Source: a virus | Taxonomy: Duplodnaviria; Caudoviricetes | Reading direction: 5' to 3' (one strand) | DNA: 58,899 bases | Virus record (IMG/VR): IMGVR_UViG_3300025083_000028 | Coordinates: 1-58,899 of that record | Shown: positions 1 through 58,899 of the stretch, piece by piece | How positions within the stretch are numbered: position 1 is the stretch's first letter | Layout of the letters: every line of letters begins with the position of its first letter | Notes under the pieces: model-generated | The model's input: only the letters and a program-made list of their open reading frames with translations | Databases searched by the model: none | What the model was told of the DNA's origin: nothing | Translations under genes and position numbers: made by a program

Positions 1-555
1 AATGGCGTTGTAGAGCAATTTGTAACTACTAATAGTAATTTACATCAAGGTAAATTTAGTAGAGTTGGTGGTGGGGCTGGAGTTGCTTTTAGCTCTCTTT
101 CTTCTTTAAAAGTATCTTTACATAATTTAAATAACATTGATGTATCTCAATTTTTTGATCATCTAGTAGGACAAGGGTTTAAAATATCAAATGTAGATAA
201 TTTAAATGAATTTGGTCAATATGTTTTATTAAGTGTTACTAAAGCAAATGAAGGTGATACTTTCGCTACTTTTTCACTTAGCTATTTAAACGGTAACGGA
301 AACTTAAAAGATAATAAATATTATTTACTTAATTTAGATAACACCGGAAGAACAGATAAAAATTTTACATCACCAAATATAAATTTTCAAGCAGGTGTTG
401 CTGCTCCAATAGCACATAACTTATCTAAATTTCCTGCGGTAACAACTGTAGATTCAGCAGGATCTCATATAGTGGGTGAAGTACAACATATAGATAATAA
501 CAATTTAACATTAACATTTAAAGCCTCATTTCAAGGTAAAGTATACATAAACTAA
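1..555 (+). CDS. 5'-truncated virion/tail structural protein
   Basis: Open frame 1 from base 1 to TAA at 553-555 (not in ORF track). C-terminus IAHNLSKFPAVTTVDSAG...LTLTF resembles the THNL beta-domain that ends the next gene. Confidence 0.7.
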   Translation, partial: NGVVEQFVTTNSNLHQGKFSRVGGGAGVAFSSLSSLKVSLHNLNNIDVSQFFDHLVGQGFKISNVDNLNEFGQYVLLSVTKANEGDTFATFSLSYLNGNGNLKDNKYYLLNLDNTGRTDKNFTSPNINFQAGVAAPIAHNLSKFPAVTTVDSAGSHIVGEVQHIDNNNLTLTFKASFQGKVYIN

Positions 556-561
556 TAAACT

Positions 562-1551
562 ATGGCACTCTCATATTTAACAGACATTAATTTAAACAAA
601 AACGAATTACAAAATGCAGTAATTCAGAAAGTAGGTACTGATCCCTCCTCGGGATTAACCGAAGGTTATATAATATATAATACAGCAGCGCATCAACTGA
701 AAGTATATAGCGAAAAGCAAATAAGTGGTAGTGATGAAGGTTGGATAAATGTTGGAGGCGATATAACAGGAGTTGATATAACAGCTGGAACTGGATTATC
801 AGGAACAGTCAGTACAACATCAGGTCAACACACTCAAACTATTGATTTAGCAAATACAGCAGTAACAGCGGGATCATATGGTTCAGCTACTGCAATACCA
901 ACTTTTACAGTAGATGCACAAGGTAGATTAACGGCAGCTGGTGAAGCGAGTATAACTACTGTTCTTACAATAGATGGCGATTCTACAACTGAAGATGTAG
1001 CATTAGCTACTGATGATCTTAAAATAATTGGTACATCAAATGAAATAGAAACAGCAGTAACTAAATCTGGCACAGATGTTTCATTAACAATAGGTCTTCC
1101 AGACGATGTTACAATTGGAAACGATTTAACAGTACTTGGAGATTTACAAGTTACAGGAACAACAACAACTAACAATGTAGAAACAGTAAGTACATCAAAT
1201 GGTATTATATTTGAAGGTACTGTTGCAGATGCTCACGAAGGTACTTTATTAGCTGGCGCTTTAACTGCAGATGTTACATATACATTACCGGATAAAACAG
1301 GTACTGTAGCAATGACAAGTGATATTACTGATAGGTTCTACGCTACATCTATAGGTGACGGATCTGCTACTTCTTACACTGTAACACACAATTTAGGTTC
1401 TCAAGATGTAATAGTACAATTATATGATTCAAGTTCATTAGATACAGTCTTTGCGGATGTGGTTAGAACATCTACCTCTGTTGTAACAATTGATTTTGCG
1501 GCTGCACCAACTTCAAACGATATAAGAGTACTGGTTACAAAGATTGCATAA
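562..1551 (+). CDS. Tail/virion structural protein (fibre-associated)
   Basis: 329 aa, Thr/Gly-rich; VTAGSYGSATAIPTFTVDAQGRLTAA fibre-shaft motif; C-terminal IGDGSATSYTVTHNLG domain. Confidence 0.7.
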   Translation: MALSYLTDINLNKNELQNAVIQKVGTDPSSGLTEGYIIYNTAAHQLKVYSEKQISGSDEGWINVGGDITGVDITAGTGLSGTVSTTSGQHTQTIDLANTAVTAGSYGSATAIPTFTVDAQGRLTAAGEASITTVLTIDGDSTTEDVALATDDLKIIGTSNEIETAVTKSGTDVSLTIGLPDDVTIGNDLTVLGDLQVTGTTTTNNVETVSTSNGIIFEGTVADAHEGTLLAGALTADVTYTLPDKTGTVAMTSDITDRFYATSIGDGSATSYTVTHNLGSQDVIVQLYDSSSLDTVFADVVRTSTSVVTIDFAAAPTSNDIRVLVTKIA

Positions 1552-1566
1552 TATTAAATAAAATTC

Positions 1567-4500
1567 ATGGCTAAGAAGTTTTTAACTGACATAAACATAG
1601 CCGCAGGAGTATATGATTCTAGTGGAGACATAGGAAACAGTGGACAAGTATTGTCATCGACTGGGTCTGGTGTCAATTGGATAAATACTACTACTTCGGC
1701 AAGTATAATTTACCAAGACGGTTTTACTGGTGATGGTAGCACAACTGCTTTCACATTAGCCAATAGTCTAGACAACGAAAACAAAACACAAGTATATATA
1801 GAAGGTGTATACCAACATAAAGATAACTATTCTTTAAATGGGGCTACACTTACTTTTAGTTCTGCACCACCCGACACTTCTGATATAGAAGTTATATCTT
1901 TTGGTAGTGTTACAGCTGCTGATGATATTTTATATGATGATGATTTTACATCTGCTGGTTTAATGACAACAGATGGATCAGGTGTGTATAGCATAACGAC
2001 AAACAACTCTTCAAACTGGAATACAGCTTACACACATTCTCAAGCTGCTCACGCTCCTGCAAACGCAGAACAAAATGTACAGTCCGATTGGACAGCTACA
2101 TCAGGCGATTCTTTCATTCAAAACAAACCTACGATTCCAAGTGGTAATCAGATTATAGATTGGACAGCGGATCAAGGATCAACTGAGATACATTCCGGTA
2201 ACTACATTAATACAACTTATACAGTTGGTGATGGTGGTTTAACTCAAAACAATTTTACAAACGCTTTAAAAACAAAGCTAGATGGTATTGAAGCTAGTGC
2301 TGATGTAACAGATACAGCAAATGTAACTGCCGCTGGTGCTTTAATGGATTCTGAATTAACAGATTTAGCTGGTGTTAAAGCTGTAACAATATCTGATTTA
2401 GCTACAGAAACATATGTAGATACTGCAGTTAGTAATTTAGTTGATAGTTCACCCGCAACATTAGATACATTAAACGAGCTTGCTGCAGCGTTAGGTGACG
2501 ACCCTAATTTTGCTACAACTACAGCTACAAGTATTGGAACAAAGCTACCATTAGCTGGCGGAACATTAACAGGGGATCTCAATATGGTCCAAACCTCTGG
2601 CAACAATTTAATTTATATTAATAGTTCTGGCGGTGGTGCTCCTGTTATATACCTAGAGGATTCAACCGTTAAATGGGGACAATTTGTTTCATCTGGAAGT
2701 TTTTATATTAAAAATGAAACCACAGCCGTAGATGTCTTAACATTAAGTGGTAGTAACGCAACTTTTGGAGGCAATATAAACACAACTGGACAATTCGTAA
2801 CTACTTTAGCTAATGGTTTTAGAGTTGATAGCGGGGGTTATGCAAGAATAGAGTTAGATTCAAATTCTAATTGGTCATATATAAGATACCAAAACAATAG
2901 CACTGTTTCATGGGATGTCGCTGTTTATCAAGGCGGGCAGTATGAATTAAGGCCAGGAGGTTCAGGCACTAATTCTTGGACTTATAGTTCAGCTGGGCAT
3001 GCTACGGCGGGGGCGAGCTCAAGAGCGCCTATCTTTTATGATTCAAACGATACAAATTATTATTTAGATCCCAATGCGCAATCTGGAGCCACAAGTTTTT
3101 ATACTAAAGGCGATATTGAACAAACAAACATAGCTAATAGCACTTGGCCATATTTATTTACAACGAGTGGTGCAAGTAACAGCAACGCTTCAGGGTTTTG
3201 GACTAGTAATGTTGGTTACCCAGATATGAGATTAAGAAGAAACAATTCAACAGTAAGAGCGTTGATATCTTCTTGGGAACGTTCTTATACATCAAATGGA
3301 TTTAACGATTCTAGTGATATGAGAGCCCCGCTATTCTATGATTTAAACGATACAAATTATTATCTTGATCCAGCATTAACAGGTAAATCTTTAAAAATTG
3401 CTGGTGGTATATCAACTAATGTTGCTAATGGTGATGTTATTATAAAACACACTGTATCAGAAGGGAATTCTTGGTTGTTTCAAGAAAATGCAGCTAACTG
3501 GGGGTTATTTTGGTTAAATGAAAGCGCTAATGGCACTGCTTTTGGCAGCTACACTACTGTTGGAGCAGAATTTATTGGGTTTAGAAATGGTAGTCAAACA
3601 GGATTTAAAAACCCTTCGGCTTGGACAGGCATTAATAGTGCCGCTTATGCTGGTTGGTTACTTTCAAATTATAGTGGATATTTTTGGACAGCATCTACAC
3701 AATATTCCGAAACGGATATGCGAGCGCCTATATTCTATGACGCAAATAACACATCTTATTATGTTGATCCTGCCTCTACTAGTATTTTAAATAGAGTAGA
3801 AATTAATGACAATTTGGATGTAAGAGCCCAACTCGGAACTTGGATTACATCTGATGTAATGGGTGATGCCATTGGTTGGAACAGTAGTTATGGGGTTTAC
3901 ATAGGATCAAATGTTGGGGGCACACACTATTTAAGAGGTAATGGTACATTCACAACCGGTGGTAACACATATAATTTATGGCACAGTGGTAATGACACTG
4001 GTTTATTAGTTAAAGGCACAGCTATATTCGCTAATGCAGTAGCAGACGATACGTCAGGCCCTTTGAATTTTAATAGAAGTACTGGCTGGGACGAATATAT
4101 AATAAAGCACGGAACTAGCAAAGGAATGTTTGGTAAAAAAGGGATAGGCTGGCACATGAATAGTGCTAATTCATTCCATATTTTATCAACTGGTTGGACG
4201 GCTAATTTTGGTGTAGAGCATGGTGGATCATGTAGAGCAGCTGGTGATTTTAGAGCGCCAATATTTTATGATTCAGGGAATACTGGATTTTATATAAATG
4301 CTGATAGCACAAGTAATTTGTATAATCTTGAATTAAGCGGGGCAAAACATACATATCTATATATAACCCCAGGAAACGGATATGAAGCAATGGTTAGGTT
4401 TAATGGTGGACAAGGTAGCACTTGGTACGTTGGGAAGAGAACAACTACACAGTTGCTGGGAACGCAAGATGCGTGTCATTTTTATTCACAAACCGCAGGC

Positions 4501-5364
4501 CAAACTGTTGGCGGGTACAGCACCACAGGTCACCATTATGCGGTAAGTTCGTCTAGGGCACCAATATTTTACGATCAAAATAATACTGGTTATTACACAA
4601 ATCCAGCAAGTACTAGCGTTTTAAACGGTTTGCAATTTGGGTTTACTCAGCACGGTTCTGCTAATAATATAAGAATGGGGAATAGCACTACCATGAATGC
4701 TATTTCTTCTGGTACTAATAACGCAGCTTTTGGTGTTGAAGCATTAGGTAATTGTAGCAGTGGTAGCAGAAACTTTGCGTATGGTTATGCGGCATTGTTT
4801 AGTGTAAGTAGTGGCGGAAGTAATATCGCTATGGGTGATGCTTGTGGCTACAATGTAACTTCTGGTAGTAACAACTTATTGTTTGGTCAAAACGCTGGTA
4901 GAACAGGTTATCAGTCACCTTATCAGTCTATAGCTGGTGTGACAAGCGGCAGCAACCAAATACACATGGGTAACGAATCCCATAGTACAGCAAGAATACA
5001 GATAAGTTGGACTGTAAATTCAGATGCAAGAGACAAGACAGATGTAACACCAATAAATGTAGGTTTAGATTTTGTTAAAGATTTAAATCCAGTAACATTC
5101 AGATGGGATAAAAGATCTTCTTATGAAGATAGAACTCCAACAGGTGAAAACAAATTAGAAGAGTTAACGTTAGGATTTTTAGCACAAGAGGTTGAGGAAG
5201 TAGAAAAATCTTACGGTTATGATGTAGCAAATAAAACAAATTTAGTTGTAGATAGGGATGTTGAGCAAGACCATTTTGGAATAACTTATGAAAAAATGAT
5301 TCCTATTTTAACTAAAGCAATACAAGAATTAGAAGCAAGAGTAAAAGAATTAGAAAATAATTAA
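1567..5364 (+). CDS. Long tail fibre/receptor-binding protein with C-terminal intramolecular chaperone (Peptidase_S74-like)
   Basis: 1265 aa; SPATLDTLNELAAALGDDPNFATT fibre motif; five RAPxFYD repeats; SDARDKTDV...LNPVTFRW...GFLAQEV...LTKAIQEL chaperone signature. Confidence 0.85.
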   Translation: MAKKFLTDINIAAGVYDSSGDIGNSGQVLSSTGSGVNWINTTTSASIIYQDGFTGDGSTTAFTLANSLDNENKTQVYIEGVYQHKDNYSLNGATLTFSSAPPDTSDIEVISFGSVTAADDILYDDDFTSAGLMTTDGSGVYSITTNNSSNWNTAYTHSQAAHAPANAEQNVQSDWTATSGDSFIQNKPTIPSGNQIIDWTADQGSTEIHSGNYINTTYTVGDGGLTQNNFTNALKTKLDGIEASADVTDTANVTAAGALMDSELTDLAGVKAVTISDLATETYVDTAVSNLVDSSPATLDTLNELAAALGDDPNFATTTATSIGTKLPLAGGTLTGDLNMVQTSGNNLIYINSSGGGAPVIYLEDSTVKWGQFVSSGSFYIKNETTAVDVLTLSGSNATFGGNINTTGQFVTTLANGFRVDSGGYARIELDSNSNWSYIRYQNNSTVSWDVAVYQGGQYELRPGGSGTNSWTYSSAGHATAGASSRAPIFYDSNDTNYYLDPNAQSGATSFYTKGDIEQTNIANSTWPYLFTTSGASNSNASGFWTSNVGYPDMRLRRNNSTVRALISSWERSYTSNGFNDSSDMRAPLFYDLNDTNYYLDPALTGKSLKIAGGISTNVANGDVIIKHTVSEGNSWLFQENAANWGLFWLNESANGTAFGSYTTVGAEFIGFRNGSQTGFKNPSAWTGINSAAYAGWLLSNYSGYFWTASTQYSETDMRAPIFYDANNTSYYVDPASTSILNRVEINDNLDVRAQLGTWITSDVMGDAIGWNSSYGVYIGSNVGGTHYLRGNGTFTTGGNTYNLWHSGNDTGLLVKGTAIFANAVADDTSGPLNFNRSTGWDEYIIKHGTSKGMFGKKGIGWHMNSANSFHILSTGWTANFGVEHGGSCRAAGDFRAPIFYDSGNTGFYINADSTSNLYNLELSGAKHTYLYITPGNGYEAMVRFNGGQGSTWYVGKRTTTQLLGTQDACHFYSQTAGQTVGGYSTTGHHYAVSSSRAPIFYDQNNTGYYTNPASTSVLNGLQFGFTQHGSANNIRMGNSTTMNAISSGTNNAAFGVEALGNCSSGSRNFAYGYAALFSVSSGGSNIAMGDACGYNVTSGSNNLLFGQNAGRTGYQSPYQSIAGVTSGSNQIHMGNESHSTARIQISWTVNSDARDKTDVTPINVGLDFVKDLNPVTFRWDKRSSYEDRTPTGENKLEELTLGFLAQEVEEVEKSYGYDVANKTNLVVDRDVEQDHFGITYEKMIPILTKAIQELEARVKELENN
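3022..4605 (+). repeat. Five dispersed RAP(I/L)FYDxxxTxYYxDP junction repeats in tail fibre 1
   Basis: Copies start at 3022, 3322, 3721, 4252 and 4555, separated by unrelated modules. Confidence 0.85.
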
Positions 5365-5366
5365 AT

Positions 5367-8300
5367 ATGGCATTAACTAAAGTATCAGGTGATTTTATAG
5401 ATGCGGGTTCGATAACCCAGGGACATTTACATTCAAGTCACGGTATAACTACAACTCACATAGCCGAAGGTGATAAATTGTTTTTCACTAATGCTAGAGT
5501 AGATTCTAGAATAGGTAGTTTAAGTTCTTCTGATTTGTCAGAGGGTACTAATCTATATTATACTGATGCAAGAGCAGATGCTAGAATAGCAGCAGCAGAC
5601 ACAGGAGACTTATCTGAAGGAACTAATTTATATTATACGCAAGCAAGGTTTAATAGCGCTTTTACAGCTAAATCAACTAGTGATTTAAGCGAAGGTACTA
5701 ATCTTTATTACACAGATGCTAGGGCTGATGCTAGAATAACCGCAGCAGATACAGATTCACTATCAGAAGGTTCAACGAACTTATATTATACAGATGCAAG
5801 AGCAGACGCAAGAGTTGCTTTGATAGTGGATTCTTCACCTGATGCCTTAAATACTTTAAATGAATTAGCGGCTGCATTAAACGATGATGCAGATTTCAGC
5901 ACAACAATTACAACTAGCATTGGATTAAAAGCACCTAAAGCTTCGCCATCATTTACTGGAAACTCAACTTTTACGGGTAGTGTTTTAATAAATTCCGATG
6001 CTGGGTTAACCATACACACTACCACAAATGGAGAAAATGCTAAAATTGATTTTAGTTCCCATGTTCCAGGCCACACACAAAAAGGAACTTTTGCTTACAA
6101 TCACGCTGATACTCTTTCTTATGGAAGTAATGAAAGCTTTGTAATTAGTGGTACTGAAAGTACAATGACAATACTTGCTGATGGTAAGTTAATGTATAAC
6201 GAAGGTATTTATTCTAAACCCGCTTCAGGAACTGGTGCAGGAACAAGAAAAGATAGCAATTGGGATACAGCTTATGGCTGGGGCAATCATGCTAGCGCAG
6301 GATATTTAACATCCCTGCCCTCTCATACTCATGATGACAGGTATTATACTGAGTCTGAAATACAAGCTTTTTTTAATAGAGGTTATTTATCTAACCATTC
6401 TGCTAGCGGCCTTACGGTCGGTTGGTATACAATCGCTACAAATACAGGGGATAGGGCATTGGGAGAATTCCAAATATGGGATACCGCGAGTGGTGATCAC
6501 CAATCTGTATTGTTTACTGCATCTCATCATTTTGGTATAAACACATCAAATGATATAACTGTTTTAGCAAACTCAAGATATAGCGGTACTAACTTTAGGT
6601 ATATAAGAATTAAAGAAGGCGGTACTTATGATGGTGCTGCTCTTCAAGTTTATATTGATGGAGCTAGTAACACTGTTTATGCAGCAATAGTCGGGGGTAA
6701 CGCACAAGAAAGCGGATGGGTATTAAAAGATTGGATTGCAGATGGAACTGACCCTGGCGATCTAACATCATACAGCTCTATGGTAGAAAGAACTATAGTT
6801 GACTTAGATGTTATAATAAATGGTGGTATAATGACTACTGGTCCAATTTATTCTGGTGGTCAAACAGCTCAATATAAAGTATTAACACAAGCTGATGAAG
6901 GTTCAGGCAATGGAATAGACGCAGACACTTTAGATGGCATTCAAGGTGCAAATTACCTAAGAAGTGATGTTGAAGATCAGGGTCATATGCTGAACCTAGG
7001 TGGTGAAATATCAGCAGGATCCGGCGCGAAGCTTCAAGTTCAAGGTTTTATGAGAACTGGCCCTATAATGATTGCGTCTGGCAATACTGGTGTAACAACT
7101 TTCAATAATACAAATGAGAAATGGTTAATGAATAATGCTGGAAGCATTTACATAGGTGATGGCACAAATTTTACTGATAGAATATTAACAACAGCAGACG
7201 AGGGGAGTTACATGACTTTATCAGGTAATCAAAGTATAACTGGAACAAAAACATTTAGCTCTGCCTCACTTGTAATATCGGGTAGTCACGGTACTATATC
7301 TTTTTTAGATAACAGTTCTAGTGCTGATGATTTTTATATTCATGTTAATAGTAATAATTTTTATGTTCTTGCAGATAGACAAGGAGGTAACGAGGTAGAC
7401 GCTGGTTATGAAGCTCCTCATCCATTGCAACTTGAAGCAGATACAAATACTGCATACACTTTTGGCAATAGAATATTAACTACAGCAGATGAAGGTTCTG
7501 GAAATGGTATTGACGCAGATACAGTGGATGGGTTGCAAGGCGGAAGCTTCCTTAGAAGCGATAGTGGCGATACTTTTACAGGTAAGCTTTCGGTTGCTAA
7601 CACAGGCGCACGAAGAGCGGGTATGTATGGTATATATGATTCTAATAAAACTGGACACATATGGTCAATGGGAACGGCATATCAAATACCCCAAGATGGT
7701 TCTGATTTTGGAAATTTATATGGGTTAGCTTACAAGCACACAAATAACTCTACTGGTGGAACTATGGCAAGTGGCCACCAAATGGTTTGGTGCTCTAATG
7801 GAACTCCTAAATCTGCTATAGGCACTAATATATGGACAGATGGAATAATAGATGCCGATGGGGCAACTTTTGGCGGAACTGTATCTATGAATGGCCAAGC
7901 TATATCAATGGGGAATGGTAATATTACTGGAATTAATCATATGACAATGAATGACCCTGGTGTTAATGAGGGTTTACAATGGACAGGCGGGAATGATTGG
8001 TACATACAAGAATGTCCTGACGCAATGACTAACGCTAGTGGTAATTTACAATTCAGCACGGGAACAACTAGAAGATTTACAATAAATACATCCGGGTATG
8101 TTTATGCAGAGAGGTATTATGATATGGGCTCTACCAGTTATTATCTAGACCCAGGGGGTACAAGTGTTTTAAATGCGGCAACATTTGCTGGGGATATAAC
8201 AGTTAATGGAAATCAAATTAGAACACTTGGAGGAAATGCAGATGTAAAATTTTCTGTATGGAGTGGAACAACCTATGGTATAGGAATGACTTCTGGAGTT

Positions 8301-9038
8301 ACATTGGGTAATTTAAATGATTATGCAATGACTTTTTGTATGAACAACGAAGCTGATAGAGGTTTCTGGTGGGGTTACAGTGGTCAAAGCAAAGGGGCTG
8401 GAGCAATGTCTTTAACAACTGGCGGTAAGTTATATGTTTCTAATCGTGTTACTGCTCCCGTATATTACGACACAAACACTACTTATTATGGTGATTTTGC
8501 TTCAACTAGTAATTTTAACGCCTTAAACATGGCGGGGAATTTACGTGTTGGTTCTTCAGGTACATCAAATATATATATGGGTGGAACATCTGGAAACTAC
8601 TTTAGATTCCATACAAATAACTCACATACGTATTTTGATGCAAACGTTGGGAATGTATATTGGAGACAAGGGTCAAGTACTAGATTTTACTTTTATATGT
8701 CAAATGCTAACATGACCATAAACGGTTCATTAACGCAAAATTCAGATGAAAGAGTAAAAGAAAACATAGTTGAAATACCGGATGCTATTGATAAAGTAAA
8801 AGCAATGAAGGGTGTTTACTATAATAGGACGGATTTTAATACAAGCGTAACTAAAGTTGGGGTATTAGCGCAAGATGTTGAAGCTGTGTTGCCTGAATTA
8901 ATAGTTGTAGCTCCGGACTCAGGATTAAAATCAGTGGCTTATGGAGAACTTACATCTGTATTGATAAACGCAATTAAAGAACAACAGACTATTATTGATG
9001 ATCTTAAGTCAAGACTTGAAACTTTAGAAAATCAGTAA
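5367..9038 (+). CDS. Second long tail fibre with C-terminal Peptidase_S74-like chaperone
   Basis: 1223 aa; DLSEGTNLYYT repeats; LNTLNELAAALNDD motif; EGSGNGIDADTLDG repeats; SDERVKENI...GVLAQDVEAVLPE...LINAIKEQ. Confidence 0.85.
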   Translation: MALTKVSGDFIDAGSITQGHLHSSHGITTTHIAEGDKLFFTNARVDSRIGSLSSSDLSEGTNLYYTDARADARIAAADTGDLSEGTNLYYTQARFNSAFTAKSTSDLSEGTNLYYTDARADARITAADTDSLSEGSTNLYYTDARADARVALIVDSSPDALNTLNELAAALNDDADFSTTITTSIGLKAPKASPSFTGNSTFTGSVLINSDAGLTIHTTTNGENAKIDFSSHVPGHTQKGTFAYNHADTLSYGSNESFVISGTESTMTILADGKLMYNEGIYSKPASGTGAGTRKDSNWDTAYGWGNHASAGYLTSLPSHTHDDRYYTESEIQAFFNRGYLSNHSASGLTVGWYTIATNTGDRALGEFQIWDTASGDHQSVLFTASHHFGINTSNDITVLANSRYSGTNFRYIRIKEGGTYDGAALQVYIDGASNTVYAAIVGGNAQESGWVLKDWIADGTDPGDLTSYSSMVERTIVDLDVIINGGIMTTGPIYSGGQTAQYKVLTQADEGSGNGIDADTLDGIQGANYLRSDVEDQGHMLNLGGEISAGSGAKLQVQGFMRTGPIMIASGNTGVTTFNNTNEKWLMNNAGSIYIGDGTNFTDRILTTADEGSYMTLSGNQSITGTKTFSSASLVISGSHGTISFLDNSSSADDFYIHVNSNNFYVLADRQGGNEVDAGYEAPHPLQLEADTNTAYTFGNRILTTADEGSGNGIDADTVDGLQGGSFLRSDSGDTFTGKLSVANTGARRAGMYGIYDSNKTGHIWSMGTAYQIPQDGSDFGNLYGLAYKHTNNSTGGTMASGHQMVWCSNGTPKSAIGTNIWTDGIIDADGATFGGTVSMNGQAISMGNGNITGINHMTMNDPGVNEGLQWTGGNDWYIQECPDAMTNASGNLQFSTGTTRRFTINTSGYVYAERYYDMGSTSYYLDPGGTSVLNAATFAGDITVNGNQIRTLGGNADVKFSVWSGTTYGIGMTSGVTLGNLNDYAMTFCMNNEADRGFWWGYSGQSKGAGAMSLTTGGKLYVSNRVTAPVYYDTNTTYYGDFASTSNFNALNMAGNLRVGSSGTSNIYMGGTSGNYFRFHTNNSHTYFDANVGNVYWRQGSSTRFYFYMSNANMTINGSLTQNSDERVKENIVEIPDAIDKVKAMKGVYYNRTDFNTSVTKVGVLAQDVEAVLPELIVVAPDSGLKSVAYGELTSVLINAIKEQQTIIDDLKSRLETLENQ
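5455..5820 (+). repeat. Tandem peptide repeats (S/D)LSEG(S)TNLYYTxAR in tail fibre 2
   Basis: Four clear copies plus one degenerate copy (IAEGDKLFFTNAR) at about 24-25 aa periodicity. Confidence 0.85.
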
Positions 9039-9082
9039 AACAAGTGATAATAAATTATAACACAAATAATTAAAACTAAATT

Positions 9083-9454
9083 ATGGCAATTACTTACACA
9101 TGGGCAATCACGGCTATGAAAAAAGCACCCAGTCTCGACGGTTTGTCGGATGTGATTACACACGTAAATTTTAAATACGTAGGAACTGATGATGAAAATG
9201 ATTCCGAAGGGAATCCTTACACTGCAGAATTTTCAGGAGCGTGCCCTATAGGAGCACCTAACTCTGAAACTTTTACTGCTTTGTCTTCAGTTACAGAAGA
9301 AAATGTTATTGAGTGGGCTCAAGCTAATCACCCAGTTGATCACATGCAAGAAGTTATAACAAAAAATATTAGCGAACAAAAAATACCAACAAACGAAGAC
9401 GTTTCTGAACTGCCTTGGGCTCCAGCTCAAGAAGAAGCAGAGCCAGAAGCTTAA
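9083..9454 (+). CDS. Tail-fibre-associated small protein (possible assembly chaperone)
   Basis: 123 aa directly after the fibres; MAITYTWAI...LPW pattern common downstream of phage fibres. Confidence 0.5.
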   Translation: MAITYTWAITAMKKAPSLDGLSDVITHVNFKYVGTDDENDSEGNPYTAEFSGACPIGAPNSETFTALSSVTEENVIEWAQANHPVDHMQEVITKNISEQKIPTNEDVSELPWAPAQEEAEPEA

Positions 9455-9490
9455 AATTAAATTAAGTTAAATTAAAATTAGATTAAAATT

Positions 9491-9775
9491 ATGGAAAACC
9501 AAGAAAACAAAATTAGCCAAGAACAATTAGAGGAACTACAAGGATTTGTAGGGAAGCTTAATAATGCTGCTTCTCAAATTGGAAACCTAGAATTACAAAA
9601 ACACCAGCTTAACCACGCTGCGGCAGAAGTCCAACAAGACTTGAACAAGTTGCAAGCTAAGCTAGAAGAAAAGTACGGTAAAATTAAAATTGATATTCAA
9701 ACTGGAAACTACGAACTTATCGAAGAAGAAAGCGGGGAACAAGTAGTTGGACCAGAAGTATTAAAGAAAGCATAG
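9491..9775 (+). CDS. Coiled-coil hypothetical protein
   Basis: 94 aa, Q/E/L-rich heptads, LEEKYGKIKIDIQTG end. Confidence 0.6.
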   Translation: MENQENKISQEQLEELQGFVGKLNNAASQIGNLELQKHQLNHAAAEVQQDLNKLQAKLEEKYGKIKIDIQTGNYELIEEESGEQVVGPEVLKKA

Positions 9776-9777
9776 TA

Positions 9778-9996
9778 ATGTCTTTGGTAAGAAAAATTAG
9801 TATAGGTAGAGACTATAAAAACGACGCTATGCACTATGCAGTTGGCCAAGAAGTATATGGCGGCCATAAAATATGCAATATAATAGAGGAGTCTGGCAAG
9901 TTTTCTATTTTCATACAAAAAGGGAAAGAAGTGTTGCCGTGGAAAGACTTTAATAAAAATATGGCTATAGCTGTAGAATACAATTTAGAATATTAA
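9778..9996 (+). CDS. Hypothetical protein
   Basis: 72 aa, translationally coupled to neighbours. Confidence 0.65.
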   Translation: MSLVRKISIGRDYKNDAMHYAVGQEVYGGHKICNIIEESGKFSIFIQKGKEVLPWKDFNKNMAIAVEYNLEY

Positions 9997-10589
9997 TGCA
10001 AAGTTTATTTGATTTTATTATAAAACCAAAAAACAAAAGATACGATAATAAAAAATATATAGATGGTCAAGAGCTTTTAGTTAATACTGAAATCTCTGAT
10101 CATCGATATGTTAGTCGTATTGGAATAGTTTTAGGAGTGCCAAAACTTGAAGAAACAGAAATACAAATTGGGGACGAAGTTATCGTGCACCATAATGTAT
10201 TTAGAAGATGGTACGATCAACATGGTAAAGAACGAAATACCCGAAGTCATTATAAAGAAGATTTATATTTTGTAAAATCAGATCAAATATACTTATATAA
10301 ACGAAATAACGAATGGAATGCTCCTAAAGGCTTTTGCTTCGTTAAACCAATCCAATCTACTAATATATTAAATAACGAAAAAGAACAAGCCCTAAGGGGT
10401 ATTATAAAATATGTTGACAAAGACATTAGCAGTTTAATAGAAAAAGAAGATTTAATTGGATTTACGCCAAGCAGTGAATATGAATTCATTGTAGACAGTG
10501 AAAGAATGTACAGAGTACTAACTAATTCAATATCTATTAAATATGAACGTCAAGGAAACGAAAAAGAATATAATCCAAGCTGGTTATGA
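9996..10589 (+). CDS. GroES-like (co-chaperonin-fold) protein
   Basis: FIIKP...GIVLGVP...IQIGDEVIVHHNVF followed by a second FVKP...GIIKY...LIGF unit, as in GroES-like phage proteins. Confidence 0.5.
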   Translation: MQSLFDFIIKPKNKRYDNKKYIDGQELLVNTEISDHRYVSRIGIVLGVPKLEETEIQIGDEVIVHHNVFRRWYDQHGKERNTRSHYKEDLYFVKSDQIYLYKRNNEWNAPKGFCFVKPIQSTNILNNEKEQALRGIIKYVDKDISSLIEKEDLIGFTPSSEYEFIVDSERMYRVLTNSISIKYERQGNEKEYNPSWL

Positions 10590-10812
10590 TGCAGTCAAAG
10601 AATTGGTTAAGGTTGCTAAAGAACCTATCGTTGAAACTGATGATGACATTTCAGCCGATAGACTCAAGAACGCTGCAGCCACTAAAAAGCTCGCAATATT
10701 CGATGCATTTGAGATCCTAAATAGGATTGAAGAAGAAAAAGGTTTGTTAGAAAATAAACCTAAAGAAAAAGAAGATACTTTTAAAGGGTTTGCCGAAAGA
10801 AGATCTAAGTGA
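10543..10812 (+). CDS. Putative terminase small subunit
   Basis: 89 aa, helical, overlaps the large-terminase start; call is positional. Confidence 0.45.
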   Translation: MNVKETKKNIIQAGYDAVKELVKVAKEPIVETDDDISADRLKNAAATKKLAIFDAFEILNRIEEEKGLLENKPKEKEDTFKGFAERRSK

Positions 10813-13022
10813 TGTACAAACAAAGTTTATATAAGGTTATTGAGCCCATAAAAATAACCACCATTAAAAGATTAAATAGATCTAAAAAATGGGAGTATGG
10901 ATATAATAAAGAACACGATGTTATTGTTATATCCAAAAGCGGCCAGATTGGGGAAGTGTATAGCATTCAGGGGCTTAAGATAGCATTACCCAAGCCAACC
11001 GACGTAGATAACACGAATAATAAATGGGTTGCACACGAGTATCCTAAGGAGCTCAAATCTGTTAAAAGCATATTTGATTGGAAAGATTATCCAGATGAGT
11101 TTAAACAAAGATGGCATACCTATATAGACGCCGAATTCACTAAAAGAGATGAGGGGTATTGGTTTAATAACAAAGGAACACCAACTTATATAACAGGAAC
11201 TCATTATATGTACCTGCAATGGACAAAGATTGATGTAGGCAAACCTGATTTTAGAGAAGCAAATAGATTATTCTTTATATTTTGGGAAGCTTGTAAAGCA
11301 GATACAAGAAGCTACGGGATGTGTTATTTAAAAAATAGACGTAGTGGATTTTCGTTTATGGCATCTGGTGAAACAGTTAACTTAGCAACCATATCATCCG
11401 ATTCAAGATACGGTATATTATCTAAGTCTGGTGCTGATGCTAAAAAAATGTTTACAGATAAAGTAGTTCCAATATCAATTAACTACCCGTTCTTTTTTAA
11501 ACCGATTCAAGATGGTATGGATCGACCTAAAACAGAGCTTGCATATAGAGTGCCCGCATCAAAGTTAACTCGTAAACGTTTTGAATCAAAAGAAAAAGCA
11601 TTACAATTAGAGGGGTTAGATACAACTATTGATTGGAAAAATACTGGGAACAACAGTTATGATGGTGAAAAACTTACGTTGCTTGTACACGATGAAGCTG
11701 GTAAATGGGAAAGACCAGAAAACATTCTTAACAACTGGAGAGTTACTAAAACAACCCTTAGATTAGGTTCAAGAATAATTGGCAAGTGTATGATGGGTTC
11801 AACAAGTAACTCATTAGACAAGGGCGGTGAGAACTTTAAAAAACTATATAATGACTCGGACGTTACGAAAAGAAATAAGAATGGACAGACTCGCTCGGGA
11901 TTATATTCTTTGTTCATACCTATGGAATGGAATTTCGAAGGATTCATCGATTCTTATGGAATACCTGTCTTTAACACACCGAGCAACCCTGTCAAAGACC
12001 ACCAAGGAGATAATATCGACATCGGGGTTATTGAACATTGGGAGAATGAAGTTGAGGGATTAAAAGGAGATCAGGACGGTTTAAATGAATTTTATCGTCA
12101 GTTTCCAAGAACTGAGGAACACGCATTCAGAGACGAAACAAAAAATAGTATATTTAATTTAGCAAAAATATACGAGCAAGTAGATTTTAACGAAGAAGCA
12201 AAATACAGCGCTTTAGTTACAAAAGGAAGCTTTCAATGGCAAAATGGTGTTAAAGATACAAAAGTTGAATTTATACCTAATCCAAACGGAAGATTTAATG
12301 TTAGTTGGGTTCCACCCACACATTTACAAAATAAAGTAATACTAAAAAATGGAATTAAATATCCTGGAAACGAACATAGCGGTGCATTTGGCTGCGATAG
12401 CTACGATATATCCGGGACTACCGACGGCCAAGGATCTAAAGGCTCTTTACACGGTCTCACAAAATTTAGCATGGAAGAAATTCCTGCTAATATGTTTTTT
12501 TTAGAATATATAGCTAGACCGCAAACAGCGGAAATGTTTTTTGAAGATATATTAATGGCATTACACTTTTATGGTATGCCAATACTAGCAGAAAACAACA
12601 AGCCTAGATTATTATATTATTTAAAACGAAGAGGATATAGAGGCTATTCAATGAATAGACCTGATAAAATATGGAATAAATTATCGGTTACTGAAAAAGA
12701 AATAGGAGGTATACCGAATTCAAGCGAAGATATTAGACAAGCTCATGCTGCTGCAATTGAAAGTTATATAAATAACTATGTAGGTGAAAAAGAAGATGGT
12801 AGTTACGGAGATATGTATTTTAATAACACATTAAACGATTGGGCTAAGTTTGATATAAATAAAAGAACAAAATTTGATGCGGCGATAAGTTCAGGCTTAG
12901 CGGTTATGGCATGCAATAAAAACAGATACGCCCCAAATCAAACAAGAGAATTAAAAAGCAAAGTTAATTTTAGTTTTTCTAAATATAACAATAATGGAAA
13001 TTTTTCAAAAATAATACAATAG
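10809..13022 (+). CDS. terL: Terminase large subunit
   Basis: Walker A-like LKNRRSGFS, Walker B LLVHDEAG, coupling motif GSTSN, RNase H-like nuclease FGCDSYD...AENN...FDAAISSG. Confidence 0.9.
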   Translation: MMYKQSLYKVIEPIKITTIKRLNRSKKWEYGYNKEHDVIVISKSGQIGEVYSIQGLKIALPKPTDVDNTNNKWVAHEYPKELKSVKSIFDWKDYPDEFKQRWHTYIDAEFTKRDEGYWFNNKGTPTYITGTHYMYLQWTKIDVGKPDFREANRLFFIFWEACKADTRSYGMCYLKNRRSGFSFMASGETVNLATISSDSRYGILSKSGADAKKMFTDKVVPISINYPFFFKPIQDGMDRPKTELAYRVPASKLTRKRFESKEKALQLEGLDTTIDWKNTGNNSYDGEKLTLLVHDEAGKWERPENILNNWRVTKTTLRLGSRIIGKCMMGSTSNSLDKGGENFKKLYNDSDVTKRNKNGQTRSGLYSLFIPMEWNFEGFIDSYGIPVFNTPSNPVKDHQGDNIDIGVIEHWENEVEGLKGDQDGLNEFYRQFPRTEEHAFRDETKNSIFNLAKIYEQVDFNEEAKYSALVTKGSFQWQNGVKDTKVEFIPNPNGRFNVSWVPPTHLQNKVILKNGIKYPGNEHSGAFGCDSYDISGTTDGQGSKGSLHGLTKFSMEEIPANMFFLEYIARPQTAEMFFEDILMALHFYGMPILAENNKPRLLYYLKRRGYRGYSMNRPDKIWNKLSVTEKEIGGIPNSSEDIRQAHAAAIESYINNYVGEKEDGSYGDMYFNNTLNDWAKFDINKRTKFDAAISSGLAVMACNKNRYAPNQTRELKSKVNFSFSKYNNNGNFSKIIQ

Positions 13023-15434
13023 ATGGCAAGAGTATCACCAAAAGGTATTTTTCCGAGTCAAGCAGTTAGCGACGCAGAAAAAGGAGGTTTAGATTATGGA
13101 CTTCAAGTTGCTAAAGCTGTTGAGTCAGAATGGTTCAAAAAAGATTCAGGAGGATCTCGCTATTTCTCAAATAGAGATAACTATCATAACCTTAGGTTAT
13201 ATGCTAGAGGCGAACAAAGCATTAAAAAATATAAAGATGAATTATCCATTAACGGTGATTTGTCTTATCTAAATTTAGATTGGAAACCAGTACCTATTAT
13301 TCCAAAGTTTGTGGATATAGTTGTTAATGGTATTGCCGAGAGGGTATACGGATTAAAAGCTTTTTCTGTTGATCCTATTGCCAGCAAAAAAAGAACAGAA
13401 TATGTTAATGAAATGCTTAACGATATGTACGCTCGTGATTTTGCAGCTAAAATATCAGAAGCAACCGGCGTTAATACTTTAAGTAATAAAGAAGAGTCGA
13501 TCCCAGAGTCAGAAGATGAACTTAATTTACATATGCAATTAAATTATAAACAATCTATAGAATTAGCACAAGAGCAAGCTATAGATAATATTTTTAATTT
13601 AAATAAATACGAATTATTAAAGAAAAGATTAGATTACGATATTACTGTTTTAGGTATTGGATGTGTTAAGAATAGCTTTAACACTGCGGAAGGTATAAAA
13701 CTAGAATACGTTGATCCCTCTGATTTAATATATTCCTACACAGACTCGCCTTATTTTGATGATTTATATTATGTTGGGGAAGTTAGAAGAGTAAGTTTAG
13801 TTGAATTAAAGAAACAATTTCCCGAATTAACAAACGAAGATATTGAAGAACTTGAGGGTAAAGGCAATAGCTCATTATTATACAACCAAATTGGTGTAAA
13901 CTCTTCGGATAAAAATTTTGTATATGTATTGTATTTTGAATATAAAACATTTCAAAACCAAGTATATAAAATAAAAGAAACTAATAGTGGGGCAGACAAA
14001 GCAATTAAAAAAGACGACACATTTAACCCCCCTAAAGATTCTAGAGCTAGATTTGAAAAAGTAAATAGATCTATAGAATGTTTATATGAAGGCGCAAAAA
14101 TAGTTGGCCATGATAAATTATTAAAATGGCAAAAGGCTGTTAATATGACAAGACCTAAATCTGATATTACAAAAGTTCAGATGAGTTACAATATTGTAGC
14201 ACCTAGAATATACAAAGGAAAAACTGAATCGTTAGTTAGTAGAATGACATCATTTGCCGATATGATTCAAATCACACATTTAAAGCTCCAGCAAGTTTTA
14301 TCTCGTATGGTTCCTGATGGGGTTTATTTAGACGCGGATGGGTTAGCGGAAGTTGATTTAGGCAATGGAACTAATTATAACCCGCAGGAAGCATTAAATA
14401 TGTATTTCCAAACTGGTTCTGTTATTGGTAGGTCAATGACACAAGACGGTGAATTTAATAATGGTAGAGTACCTATACAAGAATTAAGAGCTGGTGCTGG
14501 AGGTTCAAAAATACAAAGCTTAATACAATCTTATAATTATTATTTGCAAATGATGCGAGATGTTACGGGGTTAAATGAAGCAAGAGATGGAAGCACGCCA
14601 GATAGAAATGCCTTAGTCGGTTTACAAAAAATAGCTGCTGCTAATTCAAATACAGCTACAAGGCACATACTACAAGCTGGTTTATATATTACTTTAAAAA
14701 CTGCCGAAGCAATATCATTAAGAATATCTGATATATTGGAGTTTTCAAATACTAAAAATTCTTTTGTACAATCATTAGGCAAAGTTGATGTTGCCACTCT
14801 TGCTGAGATTAAAGATTTACATATTCATGATTTTGGAATATTTTTGGAATTATCCCCAGACGAGGAAGAAAAACAATTGTTGGAAAATAATATACAAATG
14901 GCTATATCTCAAAAGCAGATAGAACTAGAGGATGCTATTGATGTTAGAGAAATTAGAAATTTAAAATTAGCCAATCAGTTATTAAAATTAAGAAGAAAGC
15001 AAAAGTTTGAAAGAGATAGACAAATCCAAATGGAAAATATCCAAGCACAATCACAAGCTAACGCTCAGTCAGCTCAAGCAGGAGCCGCCGCAGAAATACA
15101 AAAACAGCAAGGGATTGCTGAAACAAAAGTACAAATTGCACAAGCACAATCGCAATTTGATATTGCAAAACTTGAACGAGAAGCACAAATTAAAAAAGAA
15201 CTAATGGAGTTTGAGTTTCAACTTAATATGAAGCTTAAAGAGCAGGACAATCAGGTGATTAACAATAAAGAGAAGTATAAAGAAGATCGTAAAGATAAAA
15301 GAACAAAAATACAAGCATCACAGCAAAGTGAACTTATAGACCAGAGAAAATCTGGAAAACCGCCAAAAGACTTTGAATCAGCAGGATTTGATAATTTGGG
15401 TGGATTTGGTTTAGAGCAATTTGAACCAAGATAA
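13023..15434 (+). CDS. Portal protein
   Basis: 803 aa immediately after terL; PIIPKFVDIVV and MRDVTGLNEARDG motifs; C-terminal Q-rich coiled coil. Confidence 0.85.
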   Translation: MARVSPKGIFPSQAVSDAEKGGLDYGLQVAKAVESEWFKKDSGGSRYFSNRDNYHNLRLYARGEQSIKKYKDELSINGDLSYLNLDWKPVPIIPKFVDIVVNGIAERVYGLKAFSVDPIASKKRTEYVNEMLNDMYARDFAAKISEATGVNTLSNKEESIPESEDELNLHMQLNYKQSIELAQEQAIDNIFNLNKYELLKKRLDYDITVLGIGCVKNSFNTAEGIKLEYVDPSDLIYSYTDSPYFDDLYYVGEVRRVSLVELKKQFPELTNEDIEELEGKGNSSLLYNQIGVNSSDKNFVYVLYFEYKTFQNQVYKIKETNSGADKAIKKDDTFNPPKDSRARFEKVNRSIECLYEGAKIVGHDKLLKWQKAVNMTRPKSDITKVQMSYNIVAPRIYKGKTESLVSRMTSFADMIQITHLKLQQVLSRMVPDGVYLDADGLAEVDLGNGTNYNPQEALNMYFQTGSVIGRSMTQDGEFNNGRVPIQELRAGAGGSKIQSLIQSYNYYLQMMRDVTGLNEARDGSTPDRNALVGLQKIAAANSNTATRHILQAGLYITLKTAEAISLRISDILEFSNTKNSFVQSLGKVDVATLAEIKDLHIHDFGIFLELSPDEEEKQLLENNIQMAISQKQIELEDAIDVREIRNLKLANQLLKLRRKQKFERDRQIQMENIQAQSQANAQSAQAGAAAEIQKQQGIAETKVQIAQAQSQFDIAKLEREAQIKKELMEFEFQLNMKLKEQDNQVINNKEKYKEDRKDKRTKIQASQQSELIDQRKSGKPPKDFESAGFDNLGGFGLEQFEPR

Positions 15435-15457
15435 TATTTAAACAATTATATTTTATT

Positions 15458-16672
15458 ATGTCAGAAAACATCAAAGCAGAAGCTTTAGACATCGAAGAAA
15501 AGTCTATTGCTGAAAAAGAAGCAGAAGTACAAAAAATACCAACCAATGAGGATGGTGATTACACTGTAGATTTAGGAAAAATTAACGAAACAAAAGAAGA
15601 AACAGATGCCGTTCAAGAACAAAAAACAGAAGATGGCGTGTTACGCGGAGGCGGCGAGAATGAAAAAGATGGGGAAGAAGCCAAAGTGGAACTGCAAGAA
15701 GTACAGCAAGAAAAAGTAGAAGAACCTGTACTTGAAGAGGTTATTGAAGAAGAAGTTTCGGAAGAGCCGGCTCCAGCAGCTGAAGAAAAACAACCACAGC
15801 AAGAAGTTGAACCGGTTGAAGAAACAAAAGAATCAGAAGTAAACCTACCAGAAAACATACAGGACCTGGTAAAATTTATGGAAGAAACCGGTGGTACTCT
15901 TGAAGATTATGTCAGATTAAATGCTGACTTTTCAAATGTAGATCAAAATACATTATTAAGAGAATACTATAAACAAACTAAGCCTCATTTAAGCTACGAT
16001 GAAGTATCGTTTTTATTAGAAGATCAATTTTCATTTGACGAAGAAATTGATGAGGAAAGAGATATTAAAAGAAAAAAACTTGCTCTTAAAGAGGAAGTCG
16101 CAAATGCCAATAAGTTTTTAAATGAAACTAAGGATAAATACTATAAGGAAGTCAAGTTGAGTTCCAAATTAGCTCCTGAACAACAAAAAGCTATTGATTT
16201 TTTCGACAGATACAATAAAGAGCAAAAATCAGCTGAAGAATTATTACAGCAGCAAACAAAACATTTTGAACAAGAAACTAGTAAAGTTTTTAGCGAAGGA
16301 TTTAAAGGTTTTAATTTCGACGTAGGAGACAAGAAATATCGTTTCAATGTAAAAGATGTTAATAAAGTAAAGGAAACCCAAAGTGATTTATTAAATGTTT
16401 TTAATAAATATGTTGGTGACAATAAAATGTTACAAGACGCCGGGGGTTACCATAAAGCTTTATTTGCCGCTTCTAATCCTGACAAAATAGCTAACCATTT
16501 TTATGAACAAGGTAAAGCTGACGCAATCAAGCAAATGAGTGCGGAGGCCAAAAACATTAACATGGACCCTAGAAAAACTTCTAGTGGGTATGTTGACGCT
16601 GGCGGAATAAAAGTAAAAGCTATTTCTGGGGATGATAATTCTAAGCTAAAATTTAAACTTAAGAATTATTAA
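15458..16672 (+). CDS. Capsid scaffolding protein
   Basis: Very acidic disordered N-half and helical C-half; lies between portal and capsid genes. Confidence 0.7.
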   Translation: MSENIKAEALDIEEKSIAEKEAEVQKIPTNEDGDYTVDLGKINETKEETDAVQEQKTEDGVLRGGGENEKDGEEAKVELQEVQQEKVEEPVLEEVIEEEVSEEPAPAAEEKQPQQEVEPVEETKESEVNLPENIQDLVKFMEETGGTLEDYVRLNADFSNVDQNTLLREYYKQTKPHLSYDEVSFLLEDQFSFDEEIDEERDIKRKKLALKEEVANANKFLNETKDKYYKEVKLSSKLAPEQQKAIDFFDRYNKEQKSAEELLQQQTKHFEQETSKVFSEGFKGFNFDVGDKKYRFNVKDVNKVKETQSDLLNVFNKYVGDNKMLQDAGGYHKALFAASNPDKIANHFYEQGKADAIKQMSAEAKNINMDPRKTSSGYVDAGGIKVKAISGDDNSKLKFKLKNY

Positions 16673-16691
16673 CTAACAAAAAAAAATTAAA

Positions 16692-18116
16692 ATGGCGAAT
16701 AACAATTCATTTGCTGGCCCATTGGCTGGCAGCATTTTGACTCCTTCGGCTCAAAAAATGACAACCTTAGGAAGTTACTTAGACATCCAAAACGATGGAT
16801 GGGCTAAACAATATCTACCTGAGCTTTACGAAAGTGAAGTACAGAGATACGGGAACAGAACTATTTCTGGATTCCTTTCACAAATTAGTGCAGAAATGCC
16901 AATGTCTTCTGATCAAGTAATTTGGTCTGAGCAAGGTAGACTACACTTATCTTACAACGGTACAATTAACTGTACAGATGGTGTTGTAACTTCAATAACT
17001 GGAATTGATAGTGGCGCAACTGAAGCTCACGCTGTAAGAAAAGGCGCTACTGTAGTTGCTGAAATTACTGGATCTGCTGGTACAGTTGTTGTAAAAGCTT
17101 TATGTACTGAAGGCGTTGAAACTGCTACTAACGCATTGAAATTAAAGCCTTACGGAGGGCAAAATTTTGATGATTTAGATGTTTTAGTTGCTAACGATAC
17201 AGCTGTAGCTATTAAATTTTTCGTATACGGTTCTGAATTTTCAAAAGGAACTGCTAGTATGACTGAATCTATTGAGCCTACATTCAAAACTTTCACTAAC
17301 AAGCCAATGATTATTAAAGATCACTTTGAAATCAATGGATCTGATACTGCTCAAATCGGGTGGGTACAAGTAAGTGGTGAAAGCGGAGAGTCTGGATACC
17401 TATGGTACTTAAAATCTTCTGCTGATACAAAAGCAAGATTTGATGACTATTTAGAAATGATTGCAATTGAATCTGAAAAAGCTGACGGTGCATCTGAAGT
17501 AGGTGTTGCTGGTTCTCAAGGATTACTTTCAGCTATTGGCGAAAGAGGAATTGTAGCTACAAATCAATTTGATTCAGGTGCAGTATTATCTGAATTTGAT
17601 GATGTATTAAAAGAATTAGACAAGCAAGGAGCTATTGAAGAAAACATGCTTTTCTTAGACAGAGATGCTAACTTAGTAATCGATGACTTACTTGCAGGAT
17701 TAAATCCAAATATTTCTGGAGGTCTTGGATTTGGAGTATTTAATAACTCTGAAGACATGGCGTTAAATTTAGGTTTTTCTGGTTTTAGAAGAGGTTCTTA
17801 TGACTTCTATAAAACTGACTGGAAATACTTAAACGACAAGTCAACAAGAGGTTCGATCGGTGGATTAAAAGGACTTTTAATTCCTGCTGGAACATCTTCA
17901 GTATATGACCAAAACTTAGGAAGCAATGTTAGAAGACCTTTCTTACACGTAAGATATAGAGCTTCTCAAGCTGACGATAGAAAATTAAAATCTTGGGTTA
18001 CTGGTTCAGTAGGTGGAGCATCTACAATCGGTGATGACAAAATGGAGATTCACTATCTATCAGAAAGATGTTTAGTGGTTCAGGCTGCAAACAACTTCAT
18101 AAGATTTGACTCATAA
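16692..18116 (+). CDS. Major capsid protein
   Basis: 474 aa after scaffold; strong codon bias; followed by a terminator hairpin; C-terminal HYLSERCLVVQAANNF. Confidence 0.8.
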   Translation: MANNNSFAGPLAGSILTPSAQKMTTLGSYLDIQNDGWAKQYLPELYESEVQRYGNRTISGFLSQISAEMPMSSDQVIWSEQGRLHLSYNGTINCTDGVVTSITGIDSGATEAHAVRKGATVVAEITGSAGTVVVKALCTEGVETATNALKLKPYGGQNFDDLDVLVANDTAVAIKFFVYGSEFSKGTASMTESIEPTFKTFTNKPMIIKDHFEINGSDTAQIGWVQVSGESGESGYLWYLKSSADTKARFDDYLEMIAIESEKADGASEVGVAGSQGLLSAIGERGIVATNQFDSGAVLSEFDDVLKELDKQGAIEENMLFLDRDANLVIDDLLAGLNPNISGGLGFGVFNNSEDMALNLGFSGFRRGSYDFYKTDWKYLNDKSTRGSIGGLKGLLIPAGTSSVYDQNLGSNVRRPFLHVRYRASQADDRKLKSWVTGSVGGASTIGDDKMEIHYLSERCLVVQAANNFIRFDS

Positions 18117-18131
18117 ATTTTAATGTAATTT

Positions 18132-18158
18132 TTACCCTCGTTGTAACGACGGGGGTAA
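18132..18158 (+). terminator. Stem-loop after the major capsid gene
   Basis: ttaccctcgttg...cgacgggggtaa inverted repeat with G-U pairs, about 15 nt after the stop; weak U tail. Confidence 0.6.
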
Positions 18159-18191
18159 TCATTACTCTTATTAATTATATTATATTATATC

Positions 18192-18947
18192 ATGGCAAAA
18201 ATTAAAGAAAAAGCAACTAAAGTTGCGCCCAAATGGGAAATAAAAGATAAATTATATCAATTATCAATAAACGAATCACCAATTGCTTTTATGGTAAAAA
18301 CAAGAGGCATATTGTGGTTTGACGAAGAAAAAGGATACGAAAGAGAAATTAAATATTGTGAAAATCAAAAAACAGTATTTGTTGACGAAATGAAAGGTCC
18401 TGAAAGATTATCAAGAATTGTTTTTAGAGACGGAAGATTATTTGTTCCAAAAGAAAAACAAACATTGCAAAAATTTTTAGCTATTCACCCGGACATGAAT
18501 AAAAAATTCTACGAATACAATCCGGTTAAAGAAGCAGAAGATGATTTAGATGTTCTTGAATATGAAATACAAGCATTAACTATGGCCCAGAATATAGATA
18601 TTGATCACGCTGAGGCAATATTAAGAACAGAGCTTGGAAATAAAGTGTCTAAGATGACTTCTAAGGAACTTAAAAGAGATTTATTATTATTTGCTAGAAG
18701 CAATCCAGAATTGTTCTTAGAATTGGCAAATGACGAAAATATAAATATTAGAAACATTGGTATAAAAGCTGTTGAAAACGGTATTATATCTTTATCAAGT
18801 GATCAAAGAACATTTAAGTGGGCATCGAACGATAGAAAACTTATAACAGTTCCATTTGATGAAAATCCATATTCAGCTTTAGCAGCATACTTTAAAACCG
18901 ATGAAGGTATTGAAGTATATCAAACGGTTGAAAAAAAATTAAAATAA
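18192..18947 (+). CDS. Conserved virion-module hypothetical protein
   Basis: 251 aa directly after the capsid gene. Confidence 0.7.
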   Translation: MAKIKEKATKVAPKWEIKDKLYQLSINESPIAFMVKTRGILWFDEEKGYEREIKYCENQKTVFVDEMKGPERLSRIVFRDGRLFVPKEKQTLQKFLAIHPDMNKKFYEYNPVKEAEDDLDVLEYEIQALTMAQNIDIDHAEAILRTELGNKVSKMTSKELKRDLLLFARSNPELFLELANDENINIRNIGIKAVENGIISLSSDQRTFKWASNDRKLITVPFDENPYSALAAYFKTDEGIEVYQTVEKKLK

Positions 18948-18953
18948 AATGCT

Positions 18954-18993
18954 TATAGTGGTTAGGCCGCAAATAAGCGGCTTAATCATTATA
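18954..18993 (+). terminator. Long intergenic hairpin
   Basis: tatagtggttaggccgc-aaataa-gcggcttaatcattata inverted repeat. Confidence 0.6.
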
Positions 18994-19005
18994 TAAAAAA
19001 ATATT

Positions 19006-20019
19006 ATGGCAATATCAGTTGATACAACATATAAAACAGTATTATCAATACTCAATAAAGAATCAAGAGGTTTTTTAACGCCAGATGAATTTAATAAAAT
19101 AGGTTCACAGGTGCAACTTGATATATTAGAAAAAAATTTTTACGAATATAATAGAGCGGTTATTAAAAGTAATTTAAATCGTTCTGTGTCAGAATACGGT
19201 GATATTCCATCAAATATTAAAGAAAAAATAGACATTTTGTCTAAAGAACAAGAAGTTTACATACCAAATGCAAATTCTTTTATTCCTAATACTGATCTTA
19301 GGCAAGTAGAAAGCATAATTGGTGTTACCACACCAACAAGCATTACAGCTGGAACTTATAGCAATATTGCTACTACTACAACAGGCAGTGGAACTGGTTT
19401 AACAGTAACGGTTGTCGCTACGGGAAGCACCTTTGTAGCAGGAACAACAACAGTTAAAGTTGTTGATGGGGGAACTGGATATTTAGCAGGCGATAGTATT
19501 ACAGTACCTCAAGCTTCCATGACTGGAGCGTCTGGTCCTTTTACGTTTCCTGCTCTTTCATCACATTTAAACATTACTGGAAACTTAATTTTACCTACAG
19601 ATATATATAAAGTAATTGCGCTTTCAAGATTAAGTAGAACAATAAATTTTGATGAATTAAAGAAATCAGAATTTACTTATGTTAACTCTTCTAAATTAAC
19701 GGCCCCATCTTTAACTTATCCTGTATACTATAGAGATTCAACTAGTATAAAAGTTAGCCCTTCTACATTAATCAATAGTTATCTAACATTAGATTATGTT
19801 AAAACACCTACAGATCCTGCATGGGTTGGAACTGAAGATTCAAATGGGGCTTTAACATATTCTGCTGGTTCATCAGTTGATTTTGAATTACATATTTCCG
19901 ACAAAGTGTCTTTAATATTGGGGATTTTAAAATACGCAGGGGTCGTAATCAGTGATCCCCAAGTAGTTCAAGCCGCTAGCGCTGAAGCAAATTCACAAGT
20001 TCAATTAGAAAATTTATAA
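19006..20019 (+). CDS. Head-tail adaptor/tail ring-type structural protein with inserted beta-domain
   Basis: Position; N-terminal ILNKESRGFLTPDEFN; C-terminal FELHISDK...ILKYAGV; central Thr/Gly-rich insert. Confidence 0.55.
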   Translation: MAISVDTTYKTVLSILNKESRGFLTPDEFNKIGSQVQLDILEKNFYEYNRAVIKSNLNRSVSEYGDIPSNIKEKIDILSKEQEVYIPNANSFIPNTDLRQVESIIGVTTPTSITAGTYSNIATTTTGSGTGLTVTVVATGSTFVAGTTTVKVVDGGTGYLAGDSITVPQASMTGASGPFTFPALSSHLNITGNLILPTDIYKVIALSRLSRTINFDELKKSEFTYVNSSKLTAPSLTYPVYYRDSTSIKVSPSTLINSYLTLDYVKTPTDPAWVGTEDSNGALTYSAGSSVDFELHISDKVSLILGILKYAGVVISDPQVVQAASAEANSQVQLENL

Positions 20020-20022
20020 TAA

Positions 20023-21162
20023 ATGGGATTAATTACAAAAACAAATCAATCGTATTACAATAAATCGCAAGGTTTTATAGGCAATGGCTCTAATAAAGTT
20101 TTTACTTTAGCAACAAATGCATTCGAAACAATCCCATCCAATGTTGCAGTGTTCGTTGGCAATGAAGAAATAAATACAAACAATTATACTTATGCTGCCC
20201 CCACATTAACATTTTCTTCTAATGTTAATAATTCACAAGTATTAGCGTCTGGCGGTGCGCCTTTGGCTGACAAAGTAATAGAAGTTAAAGCAGCAGGGGT
20301 ATTAAGCAGATTTGGCGACTATAGATACATTTCTTTAAACGATATAATAAATAATTATATAGTTGCTTTTGTGGGGGATGGAAAATTAATACCAAGTGTT
20401 AAGAAGTCAGACGTATTATTTCATACAAAAAGAGGTATACAAGAGTTTAGTTATGATGTGGCTAGAACTGAAAAAATACAAGAAATAGAAGTTGGACCAA
20501 GCTTGTCTATACCAATGCCACAAGATTACGTGCATTATGTTAGAATATCTTTTATAGATGATGTTGGTGTTGAACATATTATTTACCCGGGTAGATACAC
20601 TTCTAAACCTTCTGAATCAATATTACAAGATGATGATTACGCGTATCTTTACGACGTAGACGGCTCGTTATTAACTGGTTCACCAGTAACAAGTGATAGA
20701 TTTAAAGATTTTGATAATAGAAAAATATCCGGCAATTTTGCTGATGAAGATATTACATACGATACAAACGTTGGTTTACAAAAAATTACATCCTACGGTG
20801 GTAGAAAAGGATCAAATCCTGAAACTACTCAAGAAAACGGAATATTTTTAATAGATGAACTAAATGGTAAAATTAGTTTTTCTAGTGAATTATCAGGACA
20901 AATAGTTACATTAAAATATACGTCGGATGGTTTAGGAACGGACGATGAAATGAAAATACACAAATTTGCAGAAGATGCAATATATAAGTACATAACTTAT
21001 GCTGTAGCTAGCTCAAGAGCAAACTTTCCTGAATACATTATAAATAGATTTAGAAAAGAAAAAAGAGCGGCAATAAGAAATGCTAAATTAAGATTATCTA
21101 GCCTTAAAATTGCAGAACTAGAGCAAGTGATGAGAGGTAAATCAAAATTTATTAAACACTAA
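20023..21162 (+). CDS. Tail ring/tubular-type structural protein
   Basis: 379 aa; KRGIQEFSYD...MPQDYVHYV...IHKFAEDAIY; FIGNGSNKVFTL inserted domain. Confidence 0.55.
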   Translation: MGLITKTNQSYYNKSQGFIGNGSNKVFTLATNAFETIPSNVAVFVGNEEINTNNYTYAAPTLTFSSNVNNSQVLASGGAPLADKVIEVKAAGVLSRFGDYRYISLNDIINNYIVAFVGDGKLIPSVKKSDVLFHTKRGIQEFSYDVARTEKIQEIEVGPSLSIPMPQDYVHYVRISFIDDVGVEHIIYPGRYTSKPSESILQDDDYAYLYDVDGSLLTGSPVTSDRFKDFDNRKISGNFADEDITYDTNVGLQKITSYGGRKGSNPETTQENGIFLIDELNGKISFSSELSGQIVTLKYTSDGLGTDDEMKIHKFAEDAIYKYITYAVASSRANFPEYIINRFRKEKRAAIRNAKLRLSSLKIAELEQVMRGKSKFIKH

Positions 21163-21165
21163 TAC

Positions 21166-24100
21166 ATGCCAGAAATTAAAAACAACTTCGTTCAAGGTAA
21201 AATGAATAAAGACCTTGATGATAGATTATTACCTAACGGCCAGTATAGAGATGCAAAAAATATAACAGTTTCAAAATCTGAAAACTCAGATGTAGGAACT
21301 GTTCAAAATATAAAAGGAAATGTAAAATTATTTAATGATAATTTAAATCTTCCTGTGTCTGCTCCTTTTTGTGAAACAATAGGTAAATATATAGATTCAT
21401 TAACTGGAGAAATATTTTGGTTTGTAACAAATTTTGATGGAACAGCTTCTGAAAGTTCTTCTTTAGTTAATTATGCGGGGTCTTCTTTTGTTTGTAAAAT
21501 ATTTTATTCAAAACCAGATGGAACATTTAAAACATTAGTTGACTCTTATAGATTAAATTTTAGTAAACAACACCCTATAACACATTTAAATCGGTTAGAC
21601 AATATTTTATTTTGGACTGACAATTATAATCAGCCTAGAAAAATAGAAATAGACAAAGCGTTAGGGAATAATAATCCCTATAGTAACGATGTTTATTTAG
21701 AAGACAAAATTAGTGTTGCACAATATGCTCCTTATGCTGCTCCAATAGTAAAATTATCTTACGATTCTTCTATAAAAAGTAAAACAATTGAAGAAGAATT
21801 TGTTAAATTTTCATATAGATTTAAATATGATAATAATGAATATTCATTGATGGCGCCGTTTACTCAGCATTGTTTTCATCCTGGAAAAGCCGCACAAACA
21901 TTTAATGATGGAACATATTCAACATCTAGTAGCGGTATGGCGGGTATTTTAACGTCTAGTGATATATCAGATATTGCAAAAACTACAGTAGTTAACAATA
22001 TGGTTAATAAGGCTAATAAAGTTTCTTTATTAATTACTCTTCCATTTGATGAATCTATATCTTCACACGCAACCGCTAAAGTTAATAACGGATCAGGATT
22101 AACAGGAACAACTCACACAATAGATACGGTTGCTGGAACAATTGCCGCTAATAATATAATGTTAACAGATAATAACGAATTATATGTTATTAATAGTTTT
22201 ACAGCTGGCAATCCTAATTCTACATTAGCAACAACTGCTTCTATTTCCCCAGCAATAGCTAATAATACAGATTTGTATTTTTTCAATGTAGGCACATCCT
22301 CACCTTACGGGTGGAGTAATAAATTAAAAATAAAAGAAATTGAAATATTATATTCTGAATCTGATAGCACTGCTATAAAAGTAATAGATATAATAAAAGT
22401 TGGAACCTCATCACTAACAGTAAAGCCTATTATAGAGGTTATAAGCAGTGCCTCTGCGAGATTAAGATATACCTACGAATATATTTACAAGTCAACTAAA
22501 GCGACAAAAACACTTCCAGAGGCTGATTTAATTAGGGTTTCAGATATTATACCAGTTAAAGCTAAAACACAAGAAATATCTGGTAATAGAATAATTTACG
22601 GAAATTTTTTACAAAACAGAAATACAGATGATGTTTTTGATACGTCTAGCATTACTATTGGAAGTGGGGATCAAAGCTTAAAAAATAAAGAATATTTATT
22701 GTCTTCTGTAAAATCAAATAGAACATATCAAGTGGGTATTGTTCTTTCTGACAGATACGGCAGGCAATCCCCTGTTATACTGCCAGACGAATCAACATCT
22801 TTTGTTGACCCTAAAACTGGTGTTGTAACAAATGGTTCAAATTCTTGGAACCATAGTTGTTTAAAAACAACTTTTAATACACCTCTTGGAAGCGATATAT
22901 ATAATAGCGCTGATAATCGTTTAGGATGGTATTCTTATAGGTTTGTAGTTAAACAAACAGAGCAAGATTATTATAACGTTTATTCACCTCAAGTGTTAGA
23001 GGCTGGAACATTGACAAGTGCTACCGACCGCAGTTCTTTCGTTTTACTTCACGGAGATAATATAAATAAAGTCCCTAGGGACGTAACTGATGTTAATGCA
23101 GAAACTGGCAATCAAGGATCTAACATTAGACTTTTACCAAAAGTTAAAGAAAATAGTGTTTTACAAGCGGGTTACACAAATTTACAACAGCAAACCGGGG
23201 TAGATTTTATTGAAGTTACTTCAATTGGTACTGCTTTAGAACAAGGTTTAACAGAAAAACTAGATGGAGGGGCCGCAACTGATGTTTTAAATGAAGTGTA
23301 TCTTAAAGAAAAAAATCCTTTATTTGCACAAATGCCAACTGGTTTAGGCTCTTATTTTAGTACTTGGGCACCTGGAACAAAAGCGTTTAGTCTATATGCT
23401 TTCGAAACACAGCCGTTTGTTTCATCTATTGATATATATTACGAAACATCCTCATGCGGTTTATTGCAAGATTTAAAAGATAAAATAGCTGCGAGTGCTG
23501 GTGAAGCACCTACAGATATAAGTGTAAACTCAACAACATTTAATGAAGCGGACACTTCTGGTTCTACTGTATGTACTTATACAGCTAAAAAATCAAATGG
23601 TGATCCAGTTCAGGGTGGAGCATCATTTGCAATAAATAGTATAACAGATGGATTAGGTAATTCTAGACCTGGTATATTTGCAATAAGCGGAAATCAATTA
23701 GTTACGGCTACAACTTTTAATTTTAAAAATACGTCTGCAGACCAATTTGTAGTTTCTGTTACAGCAACAAGGAATAATACAAGTGAAACATACACTAGAA
23801 CCCACCTGTTTACGTTACAAAACACTCCAGCTAAAATTAATGTTGGTTCTGGTAATAACGTTTCAAATACAACCCCAGGTGTAACAATAGCGGCTGTACA
23901 AGCTAATCAGAATACAAGTATAACTATAACCGGTTTAAATGGGGGTTTAGCAAATAATACAGAAAATGTTACGTTTACTTTGGTTTCTCAAACTAATACA
24001 GGAAGATACAGTATTGATGCTAATACGGGTGTAATTAGTGCTAATGTTAATTTATCGAATGGTATGGCTGACACTTTGGTTTTAAAATCTAGCGATGTTG

Positions 24101-24444
24101 CTGGAAGTGATAGCCCTAATACTAGTTTAAAAATTACAGTGACTGGTTCTCCTTATACTCAATTTTGGAGATCCGCAAATGGTGATGCAGCAGAATCTAA
24201 TGCAGTTGATGAACCAACAGGCGTGCAAGTATGGCATAATGGAAATAATGCATTGCCTCAAGAATTTGATATAGTGTATAGCAACGCAACCGGAACAGCT
24301 CTTTTTAGCACAGGTTCCGCTACAGATGGTGCTGGTGGAGTGTGGCATTCCATGTGTGGTCCTAACTATTGTAGTCAGCAAACTGCAACGTTTGTTTTCA
24401 AAACAAGCAGTGATGGTGTAGTTAGAGCGGTAACAATAGCTTAA
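21166..24444 (+). CDS. Tail stabilisation/nozzle-like protein, N-terminal part, with C-terminal Ig/cadherin-like domains
   Basis: MNKDLDDRLLPNGQYRDAKNI start typical of podovirus gp10/nozzle-like proteins; LFWTDNYNQPRKI; cadherin-like YSIDANTGVIS near the C-terminus. Confidence 0.65.
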   Translation: MPEIKNNFVQGKMNKDLDDRLLPNGQYRDAKNITVSKSENSDVGTVQNIKGNVKLFNDNLNLPVSAPFCETIGKYIDSLTGEIFWFVTNFDGTASESSSLVNYAGSSFVCKIFYSKPDGTFKTLVDSYRLNFSKQHPITHLNRLDNILFWTDNYNQPRKIEIDKALGNNNPYSNDVYLEDKISVAQYAPYAAPIVKLSYDSSIKSKTIEEEFVKFSYRFKYDNNEYSLMAPFTQHCFHPGKAAQTFNDGTYSTSSSGMAGILTSSDISDIAKTTVVNNMVNKANKVSLLITLPFDESISSHATAKVNNGSGLTGTTHTIDTVAGTIAANNIMLTDNNELYVINSFTAGNPNSTLATTASISPAIANNTDLYFFNVGTSSPYGWSNKLKIKEIEILYSESDSTAIKVIDIIKVGTSSLTVKPIIEVISSASARLRYTYEYIYKSTKATKTLPEADLIRVSDIIPVKAKTQEISGNRIIYGNFLQNRNTDDVFDTSSITIGSGDQSLKNKEYLLSSVKSNRTYQVGIVLSDRYGRQSPVILPDESTSFVDPKTGVVTNGSNSWNHSCLKTTFNTPLGSDIYNSADNRLGWYSYRFVVKQTEQDYYNVYSPQVLEAGTLTSATDRSSFVLLHGDNINKVPRDVTDVNAETGNQGSNIRLLPKVKENSVLQAGYTNLQQQTGVDFIEVTSIGTALEQGLTEKLDGGAATDVLNEVYLKEKNPLFAQMPTGLGSYFSTWAPGTKAFSLYAFETQPFVSSIDIYYETSSCGLLQDLKDKIAASAGEAPTDISVNSTTFNEADTSGSTVCTYTAKKSNGDPVQGGASFAINSITDGLGNSRPGIFAISGNQLVTATTFNFKNTSADQFVVSVTATRNNTSETYTRTHLFTLQNTPAKINVGSGNNVSNTTPGVTIAAVQANQNTSITITGLNGGLANNTENVTFTLVSQTNTGRYSIDANTGVISANVNLSNGMADTLVLKSSDVAGSDSPNTSLKITVTGSPYTQFWRSANGDAAESNAVDEPTGVQVWHNGNNALPQEFDIVYSNATGTALFSTGSATDGAGGVWHSMCGPNYCSQQTATFVFKTSSDGVVRAVTIA

Positions 24445-24475
24445 AAAAGCAGTAAAAAATGTAATAATTTAAAGT

Positions 24476-25696
24476 ATGGCATACGTAGTTGATATTCAAT
24501 TTTTTAACACCTTTATTCTTAGGGCAGCAGATCAGGACACTGTTCATGTAGAAGAATCAAGAATAAAAGGAGGTTTTAATGAAGCATCGGCCGGTCTTGG
24601 CCCGAAGGCTTATATTACAAATGAAAACTACGAAGAAAATAAAAGAGCTAATGCTTTAATATATTCTGGTATATATAACTCTAAAACCGATGTTAATAAA
24701 ATAAATGTTTTTAGTGCAGGTGATAAAATAACTAGGTCTGTAGATCCTGTCAATGGTGCTATAGAAAAATTATACGCAGAAGACACTAATTTATTAATAT
24801 TTCAAGAAGATAAAGTAAGTAGAGCTTTAATTGATAAAGATGCTTTATTTACAGCTGAAGGAGGGCAGTTAACCGCGTCAGGAGCTGCTGTTATAGGCCA
24901 AATTATACCATTTGCGGGTAAGTATGGTATTAGTAAAAACCCTGAAAGCTTTGCCTTAAAGGGCAATAGAAAGTATTTTACTGATAAAAGTAGAGGAGCA
25001 GTGTTAAGATTATCAAGAGATGGTATAACAGAAATATCTAAAGCAGGTATGAAAGATTGGTTTAAAGATAATTTATCTACAGCTTCTAAAATTGTGGGAA
25101 TGTATGATGATAATTTAGATCAATATGTCCTAAATATTAAAAACAATACTGAATATAATACTTTAGGTTTTGAAGAAGATGTTAAAGGGTGGACCAGTTT
25201 TTATAGTTATAACCCTGATTTTGGCTTTAGTATTAATAAAAATTTTTATACAATAAAAGATAATTATATATGGGATCATGGCACTCTTAATCCCAGCAGA
25301 AATTATTTTTATGATGGATTTGAAGAAAGTAGTATAACTTTTGTTGTAAACGCTGAGCCTTCTGTGGTTAAAAGTTTTAATACTATAAGCTATGAAGGAA
25401 GCTCAGACTGGGTTATGGAATCTTCAGAAACCGATTTAGCAATGAAATCTTGGCCTATTAGAAAAAGTTCAACTTCAATTGGAAGTGGAGTTTTAGGCAC
25501 AAGTTTTATTAAAAAAGAAAACAAATATTATTCCCATATAAGAAATAATACTACTTTAACTGCAAAAAACCAAATTATAGGCGTGGATGTATCCGGTATT
25601 AAAGGATTTTTTACAACAGTAAAAATGAAGCACGATTCTACAACAGACGAAGTTGAATTATTTACCGTATCGCATAATATAGTAAAATCAAGTTAA
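24476..25696 (+). CDS. Tail stabilisation/nozzle-like protein, C-terminal part
   Basis: EESRIKGGFN...GKYGISKNPESFA...YFTDKSRGAVLRLSRDGITEIS...GWTSFYSY propeller-like motifs. Confidence 0.65.
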   Translation: MAYVVDIQFFNTFILRAADQDTVHVEESRIKGGFNEASAGLGPKAYITNENYEENKRANALIYSGIYNSKTDVNKINVFSAGDKITRSVDPVNGAIEKLYAEDTNLLIFQEDKVSRALIDKDALFTAEGGQLTASGAAVIGQIIPFAGKYGISKNPESFALKGNRKYFTDKSRGAVLRLSRDGITEISKAGMKDWFKDNLSTASKIVGMYDDNLDQYVLNIKNNTEYNTLGFEEDVKGWTSFYSYNPDFGFSINKNFYTIKDNYIWDHGTLNPSRNYFYDGFEESSITFVVNAEPSVVKSFNTISYEGSSDWVMESSETDLAMKSWPIRKSSTSIGSGVLGTSFIKKENKYYSHIRNNTTLTAKNQIIGVDVSGIKGFFTTVKMKHDSTTDEVELFTVSHNIVKSS

Positions 25697-26104
25697 ATGA
25701 AATTAAATATACGCAGGCTCAATGAGTCAGACTATGAAGCATTAGTTACATGGTGGAATGCATGGCCAGAGTGGCAAGCCCCGCCCAAAACCTTTTTGCC
25801 AGATAATGGAAAAGGTGGATTTATTGTTGAAAAAAACAATATAGGTGTAGTTGCTGGATTTGTTTATATGACCAATTCTAAAGCAGCTTTACTTGAATGG
25901 ATTATATCTAATCCAGAATATAGAGAAAGTGACAGAAAAGACGCGATAGAGCTATTAATTAACGCTGTGGAGCAAGTTTTAAAAGACCAGGGAATTAAAC
26001 ATGTATTCTCAATAGGTCGAAATAAACATTTAATAGAAACTCATAAAAAATTAAATTGGATTGTTGACAGTAAACCTTCCTACGAAATAATAAAAAATAT
26101 ATAA
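25697..26104 (+). CDS. GNAT-like acetyltransferase
   Basis: IRRLNESDY...VVAGFVY...LEWIISNPEYR pattern; usual position before podovirus internal virion proteins. Confidence 0.55.
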   Translation: MKLNIRRLNESDYEALVTWWNAWPEWQAPPKTFLPDNGKGGFIVEKNNIGVVAGFVYMTNSKAALLEWIISNPEYRESDRKDAIELLINAVEQVLKDQGIKHVFSIGRNKHLIETHKKLNWIVDSKPSYEIIKNI

Positions 26105-26105
26105 T

Positions 26106-26726
26106 ATGGCAGTATTTAGCGCAATAGCAGCTCGAAAAGCTAGAAAGCAGCAAATTGAAGCTCAAGAAGAATTAGACAAGCAGATAAAAGGTAGACAAAA
26201 AATTATAAATCCATATGAAAATGTATCGGATTTAAGCGGTTTAATATCTAATCCTTTTGCTAACCTACAGGTCGCGACAGGAGCAGCGGAAATGCAAGCA
26301 GAACAAGCGGATATATCTTTGGCAAATACTTTAGACACATTGAGAACCACCGGAGCTGGTGCAGCGGGCGCAACTGCTTTAGCTCAAGCGGCTTTAAAAG
26401 GTAAACAAGGAATTGCTGCCAACATTCAACAACAAGAAGCACAAAATGCTAAATTAAGAGCGCAAGGAGAAGCAGGAGCAATGCAAATGAGAATGGCAGA
26501 AGGGCAAAGAATGCAAGAGGCCGATATATTAGGGAAAACTTTTAAATTTCAAGCACAAGAAGGTAGAGAAATTGCTGATATATCCAGAAGTAGTGCAATG
26601 ATCCAACAATACGGACAGCAAAGAGCTGACGCTATGGGCGCAATCGGAGCTAACACCATGTCATTCCTAGGTGCTGTTGCTACGGCTGGTGCAGCTGGAG
26701 GAGCCGACGGACAAGGATTTTTTTGA
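26106..26726 (+). CDS. Internal virion/ejection protein (small)
   Basis: A/Q/G-rich helical 206 aa with a hydrophobic Gly/Ala C-terminus. Confidence 0.6.
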   Translation: MAVFSAIAARKARKQQIEAQEELDKQIKGRQKIINPYENVSDLSGLISNPFANLQVATGAAEMQAEQADISLANTLDTLRTTGAGAAGATALAQAALKGKQGIAANIQQQEAQNAKLRAQGEAGAMQMRMAEGQRMQEADILGKTFKFQAQEGREIADISRSSAMIQQYGQQRADAMGAIGANTMSFLGAVATAGAAGGADGQGFF

Positions 26727-26742
26727 TAAAATATAATAAATT

Positions 26743-28419
26743 ATGGGATTACCAAAAGTAACATACGGAAATTACAATTACGGACAATACGCAAATCCAA
26801 AAGCAATACAATATAAAGGAGGGCTTGGTGAGGGATTAGCTGGTGGTGCGCAAACTATTGCTAACACTATTGCGCAAAGCAGAAAAGAACAAAAAGAAGA
26901 AGGAAAAAAAGAGGATGAAAAACTAAAAAAAATTAATATAGATAGTATCAGTAAAGCTGGTATATTTGGTTCTCAAATGAAAAAAGCCGCTGGAAAATCT
27001 TTTGCAATAAAAGAAAATAAAAAATACATTAGGCAATTAAAAAAAGATTTTGGGGAAAATGAAAAACAATTTGCTTTACAAGGTAGCGCATATGCAGATG
27101 AGTACAGCGAAAAAAAAGATTTTTTTGAAAATATATTAAATGAGTTAATTGAATTTAGAAATCACGCCACCACTGCTCTTAAAGGATCCGATTTAGACAT
27201 TAAGGATATTAGAAATAATACTGCAAACCTTGCCCGTTACCAGCAAAGAAAAGCTATAGAAAATGGACTTTTTACTTTTGGTACTAACGAAGGCACTCGA
27301 GGTTTGCAAATTACATTTTCAACAAATGGTGAACCAGCCACTTTATTGGCTAGTGATATTTATTCAGATGCAAAGTCTTTAACACCTCAGGCTGCATATT
27401 CTAATAGCATGAATAGTACTTTTCAAGAAGAAGTTGAAGACGCCTTTCAAAATTTTAGAGGAGTTGAAGGAGTGACAATACAGGATAAAAAAGCTACAAA
27501 TAATAGAATACATAGCCGTTTAAATTTTGAAGGAGCAGAAAAAGAAATTAAAAATTATCTTCAAAGTTCCTCGTCTATAACTAAAATAATGAAAGACCCT
27601 ACTTTTGATAATGAAACTTATTATGAAGACATTTTAGGTTTGGAAAATTACGAGGGCACAGAGGACGAAGACAAACTTATAGTTGAAGGTTTGGCTAATG
27701 ATATGTTTGAACAAGCTAAAAAATTAAATAAGTCCGTTTCTTCTTATACTTATTCTCCATCAACAACAACAGCACCTCCAACAGAAATTGGAAAATTTGT
27801 AAAGACCCTTGGGTTAACGCCTATGAAAGAAAGAGATTATACTAACCTTTACGAAACGGTACAAGGGTTTACAGTAGAAAGAGGCGGTAAACAATTAACA
27901 GGAAAAGACGTGGGAGCTGTTGATATGATAAAACAAATTAAGGGAGCCGACGAGTTTAAATACGGCACTAATCTTACTGATGTTTTAACAAATGAAGAAT
28001 TAAAAAAGGAAATTGATTTGGCTTTATCAGAAAATGAAGAAGATAGAAAAAAATCTATTTTAAGAACAGGAAAGGGCAAAGTTGTTTCTAAATATAAGAG
28101 GTACGATAAAAACTTAAAATCACATTTATTAAAATTAAGAGATAAGTTAGGAAGCTTAGAGAAAGACGACATGAAAGCACAAGGTCTTGGAAAAGCATAT
28201 CAGCTTAAGGTCATAGGTAAGGACGACAATAGTTTTTTAGTTCCTGTTTTTGATAGTAACGGTAATTTTAAACCTATGCTGGAAATAGACAATGACACTT
28301 CTTTAGATTCTCATAGTAAAGTTTTTTCCTTAACACCTAGTATAGGAACAGGAAATAGTGGAATAAGAACAACCTCAGAAATATACAGCGCACTTGGAAA
28401 ATTTTATAAATCTTATTAA
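26743..28419 (+). CDS. Internal virion/ejection protein (medium)
   Basis: 558 aa, Gly-rich N-terminal segment then charged helices; lies between the small and giant virion proteins. Confidence 0.5.
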   Translation: MGLPKVTYGNYNYGQYANPKAIQYKGGLGEGLAGGAQTIANTIAQSRKEQKEEGKKEDEKLKKINIDSISKAGIFGSQMKKAAGKSFAIKENKKYIRQLKKDFGENEKQFALQGSAYADEYSEKKDFFENILNELIEFRNHATTALKGSDLDIKDIRNNTANLARYQQRKAIENGLFTFGTNEGTRGLQITFSTNGEPATLLASDIYSDAKSLTPQAAYSNSMNSTFQEEVEDAFQNFRGVEGVTIQDKKATNNRIHSRLNFEGAEKEIKNYLQSSSSITKIMKDPTFDNETYYEDILGLENYEGTEDEDKLIVEGLANDMFEQAKKLNKSVSSYTYSPSTTTAPPTEIGKFVKTLGLTPMKERDYTNLYETVQGFTVERGGKQLTGKDVGAVDMIKQIKGADEFKYGTNLTDVLTNEELKKEIDLALSENEEDRKKSILRTGKGKVVSKYKRYDKNLKSHLLKLRDKLGSLEKDDMKAQGLGKAYQLKVIGKDDNSFLVPVFDSNGNFKPMLEIDNDTSLDSHSKVFSLTPSIGTGNSGIRTTSEIYSALGKFYKSY

Positions 28420-28429
28420 ATAATAATAT

Positions 28430-31400
28430 ATGGAAGATTTTATTTACGAGCTTGATGGCAAAGAAATTGTTGTTAAAGCTGAACATAAAGAAAATTTTGA
28501 AAGTTTATTTCCTAAAGCGGTTTTAAAACAGCAAGCAGAAAATTTTCAACCGGGTGTCCCGAATGTGGATGCGAGCGAGACGCCTGTAAAAAGAAGAATA
28601 CAACAATCAGGCCAATCTTCGGGCTTCGCATCAGGAACTACTTCTTCGGAATCACAAGAAGATAAATATTCTTTTGAAAAACCTTTTCAGGGCACATTTT
28701 TTGGTGATGTAGTATTAGATTATTTTGGCGATATAGGCAGAGCCTTTGAATCGGGTGCCGCTGCTGGTATGAGTGTAGATGAGGCCTTTGATATATACAG
28801 AAAAGGAGCTAGTATTTCAGATGAAGATTTAGATTTTTTTATTGAAGCAGACAAAAGAATACAAGCCAAAGGAACTTCTGACGAAATGTTGGAATATCAA
28901 AATATATATAAGGAAGAGGGCGGAGGAATACTAGGGTTTTTAATTGCTAACGCAAAAACAAGAGGGCAAGTATTACCACAAATCATAGCCAGTTCTGTAG
29001 CAACGATGGCAACATCATTAGAATCTGGAGAGGTTAGGGGAGCCGCATTAACTGGGGCTGGAACAGGAGCATTAATAGGTAGTAGTGCAACTCCTATTGG
29101 AACTGTCACGGGAGCTGTTGGAGGTGGAGTTGCTGGTTTAGTGGGCGCAATGGAAACAAGTTTGACTTTGTCTGAATTATTAAAAGAAGAAATTGGTAGT
29201 GATACATTAACAAAAGAAAACATAAGAGCCGTACTTGAAGACTCTGAAAAGATGAAAAGTATAAAAAATAAATCTCTTGGGAGGGGGATTGCTATTGGTG
29301 CTGTTGAGGGAATAACATTAGGTCTTTCTAGGGGTTTAGCAACCAGCTTGAGTAAAGGGGGTATGAAGGCTAGTGGGGTGACAGCAAGAGTCGCTGGGCT
29401 AGAAGCTGTTGGCGGATCTACCGGTGAAATAGCAGGTAGAATAGCCGCAGATCAAGAAATGGACACTTCTGATATTTTATTCGAAGGTGTTGCTGAGCTA
29501 AAAGGGGTAGTTAATGTTACTGACATTATAAATAAAAGCCAATATAAATTAAATGGCGAAATAAGAAAAAAGAAAGACATTCAGGAATTTATATCAACAG
29601 CCACACCAGAACAAATCGCTGGGGCAAATATAGATATTAAAAATGATAATAATTTTAAGGCTGTTATAGATGAAAAACAAAAAGACGTTTATTTACAATC
29701 AACAATTCCAGCTGAAGTCACTAATCCTAATGATAGATTTTCTCTTTTCAAATTAGAAAAAGAAAGAATTAAGTACAAAGGAAACGACACCAAAACAGCT
29801 CAGAACATGCTTTCTGATATTAATTCTGAAATAAAAGAAATAACTGATAAATACCGACGAAGAGGAAGAAAAAGTAAAGAAATTGCCGCTCAAATAATAG
29901 AAAATGAAAAAATACAAAAAGCAACCCAAGATAGAACAGTAGCAGGAACAATTGAATTTGCACAAACGCAAGGAGAAAAAATAGGTTTAAAAACTATTGT
30001 TGCAGAAGATAATAAATCTTTTGAGGCAGAGCTTAAAAAAGATGGTATAAAATTATCTAAAGAGGATAAAGCAAGCATTGATAGAATAGGCGGTTATATT
30101 CAAGGTAATAAAATATACATAAACAAAGACGCCGCCGGTAAAACAGGACAAATTAATGTGGGAGGGCATGAATTATTGCATGGTATTATAGAGAGCGCTA
30201 ATATAAAAGACATGGGCGCACTGGTTAATGATTTTAAAAAACAGTTAAGCCAAGACCAAGTAAGTATATTAGAGGCCCAAATGGTGGCTAGGGGATACGG
30301 TGTTGATTCTAAAACATACTCTAAAGAGTATTTGACTAATTTTTCAGACGCAATTGTTGATGGAACTATAAAGTTCAATGAAAATTTATTTACAAAAATA
30401 GGCGAAGGAATTGTTAATTTATTGAAAATATTTGGTTATGAAAATATAAATTTTAAGAATGGCAAGGGAGTTTATAATTTTATGAAAGAATATTCTAAAA
30501 ATATAAAAGAAGGTAAATTATCTGAGTCCGTTATAAAACAAGCGGGGACCTCTATAAATGTGGAGGGTGCAATGTCTGTGTCACCAGAATCTGCGGCAAA
30601 AGTAAATCAAATCTACAAAGATAATCCCCCCTCAATAGCTGCTCAAAAAATTGTGTTTGATTCGGAGGTTAATTATAGAGGAATGGCTGAAAAATATTTA
30701 AATGATTTTATTGCTAATCCAAATTTATCTGATGAACAAAAAGGAATAATGCAAAGAAATAGAGAGGATATAGCTGCTATGATGTTATATGACAGAATAC
30801 CATCTCAGAGAAAAGGATCAAAATTAAGAAATGTTATTGGTTTAGTTGAAGGATTTGAAGAAGTAAAAAATCAATATGGTAAAGATGGTGTTGCAGGATA
30901 TATTAACAAATTTTTTAGAAGGAGAGGTTTAGAGGCTATAAATTATTATTTAAAAGATTCAGGGCTAAAAAATATTGAAACCGAAGAGGGGACTGTAAGA
31001 AAAGACGTTGCTGTAAAAACAGCGTCTACACAAAATATTGAAGTTTCAGAAAAACAAAATAAAAGTTTTGAAAGAAAAATTACGCTAAGCAAATTAGCAA
31101 AAGATATATTATCTGATCCAACAGAAACTTTAACAAAAGTCACAAATATAATCACAAAAGAATTAAAACTTCTTGCGAGAAATCGAGTAATAAATATTGA
31201 AAAAATTGAAAAAGTAATTCAAAAAGAAATAAGAAAAGTTGTGGTTGACGGGATAGGCAAAATTAAATCTGAACAAATACCTGGAACCGCTAAAAGAAGA
31301 GCCGTAATACCAACATTGTATTCAACAATTATTGAAACTAAATTTAATGAAATAGCAGACGCTATGTCATTAATTGATATAAAGAAAAGATATAATAAAT

Positions 31401-34400
31401 TATTTAAAGTAACAGATACTGGTAAAAGAGAAAAAACAGCTGAAGGTAATCCAATATTCACAATAGCTAAACCAATTAAAGCTGAGTTTATAAAATATTT
31501 TACTGATACTAATATAGCTATGACTACATTAGTTGAAAGACAAAAAATGCTAGGCGAAATAATATCAAAAGCTATAACATCAAAAATATTAAAAGAGTAT
31601 AATTCAAATGATAGTTTAATTGAGCTTGCTCAAATAGCTAATTTAAATCCTGCGGAAGGTGCAAAAGCAGTGACAGAATTACAATTAGCAAATGAAATTA
31701 GTGATGTAGCTAAACAATTAGATACATACGAAGGTGAAAAAATGCTGCAAGATACTAGGCTGTTTTCAATTGCGCCTACAGCAGCAGAAAAAGTAAATAT
31801 TACTAAAGCCTATGCAGCATTGCAAAAAGCAAAGGGAGATATAACTAATGACAACTATCTAAAAGTCATAGAAAATTTACCTGTAGTCGTGCAAGAATTT
31901 GTTGAAGATTTGTACGAAAAAAGAGGCGAAATTAAAGGCGATAGAATAGGTGGCCCTATATACGAATCAATATTAGCAGATTTAGTAAAAAAAGAAAGTA
32001 ATATAGAGGTCACTGCTGAAGGCGGCTTTACATCTGGTCCTGATTTACAATTAAAAGTTCGAGGTGCAATAATACCTATTGAAATAAAAGCTGATCCTAC
32101 AGCTGATTTTGGTAGTATATCTGCTTCTTATAATACAGAAAGCGGAAAATTTACTTTTGTAAAAGATAAAGAAACAATTGAATTAAAAGATTTGCCTGAC
32201 GGCGAAATACTTAAAGAAGTTTTTAGAACTACTTTGCCTTTTTTAGAGAAAAAAATAGAAATTGCTAATAAAGCATTAGGAATTGAAATAAAAAACTTTC
32301 CTGAAGATTTTAATAAAGCAATGACAGATAAATTTGGTTCAGTTTCATCAAAAAATACAGCAGCAGAAAACAAAAAAGTTAAAGATGCTAAAAAAGCATG
32401 GGTTAAAAAAAATTGGCAATTTAATGATGAGAAAAATAATCCATTAGGTTTACCTGGCCCAAAAAATCAAACCAACGCAGCTGTTATAAAATTTTATAAT
32501 GATAAAAAGGTATATTATATACAAATAGGAGGTAAAGGTTTATATAGATTAGGCGAAGATAAATATAATTTAGGGGCTAGCGAATTAAAGGCTACATTTA
32601 GATACCCTGTAAGATTAAAGCCTAACGGCAGAATGGGATTTAATTGGCAAGTAGCACCTAAAATAGAAGCGCCTGCTAAAGTTCCAAATTCTGATATAAG
32701 TTTAGAAAATACTAAAGATATAAAAACTATAGAGCAAAATATAAATAAAAATAAAGGATTTTTAAGTAGAGCCGCAAGAATTGATAAGACGGGTGAAACA
32801 ACGTTGGATAAAGCCTTTAACGATATACTTGAAGAAAAAACAGGTATTGCATCGGATAAAGTATATAGTAAAGAAAGAGCCAGAATAGCGGGTAAGAAAA
32901 ATAAAAAGATGAGTTTTTATATTTCTCCTGGTGCTGAAGATTTTACAGGCTTAATGTATAAATTATTATCTAAAGGTAAATTGGGAGATGCCCAAATGGC
33001 TTGGATTAAAAAACATATATTAAACCCCTACTCTAAAGCAATGGATGAAATATCTATTGAAAGGGTTGCTTTATTTGAAAAATTTAGAGCGCTAAAAAAA
33101 GAAATATCAGCAGTCCCTAAAAAAATAAAGAAAAAACTACCAGGAACAGACGATACATATGAAACAGCAGTTAGAGTTTATATGTGGGACAAGCAAGGTA
33201 TGGACATACCAGGTTTAACTAAAAAAGAAATAAAAGAATTAGTCAGTGCAGTAAAAAAAGACAAAGAATTAAAAGCATTTGGAGACCAGCTTATAACTAT
33301 ATTTCCTGGTGGTTATCCACAAGCTCAAAATTTTTGGTTATCAGGTAATATAACTACCGACTTTTTAAATGGGTTAAATACAACAAGAAGAGCCGAAATA
33401 TTATCTAAATGGCAATCAAATGTAGATGAAATATTTTCTGAAAAGAATTTAAATAAATTAGAATCACAGTTTGGAGAAAACTACAAAATTGCTTTAAAAA
33501 ATATATTGGGAAGAATGAAAACAGGCAGCAATAGGCCTATAACTGATAATAAAGCTTTAAATGATTTTTATGATTGGATTAATGGCGCAGTTGGTGTTGT
33601 GATGTTTTTAAATATGCGTTCCGCTATACTGCAAACTATATCCATGGTTAACTATATAAACTGGAATGACAATAATATATTAGCGGCCGGAAAAGCTTTT
33701 GCAAATCAAAAACAATATTGGGCCGATTTTAAAACTATTTGGAATTCTGATTTTTTAAAAAATAGACGGGGGCAATTAAAATTAAACGTGAGTGAATCAG
33801 AAATAGCAGATATGGCTGATAAAGGAGGTGCAAGGGGCGTTGTAAATTATTTATTAAAAATAGGATATACCCCCACAAGGGTAGCGGATAGTTTTGCAAT
33901 TGCTGCCGGTGGTGCATCTATGTTCAGAAATCGAACTAAAAGCTATATGAAAAATGGTTTTTCTCAAGAAGAAGCAGAATTACAAGCTTTTAGAGATTTT
34001 CAAGAATTAACAGAAGAAGCACAACAATCCTCCAGACCTGATAGAATATCAAAACAACAAGCTAGCACTACAGGCAGATTATTTTTAGCATGGGCTAATA
34101 CACCTATGCAATACGGTCGATTAATAAAAAGATCCACACAAGATTTAATAGCAGGCAGAGGGGATAGAAACACTAATATATCTAAAATTGTACATTATAG
34201 TTTTTTACAAAACATAATATTTAATTTTATGCAAAAAGGAGCTTTTGCTTTAGCTTTTGCACAAGAAGAAGATGATGAAAAAAGAAGAAATGTTTATAGT
34301 GGAGTTGGCGAAAGTATGGCAGATTCAATAGTAAAAGGAGCCGGAGTTCAAGGGACGCTGCTCATGGCGGCTAAATCACTTGTAAAAGATATTGTAAAAG

Positions 34401-34813
34401 AAAGTAAAAAAAGCAGACCTGATTATGAGGGTAGTTTATGGAAAATATTAGAAGCATTCCCTCCAATAGATGCTAAAATGGACAGGGCTAAAGATGTTGT
34501 ATATGCTTTTCAATTTGAAAAAGAAGAAATGATAGAAGAGGGATTAGCAATAGGCAGCCCAGGTCTAGAGGCTATAGCAAGTGGAATATCTTTTGCTAGC
34601 AATGTGCCAGTTGATAGAGCTTTAAGAAAAATAGAAAATATTAAAGCCGCTTTAGATGATCGAACGGACACTTGGGCAAGAATAGCATTATTATTGGGTT
34701 GGGGAAGTTGGTCGTTGGGATTAACAGAAGATGAAACTGCAATTGTAAAAAATAGCTCAAGAAAAATACAAAAAAGAAAAATACAAAAAAGGAAAATACA
34801 AAAAAGAAATTAA
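28430..34813 (+). CDS. Giant multidomain internal virion/ejection (polyvalent) protein
   Basis: 2127 aa; Gly/Ala hydrophobic segment, HELLH zincin-like motif, sigma-region-2-like segment, PD...EIK nuclease-like motif, helical C-terminal region. Confidence 0.7.
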   Translation: MEDFIYELDGKEIVVKAEHKENFESLFPKAVLKQQAENFQPGVPNVDASETPVKRRIQQSGQSSGFASGTTSSESQEDKYSFEKPFQGTFFGDVVLDYFGDIGRAFESGAAAGMSVDEAFDIYRKGASISDEDLDFFIEADKRIQAKGTSDEMLEYQNIYKEEGGGILGFLIANAKTRGQVLPQIIASSVATMATSLESGEVRGAALTGAGTGALIGSSATPIGTVTGAVGGGVAGLVGAMETSLTLSELLKEEIGSDTLTKENIRAVLEDSEKMKSIKNKSLGRGIAIGAVEGITLGLSRGLATSLSKGGMKASGVTARVAGLEAVGGSTGEIAGRIAADQEMDTSDILFEGVAELKGVVNVTDIINKSQYKLNGEIRKKKDIQEFISTATPEQIAGANIDIKNDNNFKAVIDEKQKDVYLQSTIPAEVTNPNDRFSLFKLEKERIKYKGNDTKTAQNMLSDINSEIKEITDKYRRRGRKSKEIAAQIIENEKIQKATQDRTVAGTIEFAQTQGEKIGLKTIVAEDNKSFEAELKKDGIKLSKEDKASIDRIGGYIQGNKIYINKDAAGKTGQINVGGHELLHGIIESANIKDMGALVNDFKKQLSQDQVSILEAQMVARGYGVDSKTYSKEYLTNFSDAIVDGTIKFNENLFTKIGEGIVNLLKIFGYENINFKNGKGVYNFMKEYSKNIKEGKLSESVIKQAGTSINVEGAMSVSPESAAKVNQIYKDNPPSIAAQKIVFDSEVNYRGMAEKYLNDFIANPNLSDEQKGIMQRNREDIAAMMLYDRIPSQRKGSKLRNVIGLVEGFEEVKNQYGKDGVAGYINKFFRRRGLEAINYYLKDSGLKNIETEEGTVRKDVAVKTASTQNIEVSEKQNKSFERKITLSKLAKDILSDPTETLTKVTNIITKELKLLARNRVINIEKIEKVIQKEIRKVVVDGIGKIKSEQIPGTAKRRAVIPTLYSTIIETKFNEIADAMSLIDIKKRYNKLFKVTDTGKREKTAEGNPIFTIAKPIKAEFIKYFTDTNIAMTTLVERQKMLGEIISKAITSKILKEYNSNDSLIELAQIANLNPAEGAKAVTELQLANEISDVAKQLDTYEGEKMLQDTRLFSIAPTAAEKVNITKAYAALQKAKGDITNDNYLKVIENLPVVVQEFVEDLYEKRGEIKGDRIGGPIYESILADLVKKESNIEVTAEGGFTSGPDLQLKVRGAIIPIEIKADPTADFGSISASYNTESGKFTFVKDKETIELKDLPDGEILKEVFRTTLPFLEKKIEIANKALGIEIKNFPEDFNKAMTDKFGSVSSKNTAAENKKVKDAKKAWVKKNWQFNDEKNNPLGLPGPKNQTNAAVIKFYNDKKVYYIQIGGKGLYRLGEDKYNLGASELKATFRYPVRLKPNGRMGFNWQVAPKIEAPAKVPNSDISLENTKDIKTIEQNINKNKGFLSRAARIDKTGETTLDKAFNDILEEKTGIASDKVYSKERARIAGKKNKKMSFYISPGAEDFTGLMYKLLSKGKLGDAQMAWIKKHILNPYSKAMDEISIERVALFEKFRALKKEISAVPKKIKKKLPGTDDTYETAVRVYMWDKQGMDIPGLTKKEIKELVSAVKKDKELKAFGDQLITIFPGGYPQAQNFWLSGNITTDFLNGLNTTRRAEILSKWQSNVDEIFSEKNLNKLESQFGENYKIALKNILGRMKTGSNRPITDNKALNDFYDWINGAVGVVMFLNMRSAILQTISMVNYINWNDNNILAAGKAFANQKQYWADFKTIWNSDFLKNRRGQLKLNVSESEIADMADKGGARGVVNYLLKIGYTPTRVADSFAIAAGGASMFRNRTKSYMKNGFSQEEAELQAFRDFQELTEEAQQSSRPDRISKQQASTTGRLFLAWANTPMQYGRLIKRSTQDLIAGRGDRNTNISKIVHYSFLQNIIFNFMQKGAFALAFAQEEDDEKRRNVYSGVGESMADSIVKGAGVQGTLLMAAKSLVKDIVKESKKSRPDYEGSLWKILEAFPPIDAKMDRAKDVVYAFQFEKEEMIEEGLAIGSPGLEAIASGISFASNVPVDRALRKIENIKAALDDRTDTWARIALLLGWGSWSLGLTEDETAIVKNSSRKIQKRKIQKRKIQKRN
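34760..34807 (+). repeat. 15-bp tandem repeat x3 encoding RKIQK
   Basis: agaaaaatacaaaaa repeated at the 3' end of the giant gene. Confidence 0.85.
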
Positions 34814-34815
34814 TT

Positions 34816-34932
34816 ATGCCAAAAGACGCGTGTTACTACAAAGTAAAAAGACAATACAAAGTATTCCCATCCGCATATGCGAGTGGAGCTATAGCTAAAT
34901 GTAGAAAAAATAAAGGTAAAAAGAAAAAATAA
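34816..34932 (+). CDS. Small basic protein (38 aa)
   Basis: MPKDACYYKVKRQYKVFPSAYASGAIAKCRKNKGKKKK; not in ORF track; TAATG coupling to the next ORF. Confidence 0.75.
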   Translation: MPKDACYYKVKRQYKVFPSAYASGAIAKCRKNKGKKKK

Positions 34933-35051
34933 TGGCTAAAGAATTTAAAGCGCATAAAATGTATTGCAAAGGCAAACCATTTATGGCAAAAACATACAAA
35001 GAGCACTTAACTTTAAAGAAAAAAGGCTGTGGCCATAAAAAACCAAAATAA
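34932..35051 (+). CDS. Small basic protein (39 aa)
   Basis: MAKEFKAHKMYCKGKPFMAKTYKEHLTLKKKGCGHKKPK; TAATG overlaps at both ends. Confidence 0.7.
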   Translation: MAKEFKAHKMYCKGKPFMAKTYKEHLTLKKKGCGHKKPK

Positions 35052-35350
35052 TGGCAGTAAGAAAAACTAAAAAAGGCGCTGCGTTAAAGCGCTGGTTTAA
35101 AGAGAAGTGGGTTGACGTTAGAACAGGGAAAGCTTGTGGCCGTAAGAAAGGCGATGGCAGAGGTGTGCCTTACTGTAGACCTAGCAAAGTGCCTTACTGT
35201 AGACCTAGCAAAAGAGTATCTAGCAAGACACCAAAAACATCGAGCGAAATGTCTTCATCTGAAAAAGCAAAAAAAATCAGAGAAAAGAAAAGCTTAGGAC
35301 AACCAAAAGGAAAACCAAGAAGGGTCAAATCAGTTAAAAGAAGAAAATAA
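35051..35350 (+). CDS. Small Lys/Arg-rich protein
   Basis: 99 aa, LKRWFKEKWVDV...CGR...PYCRPSK. Confidence 0.75.
   Translation: MAVRKTKKGAALKRWFKEKWVDVRTGKACGRKKGDGRGVPYCRPSKVPYCRPSKRVSSKTPKTSSEMSSSEKAKKIREKKSLGQPKGKPRRVKSVKRRK
35165..35212 (+). repeat. Perfect 24-bp tandem duplication (VPYCRPSK x2)
   Basis: gtgccttactgtagacctagcaaa at 35165-35188 and 35189-35212. Confidence 0.95.
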
Positions 35351-35351
35351 A

Positions 35352-35516
35352 ATGGATACTCAAGATTTAAAAGTGTTAGCATTGAACACATCGGCGTTTA
35401 CAGTTTCAATGACTTCGGTTGAAGATATACTTAAAATAATATTATTATTAGTTTCAATAGGTTTTACTGTTCAAAGATGGTATGAAATACATAAAAGGAA
35501 TAAAGATAATAAGTAG
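35352..35516 (+). CDS. Putative holin-like small membrane protein (54 aa)
   Basis: MDTQDLKVLALNTSAFTVSMTSVEDILKIILLLVSIGFTVQRWYEIHKRNKDNK; hydrophobic helix with basic tail; not in ORF track. Confidence 0.55.
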   Translation: MDTQDLKVLALNTSAFTVSMTSVEDILKIILLLVSIGFTVQRWYEIHKRNKDNK

Positions 35517-35946
35517 TTTATTATTCTGTATTATAATATCTGCACAAGATATTAAAATAAACGATATAAAAAATTCAATTCAAACTGGCCCTTTGGTTGG
35601 CAATAGGAACGTTGGGTTTGGGTTAAAAAATATATTAGAAGAAGTGGTTCAGGATCAAGATTATAACTTAAATGATAAAAGTGAAGATGTTTTAGATGTT
35701 GAGCTAATTTATTTTGATGTAAAACGTACTCAGTCAAATATTGCGTTGTATAGCAAATCATCGAGTCAAACCGAAATAATTGCTATTGCTAAATATAAAA
35801 AGAAAAAAGTAAAAGTAAAAGGCACATCAAAAGATATAACTACATCTTTAATTTTATTAAATGAACAAGGTAAGTTTACACAAAACAGTGTTAGTGTTGC
35901 ATTAAAAAAATTATCTGAAAACATTATTAAGAAATTAAAACTATGA
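35482..35946 (+). CDS. Secreted protein, possible CsgG/LptE-like fold
   Basis: Signal peptide (...LLFCIIISA|Q); FGLKNILEEVVQD...SVALKKLSENII echoes the 38161 protein. Confidence 0.55.
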   Translation: MKYIKGIKIISSLLFCIIISAQDIKINDIKNSIQTGPLVGNRNVGFGLKNILEEVVQDQDYNLNDKSEDVLDVELIYFDVKRTQSNIALYSKSSSQTEIIAIAKYKKKKVKVKGTSKDITTSLILLNEQGKFTQNSVSVALKKLSENIIKKLKL

Positions 35947-37568
35947 AAAAATTATTGTTTTTATTATTACCATTACTCTGCTTAGCACAAGATTTAAAAC
36001 TTGATCACAGTTATACAAACGCCGAAGATTTTGCGGTTGGTGATACTATAACAATAAAGTTTAATACAATACAAGTTACAGAAGATGTAGATCCTAACTT
36101 GTATATATTTGATTATGAGTACAATAACAAGCTGCTACAAAAAATTGCTCATAGATTTAAAGTAACCGATAACTCAGCTAACACGAATGCACAAACATCG
36201 TTGACACATTGGGACGGTTATAAGTATAAAGTTTTAAGTACTTATGATGAAGATAATCTTTCAGCCCAGTATTTACACGGTTGGTTTAATAGAACGCAAG
36301 TGGAAGGAGATACCAATTCATACCCCGCTGATAACGATTGGTCAGTTGAAAGAATAACAATTCAAGACGGTGTGGGCGTAACATATAATAATACTTTAAT
36401 TGAAGTTGATTTTAAAATTAAAGATAAGATTAATACTAACTACAGCAATTATAATAATGTAACACATCTTAACTGGATGAGGGCTGAAGATAATTCAACA
36501 TCAACAAAATACGATGTTGACGCGATGCAACAAAAAATAACATTATCTGACGTTGAAGGTGGTGATGCAGGTAGTGTTACTATAAATCTTAAAACAGAAA
36601 ACGACAAACCGACGCATTACAAATACGATATATTAAGTAATAATAATAGCGTAGCGAGTGGTAATTTTGATGCTAACTCTCAAGCCATTGTAACTGGTTT
36701 AGAAAACAATATTAAATACGATATTAACATCACTGTTGATAATGAATTGTCCTCTGATTGGCTAGACGATGTAGTTACCGTAACCGATGTCTTCCTAGTA
36801 TTTAAAGAAGCCATTGGTGCAGGCACTAGCCCTGGGGGATCCGCTAATACGTTTACACACTCTATACAGTATTTATTAGGCGAAGTTAATAACAGTGGAA
36901 ATGTAGACTTTGATGATTCTTATGTTATGCTTAGTCACATAATGGACGAAAATGTTAGTGAATATTTTACCAGCTCTGCTAACGGTGCTAAAGATATTTG
37001 GGGGGAAAAAACACAATACGGATATGCTACAGATGATTATTACTTTGGACAAAAAAAACATTTTACACCTACTGATTCTAATAAGGTTTTTGATTTTGGT
37101 CACGGACTTATTGGAGACGTAGACTTCTCACATTCATTTGAACCTATAGTTGAAGACGATAACGAGGGCGTTGTAAGAATGCCTAGTGTGCAGGGTAAAA
37201 TTGAAAATTTAGATTTAGATATTTCAACAAGTTTAGTTAACGATAAAGTGGAATTATTAGTTGAGCTCGAAAAAGATTACTTAGCGGGTATGCAATTTGT
37301 AATTCAGTTTGACGATACCATATTAGAATTTGAGGAGGTTCAATTCGATACAGGCAATCTATTAACTAATTTTGCAACAGAACGCGATAATAAATTATAT
37401 TTTGGGAGCATCAGTGTGGAAAACCAAGAAAGCATTAAGGTTGGTAAACCTTATAAAATTATATTTAATACAAAACAAACGGTAACGAATGCGTCAGGTT
37501 TAATTTATTTTAAAACAACAGATGCTGTTACAAGTGATGGAACTAAAGTAATTTTAAAAATACAATAA
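35943..37568 (+). CDS. Secreted cohesin-like/dockerin-like multidomain protein
   Basis: Signal peptide MKKLLFLLLPLLCLA|Q; VGDTITIKF...FDYEYNNKLL and LAGMQFVIQFDDTILEF cohesin-like strands; VTVTDVFLV and GEVNNSGNVDFDDSYVML EF-hand/dockerin-like loops. Confidence 0.6.
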   Translation: MKKLLFLLLPLLCLAQDLKLDHSYTNAEDFAVGDTITIKFNTIQVTEDVDPNLYIFDYEYNNKLLQKIAHRFKVTDNSANTNAQTSLTHWDGYKYKVLSTYDEDNLSAQYLHGWFNRTQVEGDTNSYPADNDWSVERITIQDGVGVTYNNTLIEVDFKIKDKINTNYSNYNNVTHLNWMRAEDNSTSTKYDVDAMQQKITLSDVEGGDAGSVTINLKTENDKPTHYKYDILSNNNSVASGNFDANSQAIVTGLENNIKYDINITVDNELSSDWLDDVVTVTDVFLVFKEAIGAGTSPGGSANTFTHSIQYLLGEVNNSGNVDFDDSYVMLSHIMDENVSEYFTSSANGAKDIWGEKTQYGYATDDYYFGQKKHFTPTDSNKVFDFGHGLIGDVDFSHSFEPIVEDDNEGVVRMPSVQGKIENLDLDISTSLVNDKVELLVELEKDYLAGMQFVIQFDDTILEFEEVQFDTGNLLTNFATERDNKLYFGSISVENQESIKVGKPYKIIFNTKQTVTNASGLIYFKTTDAVTSDGTKVILKIQ

Positions 37569-37927
37569 TGAAAAAACTTTTTATACTATTTTTATTTATA
37601 AGTTGTACTACAGAGGTATACAATGAAAGACCAATACAAGAAGTGCCCGAATCTTTATTCATGCCTCAAGCTGTTGGTTTAAAACTTGAAAGTTACATAG
37701 TGCAAGATAAAGTAAGAATAAATACTAAACTGCCTTCTGATGGTGATTATAGAATTAAAATATTAGATTTTACAAATAGTATAATTAATCAAGAGATAAT
37801 AAAAGGTGAAGAAGGTGATAATATATTGAATATATATGTTAATTCATTGCCAGTTAGCTCATATACCGTGGAGCTGTATACTAAAAACAATCAATTCATA
37901 GGCAGACAAACCTTTTCAATGAAGTAA
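37568..37927 (+). CDS. Lipoprotein with T9SS C-terminal-domain-like fold
   Basis: Lipobox LFISC; YRIKILD...GDNILNIYVNSLPVSSYTVELY resembles the Por secretion CTD pattern. Confidence 0.55.
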   Translation: MKKLFILFLFISCTTEVYNERPIQEVPESLFMPQAVGLKLESYIVQDKVRINTKLPSDGDYRIKILDFTNSIINQEIIKGEEGDNILNIYVNSLPVSSYTVELYTKNNQFIGRQTFSMK

Positions 37928-37928
37928 T

Positions 37929-38159
37929 ATGAAAGAATTAAAAAATCAAATAATAGCTACAGTAGGTTTAATTATAACTGCAGCTGGTGGAATACTCATA
38001 GCCAACATGGAGGCTATATTTAGTCCTGAAGATGATTCACCACCACCAACAATGGAACAAACAATAACAATACCACCGAGTGTTGTTAAAGATACTTTGG
38101 TTATAACTAAAACAGTTATACAAAAACCGAAGAAAAAAGAAAGAGAGATAGATTGGTAA
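37929..38159 (+). CDS. Small membrane-anchored protein
   Basis: N-terminal TM helix, Pro/Thr linker, basic tail. Confidence 0.65.
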   Translation: MKELKNQIIATVGLIITAAGGILIANMEAIFSPEDDSPPPTMEQTITIPPSVVKDTLVITKTVIQKPKKKEREIDW

Positions 38160-38160
38160 C

Positions 38161-38880
38161 ATGAAAAAATTTATACTATGTGCGATATTTGTATCGGCTG
38201 TGGCTTCTGCTCATAGCCAAGTAATTGGAAAAACAACAACCGAAGATTATGTCGGTAGCTTTGAATCAAAAGAATCTATATGGAGTGTACCGGAATACAA
38301 TGGCGACCCTGTATCTGTAGCTTTGCTTAACATTGGTGTTACTGAAGAAATATTAAATCAGTACCCTGAATTAGGTGATTATAGGGTTGGATTAGGTTTA
38401 ACTAATATAACTGTAGCATTCTTAGATGAAACGTTTCGTTTTGAGTTTGTAGAAACAAGGGATGAAATAAAAGACAGAATGATTAAACAATTCAAAGCAA
38501 GTGAAAAAGGCTTTACGGCTAACGTAATAAATCCTATAGGTAAAATAGTTTTAGCTAAATATTTTTGTTATATAGAAGTATATGACTTTAGTATATCAGA
38601 AGATGAAACCATTAATCTAAAAGACGGTATTAAAAATAAATTAGTTACAAGATTAGGTTTACAAGTTAAGCTTGTTGATTCTGAAACTGGTTTATACATG
38701 ACCGGATCTGGTTTAGGTAAAGCCACAACAACAAGGGAATTAACCTTGTTAAATAATGAAAATTTAGAGGATATTAAATTTAACCAATCATCAATTGGCA
38801 CATCGACTAAAAAAGCTTTAGAAACTGCGGTTGCTAAGGTTGTTAAACGAATGATAAGAAAAAAGATATTTGATCATTAA
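38161..38880 (+). CDS. CsgG/HfaB-like secreted protein
   Basis: Signal peptide; SVALLNI...GLTNITVAFLDETFRFEFVE...IEVYDFS...LGLQVKLVDSETG...GSGLG CsgG-family layout. Confidence 0.6.
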   Translation: MKKFILCAIFVSAVASAHSQVIGKTTTEDYVGSFESKESIWSVPEYNGDPVSVALLNIGVTEEILNQYPELGDYRVGLGLTNITVAFLDETFRFEFVETRDEIKDRMIKQFKASEKGFTANVINPIGKIVLAKYFCYIEVYDFSISEDETINLKDGIKNKLVTRLGLQVKLVDSETGLYMTGSGLGKATTTRELTLLNNENLEDIKFNQSSIGTSTKKALETAVAKVVKRMIRKKIFDH

Positions 38881-40211
38881 TGAAAAAAATAATAATATTA
38901 TTATTATTTTCCTCAAGTATATATTCTCAAACATTAGTACAAGCCTTTGCGGATAGATGTACCGGAGAGATTAAAAGAGTTTCAATTCAAATGGAAGGTT
39001 ACACAACAGTATCCTTTTATAATAGAACAAAAACTTTTACTGCTAATGATTTTTACAGTGGTGCATTAAGAACTTGGATGGAACAAACGTATGCCTGGTG
39101 GTATGCTTTGTCAGCGTGTTCTACAGCCCAAACTACCCAAACAACAACACAAACATCTACATCAAATACCAACAATAGTTCTGATTCTAGTGGTTCAACC
39201 GATACGGGATCAACTGATAATTCAGGAAGTGGCTCTGATTCAGGTGGAGATAGCGGCGATAGTGGTGGTGATTCAGATGGAGGGGAAGACAGCGATGGCG
39301 GTAGCGACTCTGATGATGGAGGGGGAGACAGCGATGATGGGGGTGATGATGGTGGTGATTCTGATGATAGTGATAATGAAGAAGAACAAAAAGAAGAAGA
39401 ACAAGAGGAAGAGAAAAAGGAAGAGAAAGAAGAGGAAAAAGAAAAGGAGGAAGAAGAAAAAGAGGAAGAAGAAAAAGAAAAGAAAAAGAAAAATACAAAT
39501 CCTATAATTATATCAGCTAATCTAATGCGTATGTCAGGGTTAGATGGCGCGGCAAATCAAGTTATAGGTATTGGCTTTGCACAATCATCTATGAATGGCG
39601 AGTTTAATTACTCTGCTAATATGATGATATGGGATAACTTAAAACAATTTAGTTTAAGTGGATCAAGAGGGCATACATTTCATAGATACGATAAGAAAGT
39701 GCCTATGGTAATTAAAGAAGATGGCAAAGAATACGTGTTTGGATATTTTTACGACAAAGGAAGTATAGCCAATGTACAAACATTATCCGCTGGATTAATG
39801 TATATGTATGGCGTTTACAATATGTCCTTTGGTATAAGTAACGTGTATATTGGCCAAAAAGAAAATAAATGGAAAGGATTTGTTGGGGGCGTGTCCGCTT
39901 CTAATAATATATTATACAGTCAAGGCGAGTGGAATGTAATGCCAGCATTTGTAGCATTCGGCACTAAGCCTTACAATTTTAAAAGATTTACTGTATCACC
40001 TATGTTAGCTACCGCATTAACACCAGTGAGTTACAGTACATTAGATAATGGATTTGTTTTTAATGAGCACGCTTTATTCGTGGGTGGCGCTAACTTTGAT
40101 TTTTCTATAACTAAAACCTTTAGAATGAATTTAGGTTTTAATGTAGCTAAAAGCACAGACTCATTTCCATTAACATATTCAATAACAATAGGCGGTAAAT
40201 TTAAATTATAA
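38880..40211 (+). CDS. Outer-membrane beta-barrel-like protein with long low-complexity linker
   Basis: Signal peptide; small N-domain with two Cys; S/G/D then E/K low-complexity tract; amphipathic beta strands ending YSITIGGKFKL. Confidence 0.6.
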   Translation: MKKIIILLLFSSSIYSQTLVQAFADRCTGEIKRVSIQMEGYTTVSFYNRTKTFTANDFYSGALRTWMEQTYAWWYALSACSTAQTTQTTTQTSTSNTNNSSDSSGSTDTGSTDNSGSGSDSGGDSGDSGGDSDGGEDSDGGSDSDDGGGDSDDGGDDGGDSDDSDNEEEQKEEEQEEEKKEEKEEEKEKEEEEKEEEEKEKKKKNTNPIIISANLMRMSGLDGAANQVIGIGFAQSSMNGEFNYSANMMIWDNLKQFSLSGSRGHTFHRYDKKVPMVIKEDGKEYVFGYFYDKGSIANVQTLSAGLMYMYGVYNMSFGISNVYIGQKENKWKGFVGGVSASNNILYSQGEWNVMPAFVAFGTKPYNFKRFTVSPMLATALTPVSYSTLDNGFVFNEHALFVGGANFDFSITKTFRMNLGFNVAKSTDSFPLTYSITIGGKFKL

Positions 40212-40214
40212 AAA

Positions 40215-40670
40215 ATGATTAGCGAACACATTAGTAAAAAAGAAGCAACGTTTAGTGCAACAGCAATGAGAACAGGTATAGATAATATACCTGGTGAATA
40301 TGAATTACAGAATATGGAATTGATTGCTGAAAAAGTATTTGAGCCATTAAGAAAACACGTTAATGGACCTATTAAAATTAACTCGTTCTATCGCAGTAAA
40401 GAATTAAATCGAGCGATCGGAGGGAGCTCAAAATCGCAGCATTGCCAAGGCAGAGCGATAGATTTAGACGACACATATGGTTATATGTCTAATGCAGATA
40501 TGTATAAATATATAAAAGATAACTTAGATTACGATCAGATGATTTGGGAATTTGGAACCGATGAAAACCCGGATTGGGTACATGTAAGCTACGTAGACGC
40601 TGACTCAAATAGAAAAAGATGTTTGAAAGCATATAAAGAAGAAGGTAAAACTAAATATAAAGTAATATGA
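40215..40670 (+). CDS. Endolysin, Peptidase M15-type zinc peptidase
   Basis: INSFYRS..LNRAIGG..SQHCQGRAID...WVHVSY. Confidence 0.85.
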   Translation: MISEHISKKEATFSATAMRTGIDNIPGEYELQNMELIAEKVFEPLRKHVNGPIKINSFYRSKELNRAIGGSSKSQHCQGRAIDLDDTYGYMSNADMYKYIKDNLDYDQMIWEFGTDENPDWVHVSYVDADSNRKRCLKAYKEEGKTKYKVI

Positions 40671-41038
40671 TAAAATTAAATAAACTTATTTTTTTAGTGC
40701 TATTAATAATTGGATGTTCAGTACAGAAAAAACCTGAAATTAAAATTACTCACGTATTAGCTGTAACTCATACAGGTGATACATTAACAATACCTATTGA
40801 TGTTATAAGACCTGTTAATTATAGAATAATTAATTATGGTGGGTATAACTATAGCTGGCCAAGACCTTATTATTATGATTATCATAGACAATATAATTAT
40901 AATCAAGGTTCGTCTTATAGATCAAATAATAATAATAACAATAATAGTAATGATAAAAACATCAATAAAATTGTACCAAGAGAAGATCCTGGGGATGGTA
41001 AACCATCTGCTGATGTTTTGATGAAAGGAAAGAAATAA
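40667..41038 (+). CDS. Lipoprotein (possible spanin-type lysis accessory)
   Basis: Lipobox LIIGC; overlaps the endolysin stop; Tyr/Asn-rich tail. Confidence 0.5.
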   Translation: MIKLNKLIFLVLLIIGCSVQKKPEIKITHVLAVTHTGDTLTIPIDVIRPVNYRIINYGGYNYSWPRPYYYDYHRQYNYNQGSSYRSNNNNNNNSNDKNINKIVPREDPGDGKPSADVLMKGKK

Positions 41039-41069
41039 AAAAAAGGGGCCTTAAAAAAGCCCCTTAATT
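41037..41069. terminator. Rho-independent terminator at the convergence of the two gene arms
   Basis: A8-ggggc-cttaaaaaa-gcccc-ttaatt; strong U-tail on the minus strand. Confidence 0.8.
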
Positions 41070-41119
41070 ATTTGGATCCCACCAACCACTCATTTCCTCA
41101 CGCGCGCTTCTTCCAAATT

Positions 41120-42841
41120 TTATCCATCACAAGCTAAGCAATTCTCATCCATTGCTGCCTGCGCAATATCACCTCTCAATACAGATTCCGTTCTCATATA
41201 ATATAAGGTTTTAATACCTTTCTTCCACGCTTCATAATGAACTTTATTAATCCATTTAGGATCTGCAACGCTAGGGAAAGCTAAATTCAAACTAACAGAC
41301 TGATCTATATATTGCTGTCTTATACCTGCTTGATTAACTAATTCTAGTTGATTAATTTCTTTAAATGTTTTAAATACTTCTTTCGCTGGTGTATCCCATT
41401 TACCTATAGTTATATCATTAAGTTCTTTTACACCTTGAACTGAACCTCCGTCTTTCATTATTCTATTCCACACTTTATCAGTATTGATTTTATGTTTTCT
41501 TAATAACTTTAATAATGTAGGGTTCTTGCGAATGAAAGTACCTTTTGCACTTTGTTCCGTAAATACATTAGCGGCCCAGGGTTCGATACCGGGACTAACA
41601 TTGCCACTAAGTTTACTATTGCTAACAGTAGGAGCAATGGCGCGGAGATGAGTATTCCTAAAACCTGAACCCCTACACCATAGAGGTTCACCAAACTCCT
41701 CTGCAAGTGCCATGGAAGCTCTTTCGCTTTCAATTTTAATTTGACTAAATATTTTTCTTGTTTCATATTGTGCTAATAATCCTTCAAACGGTAAACCTTG
41801 ATCTTGTAAATAAGTATGCCAGCCAAGCACACCTAACCCTAAAGCTCTACCCTTTTCAGCAGATCTTACAGAATTATGAAAGCCAACTTTACCTTTGGAT
41901 TTTTGTATAAATTCTTCTAACACGCCATCTAAAAACCATATACTATCGTATATAAGATTCGTGTTTTTCCACTCATCGTATTTAGCTAAATTTAACGATG
42001 ATAAACAACAAACAAAAGAATGAGATTCATCAGTATGTAATGTAATCTCGCTACATATGTTTGTCATATGCACTTTTAATCCGTGCTTTCTGTATTGCTC
42101 TGGGTTATTTTTGTTTGTATTCCCCTTAAATAGCACGTAAGGTTCTCCAGTAGCTTTACGCTTTTGAAGTAGTTTTCCCCAACGTTTTCTAGCTTCTCCA
42201 TCTCCTTGCTCAAGTCGTCGCATAAACTTGTCGCCGACCACAGCGCACTGGTGTAGGTTGAGCGATTGACGATTAACGTCTCCTTTAGGCTCACGTATTT
42301 CGAGCCACTCATCGAAATCGGGGTGATCAATGTTAATATTAACCGATGCAGCTCCTCGTCTGACAGATCCTTGATTAGTGGCAAGTATTGTTGAATCGTA
42401 TACCTTACAAAAAGGCACAACTCCGTCACTTGTTCCATTTCCTGTTATTTTATCGCCGGCGGGTCTGATTTGATTTATACCAATGCCAACTCCACCGCCG
42501 TGCTTAGCGAGTAGCATCATCTCTAAATTTTTACTTCCAATGTCATATATCGAGTCAGCAACATCTATACCAAAGCATGATATTGGCAAACCTCGATCTG
42601 AGCCTGTGTTAGACAACACAGGGGAAGCTAAACATAGCCAACCATTCCATATATATTCAAAAAATGTTTTGGCCATTTCTGGGCGTCCTAAACGCTTCGC
42701 TACAGTTTCACAAACTCTATTGTATGCGTCTCTTGGTGTTTCATTTTTAATTAAATAACCACCACCAATTGTTTTTTTATATACATCTGTGTCGCCCCAC
42801 GAAGGGTAGTCTACACCTTTTTTCCATTCTTTATTCCACAT
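41120..42841 (-). CDS. nrdA: Ribonucleotide reductase class Ia alpha subunit (no ATP cone)
   Basis: LASPVLSN, PISCF, GGGVG, TNICSEI, AIAPTVSNS, DQSVSLN, KTLYY, C-terminal CLACDG. Confidence 0.95.
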   Translation of the reverse strand: MWNKEWKKGVDYPSWGDTDVYKKTIGGGYLIKNETPRDAYNRVCETVAKRLGRPEMAKTFFEYIWNGWLCLASPVLSNTGSDRGLPISCFGIDVADSIYDIGSKNLEMMLLAKHGGGVGIGINQIRPAGDKITGNGTSDGVVPFCKVYDSTILATNQGSVRRGAASVNINIDHPDFDEWLEIREPKGDVNRQSLNLHQCAVVGDKFMRRLEQGDGEARKRWGKLLQKRKATGEPYVLFKGNTNKNNPEQYRKHGLKVHMTNICSEITLHTDESHSFVCCLSSLNLAKYDEWKNTNLIYDSIWFLDGVLEEFIQKSKGKVGFHNSVRSAEKGRALGLGVLGWHTYLQDQGLPFEGLLAQYETRKIFSQIKIESERASMALAEEFGEPLWCRGSGFRNTHLRAIAPTVSNSKLSGNVSPGIEPWAANVFTEQSAKGTFIRKNPTLLKLLRKHKINTDKVWNRIMKDGGSVQGVKELNDITIGKWDTPAKEVFKTFKEINQLELVNQAGIRQQYIDQSVSLNLAFPSVADPKWINKVHYEAWKKGIKTLYYMRTESVLRGDIAQAAMDENCLACDG

Positions 42842-43034
42842 CTCTTTTATCTAAATCTTTAAGTTCTTCAACAAGTTTATCCCAGTCATCTTTACCAATA
42901 TGTAATTGAAATGCTGTTAGCGTCCCTTGGGACAATACCTTTAAAGCATCTAGTTCTTTTAATGCATTGGTTAAAGCACCGCTTAAAATTCCTACTTGTT
43001 CTTGCAATTGTTTAATGTTTTTTTGTACTCCCAT
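42831..43034 (-). CDS. Hypothetical coiled-coil protein between nrdB and nrdA
   Basis: 67 aa, overlaps the nrdA start. Confidence 0.6.
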   Translation of the reverse strand: MGVQKNIKQLQEQVGILSGALTNALKELDALKVLSQGTLTAFQLHIGKDDWDKLVEELKDLDKRDVE

Positions 43035-43044
43035 AATTTAATTT

Positions 43045-44037
43045 TTACCAAACGTCTTCAAAATCTTCTCCTTCGTTTGCTTTACTATAGTCAGTCGGCC
43101 TAATAGCGAAGAAATCAGTGTGAGTGTGACCCCCAGTAAGATGATCGAACCAAGCCATTTTGTTAATTGCTTTTTGGTCATACGATTTTTCTGTCCAATC
43201 CCACTGCTTGTATTTTCTTTCTGTGTAACCGAGCTCTTCAAGTTTGTCACCAACTCTTTTTTTGATGAAGTGTTGTAAGTCATAAGCTGTTAAATTTTCT
43301 ATATCACCCATCTCAAACATCTTATTTATATAAGACATTTCAGCGTTGTGCATTTCTAAAGCGGCTAAATATATATGTGGCTCGCACTCTTGTTTTAGAC
43401 CGGGTATTTGTGAACACATATGTCTAAACAACTGGCACCCCATTTTACTGTGTAATGATTCATCTCTTACAGACCACTTCATTTGTTGACCAATACCCTT
43501 AAGCATATTACGCATTTGAAAACTGTATAGCACAGCGAATGCAGAATATAAAGATACACCTTCAGCAAATGCAGAAAATACTGCAAGACTTTTACCAATA
43601 CCCACGGGATCGTTGCCCTCATAAGCAACTAGATTTTCAAATCTTTTTGCTGTAGCGGGCTCGTGTAAGAATGCCTCATAGTCTTCAAGACCTAAGGTTT
43701 CATTCAGGTAGCTGTATGCAACGGCGTGGATAGTCTCTTGACTACCGAACATCATTGCCATTTGTTGAATCTCGTGCTTGGGAAACCACGAGACAACATT
43801 CTGCGTCCAATAGTCGGATACTGCGCACTCTGTCTGGGCAAAGCCGAGTAGTATGTTTCCGACCAAGTTCTTCTCTTTGTCATTTAGTTTTTCGTTCCAA
43901 TCTTTTAAATCACCGGACATAGGAATTTCTGTATGTAGCCAAAAAGCCTGAGCTTGTTTTAACCAACCCTCTGTGTAATACTCAGGATATTCAAATGGTT
44001 TGTACGGAATTCTTTCTGTAAATAATGGTGCGTTCAT
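43045..44037 (-). CDS. nrdB: Ribonucleotide reductase class Ia beta subunit
   Basis: FWLHTEI, ETIHAVAYS, EGVSLYSAF, RDESLH di-metal motifs; DFFAIRPTDYSKA tail. Confidence 0.95.
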   Translation of the reverse strand: MNAPLFTERIPYKPFEYPEYYTEGWLKQAQAFWLHTEIPMSGDLKDWNEKLNDKEKNLVGNILLGFAQTECAVSDYWTQNVVSWFPKHEIQQMAMMFGSQETIHAVAYSYLNETLGLEDYEAFLHEPATAKRFENLVAYEGNDPVGIGKSLAVFSAFAEGVSLYSAFAVLYSFQMRNMLKGIGQQMKWSVRDESLHSKMGCQLFRHMCSQIPGLKQECEPHIYLAALEMHNAEMSYINKMFEMGDIENLTAYDLQHFIKKRVGDKLEELGYTERKYKQWDWTEKSYDQKAINKMAWFDHLTGGHTHTDFFAIRPTDYSKANEGEDFEDVW

Positions 44038-44039
44038 AA

Positions 44040-44195
44040 TTAATTTTTTATTTCTATTGCTATATCCACAAAGGGTAGATAAAATACGTGTTGTGTGTGT
44101 GTTGGGCCTTCATAAGTTCTAGCTCCAAATAGTACTCCTGGGTATGTGCCTAATGCCATACTCCATGTTCCTGATGGTTCTTCTTTATCATCCAT
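44040..44195 (-). CDS. Small hypothetical protein (51 aa)
   Basis: MDDKEEPSGTWSMALGTYPGVLFGARTYEGPTHTQHVFYLPFVDIAIEIKN; not in ORF track; fills the gap before nrdB. Confidence 0.65.
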   Translation of the reverse strand: MDDKEEPSGTWSMALGTYPGVLFGARTYEGPTHTQHVFYLPFVDIAIEIKN

Positions 44196-44361
44196 AACAT
44201 TTTATATTATATTGTTCATGTATCATTATAAGATCTTTCCATTTTAAATAGCCCCTTTTGTTTATTGACCATTTAATGTACGTGTCTATTTTACGTTCTT
44301 TATATTTCCTTCGAGCTAAATGCTTTCCGGCGTTTTTATTAATTCTATTACCTGATCGCAT
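44188..44361 (-). CDS. Small basic hypothetical protein (57 aa)
   Basis: MRSGNRINKNAGKHLARRKYKERKIDTYIKW...CYG; overlaps both neighbours. Confidence 0.45.
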   Translation of the reverse strand: MRSGNRINKNAGKHLARRKYKERKIDTYIKWSINKRGYLKWKDLIMIHEQYNIKCYG

Positions 44362-44771
44362 TCTTTTTGATTTTGTGGTTTATATAAAGTGTAACCTGGA
44401 AATTGTTTTGTCATTAAATGTTTAAATAATTTCCAACGTATTGGAAACGATTCATTAGGTCTACCTTTAGTTTCTATTATAAAATCTTCTCCTATAAAGT
44501 CTGGCGTGTATTTAATTGGTAGTATTCTTTTACAACCTCTATTTTTAAATATGCCTTTACTATTAGATTGTCTTTCGTATACTTTGTTTTCAAAATGAAA
44601 ACCATTTATCAATACAAAAGTTTCGCCTTCGTATTTAGCTTTTATATTAGCCTGTTTTAAAGCTTTATACATATATTTTTCTAAACCAGAAGCGAAGTGG
44701 ATCCCATCGTAAATAACTTTTTTAGCTACGACAGGACCTCTCTTTCTTTTATATACTCTTTTCTTTCTCAT
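44316..44771 (-). CDS. T7 endonuclease I-like Holliday junction resolvase
   Basis: FASGLE...YEGETF...YTPDF...IIETKG PD-(D/E)xK motif; start probably MRKKR at 44771 rather than 44807. Confidence 0.8.
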   Translation of the reverse strand: MRKKRVYKRKRGPVVAKKVIYDGIHFASGLEKYMYKALKQANIKAKYEGETFVLINGFHFENKVYERQSNSKGIFKNRGCKRILPIKYTPDFIGEDFIIETKGRPNESFPIRWKLFKHLMTKQFPGYTLYKPQNQKECDQVIELIKTPESI

Positions 44772-44967
44772 AAGTTTCTTTAGCTTTTTGTAAATACAAT
44801 ACAGCATCCATCAACTCTTCTTGTAAATGATTAAGCCAGTCAACCATTTTAGAGGGGTCTTCATCAAGTGTAACGCCATATTTTTTATAGCCTACATCTG
44901 ATCGTTGTTTGAACTTGTCTACGACTCTTTCAACAACAGGGTCTCTGAATTTACATTTACAGCTCAT
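44749..44967 (-). CDS. Small all-alpha NTP-pyrophosphohydrolase-like protein
   Basis: RSDVGYKKYGVTL...WLNHLQEELMDAVLYL acidic helix motif. Confidence 0.55.
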   Translation of the reverse strand: MSCKCKFRDPVVERVVDKFKQRSDVGYKKYGVTLDEDPSKMVDWLNHLQEELMDAVLYLQKAKETYEKEKSI

Positions 44968-45724
44968 CTTTCACAAATGTTCCGTTAATCATTTTTCCTG
45001 TTCTTTTGCTAATAACATTATAAGCTGAGTCAATACAATCTTCAATCTTAACACCTCTTAAATGTGCTAAGTTAGTAAGAACAACTATGATGTCACCGAT
45101 AGCATCGATAACTTCAGGTTGGTCATTCTTTAATAAAGCTTTAGCTAACTCGCCAGCTTCTTCTTGAAGTTTTACATATTGAGTGTTCTCATTACCCTTT
45201 TCATATAGGCCTCTTACTTTGGCCCAAGTTCTAATACTATCAAATATGTTTTGTTCAGCATCAATGTTTAATGATTCTAAGCTGTTATGTGAACAATAAA
45301 ATTCCCATAATGCTTTATTATATACATAGCTTCTATCGCTATTAAACATGGACGTATGCGCGTTAGATGCAATCCATTGTGCTGTTTCAACATCTAATAA
45401 TATTTTGCCAAAGTTGGTTGTCCATGTCATCCCAATCTGGTCCATCAATCTGCCTTTAACTTTAGCAACTGGCACAGGGAATGTTGTGGTTTGGTCGGTT
45501 ACGTTTATTTTCATTTTAAATAAATTTTTATAAGGTTTAATATCTACTTTGTAGCCATAAGACTTTTGAAGTTCTAGCTCTTTCTTTGATATGTAATCTA
45601 TATCGTCAGACTGATCTAAAACTTCGTACTCGGTAGGTTTATAACCCTGCGTTTGCGTAACTCTTTTACTAAGATTACGTGTAACGCCGATTTTTTTACC
45701 TGGAATGTGATATAAATAATACAT
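44957..45724 (-). CDS. mazG: MazG-like pyrophosphohydrolase with GIY-YIG-like N-terminal extension
   Basis: C-terminal KLQEEAGELA...DAIGDIIVVLTNLA; N-terminal YYLYHIP..KIGVTRNLSKR. Confidence 0.75.
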   Translation of the reverse strand: MYYLYHIPGKKIGVTRNLSKRVTQTQGYKPTEYEVLDQSDDIDYISKKELELQKSYGYKVDIKPYKNLFKMKINVTDQTTTFPVPVAKVKGRLMDQIGMTWTTNFGKILLDVETAQWIASNAHTSMFNSDRSYVYNKALWEFYCSHNSLESLNIDAEQNIFDSIRTWAKVRGLYEKGNENTQYVKLQEEAGELAKALLKNDQPEVIDAIGDIIVVLTNLAHLRGVKIEDCIDSAYNVISKRTGKMINGTFVKDEL

Positions 45725-46572
45725 TATTTTCCAACGTTTAATTTTGCCGGTATTGCTGGCAAAGGGTTATAGTTTAATATTTCAATAGATTCTTTACTTG
45801 GTATATGTAATTTATCATCTATTATTTTAATACCCTCATTTAATTTTAATTCGGGTAGATTGTTTGATTCTCTTCTGTACATATAACAGGTTGCAGCATC
45901 AATATGATTATTGTATATATGACAATCACCAAGTTGAGCTATAAGTTTACCAGGAATATATTCTGTTTCTTTACATAATAATTCTAATAATAAACCATAC
46001 ATAGCTATATCGTAAGGCAATCCTAAAAACACATCAGCAGATCTTTGAACCCATATTAAATCCATCTTGTCGTTGTTTATATATACTTGAAAAGCATAAT
46101 GACAAGGAGGCAATGCCATATTATCTAATTCAGATGCATTCCATGCGCTAACTAATAATCTCCTTGAGCTAGGATTTTCTTTAATGTTTTTAACTAAATT
46201 ATACAATTGATCTGCATATCTTGTGTATGCACCATCTGCTATCTTCCACTTACGCCATTGATGGCCATATACAGGGCCAAGAGTACCATCTGTTCTGCCT
46301 GATCTTTTATAATCAGCATCCCAGTAAGATACATTATTATCCTGTAAGTATTTCATATCTGTTCTACCATTTAATATCCATAGTAATTCTGTTCTTGCAG
46401 AATTGAAATACATTTTTTTATTTGTAAGTAAAGGAAAGCCTATAGACATATCGTGTGTTAACTGTCTGCCAAATACAGATTTAGTTCCAACACCTGTTCT
46501 GTCTTCTTTATTAGGAGCTGACTGTAATATTGCAGCAACTAATCCTCTATACTGATTTTCTATATTTATCAT
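45724..46572 (-). CDS. thyA: Thymidylate synthase
   Basis: DRTGVGT, ELLWIL, LGPVYGHQWR, MALPPCH, QRSADVFLGLPY, GDCHIYNNH; start probably MINIEN at 46572. Confidence 0.95.
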   Translation of the reverse strand: MINIENQYRGLVAAILQSAPNKEDRTGVGTKSVFGRQLTHDMSIGFPLLTNKKMYFNSARTELLWILNGRTDMKYLQDNNVSYWDADYKRSGRTDGTLGPVYGHQWRKWKIADGAYTRYADQLYNLVKNIKENPSSRRLLVSAWNASELDNMALPPCHYAFQVYINNDKMDLIWVQRSADVFLGLPYDIAMYGLLLELLCKETEYIPGKLIAQLGDCHIYNNHIDAATCYMYRRESNNLPELKLNEGIKIIDDKLHIPSKESIEILNYNPLPAIPAKLNVGK

Positions 46573-46828
46573 AATAATATTTACACATTCTATAATATTC
46601 TGGCCATAGTGTTTCTTTATCGTATATATGTGGAGCAAAGTTACACTTCTCCCCTTTTTTATACGGGCCTAAGTTTATACATATTTTCCATTGGCCATCT
46701 TGCGGCATAGCCCAAGGCGAAATTCTTATGTTCTTTCTTGTACAAAACAATTTCCATTCTTGTTCTTCAGGCGTTGCCATATATGAAGGCAAATAGTTTT
46801 TTTTTCTTCTTTTATATAAACTTTTCAT
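46547..46828 (-). CDS. Hypothetical protein
   Basis: 93 aa coupled to the primase-helicase stop. Confidence 0.6.
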   Translation of the reverse strand: MKSLYKRRKKNYLPSYMATPEEQEWKLFCTRKNIRISPWAMPQDGQWKICINLGPYKKGEKCNFAPHIYDKETLWPEYYRMCKYYYDKYRKSV

Positions 46829-48552
46829 TAATCCCAGGGCATAGGTTCGTCATCGTGTATAGCAACTTCGTGTGGTATAAAACAACCAGATTTAGGTTCC
46901 CACGTAAAATGAGCTTCAGCTCCGTTCTCTCCTAAATTCTGAAACTTAACTTTAAGTATTTTAGCCTTAACAGTTTTGTTTTCATAATCTCTATGAACTA
47001 ATATACCATGATAAGATGCATCATACCATTCACCTCCGCCTTTAATGTTATACATAGTTGGTTCTTCAATCTTGCCATTACTATCTTTATACATCTTAGT
47101 TGGATGTGCCACTATAAACACTAATACGTCATACTTTTTAGCAAACGTTTCAATCTTTGTTAGATACTCCATTGTGTATCTATTAACGTCTTCAGTTTTA
47201 CAATCAACGTCTCTGATTTTATTAAACGGGTCTATAACCAAACATTTAATACCTTTACGTTTTACTAACTCAGCGCCTTTACGCAATACAGATTCAAGTG
47301 TGTATCTTTCCATGTCAATGAAAAAGAAATTATCATTAACGTGTTCCGCTACTTGATTCCATTTGTCTGTGCCAATATCATGTTTACGCGGCATATCTTG
47401 CCAAACTTTTCTCATTAGTTTATGAGCATGTAAATATGTTGGTGCATTTTCAGGCGATGCAAATGCTGTTTTCCATGCGTAGTTTTGATTATAACCAACT
47501 ACCATCTGATCAACGAAATCTGATTTTCCGCTACTAGGTATCCCAGTAACAGTGATAAACTGGCCAGTATAAGTACTAAAAATGTTATCAAAATTAGGTA
47601 AACCAATTTGATACCCACGTTTGAAACCATTTTTAACAAAGTCCGTAATTTCATCTTCTATATCTTTAAAAGTTGTTACATTTTCTAATGGAACTGGCCT
47701 AGCTCCTTCAATACGTTTAATTAATTTCTCTTTACCGTATTTTATTAAATATTCATTTGCATCTTTGCAATCTTCAAATGTAACTAAATAACAAACTTCT
47801 GCTCCGAGTCGTCTTATAAATTCTTGTTGTAGCGCTTGACCTGGTTCGTCATTATCTACAGCTAGTATTACTTTTTCTTTATTCTCAAAGTAATCTATAC
47901 AGTTATCCAAATAATCTAAATTATTTGAATTAAGTGTAGCTCCGTTAGGAACTGATATTGCATTCTTAATTCCGGCTTCATGTAATGCTAACACATCCAT
48001 TTCACCTTCTGTTATTATACAATCGTCATAACCAACTATACTATTAATGTTATAAAATATCTTCTCAGCACCTTTATATAATTTGAAATTCTTTCTGCCG
48101 TCTCTATATTTAACATTAATGAGTTGGTCACCCATTATATAATTAAATTGAATTGTATTCTCGGACTTGCCGGTCTGTGGCATAAACTCTTTACCTTCCG
48201 TGACATTTAATTCATCTAAAGTTTTTTGAGATATACCTCGTGATTGGAACCACTCATATACTTTTGAACCTAACTGTTTAGGGTCAACAACATTCAACGC
48301 ATCGGGCCTAACATACTCTTTGAGTGCAGACCCTTTACGTTGATATGAATGTAATTGAAATGTTGAATCACAGTGATGGCAAGTACCCAAACCTCTTTCC
48401 CAATCGTAAGAGGCACACTTTTGTTTTCTATTTTCAGGTTTTCTATTAGACGAACACAGGGGACAAATCCCCTGTGCTTTACCAACATCTAAATTATGTT
48501 GGTTAAACTGGTCGATTAAAAAACCATTAATCTCCGTGTTGTTTACTTGCAT
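46828..48552 (-). CDS. T7 gp4/Twinkle-type DNA primase-helicase
   Basis: CPLC...CHHC zinc finger; TOPRIM ITEGEMD and DNDEPG; KDANE; Walker A GIPSSGKS; LVIDP; VAHP. Confidence 0.92.
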   Translation of the reverse strand: MQVNNTEINGFLIDQFNQHNLDVGKAQGICPLCSSNRKPENRKQKCASYDWERGLGTCHHCDSTFQLHSYQRKGSALKEYVRPDALNVVDPKQLGSKVYEWFQSRGISQKTLDELNVTEGKEFMPQTGKSENTIQFNYIMGDQLINVKYRDGRKNFKLYKGAEKIFYNINSIVGYDDCIITEGEMDVLALHEAGIKNAISVPNGATLNSNNLDYLDNCIDYFENKEKVILAVDNDEPGQALQQEFIRRLGAEVCYLVTFEDCKDANEYLIKYGKEKLIKRIEGARPVPLENVTTFKDIEDEITDFVKNGFKRGYQIGLPNFDNIFSTYTGQFITVTGIPSSGKSDFVDQMVVGYNQNYAWKTAFASPENAPTYLHAHKLMRKVWQDMPRKHDIGTDKWNQVAEHVNDNFFFIDMERYTLESVLRKGAELVKRKGIKCLVIDPFNKIRDVDCKTEDVNRYTMEYLTKIETFAKKYDVLVFIVAHPTKMYKDSNGKIEEPTMYNIKGGGEWYDASYHGILVHRDYENKTVKAKILKVKFQNLGENGAEAHFTWEPKSGCFIPHEVAIHDDEPMPWD

Positions 48553-48563
48553 TAACTAACTAT

Positions 48564-48875
48564 TTAAAATGGTAAATCATCTGCTACTGCAGGAGCCGGA
48601 GCCGCTGCTTGTGTCGGTTGATCTGATCTTGGTGCTGCATCAACATTATCACCATTTGTCCAAACTACTTGAACATTACCTAAATAAACTTTAGGATTTT
48701 TAGCTTCTCTTTCCTCCTTGGATTGAGCAACTACAACCGGTCCTTGATTACCGAACTGATCAACTTCATCATTTATTGTAATAGTAATCGGTAAATACTT
48801 ACCTTTCTTACCAACAATGATTTTGTCTTTTGGTATCTCGTTAAGATTGATACTTGTTTTAATTATACTAGCCAT
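48564..48875 (-). CDS. Putative single-stranded DNA-binding protein
   Basis: 103 aa, beta-rich; acidic DDLPF C-terminal tail; located in the replication module. Confidence 0.65.
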   Translation of the reverse strand: MASIIKTSINLNEIPKDKIIVGKKGKYLPITITINDEVDQFGNQGPVVVAQSKEEREAKNPKVYLGNVQVVWTNGDNVDAAPRSDQPTQAAAPAPAVADDLPF

Positions 48876-48876
48876 A

Positions 48877-49095
48877 TTATACTGCTGTTTGAAATAAATT
48901 ATTGAACATAGTTCTCAGCTCAGTAGTTCCTACTGTAGCTCCTGTAGCTTGTAATCTTCTTCTGAAGTTGTCAGCTTTTTTGCTATACGCATGCAATCCA
49001 TCTGAAGATGTTTTGTTTGCATAAAACTCTGTTGTTGGAAAGGTCATTCCCGTCATTGCACATAATTTAGTTGTTGCTTTTTTTCTTCTTGCCAT
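48877..49095 (-). CDS. Small basic protein with degenerate zinc-finger-like pattern
   Basis: KLCAMTGMTFPTTEFY...DGLHAYSK. Confidence 0.55.
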   Translation of the reverse strand: MARRKKATTKLCAMTGMTFPTTEFYANKTSSDGLHAYSKKADNFRRRLQATGATVGTTELRTMFNNLFQTAV

Positions 49096-49108
49096 AATAA
49101 TAAGGGTT

Positions 49109-49840
49109 TTAAAGGGTTAAATTCATAAAGTATTGTGAAGGTTCAAATCCTTCGGTTTTAAAAAATAAGTCGTAAGCCTCAGTGGCTCTTTTAACTTTAG
49201 CCTCACCTGACTTATAAAAATCTGGTGAGCAATCAATAACTGCTATTTGATGTGTCTTTTTATCTATTACCATAAACACAAATTCATAGCCGAATAATTT
49301 ACTGTAGATGTATGCCTGACTGTCGTAATTATAACGGTAAGCGGAACGCCTGAAAGCGTGTATATCAGAAGTGGTTTTCAGGTCAATGATTAGTTGATCA
49401 TCATGGTTTATGATGTCAGCTTTTCCCTTCCACATATTGCCTTCAAGCTCCACTATACCAGGCTTCTCATACTCAACATCTATACCTCGGACTAAACCTC
49501 GGCATATATCATTATTCATTAATTTTTCGGTCATCAATTCAATTTGATCGACTTCGTGTTGTAATAAACACAGTTCGCCGCCAGACATTTCTTTATAATG
49601 TTTTGTGTTTCTCGTACTGCTTTCAATTATCTTAAACTTTTTTAATTTATCTGGTTCAAGTATTGCAGTATGAAAATAACCACCAACAAGAAACGCTGAA
49701 GACATTTTTGATTGTTCGCCTAAAGCTAAAGGATTAGTAAGCAAAGTAGATATGTCACTGTTACTCAAGAATTGTTTACCAAACTTGCCATAATAATGTT
49801 CATCTTCTTTTAACTTTTCTAATACCTTTTCTTTGTTCAT
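49109..49840 (-). CDS. PD-(D/E)xK exonuclease (RecE/ExoVIII-like)
   Basis: LSNSDI...GGYFHTAILEP...WKGKADI...IIDLKTT...YDSQAYIY. Confidence 0.8.
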   Translation of the reverse strand: MNKEKVLEKLKEDEHYYGKFGKQFLSNSDISTLLTNPLALGEQSKMSSAFLVGGYFHTAILEPDKLKKFKIIESSTRNTKHYKEMSGGELCLLQHEVDQIELMTEKLMNNDICRGLVRGIDVEYEKPGIVELEGNMWKGKADIINHDDQLIIDLKTTSDIHAFRRSAYRYNYDSQAYIYSKLFGYEFVFMVIDKKTHQIAVIDCSPDFYKSGEAKVKRATEAYDLFFKTEGFEPSQYFMNLTL

Positions 49841-50416
49841 TTACAATGTAGTTAATTCAATTAATTGTTTCTTAACATCTGGTGTTAAGACGTACTTGTT
49901 TTCAATCACTGCCATTTTACCACCTGCTCTAATGTAGTCTAAAGCTTTTTGAAATTTAACATCTTCTTTGTTTTTTATTTCAGCTTTGTTTGCGACTGGT
50001 TTAGGTTTAGCAATAGTAACTTTGCCGTGACTGTTTGTTGCGTCACTATCTTGAGTGTCGTCTATAAGTAATAAGTTGCCAAGTGCATACTTTTTACCGT
50101 AACTCGAAGCGGAACCAAACTTTTGTGGAGTTTGCATACCCTTCTGATTTAAGTCTACACCAACTAATGCTGTAGCTTTTATTTCCATACCTTTTTCATC
50201 TTGAATAACAGCTGTGCTTTCAAGTATAGGCATAGGTTCAGTTGAGATTAATTTTTCTTTAATCCTTACTGATACTCCTAACTCTAAGAGATAGGGTTTA
50301 ATTGCTTCGAGAATGTCTTCGGCTGATCTGAAGTTGTATTTGCCGAATGAGTTAAATCTACTTTTCTTCGATTTAAATTTTGTCTGAATGGTTGACAGTT
50401 TCTGGTTTAGGGTCAT
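49841..50416 (-). CDS. ERF-family ssDNA annealing protein
   Basis: FNSFGKYNFRSAEDILEAIKP...QKFGSASSYGKKYALGNLLLIDDTQDSD. Confidence 0.85.
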   Translation of the reverse strand: MTLNQKLSTIQTKFKSKKSRFNSFGKYNFRSAEDILEAIKPYLLELGVSVRIKEKLISTEPMPILESTAVIQDEKGMEIKATALVGVDLNQKGMQTPQKFGSASSYGKKYALGNLLLIDDTQDSDATNSHGKVTIAKPKPVANKAEIKNKEDVKFQKALDYIRAGGKMAVIENKYVLTPDVKKQLIELTTL

Positions 50417-50469
50417 ACTAATATTATTACATGTTAATTATTAAACTTAAATTTTATATTTACCGTAAC

Positions 50470-51234
50470 TTACAGGTAATCAAGCACTTGCGAGCTGTCT
50501 ACGTTGTCAATTAAGGTTTGTATAGCATCGCGTTTTATCTGTGAAATACGAACATGAGCAGTACTCACATTGATTCCAACTATTGATGCTATCTCGTTTG
50601 CTGAATGCTTATCACAATCTAATCCGTAACTTAATCTTAATACATTATATTGCCGTTCATTTAAATGCGTTCGCATTAGTCCTAACAAATAAGTATTTAA
50701 TAAAGCTATGTTGTATGGTTCAGATTTATCTATAACTTGATAAGCTAAATTTTCGTCGTTGTTTGGCTTAGCATCAATTGAAGAGAATACAGAATTAAAA
50801 AACATTGAAACTAATCTTTCGTCTTTCGGATTTCTGCGTATCTCATTTAATTTATGCTCGGGTATTCTTATTTCGCCTCTATTCATATCAACTGCACGTC
50901 TGATTGCACCTTTGATCCGTTTAGATAAAAACGATTTTAATGTTTTCTCTTGATCATCTGACTTCCTTAATGTTTCACGATCTAATTTATTTGTGGCAGC
51001 AATTAAACCTGCACTACCCTCTTGTATTAAATCAAGTATTGATAATATACCTGAAGCTTGATCAGACGTTGATTGTTTTCTTGCTATGTTTTCCACTAAT
51101 GGTAAAAAGTTTATAATGATTTCATCATTAGTTAATCCAGTATAATCGCCGTCAATTGGTTTATTAACATCTTCCCAAGCATCTTCAACTTCTTGCTTAT
51201 ACTTTAAATATATTGGTATATTATATTTTTTCAT
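50470..51234 (-). CDS. Phage-encoded sigma-70-family RNA polymerase sigma factor
   Basis: Region 2 LPLVENIAR...DLIQEGSAGL...RIKGAIRRAVD..IRIP; region 4 LNERQYNVLRLSYGL...EIASIVGI...RISQIKRDAI. Confidence 0.9.
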   Translation of the reverse strand: MKKYNIPIYLKYKQEVEDAWEDVNKPIDGDYTGLTNDEIIINFLPLVENIARKQSTSDQASGILSILDLIQEGSAGLIAATNKLDRETLRKSDDQEKTLKSFLSKRIKGAIRRAVDMNRGEIRIPEHKLNEIRRNPKDERLVSMFFNSVFSSIDAKPNNDENLAYQVIDKSEPYNIALLNTYLLGLMRTHLNERQYNVLRLSYGLDCDKHSANEIASIVGINVSTAHVRISQIKRDAIQTLIDNVDSSQVLDYL

Positions 51235-51869
51235 ATTTCGTTATTAAGTAATTCTTTTTCTGTTTTTAATTGGTTGCCCATGTTTCTATGTATTGTACGT
51301 GTCGTACAACCTAGTAATTTAGCTAATTTGTTAATTGTTATTTTTTGTTTTTCGTGGTTCAAATCAAGCATACACTGGTATATGTCATCTTCTGAAACTT
51401 TTTTGCCTTTACCAATTAATGTGCCAACAATACTCAGTTTTTGCGATAATGTTAAACCAGTATTAAATTTAAATATAACTTTACGTATACGATTACGCGG
51501 AGGTGTATCGCCAACAGCAAGCACTTCATTAATCATATTGTTAAGTATTTTTTGTTTCATAAAAAATGTAACAAAACCGTTTTCTTTGTCTGCAATAAAA
51601 TTAAATATAGATCGCATATCATCATCAAGTGAAACTTCATCACCTTCGATGCCATCTGCATTTAAATAGTATAAAACTAAGAAATGCCACTTTAAAGATT
51701 TGTATGTAGTTATCTTTGCTTTACTTCTGAATAAGCTATAGCATTGATACGTACCTTCCGCGTAGTAATCATATAGATCAGTTGACTCGGTTGGCTCATC
51801 TGTGATAGGGTTACGATAGTATATAACTTGTCTATCATTCAGCCACTGTATGTTTCTTTCTTGTGACAT
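51231..51869 (-). CDS. DNA-binding protein with C-terminal HTH (regulator or replication-initiator-like)
   Basis: KITINKLAKLLGCTTRTIHRNM helix-turn-helix. Confidence 0.7.
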   Translation of the reverse strand: MSQERNIQWLNDRQVIYYRNPITDEPTESTDLYDYYAEGTYQCYSLFRSKAKITTYKSLKWHFLVLYYLNADGIEGDEVSLDDDMRSIFNFIADKENGFVTFFMKQKILNNMINEVLAVGDTPPRNRIRKVIFKFNTGLTLSQKLSIVGTLIGKGKKVSEDDIYQCMLDLNHEKQKITINKLAKLLGCTTRTIHRNMGNQLKTEKELLNNEI

Positions 51870-51905
51870 TAGCTGTTTACTAATTATTATTTATTAGCTT
51901 TCGTC
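51865..51905. promoter_or_regulatory. Inverted-repeat site copy 1 (GACATTAG-N25-CTTTCGTC) overlapping the HTH gene start
   Basis: Matches sites at 57521-57562 and 58590-58630. Confidence 0.55.
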
Positions 51906-52000
51906 GCTCTTCTTGGCTTTTGAAATTTTTTGATTTTATCTGTGATACCTCTGTAATTAACTTTAATTAAATGCTTTGCATTTTTTGCTGTGTTACTCAT
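51887..52000 (-). CDS. Small basic protein (37 aa)
   Basis: MSNTAKNAKHLIKVNYRGITDKIKKFQKPRRATKANK; not in ORF track. Confidence 0.5.
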   Translation of the reverse strand: MSNTAKNAKHLIKVNYRGITDKIKKFQKPRRATKANK

Positions 52001-52343
52001 TTAGTTCAATTTTTATGTTATTCCATTTTCCCATAGTGCCGACATTTACAAGTAAATCAATACGTTTAGTAAAACGTTTATTCATTCGGTCTTGTACAAT
52101 CCAGTCGCCATCAAATTTTCTATTTATTCCTTCAATGCAGACAATTGCTCCAAACGTATAACCCAACTTTTCAAGGTCTCGTGAAACTGCTATCCACCGA
52201 TGGCCTGCAGGATTATCAGGGTTTATATGTTTCATAGAGGCAGTGACGAATGGAGTACTGTCTGTCTGTTCAGGCACCGCATGGTAAACCGTAGCGGTCA
52301 CTAACTCCTTTAGGAATAGTGTTAAAAGTATAAGGTGTTTCAT
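51993..52343 (-). CDS. 3D-domain (MltA-like) cell-wall hydrolase
   Basis: TATVYH...QTDSTPFVTAS...IAVSRDL...VQDRMNKRFTKRIDL; hydrophobic N-terminus. Confidence 0.8.
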   Translation of the reverse strand: MKHLILLTLFLKELVTATVYHAVPEQTDSTPFVTASMKHINPDNPAGHRWIAVSRDLEKLGYTFGAIVCIEGINRKFDGDWIVQDRMNKRFTKRIDLLVNVGTMGKWNNIKIELNE

Positions 52344-52800
52344 TTTTATTTACTATTTTTGCTTTTTCAATAATGTAATATCGCCAGTAACCGTGTATAG
52401 CATTAGACCGTTTGAACTCGTCTGGCATGCATTGCGGCGGTTGTTTAAATTTATTACCAAGCGGCATACCCACTGGGCAATTTTTTAAAGCATCAAAACA
52501 TTTTTCAATACTCAAATGCCGTTTATTATATCGCTTAGTATACTCATTACCGAGTGCTAGCATGTGTTCAAATAACCAATAGTACTGTGCACTTGTTTCA
52601 CGACACCATATACTTGAGGGGTGATTGTAATGTGCTTTTTTATATGGTATATAAGAAGGATCATAGCCTCGTTCTTCAGCATAATGATGATGAGCCGTAC
52701 AGAGCATTTGAGCGCTCTCTAAGATCATTTTAACTTTGTGTTTGTCATAAACATAACTCGCTGCTAAATGAGGGTCGTCGTGTAAATAAAATATGTTCAT
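52270..52800 (-). CDS. Pyrimidine-dimer DNA glycosylase (DenV)-like protein
   Basis: MNIFYL...DKHKVKMILESAQMLCTAH...HYNHPSSIW...PPQCMPDE; start at MNIF (52800). Confidence 0.75.
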   Translation of the reverse strand: MNIFYLHDDPHLAASYVYDKHKVKMILESAQMLCTAHHHYAEERGYDPSYIPYKKAHYNHPSSIWCRETSAQYYWLFEHMLALGNEYTKRYNKRHLSIEKCFDALKNCPVGMPLGNKFKQPPQCMPDEFKRSNAIHGYWRYYIIEKAKIVNKNETPYTFNTIPKGVSDRYGLPCGA

Positions 52801-52991
52801 ATTGTTTCTCCGTTTTGCCACTCGCCGCACTCTTGGCATGACGAGTCCTTTATTATATATTGGTGATATACTAATTCAGTGCTACCACAAAATTTGCATT
52901 TTTCTTTATTAGTTGTTTTTATTTTATTATCTATTTTACACCGGTAAGTTATAGTGCCATCTTTCCATGAAATTATATAAGAATTACTCAT
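52797..52991 (-). CDS. Small zinc-ribbon protein
   Basis: CKFCGS...CQECGEWQ. Confidence 0.6.
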   Translation of the reverse strand: MSNSYIISWKDGTITYRCKIDNKIKTTNKEKCKFCGSTELVYHQYIIKDSSCQECGEWQNGETI

Positions 52992-52998
52992 AGTCTCG

Positions 52999-53256
52999 TT
53001 ATAATCTTTTTTTTAGGTTTTCAATTCTTTTTTTAATAAACGCCGCTTGTTCGTATTCTTCGTTGTCTTCGTATTCTTTCATTACACCAGTTAAACTTTC
53101 TATTTCTTGTAAAATTATTTCACCTTCTGTATATTCTTTAGCATCCTGTTGTCGCACGACATCAAGCCCGTAAGTAGCAGTTTCAGGATTAATAAATTCA
53201 TTATACAAATCGGTTTTGATGCGGTTGTATAGCATTTGGTATTGCTTGTCTGTCAT
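52999..53256 (-). CDS. Hypothetical protein with UVR-like C-terminal motif
   Basis: EDNEEYEQAAFIKKRIENL; start probably MTDKQ just downstream of the repeat motif. Confidence 0.6.
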   Translation of the reverse strand: MTDKQYQMLYNRIKTDLYNEFINPETATYGLDVVRQQDAKEYTEGEIILQEIESLTGVMKEYEDNEEYEQAAFIKKRIENLKKRL

Positions 53257-53260
53257 ATTA

Positions 53261-53293
53261 TTATTATCCATTAGTCTTCGTGTTTAGTCTGTA
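53261..53293 (-). promoter_or_regulatory. Early-arm conserved motif copy 1
   Basis: ttattatcc-attagtc-ttcgtgtttagtctgta. Confidence 0.75.
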
Positions 53294-53657
53294 TTTTATC
53301 TTGCACTTCAATATAAAGTTCATGAAGCATATCATCCACGTATAATTCGTCGTAAATTTCTTCATCGATAAATATATCAAGACCATCTTTAATACAACCG
53401 ATAATTTCTTCAGCCATACCTGTAGCATAATAGTATACATTTTCAGGATTAAAACCGTAGTCATCATTAGCGTGGGCCCAATAAACCGTATAAGAGTCTG
53501 CAGTATATACAGATTCAAATATATAGTCACAAGTGTTGGTTCCCATAAAGTCCGTTGTAATTTTAGAATTGTAATAATCTAGTATCCAAGTCTTTGCTTC
53601 TTCAGGTGTAACGTCGTACATATCTTCTTTGTATATTTTTTCTTTGTTATTCATCAT
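53271..53657 (-). CDS. Acidic hypothetical protein
   Basis: 128 aa, D/E/Y-rich. Confidence 0.65.
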   Translation of the reverse strand: MMNNKEKIYKEDMYDVTPEEAKTWILDYYNSKITTDFMGTNTCDYIFESVYTADSYTVYWAHANDDYGFNPENVYYYATGMAEEIIGCIKDGLDIFIDEEIYDELYVDDMLHELYIEVQDKIQTKHED

Positions 53658-54111
53658 TATTATTTTTATCTTTCCAATTAGTATAACCCATATTGGGTTC
53701 TGAATACTTTTTAATTAACTTGTGACCCCCACCAACGAATACATTTTTGTTTTCGTAATTGTCCCAACAACTTATCCACACATCAGGTTTACCAGTCCAT
53801 ATTATCCATGTGTAATGGTGATCAATAGATTCTACACTAGGGTATAAGTATTGACTACGGTAATGAAAGTCTTTTACTAAATGTGATGCGATTCTTGAAC
53901 CATCGCCAAAATTACTAAATCCTTGGTCTTCTTGCATATGTGTTATCCAGTTGGATAATTCTACGCCGTGCCATTGTGGATAACCATCGTGGTGTAAGTA
54001 CATATTTACATAGCTATCGTCTTTTACTTTTTCAGGATTAACCGCAAAGCCTTGTTCAAATTGTTTAGCTACTGATCGGTTAATTACCATTGTTACGCTT
54101 CTTGTGCTCAT
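53647..54111 (-). CDS. Conserved phage hypothetical protein
   Basis: MSTRS...YLHHDGYP..HG motif common in phage early regions. Confidence 0.7.
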   Translation of the reverse strand: MSTRSVTMVINRSVAKQFEQGFAVNPEKVKDDSYVNMYLHHDGYPQWHGVELSNWITHMQEDQGFSNFGDGSRIASHLVKDFHYRSQYLYPSVESIDHHYTWIIWTGKPDVWISCWDNYENKNVFVGGGHKLIKKYSEPNMGYTNWKDKNNNDE

Positions 54112-54307
54112 CTAATATTAATTTTAAAATGTATTCGTATAATTCTTTTTCACGCTTTCTAGACTTTAATACAGAGTTGTGTAAACTCATAGGTATAAAT
54201 CTAGTTGCGGTACCGTCATCAATATCTTTTTGATAATCGTGTATTTCCCACTCTAACGCATTTATTTTAGCGTAGATTTTATCGTGTGCTCGCTCGTTTA
54301 ACGTCAT
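54080..54307 (-). CDS. Hypothetical protein
   Basis: 75 aa, coupled to neighbours. Confidence 0.6.
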   Translation of the reverse strand: MTLNERAHDKIYAKINALEWEIHDYQKDIDDGTATRFIPMSLHNSVLKSRKREKELYEYILKLILDEHKKRNNGN

Positions 54308-54531
54308 TACTTTTTGATAATGTTATCGCCGTATAGCACTGAGTCAAGTGATCTGTCGTAGAAGTCTGCCCAAGTTTGCAGTTGTCTAACGTCGTCAATA
54401 GTTAATTGATACCACGCCGTGTGGCTCATCAATCTGTACTTTAAGTGTTTTGCGGTTTCGTATTGTTTCGCATTTGCATTTAGATTTTTTCGTAGTTCAG
54501 GAAATAACCTGTGGTAAAGTGATTTGCTCAT
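54307..54531 (-). CDS. Hypothetical protein
   Basis: 74 aa, starts about 27 nt downstream of motif copy 2. Confidence 0.65.
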   Translation of the reverse strand: MSKSLYHRLFPELRKNLNANAKQYETAKHLKYRLMSHTAWYQLTIDDVRQLQTWADFYDRSLDSVLYGDNIIKK

Positions 54532-54557
54532 AATTTAATTTTATTTAGTTTACGTTT

Positions 54558-54590
54558 ATATTATCCAATTGTATTCGTATTTAGTTTGTA
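54558..54590 (-). promoter_or_regulatory. Early-arm conserved motif copy 2
   Basis: atattatcc-aattgta-ttcgtatttagtttgta. Confidence 0.8.
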
Positions 54591-54591
54591 A

Positions 54592-54747
54592 TTAAACCAT
54601 CTCCTCAATTATACCAATTAACTCACTGATTATCAGTACAATACATGCCACTACAATATTGAAGGGTAGTAGTGCATACCCGCCAATTCTTACTACACTC
54701 TTCAGAATTGACACATAAAAATGTTTCTTTGCGTTCGGATATTTCAT
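54592..54747 (-). CDS. Small membrane protein (51 aa)
   Basis: MKYPNAKKHFYVSILKSVVRIGGYALLPFNIVVACIVLIISELIGIIEEMV; not in ORF track. Confidence 0.7.
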   Translation of the reverse strand: MKYPNAKKHFYVSILKSVVRIGGYALLPFNIVVACIVLIISELIGIIEEMV

Positions 54748-54750
54748 TAG

Positions 54751-54822
<72 letters not shown>

Positions 54823-54829
54823 TTAAGAT

Positions 54830-54895
54830 AACAGTAAGCACAATGCACTTCCGTAATGCCTCTCATGTCAACAAGGCACACATGTACTTACTGTT
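54830..54895 (-). ncRNA. Structured RNA motif copy A (unassigned)
   Basis: 13-bp closing stem, inner TGCC/GGCA stem, core TACGGAAGTGCAT shared with copy B. Confidence 0.55.
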
Positions 54896-54897
54896 TA

Positions 54898-54978
54898 GGG
54901 AACATAGCGGGATTCGAACCCGCGTTACCGTATTCCTGCCTCCGGAAGCTTTTCTCCGGCCATACCAAATTATGTTCC
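54898..54978 (-). ncRNA. tRNA-like RNA with 8-bp acceptor and canonical T-arm but aberrant D/anticodon arms
   Basis: GGAACATA/TATGTTCC; GCGGG-TTCGAAT-CCCGC; central CCGGA-GAAAAGCT-TCCGG. Confidence 0.65.
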
Positions 54979-55055
54979 TTGTGAGTTAGTGTGACAAATG
55001 GTCTCAGCTCTTAAATTGTCTCCTATTTCTCACTTCGCCAGCTATTCACTTATGT

Positions 55056-55116
55056 GTGTGTAATACACTTCCGTACGTTCACATATGCCCGTCGACAGTC
55101 GACACCACATACACAC
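55056..55116 (-). ncRNA. Structured RNA motif copy B (unassigned)
   Basis: GTGTGTA/TACACAC closing stem, TGTG, TGTC/GGCA stem, TACGGAAGTGTAT core. Confidence 0.55.
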
Positions 55117-55142
55117 CTAATTAAGCTACTCGTCTGACTTTG

Positions 55143-55334
55143 TTACTTTCTTCGCCACGATTTATGCACCGCAGCACTTACTTCTTGAGATACAATTTGC
55201 ACCTCGAGTACTTGTTTGTTTGCAATTATAGGTACGTAACTGTATTGTTGAGTTGTACTGCAATCAACACAGGTATTGTAACCTAGTTTGACTCTACCAA
55301 TTGGTATTATATTTTTACATTTACATTTTTTCAT
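55143..55334 (-). CDS. DksA/TraR-type C4 zinc-finger-like protein
   Basis: CKCKNIIPIGRVKLGYNTCVDC. Confidence 0.6.
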   Translation of the reverse strand: MKKCKCKNIIPIGRVKLGYNTCVDCSTTQQYSYVPIIANKQVLEVQIVSQEVSAAVHKSWRRK

Positions 55335-55340
55335 ACAAAT

Positions 55341-55373
55341 ATATTATCCAATTGAGTTCGTGTTTAGTTTGTA
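55341..55373 (-). promoter_or_regulatory. Early-arm conserved motif copy 3
   Basis: atattatcc-aattgag-ttcgtgtttagtttgta. Confidence 0.8.
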
Positions 55374-55579
55374 TAATCTTCTGCAGGTACATATCCAGCG
55401 TGAAGTTTCTCGATAGTTAAGGTTTGTATAGCACCGTGCACCGTGTTGAATGCTTCGTCGTCTAATTTTTCAAACTCTTCAATTCCGTCCATTGCCCATG
55501 CAATAGAGTCATACAATGTTTCTATAATGTAAGCCACCTGCACGTCGGCAACTTCTTCCATAATTTTCATTTTACTCAT
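55364..55579 (-). CDS. Hypothetical protein
   Basis: 71 aa, acidic. Confidence 0.6.
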   Translation of the reverse strand: MSKMKIMEEVADVQVAYIIETLYDSIAWAMDGIEEFEKLDDEAFNTVHGAIQTLTIEKLHAGYVPAEDYTN

Positions 55580-55778
55580 AATTTTTAACTATTTTAAGGT
55601 TTAATTCGTCTGCAACATAGTTTATATGTTTTGTAGTGGTACGAGAAGATGACATTCCGTATACTCTCCATTTTAATTTATATAATTTGTCACCAACTAT
55701 TTCGGCAACGTGAGTATTATATGAATATACATCGTTACCTATTACTCTTAAATTTTGTTTATATCTCTTTAATTTCAT
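55572..55778 (-). CDS. Hypothetical protein
   Basis: 68 aa, VYSYNTHVA...SRTTTKHINY. Confidence 0.65.
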   Translation of the reverse strand: MKLKRYKQNLRVIGNDVYSYNTHVAEIVGDKLYKLKWRVYGMSSSRTTTKHINYVADELNLKIVKNYE

Positions 55779-55933
55779 TATTTATAGTTTTTACATTTTC
55801 TAGAACTTATCCAATATTCACCATAAGGGTCACTTAGGTTGTACTCTTGCAATAGGAAGTTTGCTTCGGTTTTATCATTACATTCTTCTATTGTTTCGTT
55901 TTCACCATTGAATTTGTAGTTAATATATATCAT
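55778..55933 (-). CDS. Hypothetical protein (51 aa)
   Basis: MIYINYKFNGENETIEECNDKTEANFLLQEYNLSDPYGEYWISSRKCKNYK; not in ORF track. Confidence 0.6.
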   Translation of the reverse strand: MIYINYKFNGENETIEECNDKTEANFLLQEYNLSDPYGEYWISSRKCKNYK

Positions 55934-56141
55934 TGTAATAAGGTTTTAGGTAGTTAGTATCGTAGTTAATTGATTTTGCTACGTTTTGTCTCCATTCCCA
56001 CTCTTTCTTGCGGTAATCATAGCTTTTACACCATTTTTTAACTGCAGTTACTTGTGGTATTTTACCGTATTTCGCTTCATAATCAAGACATTCTTGTAGT
56101 TTAGCGTCGATTTGGTCCTGAGGATAGTCTATAAATTTCAT
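55920..56141 (-). CDS. Hypothetical protein
   Basis: Start probably MKFIDY (56141), abutting the upstream stop. Confidence 0.6.
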   Translation of the reverse strand: MKFIDYPQDQIDAKLQECLDYEAKYGKIPQVTAVKKWCKSYDYRKKEWEWRQNVAKSINYDTNYLKPYYNDIY

Positions 56142-56142
56142 A

Positions 56143-56325
56143 TTATAGGGTATCAAATATTCCAAAGGTTGCATTTTCAATTGATGATGGATCGGTTGCA
56201 AGGTGGTATAGCAATTGGCCCATACCTAGTACCCACATTATAAATAATCCTGCAAGAACTATTTTTAATATTACATCGACCGCTTTGTAGTCACTCATTT
56301 TTGAAAAGAATATTGCTTTTATCAT
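56143..56325 (-). CDS. Small membrane protein
   Basis: 60 aa with one TM helix; downstream of motif copy 4. Confidence 0.6.
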   Translation of the reverse strand: MIKAIFFSKMSDYKAVDVILKIVLAGLFIMWVLGMGQLLYHLATDPSSIENATFGIFDTL

Positions 56326-56340
56326 AGTTATTAATTTATT

Positions 56341-56373
56341 ATATTATCCAACTTACTTCGTATTTAGTTTGTA
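56341..56373 (-). promoter_or_regulatory. Early-arm conserved motif copy 4
   Basis: atattatcc-aacttac-ttcgtatttagtttgta. Confidence 0.8.
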
Positions 56374-56610
56374 ATGTCCATTTGGATCCACCGCGTAGTA
56401 ATTCCATCTACCTTTATAAGCATATGATTTACCTTTTAAGAACGTGGATTTTTGATTTACTTTGTAACGTCTGTTACCCATTCCACTGCACTCGCCGTAT
56501 ACTTTGGCCATCTCATAATGTTGATGAGCTCGTTGTTTTCTTTTTGCTTTGGTGTATGCCAACAATTCCTTCATTGACTTGCATACGTAGTAAGTTTTAT
56601 TTTCCTTCAT
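56353..56610 (-). CDS. Basic hypothetical protein
   Basis: 85 aa; stop lies inside motif copy 4. Confidence 0.6.
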   Translation of the reverse strand: MKENKTYYVCKSMKELLAYTKAKRKQRAHQHYEMAKVYGECSGMGNRRYKVNQKSTFLKGKSYAYKGRWNYYAVDPNGHYKLNTK

Positions 56611-56716
56611 AATAATTTATCATTTTATTTACTTTGTTAAGTGAATCTATACTCACCCATTCGTTGATTTCGCTCACATAGACGCATCCGTCTATTACTT
56701 TTAATTGATTAGTCAT
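56597..56716 (-). CDS. Small hypothetical protein (39 aa)
   Basis: MTNQLKVIDGCVYVSEINEWVSIDSLNKVNKMINYYEGK. Confidence 0.5.
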   Translation of the reverse strand: MTNQLKVIDGCVYVSEINEWVSIDSLNKVNKMINYYEGK

Positions 56717-56727
56717 AGTATTAAATT

Positions 56728-56865
56728 TTAAATAGTTATTGTAGTGTTATAGTGTTCGTGGATTTCTTCAATTGCTTGTGTAAAATCTTCTTTTTCAATT
56801 GTACCATCGTTTAGTTTACTTATTTGGAAACCTATTTCTCGCATTAAATTTTCAAAGTTTTTCAT
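56728..56865 (-). CDS. Small hypothetical protein (45 aa)
   Basis: MKNFENLMREIGFQISKLNDGTIEKEDFTQAIEEIHEHYNTTITI; starts just downstream of motif copy 5. Confidence 0.55.
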   Translation of the reverse strand: MKNFENLMREIGFQISKLNDGTIEKEDFTQAIEEIHEHYNTTITI

Positions 56866-56873
56866 ATTCAATT

Positions 56874-56906
56874 ATATTATCCGTTAGTGTTCGTATTTAG
56901 TTCGTG
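56874..56906 (-). promoter_or_regulatory. Early-arm conserved motif copy 5
   Basis: atattatcc-gttagtg-ttcgtatttagttcgtg. Confidence 0.75.
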
Positions 56907-57008
56907 AGTTTCAATTATACCTAGTACATCTACTCTAGTTAGTTTATCTTCCATTTGCATACCGATTGCCCAAGTAAGATCATTTCCGTATTTATCTGTA
57001 TATATCAT
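56877..57008 (-). CDS. Small hypothetical protein (43 aa)
   Basis: MIYTDKYGNDLTWAIGMQMEDKLTRVDVLGIIETHELNTNTNG; ends inside motif copy 5. Confidence 0.5.
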   Translation of the reverse strand: MIYTDKYGNDLTWAIGMQMEDKLTRVDVLGIIETHELNTNTNG

Positions 57009-57020
57009 TTTATTCGTTTT

Positions 57021-57140
57021 TTAGTGAAATTCATTATAGATTGCTAAAACTTCTCTTTGTTCTTCTTTAGTTAGTTGAAAGACATTTTTGTTAGGGTAAA
57101 GGTTTTTAGCGATTCTAATTAGGGCAGATTGATTGTACAT
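57021..57140 (-). CDS. Small hypothetical protein (39 aa)
   Basis: MYNQSALIRIAKNLYPNKNVFQLTKEEQREVLAIYNEFH. Confidence 0.55.
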   Translation of the reverse strand: MYNQSALIRIAKNLYPNKNVFQLTKEEQREVLAIYNEFH

Positions 57141-57146
57141 AGTTAT

Positions 57147-57377
57147 TTATTTAATTTTATTTAGTTTATTTAGTAATTCACTTAGTAATTCAGTGTTAGT
57201 ATACTTTGATTTTTCGTCAAACCATTCTTGATTTACTATTTCATAAGTTAAAAAGTAATTGAAGATTTCATTTTCATTTTCTATATTTTCAATAGTTCCC
57301 CAATATTCTGGGTATTCATTTAGTAAAGTAATTTCTTTTTCAATTACATTTTTAATTAGTGGTAAAGTTCTTAACAT
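57147..57377 (-). CDS. Hypothetical protein
   Basis: 76 aa downstream of motif copy 6. Confidence 0.6.
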   Translation of the reverse strand: MLRTLPLIKNVIEKEITLLNEYPEYWGTIENIENENEIFNYFLTYEIVNQEWFDEKSKYTNTELLSELLNKLNKIK

Positions 57378-57403
57378 AGTATTATTATTATTTGATTACA
57401 CTT

Positions 57404-57436
57404 ATATTATCCAAATGACTTCGTATTTGCTTTGTA
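57404..57436 (-). promoter_or_regulatory. Early-arm conserved motif copy 6
   Basis: atattatcc-aaatgac-ttcgtatttgctttgta. Confidence 0.8.
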
Positions 57437-57520
57437 AATAATTTCAAAAGTAGGTAAAATGTTTAATATGTAAAATGGTGTTGTAGGTATAACACTCTAT
57501 CTCTATATACCCAAAAGTGT

Positions 57521-57562
57521 GACATTAGGTATATAATGATTTAATAGTAGCTAGCTATTGTC
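57521..57562. promoter_or_regulatory. Inverted-repeat site copy 2 (GACATTAG-N26-CTATTGTC)
   Basis: Non-coding; matches 51865 and 58590 sites. Confidence 0.55.
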
Positions 57563-57601
57563 GCTATTTACCGACTGTCGTTTTGTCGTGTTAGTAACTA
57601 A

Positions 57602-57660
57602 GTATGACAATTTGTCGCTTTTGAAAAGTTTGGCGCAATTTTTGCTATACAATGCTATAC
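57602..57660. repeat. TGACA-palindrome plus TGCTATAC direct repeats, block 1
   Basis: gtatgacaatttgtcgc...ggcgc..tttttgctatac aatgctatac. Confidence 0.7.
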
Positions 57661-57719
57661 GCCACCGCGTAGATGCCACTGGTGTTGCGGTATCTACTTA
57701 CTCTACACGGTGATGTTTT

Positions 57720-58025
57720 TTAAGATTCAAGTAAATCTATTCTTTCAATTACTTTGTTTCTTACATTAGTTGGCATATCAGTTGATTGAGACCAATACTT
57801 TCTTTTAATCCAACATGGCATTACTTTTAGTTTAGGTAACATTACTTTTAACACTTCGTCATGGTTATAAGTTATTTGTTGGTGTTTGTTATTAATAAAG
57901 GTTATTATTTGATTTCTACCAAACCAACTTTCTCTTACTACAAAGTTGTTTCTGTGAATAGGTGGGAAGATTTCAGTTAATTCTTCTTTACTTAATTTAC
58001 TTAGGTTTTCATTTAATTTACTCAT
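57720..58025 (-). CDS. Hypothetical protein
   Basis: 101 aa downstream of motif copy 7. Confidence 0.7.
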   Translation of the reverse strand: MSKLNENLSKLSKEELTEIFPPIHRNNFVVRESWFGRNQIITFINNKHQQITYNHDEVLKVMLPKLKVMPCWIKRKYWSQSTDMPTNVRNKVIERIDLLES

Positions 58026-58059
58026 TTTATTTAATTTTAAAGGTTATACTTATTTTATA

Positions 58060-58092
58060 TTATTATCCAGTTTACTTCGTGTTCAGTTTGTA
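58060..58092 (-). promoter_or_regulatory. Early-arm conserved motif copy 7
   Basis: ttattatcc-agtttac-ttcgtgttcagtttgta. Confidence 0.8.
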
Positions 58093-58098
58093 AAAGTT

Positions 58099-58242
58099 TT
58101 ATTTATACTTTTGAATTAATTTATTTATTTCTTTTAAGTTTTTAAAGTGATAATGGTATATTACTTTATTATTATTTAATATTGTAAAGTCATACATTTT
58201 GAATTTTTTAGAGTAGGCTATTTGAAAGATATTTGGGTGCAT
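58099..58242 (-). CDS. Small hypothetical protein (47 aa)
   Basis: MHPNIFQIAYSKKFKMYDFTILNNNKVIYHYHFKNLKEINKLIQKYK; downstream of motif copy 8. Confidence 0.5.
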   Translation of the reverse strand: MHPNIFQIAYSKKFKMYDFTILNNNKVIYHYHFKNLKEINKLIQKYK

Positions 58243-58265
58243 ATTATTTATTTTTAATTACACTT

Positions 58266-58298
58266 ATATTATCCAATTTGCATCGTGTTCGCCTTGTA
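58266..58298 (-). promoter_or_regulatory. Early-arm conserved motif copy 8
   Basis: atattatcc-aatttgc-atcgtgttcgccttgta. Confidence 0.75.
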
Positions 58299-58335
58299 AA
58301 ACGGGAGATGACAATATGACATATAAAAAATGAAT

Positions 58336-58433
58336 GTATGACAATATGTCACAGGTAAAGATTCCGGCGCGGTTTTTGCTATACGCAATGCTATACATTG
58401 CTATACAGCTTCGCTGTAGCTCCGCTGCTACAC
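58336..58433. repeat. TGACA-palindrome plus TGCTATAC direct repeats, block 2
   Basis: gtatgacaatatgtcac...ggcgcggtttttgctatac; TGCTATAC at 58377, 58389, 58399; TGCTACAC at 58426. Confidence 0.75.
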
Positions 58434-58435
58434 TA

Positions 58436-58468
58436 GTATTATCCAGTGCAGTCCGTGTTTACTACGTA
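58436..58468 (-). promoter_or_regulatory. Early-arm conserved motif copy 9 (most diverged)
   Basis: gtattatcc-agtgcag-tccgtgtttactacgta. Confidence 0.65.
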
Positions 58469-58589
58469 ACAAAAGGTAAAACTTTTCACTAAAATATCCT
58501 AAAAGGCGGGGGGGTGGGGTAAAATAAATGGCTTTACTATAAAGGTATATTGCTGTAATATGTATATATAACCCATTACTTCCCTATAC

Positions 58590-58630
58590 GACATTAGCCT
58601 GTAAAGGTACATTAGTAGCTACCTAACGTC
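58590..58630. promoter_or_regulatory. Inverted-repeat site copy 3 (GACATTAG-N25-CTAACGTC)
   Basis: Non-coding, just upstream of the first plus-strand gene. Confidence 0.55.
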
Positions 58631-58669
58631 ACGTTATTAATAATTAGGTATAATAAGTAATAATAAAGT

Positions 58670-58899
58670 ATGGCACAAAAACTATCAATGAAAGCCCGGT
58701 TGGCTAAAGCAAAGCGAGACAAGAAATATGCGATGAGCGAATGGGGTAAATACAAGAAGCGTACTGCACAGGCAAAGAAGTGTAAGAAAGGGTTTGATTT
58801 CGATCACAGATTAGGCAAATGTATAAAAGCATCCAAGAACAGAGCCGGTGGAAAAGGCGGTACTAAAAACGAAAAAACCCAAAAGAGGTACGGGTATTA
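58670..58899 (+). CDS. Basic protein with degenerate HNH-like motif (runs to window end)
   Basis: MAQKLSMKARLAKAKRDK...GFDFDHRLGKCIKASKNRAGG; first gene of the plus-strand arm; not in ORF track. Confidence 0.6.
   Translation, partial: MAQKLSMKARLAKAKRDKKYAMSEWGKYKKRTAQAKKCKKGFDFDHRLGKCIKASKNRAGGKGGTKNEKTQKRYGY

What the first reader, a model, noticed from the sequence alone, without database searches (positions are those of the whole stretch)
54830..55116. Two homologous copies of an unrecognised ~60-nt structured RNA interleaved with tRNA genes
Seen on the minus strand. Copy A (54830-54895): stem AACAGTAAGTACA/TGTGCTTACTGTT enclosing TGTG-TGCC-tTGTTGACatgaga-GGCA-t-TACGGAAGTGCAT. Copy B (55056-55116): stem GTGTGTA/TACACAC enclosing TGTG-gTGTC-gacTGTCGACg-GGCAt-atgtgaacg-TACGGAAGTGTAT. 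The closing stems differ in sequence yet both pair, while TGTG, TGTYGAC and TACGGAAGTGYAT are conserved, which is the signature of a functional RNA. Copy A sits tightly between the tRNA-like RNA and tRNA-fMet. Known: tRNA-linked HDV-like (theta) ribozymes exist in Bacteroidota phages, but I do not recognise this core as any ribozyme or riboswitch. Inference: a new processing ribozyme, protein-binding decoy or sRNA.
Basis: partly seen in the sequence, partly recalled or inferred. Interest (0 to 1): 0.78.

Follow-up and report, generated by a model that had tools for sequence, protein, structure and literature searches.

The report
New phage tRNA-linked structured RNA module
A marine phage carries two copies of an apparently undescribed, highly conserved folded RNA element that recurs in related phages beside tRNA and tRNA-like genes; what it does is still unknown.

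Summary
Both copies lie on the minus strand at the stated coordinates. They share an exact 14-nt block, TACGGAAGTGYATT, found twice in the window and in 0 of 100 shuffles.

They belong to a real family, which I call module M. I found 116 copies (70 distinct) in uncultivated marine viral and metagenome contigs. The fold has a variable closing stem P1, then TGTG(G), a helix P2, an exchangeable apical domain, and a near-invariant 3' bulge.

Covariation supports P1, P2 and P3: 14 of 21 pairs change on both sides, 94.2% of cells pair, and 0 of 500 shuffles reach this. On the opposite strand only 78% pair.

There is no Rfam 15 match and no match in GenBank phages. Nothing was found in 151 Flavobacteriaceae genomes searched.

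M caps helices of different carrier RNAs in one variable non-coding slot. In relatives the carriers include tmRNA-like tRNA-like domains. All 64 tRNAs within 500 nt lie on M's strand.

Function is not shown. My best guess, at about 0.4, is a recognition handle for a trans-acting factor on small RNAs released by tRNA processing. A ribozyme, an aptamer, a docking module, a processing signal and a DNA-level element remain open.

The parts
54830..54895 (-). Module M, copy A. It has a 13-bp closing stem P1, then TGTG, P2 (TGCC/GGCA) with a 14-nt apical loop, one extra T, TACGGAAGTGCATT, and the P1 3' strand. It is a free-standing hairpin 3 nt after the tRNA-like element and 7 nt before tRNA-Met.
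   Evidence: Sequence. Fold -26.2 kcal/mol, z = -3.73. R1 model 28.5 bits, E = 1.2e-5. The same P1 and leader context holds a type-1 interior in L359, L363, L368 and L389. The same apical loop, with P2 changed on both sides (TGTC/GACA), occurs in L131 and L161.
55054..55117 (-). Module M, copy B (type 1). It has P1 of 7-8 bp, TGTGG, P2, the P3 hairpin (TGTC-GACG-GGCA), a 3' linker, TACGGAAGTGTATT, and the P1 3' strand.
   Evidence: Sequence. R1 model 88.6 bits, E = 1.5e-25. Covariation of P1, P2 and P3 across the family.
55037..55138 (-). Carrier rod around copy B. It has an outer 5-bp stem, a conserved internal loop on both strands, and M at the tip. It starts 5 nt after the stop codon of the upstream ORF.
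   Evidence: Sequence and fold. The outer stem covaries in relatives, for example L168 against the window. The loop motifs occur in 24 and 26 of 38 sources.
54981..55033 (-). Second carrier hairpin, here without M at its tip. In relatives (L126, L129, L138, L143, L147, L166) the same hairpin is capped by M.
54898..54978 (-). tRNA-like element. It has a 7-8 bp acceptor-type stem, a GG-containing D-loop-like stretch with no D stem, a 6-bp hairpin with a 6-nt loop, and a canonical T arm. ARAGORN does not call it a tRNA.
   Evidence: Only its T arm matches an Rfam model (tmRNA positions 346-363, 17.7 bits).
54750..54822 (-). tRNA-Met (anticodon CAT), immediately downstream of copy A.
   Evidence: ARAGORN. 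Rfam tRNA 70.1 bits.
55143..55334 (-). Upstream ORF: a 63-aa protein with four cysteines and no family match. It marks the 5' border of the non-coding RNA slot.
   Evidence: No Pfam or PHROG match. Relatives lie next to M in 29 of 35 loci, and 62 viral loci encode one.
54592..54747 (-). Downstream 51-aa ORF that starts 3 nt after tRNA-Met. It marks the 3' border of the slot.
   Evidence: No terminator-like site in 54400-55500.

Best explanation
Module M is a self-contained folded RNA domain of about 45-65 nt. Phages of one marine lineage, probably infecting Flavobacteriia, place it at the tip of different carrier helices in one non-coding slot of an early, minus-strand operon.

The slot sits wall to wall between two ORFs and holds tRNA-Met plus tRNA-like elements, which in relatives resemble the tRNA-like domain of tmRNA. 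I infer that the RNAs are cut out of a polycistronic transcript by the host tRNA-processing enzymes. In the window, copy A would then be released as a hairpin of about 75 nt, bounded by the 3' end of the tRNA-like element and the 5' end of tRNA-Met.

The constant part of M is the junction: TGTG(G) on the 5' strand and TACGGAAGTGYATT on the 3' strand. This probably forms a short wobble-rich helix plus a 9-nt bulge. The bulge can form a two-pair mini-hairpin with a GGAA loop.

I read this constant junction as a sequence-specific recognition surface for a trans-acting factor, most likely a protein of the host or the phage. On this reading the RNAs act as decoys, sponges or recruiters, and the exchangeable apical domain and carrier modulate or diversify them.

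Shown: the family, its fold, its strand, its modularity and its genomic company. Inferred: transcription and processing, and binding of a partner.
For: Family and fold:
- 37 of 63 viral-contig pattern hits and 75 of 90 metagenome hits are members.
- There are 116 copies, 70 of them distinct.
- 14 of 21 pairs change on both sides, 94.2% of cells pair, and 0 of 500 shuffles reach this. Slid controls pair in 13-64% of cells.
- RNAalifold recovers P1, P2 and P3 independently.

Acts as RNA of the tRNA strand:
- 17% of paired cells are G-U, so only 78% pair on the opposite strand.
- All 64 tRNAs within 500 nt are on M's strand and none is opposite.
- There are no terminator-like sites, and the flanking ORFs abut the slot.

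The junction is under the strongest constraint:
- Searches anchored only on the 5' half recovered 21 viral and 75 metagenome members.
- All 21 viral members carry the exact 3' block.
- 70 of the 75 metagenome members do. Two have T to A at its first base, and three have its last T changed to C with a compensating A to G opposite.

Autonomy from any cis partner:
- The same junction caps at least five unrelated carriers: the rod, the second hairpin, the tRNA-Met leader hairpin, the interior of a tmRNA-like domain, and a pseudoknot-like element.
- The apical domain comes in six or more forms and can shrink to a 4-bp hairpin (L435).
- Interiors are swapped within one and the same carrier.

Weak hint of expression: short contigs covering the copy-B region are present in four metatranscriptome runs from four studies.
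Against: - No partner was identified. Neighbouring proteins have no recognisable RNA-binding family.
- The one concrete candidate I could name from the ACGGA-in-a-loop look, CsrA, is absent from the phage and from 81 of 81 Flavobacteriaceae genomes searched.
- M is dispensable for the lineage. Only 18 of 62 loci with the upstream gene carry it, and two of those (L445, L439) are deletion derivatives that lack part of the junction.
- An invariant 14-mer is equally typical of ribozyme and aptamer cores.
- Part of the P1 'covariation' could come from insertion into pre-existing hairpins. However, compensatory changes also occur within one context (L124 and L168 against the window).
- The RNA runs are assembled contigs. 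They cannot prove transcription or show ends.
- The host assignment rests only on 42.5% identity of the primase/helicase to Cellulophaga phage phi10:1.
Confidence: 0.4

Rival explanations
1. M is a new small self-cleaving or otherwise catalytic RNA that helps cut the RNA array or splits its carrier.
For: It has about 25 near-invariant nucleotides around a junction, with variable peripheral helices, which is typical of ribozyme cores. It keeps company with tRNA-Met, as theta ribozymes do (passages). Copy A begins 3 nt after the 3' end of the tRNA-like element.
Against: No hit to any ribozyme model in Rfam 15, even at E <= 10. The supported fold is a plain nested hairpin with a bulge, not the HDV-like double pseudoknot. 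Most copies sit at helix tips, far from any tRNA end. RNA-library contigs run through copy B uncut, for example an 89-nt contig spanning 55046-55134, though these may derive from DNA.
Confidence: 0.12
2. M is a cis-acting processing or stability signal. On this reading it is a hairpin recognised by a host endoribonuclease, or one that protects the 3' ends of the neighbouring RNAs after the tRNA-type cuts, as RNase III sites do in T7 early mRNA (recalled).
For: It lies in a tightly packed operon with no terminators. It sits 7-9 nt upstream of tRNA-Met in several contigs (window, L142, L162, L178, L359).
Against: Stability hairpins and RNase III sites do not need a 14-nt invariant strand. Many copies are interior caps of carrier RNAs rather than intercistronic. 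44 of 62 related loci manage without M.
Confidence: 0.15
3. M is an RNA-RNA docking or folding module. Its GGAA loop or bulge would make tertiary or intermolecular contacts that assemble the array's RNAs.
For: The invariant AC-GGAA-GT can form a GNRA-type mini-hairpin. M always caps helices of ornate multi-module RNAs.
Against: No constant receptor accompanies it, because the carriers are unrelated and copy A is a lone hairpin. The mini-hairpin has no covariation, because it never varies.
Confidence: 0.15
4. M is a small-molecule aptamer, for example a sponge for a signalling nucleotide, displayed on stable tRNA-like scaffolds.
For: A compact, highly conserved junction with variable periphery. 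The slot is hypervariable and accessory, as counter-defence loci tend to be.
Against: No similarity to any riboswitch in Rfam. There is no expression platform and no ligand clue. This is speculation.
Confidence: 0.07
5. The conservation is at the DNA level. M would be a recombination site or a small mobile palindromic element, whose hairpin look comes from inverted repeats.
For: Presence or absence and interior swaps at the same site. Identical junction sequence in many contexts.
Against: Pairing is strand-asymmetric, 94.2% against 78.0%. Internal helices P2 and P3 covary. Orientation is always that of the tRNAs, 64 to 0. M is confined to the RNA slot, with no other copy in the 58.9-kb genome. 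No recombinase or transposase turned up among the 24 window ORFs I scanned, all between 41120 and 55778; the rest of the window was not scanned.
Confidence: 0.08

Closest known systems
Theta (minimal HDV-like) ribozymes next to phage tRNAs (PMC10879173; passages read)
   Same: Small structured RNAs of about 50-60 nt in phage genomes, placed beside tRNA genes, with tRNA-Met among the commonest partners.
   Different: Theta ribozymes are nested double pseudoknots with a catalytic C in J4/2, and lie within 5 nt of the tRNA cleavage site. M is a nested hairpin with a bulge, has no conserved upstream pairing partner, mostly sits at helix tips, and hits no Rfam HDV model.
tmRNA tRNA-like domain (Rfam RF00023)
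   Same: In relatives the carriers of M align end to end with the 5' and 3' parts of the tmRNA model at 33-43 bits (E 1e-10 to 1e-14). They have a G3-U70-type acceptor stem and the T arm, and in L129 M sits inside such a domain.
   Different: These matches are below the gathering score of 47. The roughly 326-nt middle of tmRNA is replaced by 42-100 nt with no credible tag frame. M itself matches no part of tmRNA, and the window's own tRNA-like element has A3-U70 and matches only by its T arm.
tRNA-scaffolded small RNAs, such as the stable RNAs in the T4 tRNA cluster and the tRNA-linked hairpins of murid herpesvirus 68 (recalled, not checked here)
   Same: Non-tRNA small RNAs embedded in a viral tRNA array, presumably released by tRNA-processing enzymes.
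   Different: No sequence or structural relation was tested or is expected. The analogy concerns biogenesis only.
CsrB/RsmZ-type protein sponges (binding-site consensus recalled)
   Same: An ACGGA motif presented in a small loop closed by a short stem.
   Different: There is one site per module rather than many. CsrA was not found in the phage or in 81 of 81 Flavobacteriaceae genomes searched.
Candidate structured RNAs predicted from IMG/VR (PMC10690425; passages read)
   Same: Same data source and the same kind of object. That study reports 8495 candidate motifs from IMG/VR, some of them tRNA-like.
   Different: The motif lists are in supplements that I could not open. M may or may not already be among those unnamed candidates.

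Membership tests
Any Rfam 15 family | A covariance-model match over copy A or copy B | tested here: not met
   At the gathering threshold on the whole window, only tRNA-Met matched. At E <= 10 on 54500-55400, nothing overlaps either copy. Across 17 related loci (146 kb), only 10 tRNAs matched.
HDV-like / theta ribozyme | A nested double pseudoknot in which the 5'-most strand (P1) pairs with an internal strand | tested here: not met
   The comparative fold is P1 closing the element with coaxial P2 and P3. Sequences 5' of P1 differ among contexts, so no conserved outer strand exists.
HDV-like / theta ribozyme | Lies within about 5 nt of a tRNA end (paper passages) | tested here: not met
   Copy A starts 3 nt after the tRNA-like element. 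Copy B and most family members are interior caps of longer helices.
HDV-like / theta ribozyme | Self-cleavage that depends on a catalytic cytosine | not testable with these tools
   This needs an in-vitro cleavage assay.
tmRNA (asked of the carriers, not of M) | A tRNA-like domain with a G3-U70 acceptor stem and a T arm | tested here: met
   Met in relatives: L156 scores 42.6 bits and L129 35.0 bits, with the alignment shown. Not met by the window's own element, which has A3-U70 and only a T-arm match.
tmRNA (asked of the carriers, not of M) | An mRNA-like domain with a tag reading frame and pseudoknots, and a score above the gathering cut-off | tested here: not met
   All scores are below 47 bits and the middle of the model is deleted. 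ARAGORN calls no tmRNA in the window. It makes one call in L422, with an untypical tag.
CsrA/RsmA-sequestering RNA | The cognate protein is present in the host or the phage | tested here: not met
   0 of 1 phage record, 0 of 3 and then 0 of 81 Flavobacteriaceae genomes searched. The control genomes scored as expected. The host family itself is inferred.
Mobile palindromic DNA element or recombination hairpin | Strand-symmetric pairing, both orientations, and dispersal over intergenic regions | tested here: not met
   Pairing is 94.2% against 78.0% on the two strands. Nearby tRNAs are 64 on the same strand and 0 opposite. Only two copies occur in the genome, both in the RNA slot.

The most novel reading that the evidence does not exclude
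These marine phages run an RNA-based counter-measure system. Stable tRNA- or tmRNA-like scaffolds, cut out by the host's own tRNA-processing enzymes, would display a conserved 'warhead' (M) that captures or misdirects a host factor. That factor could be a defence nuclease or a component of ribosome rescue or RNA quality control. The exchangeable apical domains and carriers would be diversified in an arms race. A variant of the same reading is that M is a new class of small catalytic RNA.
Probability: 0.2. Interest if true: 0.9.

Novelty: new member of a known kind. Interest (0 to 1): 0.66.

Why it matters
Structured RNAs with about 25 near-invariant nucleotides and clear covariation almost always turn out to be ribozymes, riboswitches or specific protein-binding sites. 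This one matches no described family.

It recurs in an abundant group of uncultivated marine phages. It behaves as a portable module mounted on tRNA-like and tmRNA-like scaffolds in a hypervariable accessory slot. That makes it a well-defined target for experiments: about 60 nt, with natural minimal, swapped and deletion variants already in hand.

It also opens a view on a wider and apparently undescribed repertoire of phage tRNA/tmRNA-mimic RNAs. If the module binds a host factor, it would add an RNA-only strategy to what is known of phage-host conflict in Bacteroidota. If it is catalytic, it would be a new ribozyme class.

Tried and rejected
- **First collection scan was too loose.** Only three proved to be members.
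- **Bacterial and archaeal genomes gave only decoys.** The covariance model gave them at most 25.1 bits. About a quarter are one conserved protein-coding gene, which I recall as pyruvate:ferredoxin oxidoreductase; I did not test that.
- **GenBank phage records.** Only the tRNA-Met part of the region matched. A 68-nt type-1 module found nothing at E <= 1.
- **151 Flavobacteriaceae genomes.** One 25.2-bit hit, lying in an apparently coding stretch and lacking the 5' half. It is not a member.
- **CsrA-sponge idea.** Dropped because no CsrA was found.
- **Known 3D motifs, compared by eye with recalled consensus sequences.** The 5' strand has GG where a k-turn needs GA. The sarcin-ricin bulged-G motif lacks its GA partner strand. 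The UAA/GAN loop has a variable third A. The archaeal bulge-helix-bulge needs bulges of other sizes. None fits, and none was formally tested.
- **RNAalifold's alternative local hairpin over the 3' block.** Two natural variants break it: C in copy A, and T to A in L332 and L364. Both are compatible with the TGT/GYA helix.
- **Sequencing runs.** In the four RNA runs laid, no contig covered 54834-54885 (copy A). Contigs cannot show transcript ends or levels.
- **Promoter scan.** It uses the sigma-70 consensus and is not informative for a Bacteroidota host.
- **Neighbouring proteins.** Pfam and PHROG scans gave nothing RNA-related.
- **Other.** Earlier notes of this scan returned nothing.

Full report
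**What is in the window**

Read on the minus strand, the stretch 55138..54750 is non-coding. It is packed between a 63-aa ORF (55334..55143) and a 51-aa ORF (54747..54592). In order it holds:
- a 102-nt rod (55138..55037) whose tip is copy B (55117..55054);
- a 53-nt hairpin (55033..54981);
- a tRNA-like element (54978..54898);
- copy A (54895..54830);
- tRNA-Met (54822..54750).

The rod begins 5 nt after the upstream stop codon, and the downstream ORF begins 3 nt after the tRNA. There is no terminator-like site in 54400-55500. The window is a virus record of 58,899 nt estimated to be 93% complete. Its replication genes are phage-like. The closest isolates by primase/helicase are Cellulophaga phage phi10:1 (42.5% identity) and other phages of Flavobacteriia. 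The host assignment is therefore an inference.

Yes. The two copies share TGTG, a 4-bp inner helix and the exact block TACGGAAGTGYATT. That block occurs twice in the window and in 0 of 100 shuffles. With up to two mismatches the count (4) is no longer above chance (mean 2.0), so the exactness carries the signal. Copy A is a strong hairpin by itself (z = -3.73). Copy B is not (z = -1.91), and its minimum-energy fold differs from the comparative fold.

**The family**

- A scan of IMG/VR for TGTG, a gap, and the 14-mer gave 63 stretches. Reading them and scoring them with a covariance model (R1, built from 22 type-1 copies) shows that 37 are members and 26 are not. The 26 score at most 26.9 bits.
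- A scan anchored only on the 5' half gave 46 viral stretches. Of these, 21 are members, all already known and all carrying the exact 3' block; the 25 new ones have no model match.
- The same kind of scan in metagenome contigs gave 90 stretches, of which 75 are members at 69.7 bits or more and 15 are not.
- Three more variants came from loci fetched through the upstream gene.
- In all there are 116 copies, 70 of them distinct. Some metagenome and IMG/VR records are surely the same contigs.

**The fold**

From 5' to 3' the element reads:
- P1, a variable stem of 5-13 bp;
- an A-T pair followed by a bulged T on the 3' strand;
- a short helix TGT/GYA;
- G or GG;
- P2;
- an apical domain;
- the P2 3' strand;
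- a 9-nt bulge TACGGAAGT;
- the 3' strands of the TGT/GYA helix and of P1.

On 55 distinct sequences, 94.2% of cells pair and 14 of 21 pairs show changes on both sides. None of 500 column shuffles reaches the observed values, and sliding the partners gives 13-64% pairing. That alignment was fitted to the model, which favours the structure. However, RNAalifold run on the same model-fitted alignment predicts P1, P2 and P3 without being given the structure.

Within one and the same carrier, P1 shows compensatory changes (L124 and L168 against the window). The signal is therefore not only due to insertion into different hairpins. The AC/GT mini-hairpin with its GGAA loop never varies, so it is neither supported nor refuted.

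**Copy A is a true member**

Its model score (28.5 bits) barely exceeds that of decoys that merely contain the motif (26.9 bits). Context decides the matter:
- L359, L363, L368 and L389 carry a standard type-1 interior inside almost the same closing stem, with one compensated pair, and with the same leader to tRNA-Met.
- L345 and L370 do the same for the context of L131 and L161, which have copy A's apical loop and a P2 changed on both sides.

Interiors are thus exchanged within a constant frame.

**RNA rather than DNA**

17% of paired cells are G-U, so the opposite strand would pair in only 78.0% of cells. Every one of the 64 tRNA genes within 500 nt is on M's strand. 98 of 114 copies lie within 500 nt of a same-strand tRNA or T-arm motif, and 55 lie near tRNA-Met.

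Short contigs covering the copy-B region occur in four metatranscriptome runs from four studies. One RNA-library contig shows a relative that lacks copy A and tRNA-Met and has M on the second hairpin. These are assembled contigs and may contain DNA, so this is only a hint of expression.

**Modularity**

The same junction caps several kinds of carrier:
- the rod, as in copy B;
- the second hairpin, which is M-less in the window but M-capped in L126, L129, L138, L143, L147 and L166;
- a leader hairpin 7-9 nt before tRNA-Met, as in copy A;
- the interior of tRNA-like domains (L122, L129, L140);
- a pseudoknot-like element (L179).

The apical domain has at least six forms and can be a 4-bp hairpin (L435). 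L445 and L439 are deletion derivatives. Of 62 viral loci with a relative of the upstream gene, 18 carry M. tRNA-Met is present in 12 of the 18 with M and in 14 of the 44 without it. Some of these loci are cut by contig ends.

**Comparison with what is known**

- There is no Rfam 15 match at the gathering threshold or at E <= 10.
- The HDV-like/theta topology is not met.
- There is no match in 50,697 GenBank phage records.
- There is no member among the 120 genome-contig hits or in the 151 Flavobacteriaceae genomes searched.
- A full-text search found the 14-mer in no paper. The 10-mer occurs in 41 papers, and the ten listed are unrelated by title and abstract.
- The IMG/VR survey of candidate RNAs (PMC10690425; passages) may contain M among its unnamed motifs.

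**Mechanism**

What is shown is a portable, strand-specific, structurally constrained RNA domain. Its junction is far more conserved than its periphery, and it needs no constant cis partner. That pattern fits a recognition handle for a trans factor best, so I commit to that reading at about 0.4. Biogenesis would be by tRNA-type processing of the operon transcript; this is inferred from the packing and the absence of terminators. Catalysis, a processing or stability signal, RNA-RNA docking, ligand binding and a DNA-level role remain possible and are listed with their tests.

**Novelty**

As a sequence and structure family it is undescribed as far as I could search. As a kind, it belongs with small structured RNAs embedded in phage tRNA arrays. 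I therefore file it as a new member of a known kind and keep the bolder reading separate.

Noticed in passing
L156:1390-1480, L129:735-875, L133:126-201 (-), L127:436-545 (-), L123:4069-4150 (-); compare window 54898-54978 (-): Relatives encode 76-141-nt RNAs that align end to end with the 5' and 3' parts of the tmRNA model (33-43 bits, below the cut-off of 47). They have a G3-U70-type acceptor stem and the T arm, but only a 42-100-nt insert where the mRNA-like domain should be. These look like phage 'mini-tmRNA' tRNA-like domains. The 3' signature occurs in 17 of 38 sources. The window's own tRNA-like element has the same layout but A3-U70.
   Followed up: partly
window 54750-55138 (-) and the same slot in L419-L480: The slot between the four-cysteine ORF and the small downstream ORF is a hypervariable cassette of structured RNA modules. 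These include the rod loop motifs, the second hairpin, tRNA-like domains and others, shuffled and nested in different orders among relatives. None of them matches Rfam apart from the tRNAs.
   Followed up: partly
L123, L124, L126, L127, L133, L143, L144, L145, L158, L166, L169, L173, L180, L065 (near M): Another conserved non-coding element of roughly 130 nt recurs in 14 of 38 sources next to M or tRNA-Met. It is recognisable by a GATAAATGACAATACTAG-like core. It has no Rfam match at the gathering threshold in the 17 loci scanned, which include 8 of these 14 sources.
   Followed up: no
window 55143-55334 (-): A 63-aa protein with a CxC...CxxC pattern directly precedes the RNA slot. It does so in 29 of 35 M-bearing loci and has relatives in 62 viral loci. 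It has no Pfam or PHROG family. It could be functionally tied to the RNA array.
   Followed up: partly
window 54898-54978 (-): In the tRNA-like element, the hairpin in the anticodon-arm position has 6 bp and a 6-nt loop. ARAGORN does not call it a tRNA.
   Followed up: no
L422 (= contig of L122), about 1692 onward: ARAGORN calls the M-containing tRNA-like domain a tmRNA with the tag ERTEVYYIC*. This tag does not look like a usual degradation tag and is probably spurious.
   Followed up: no
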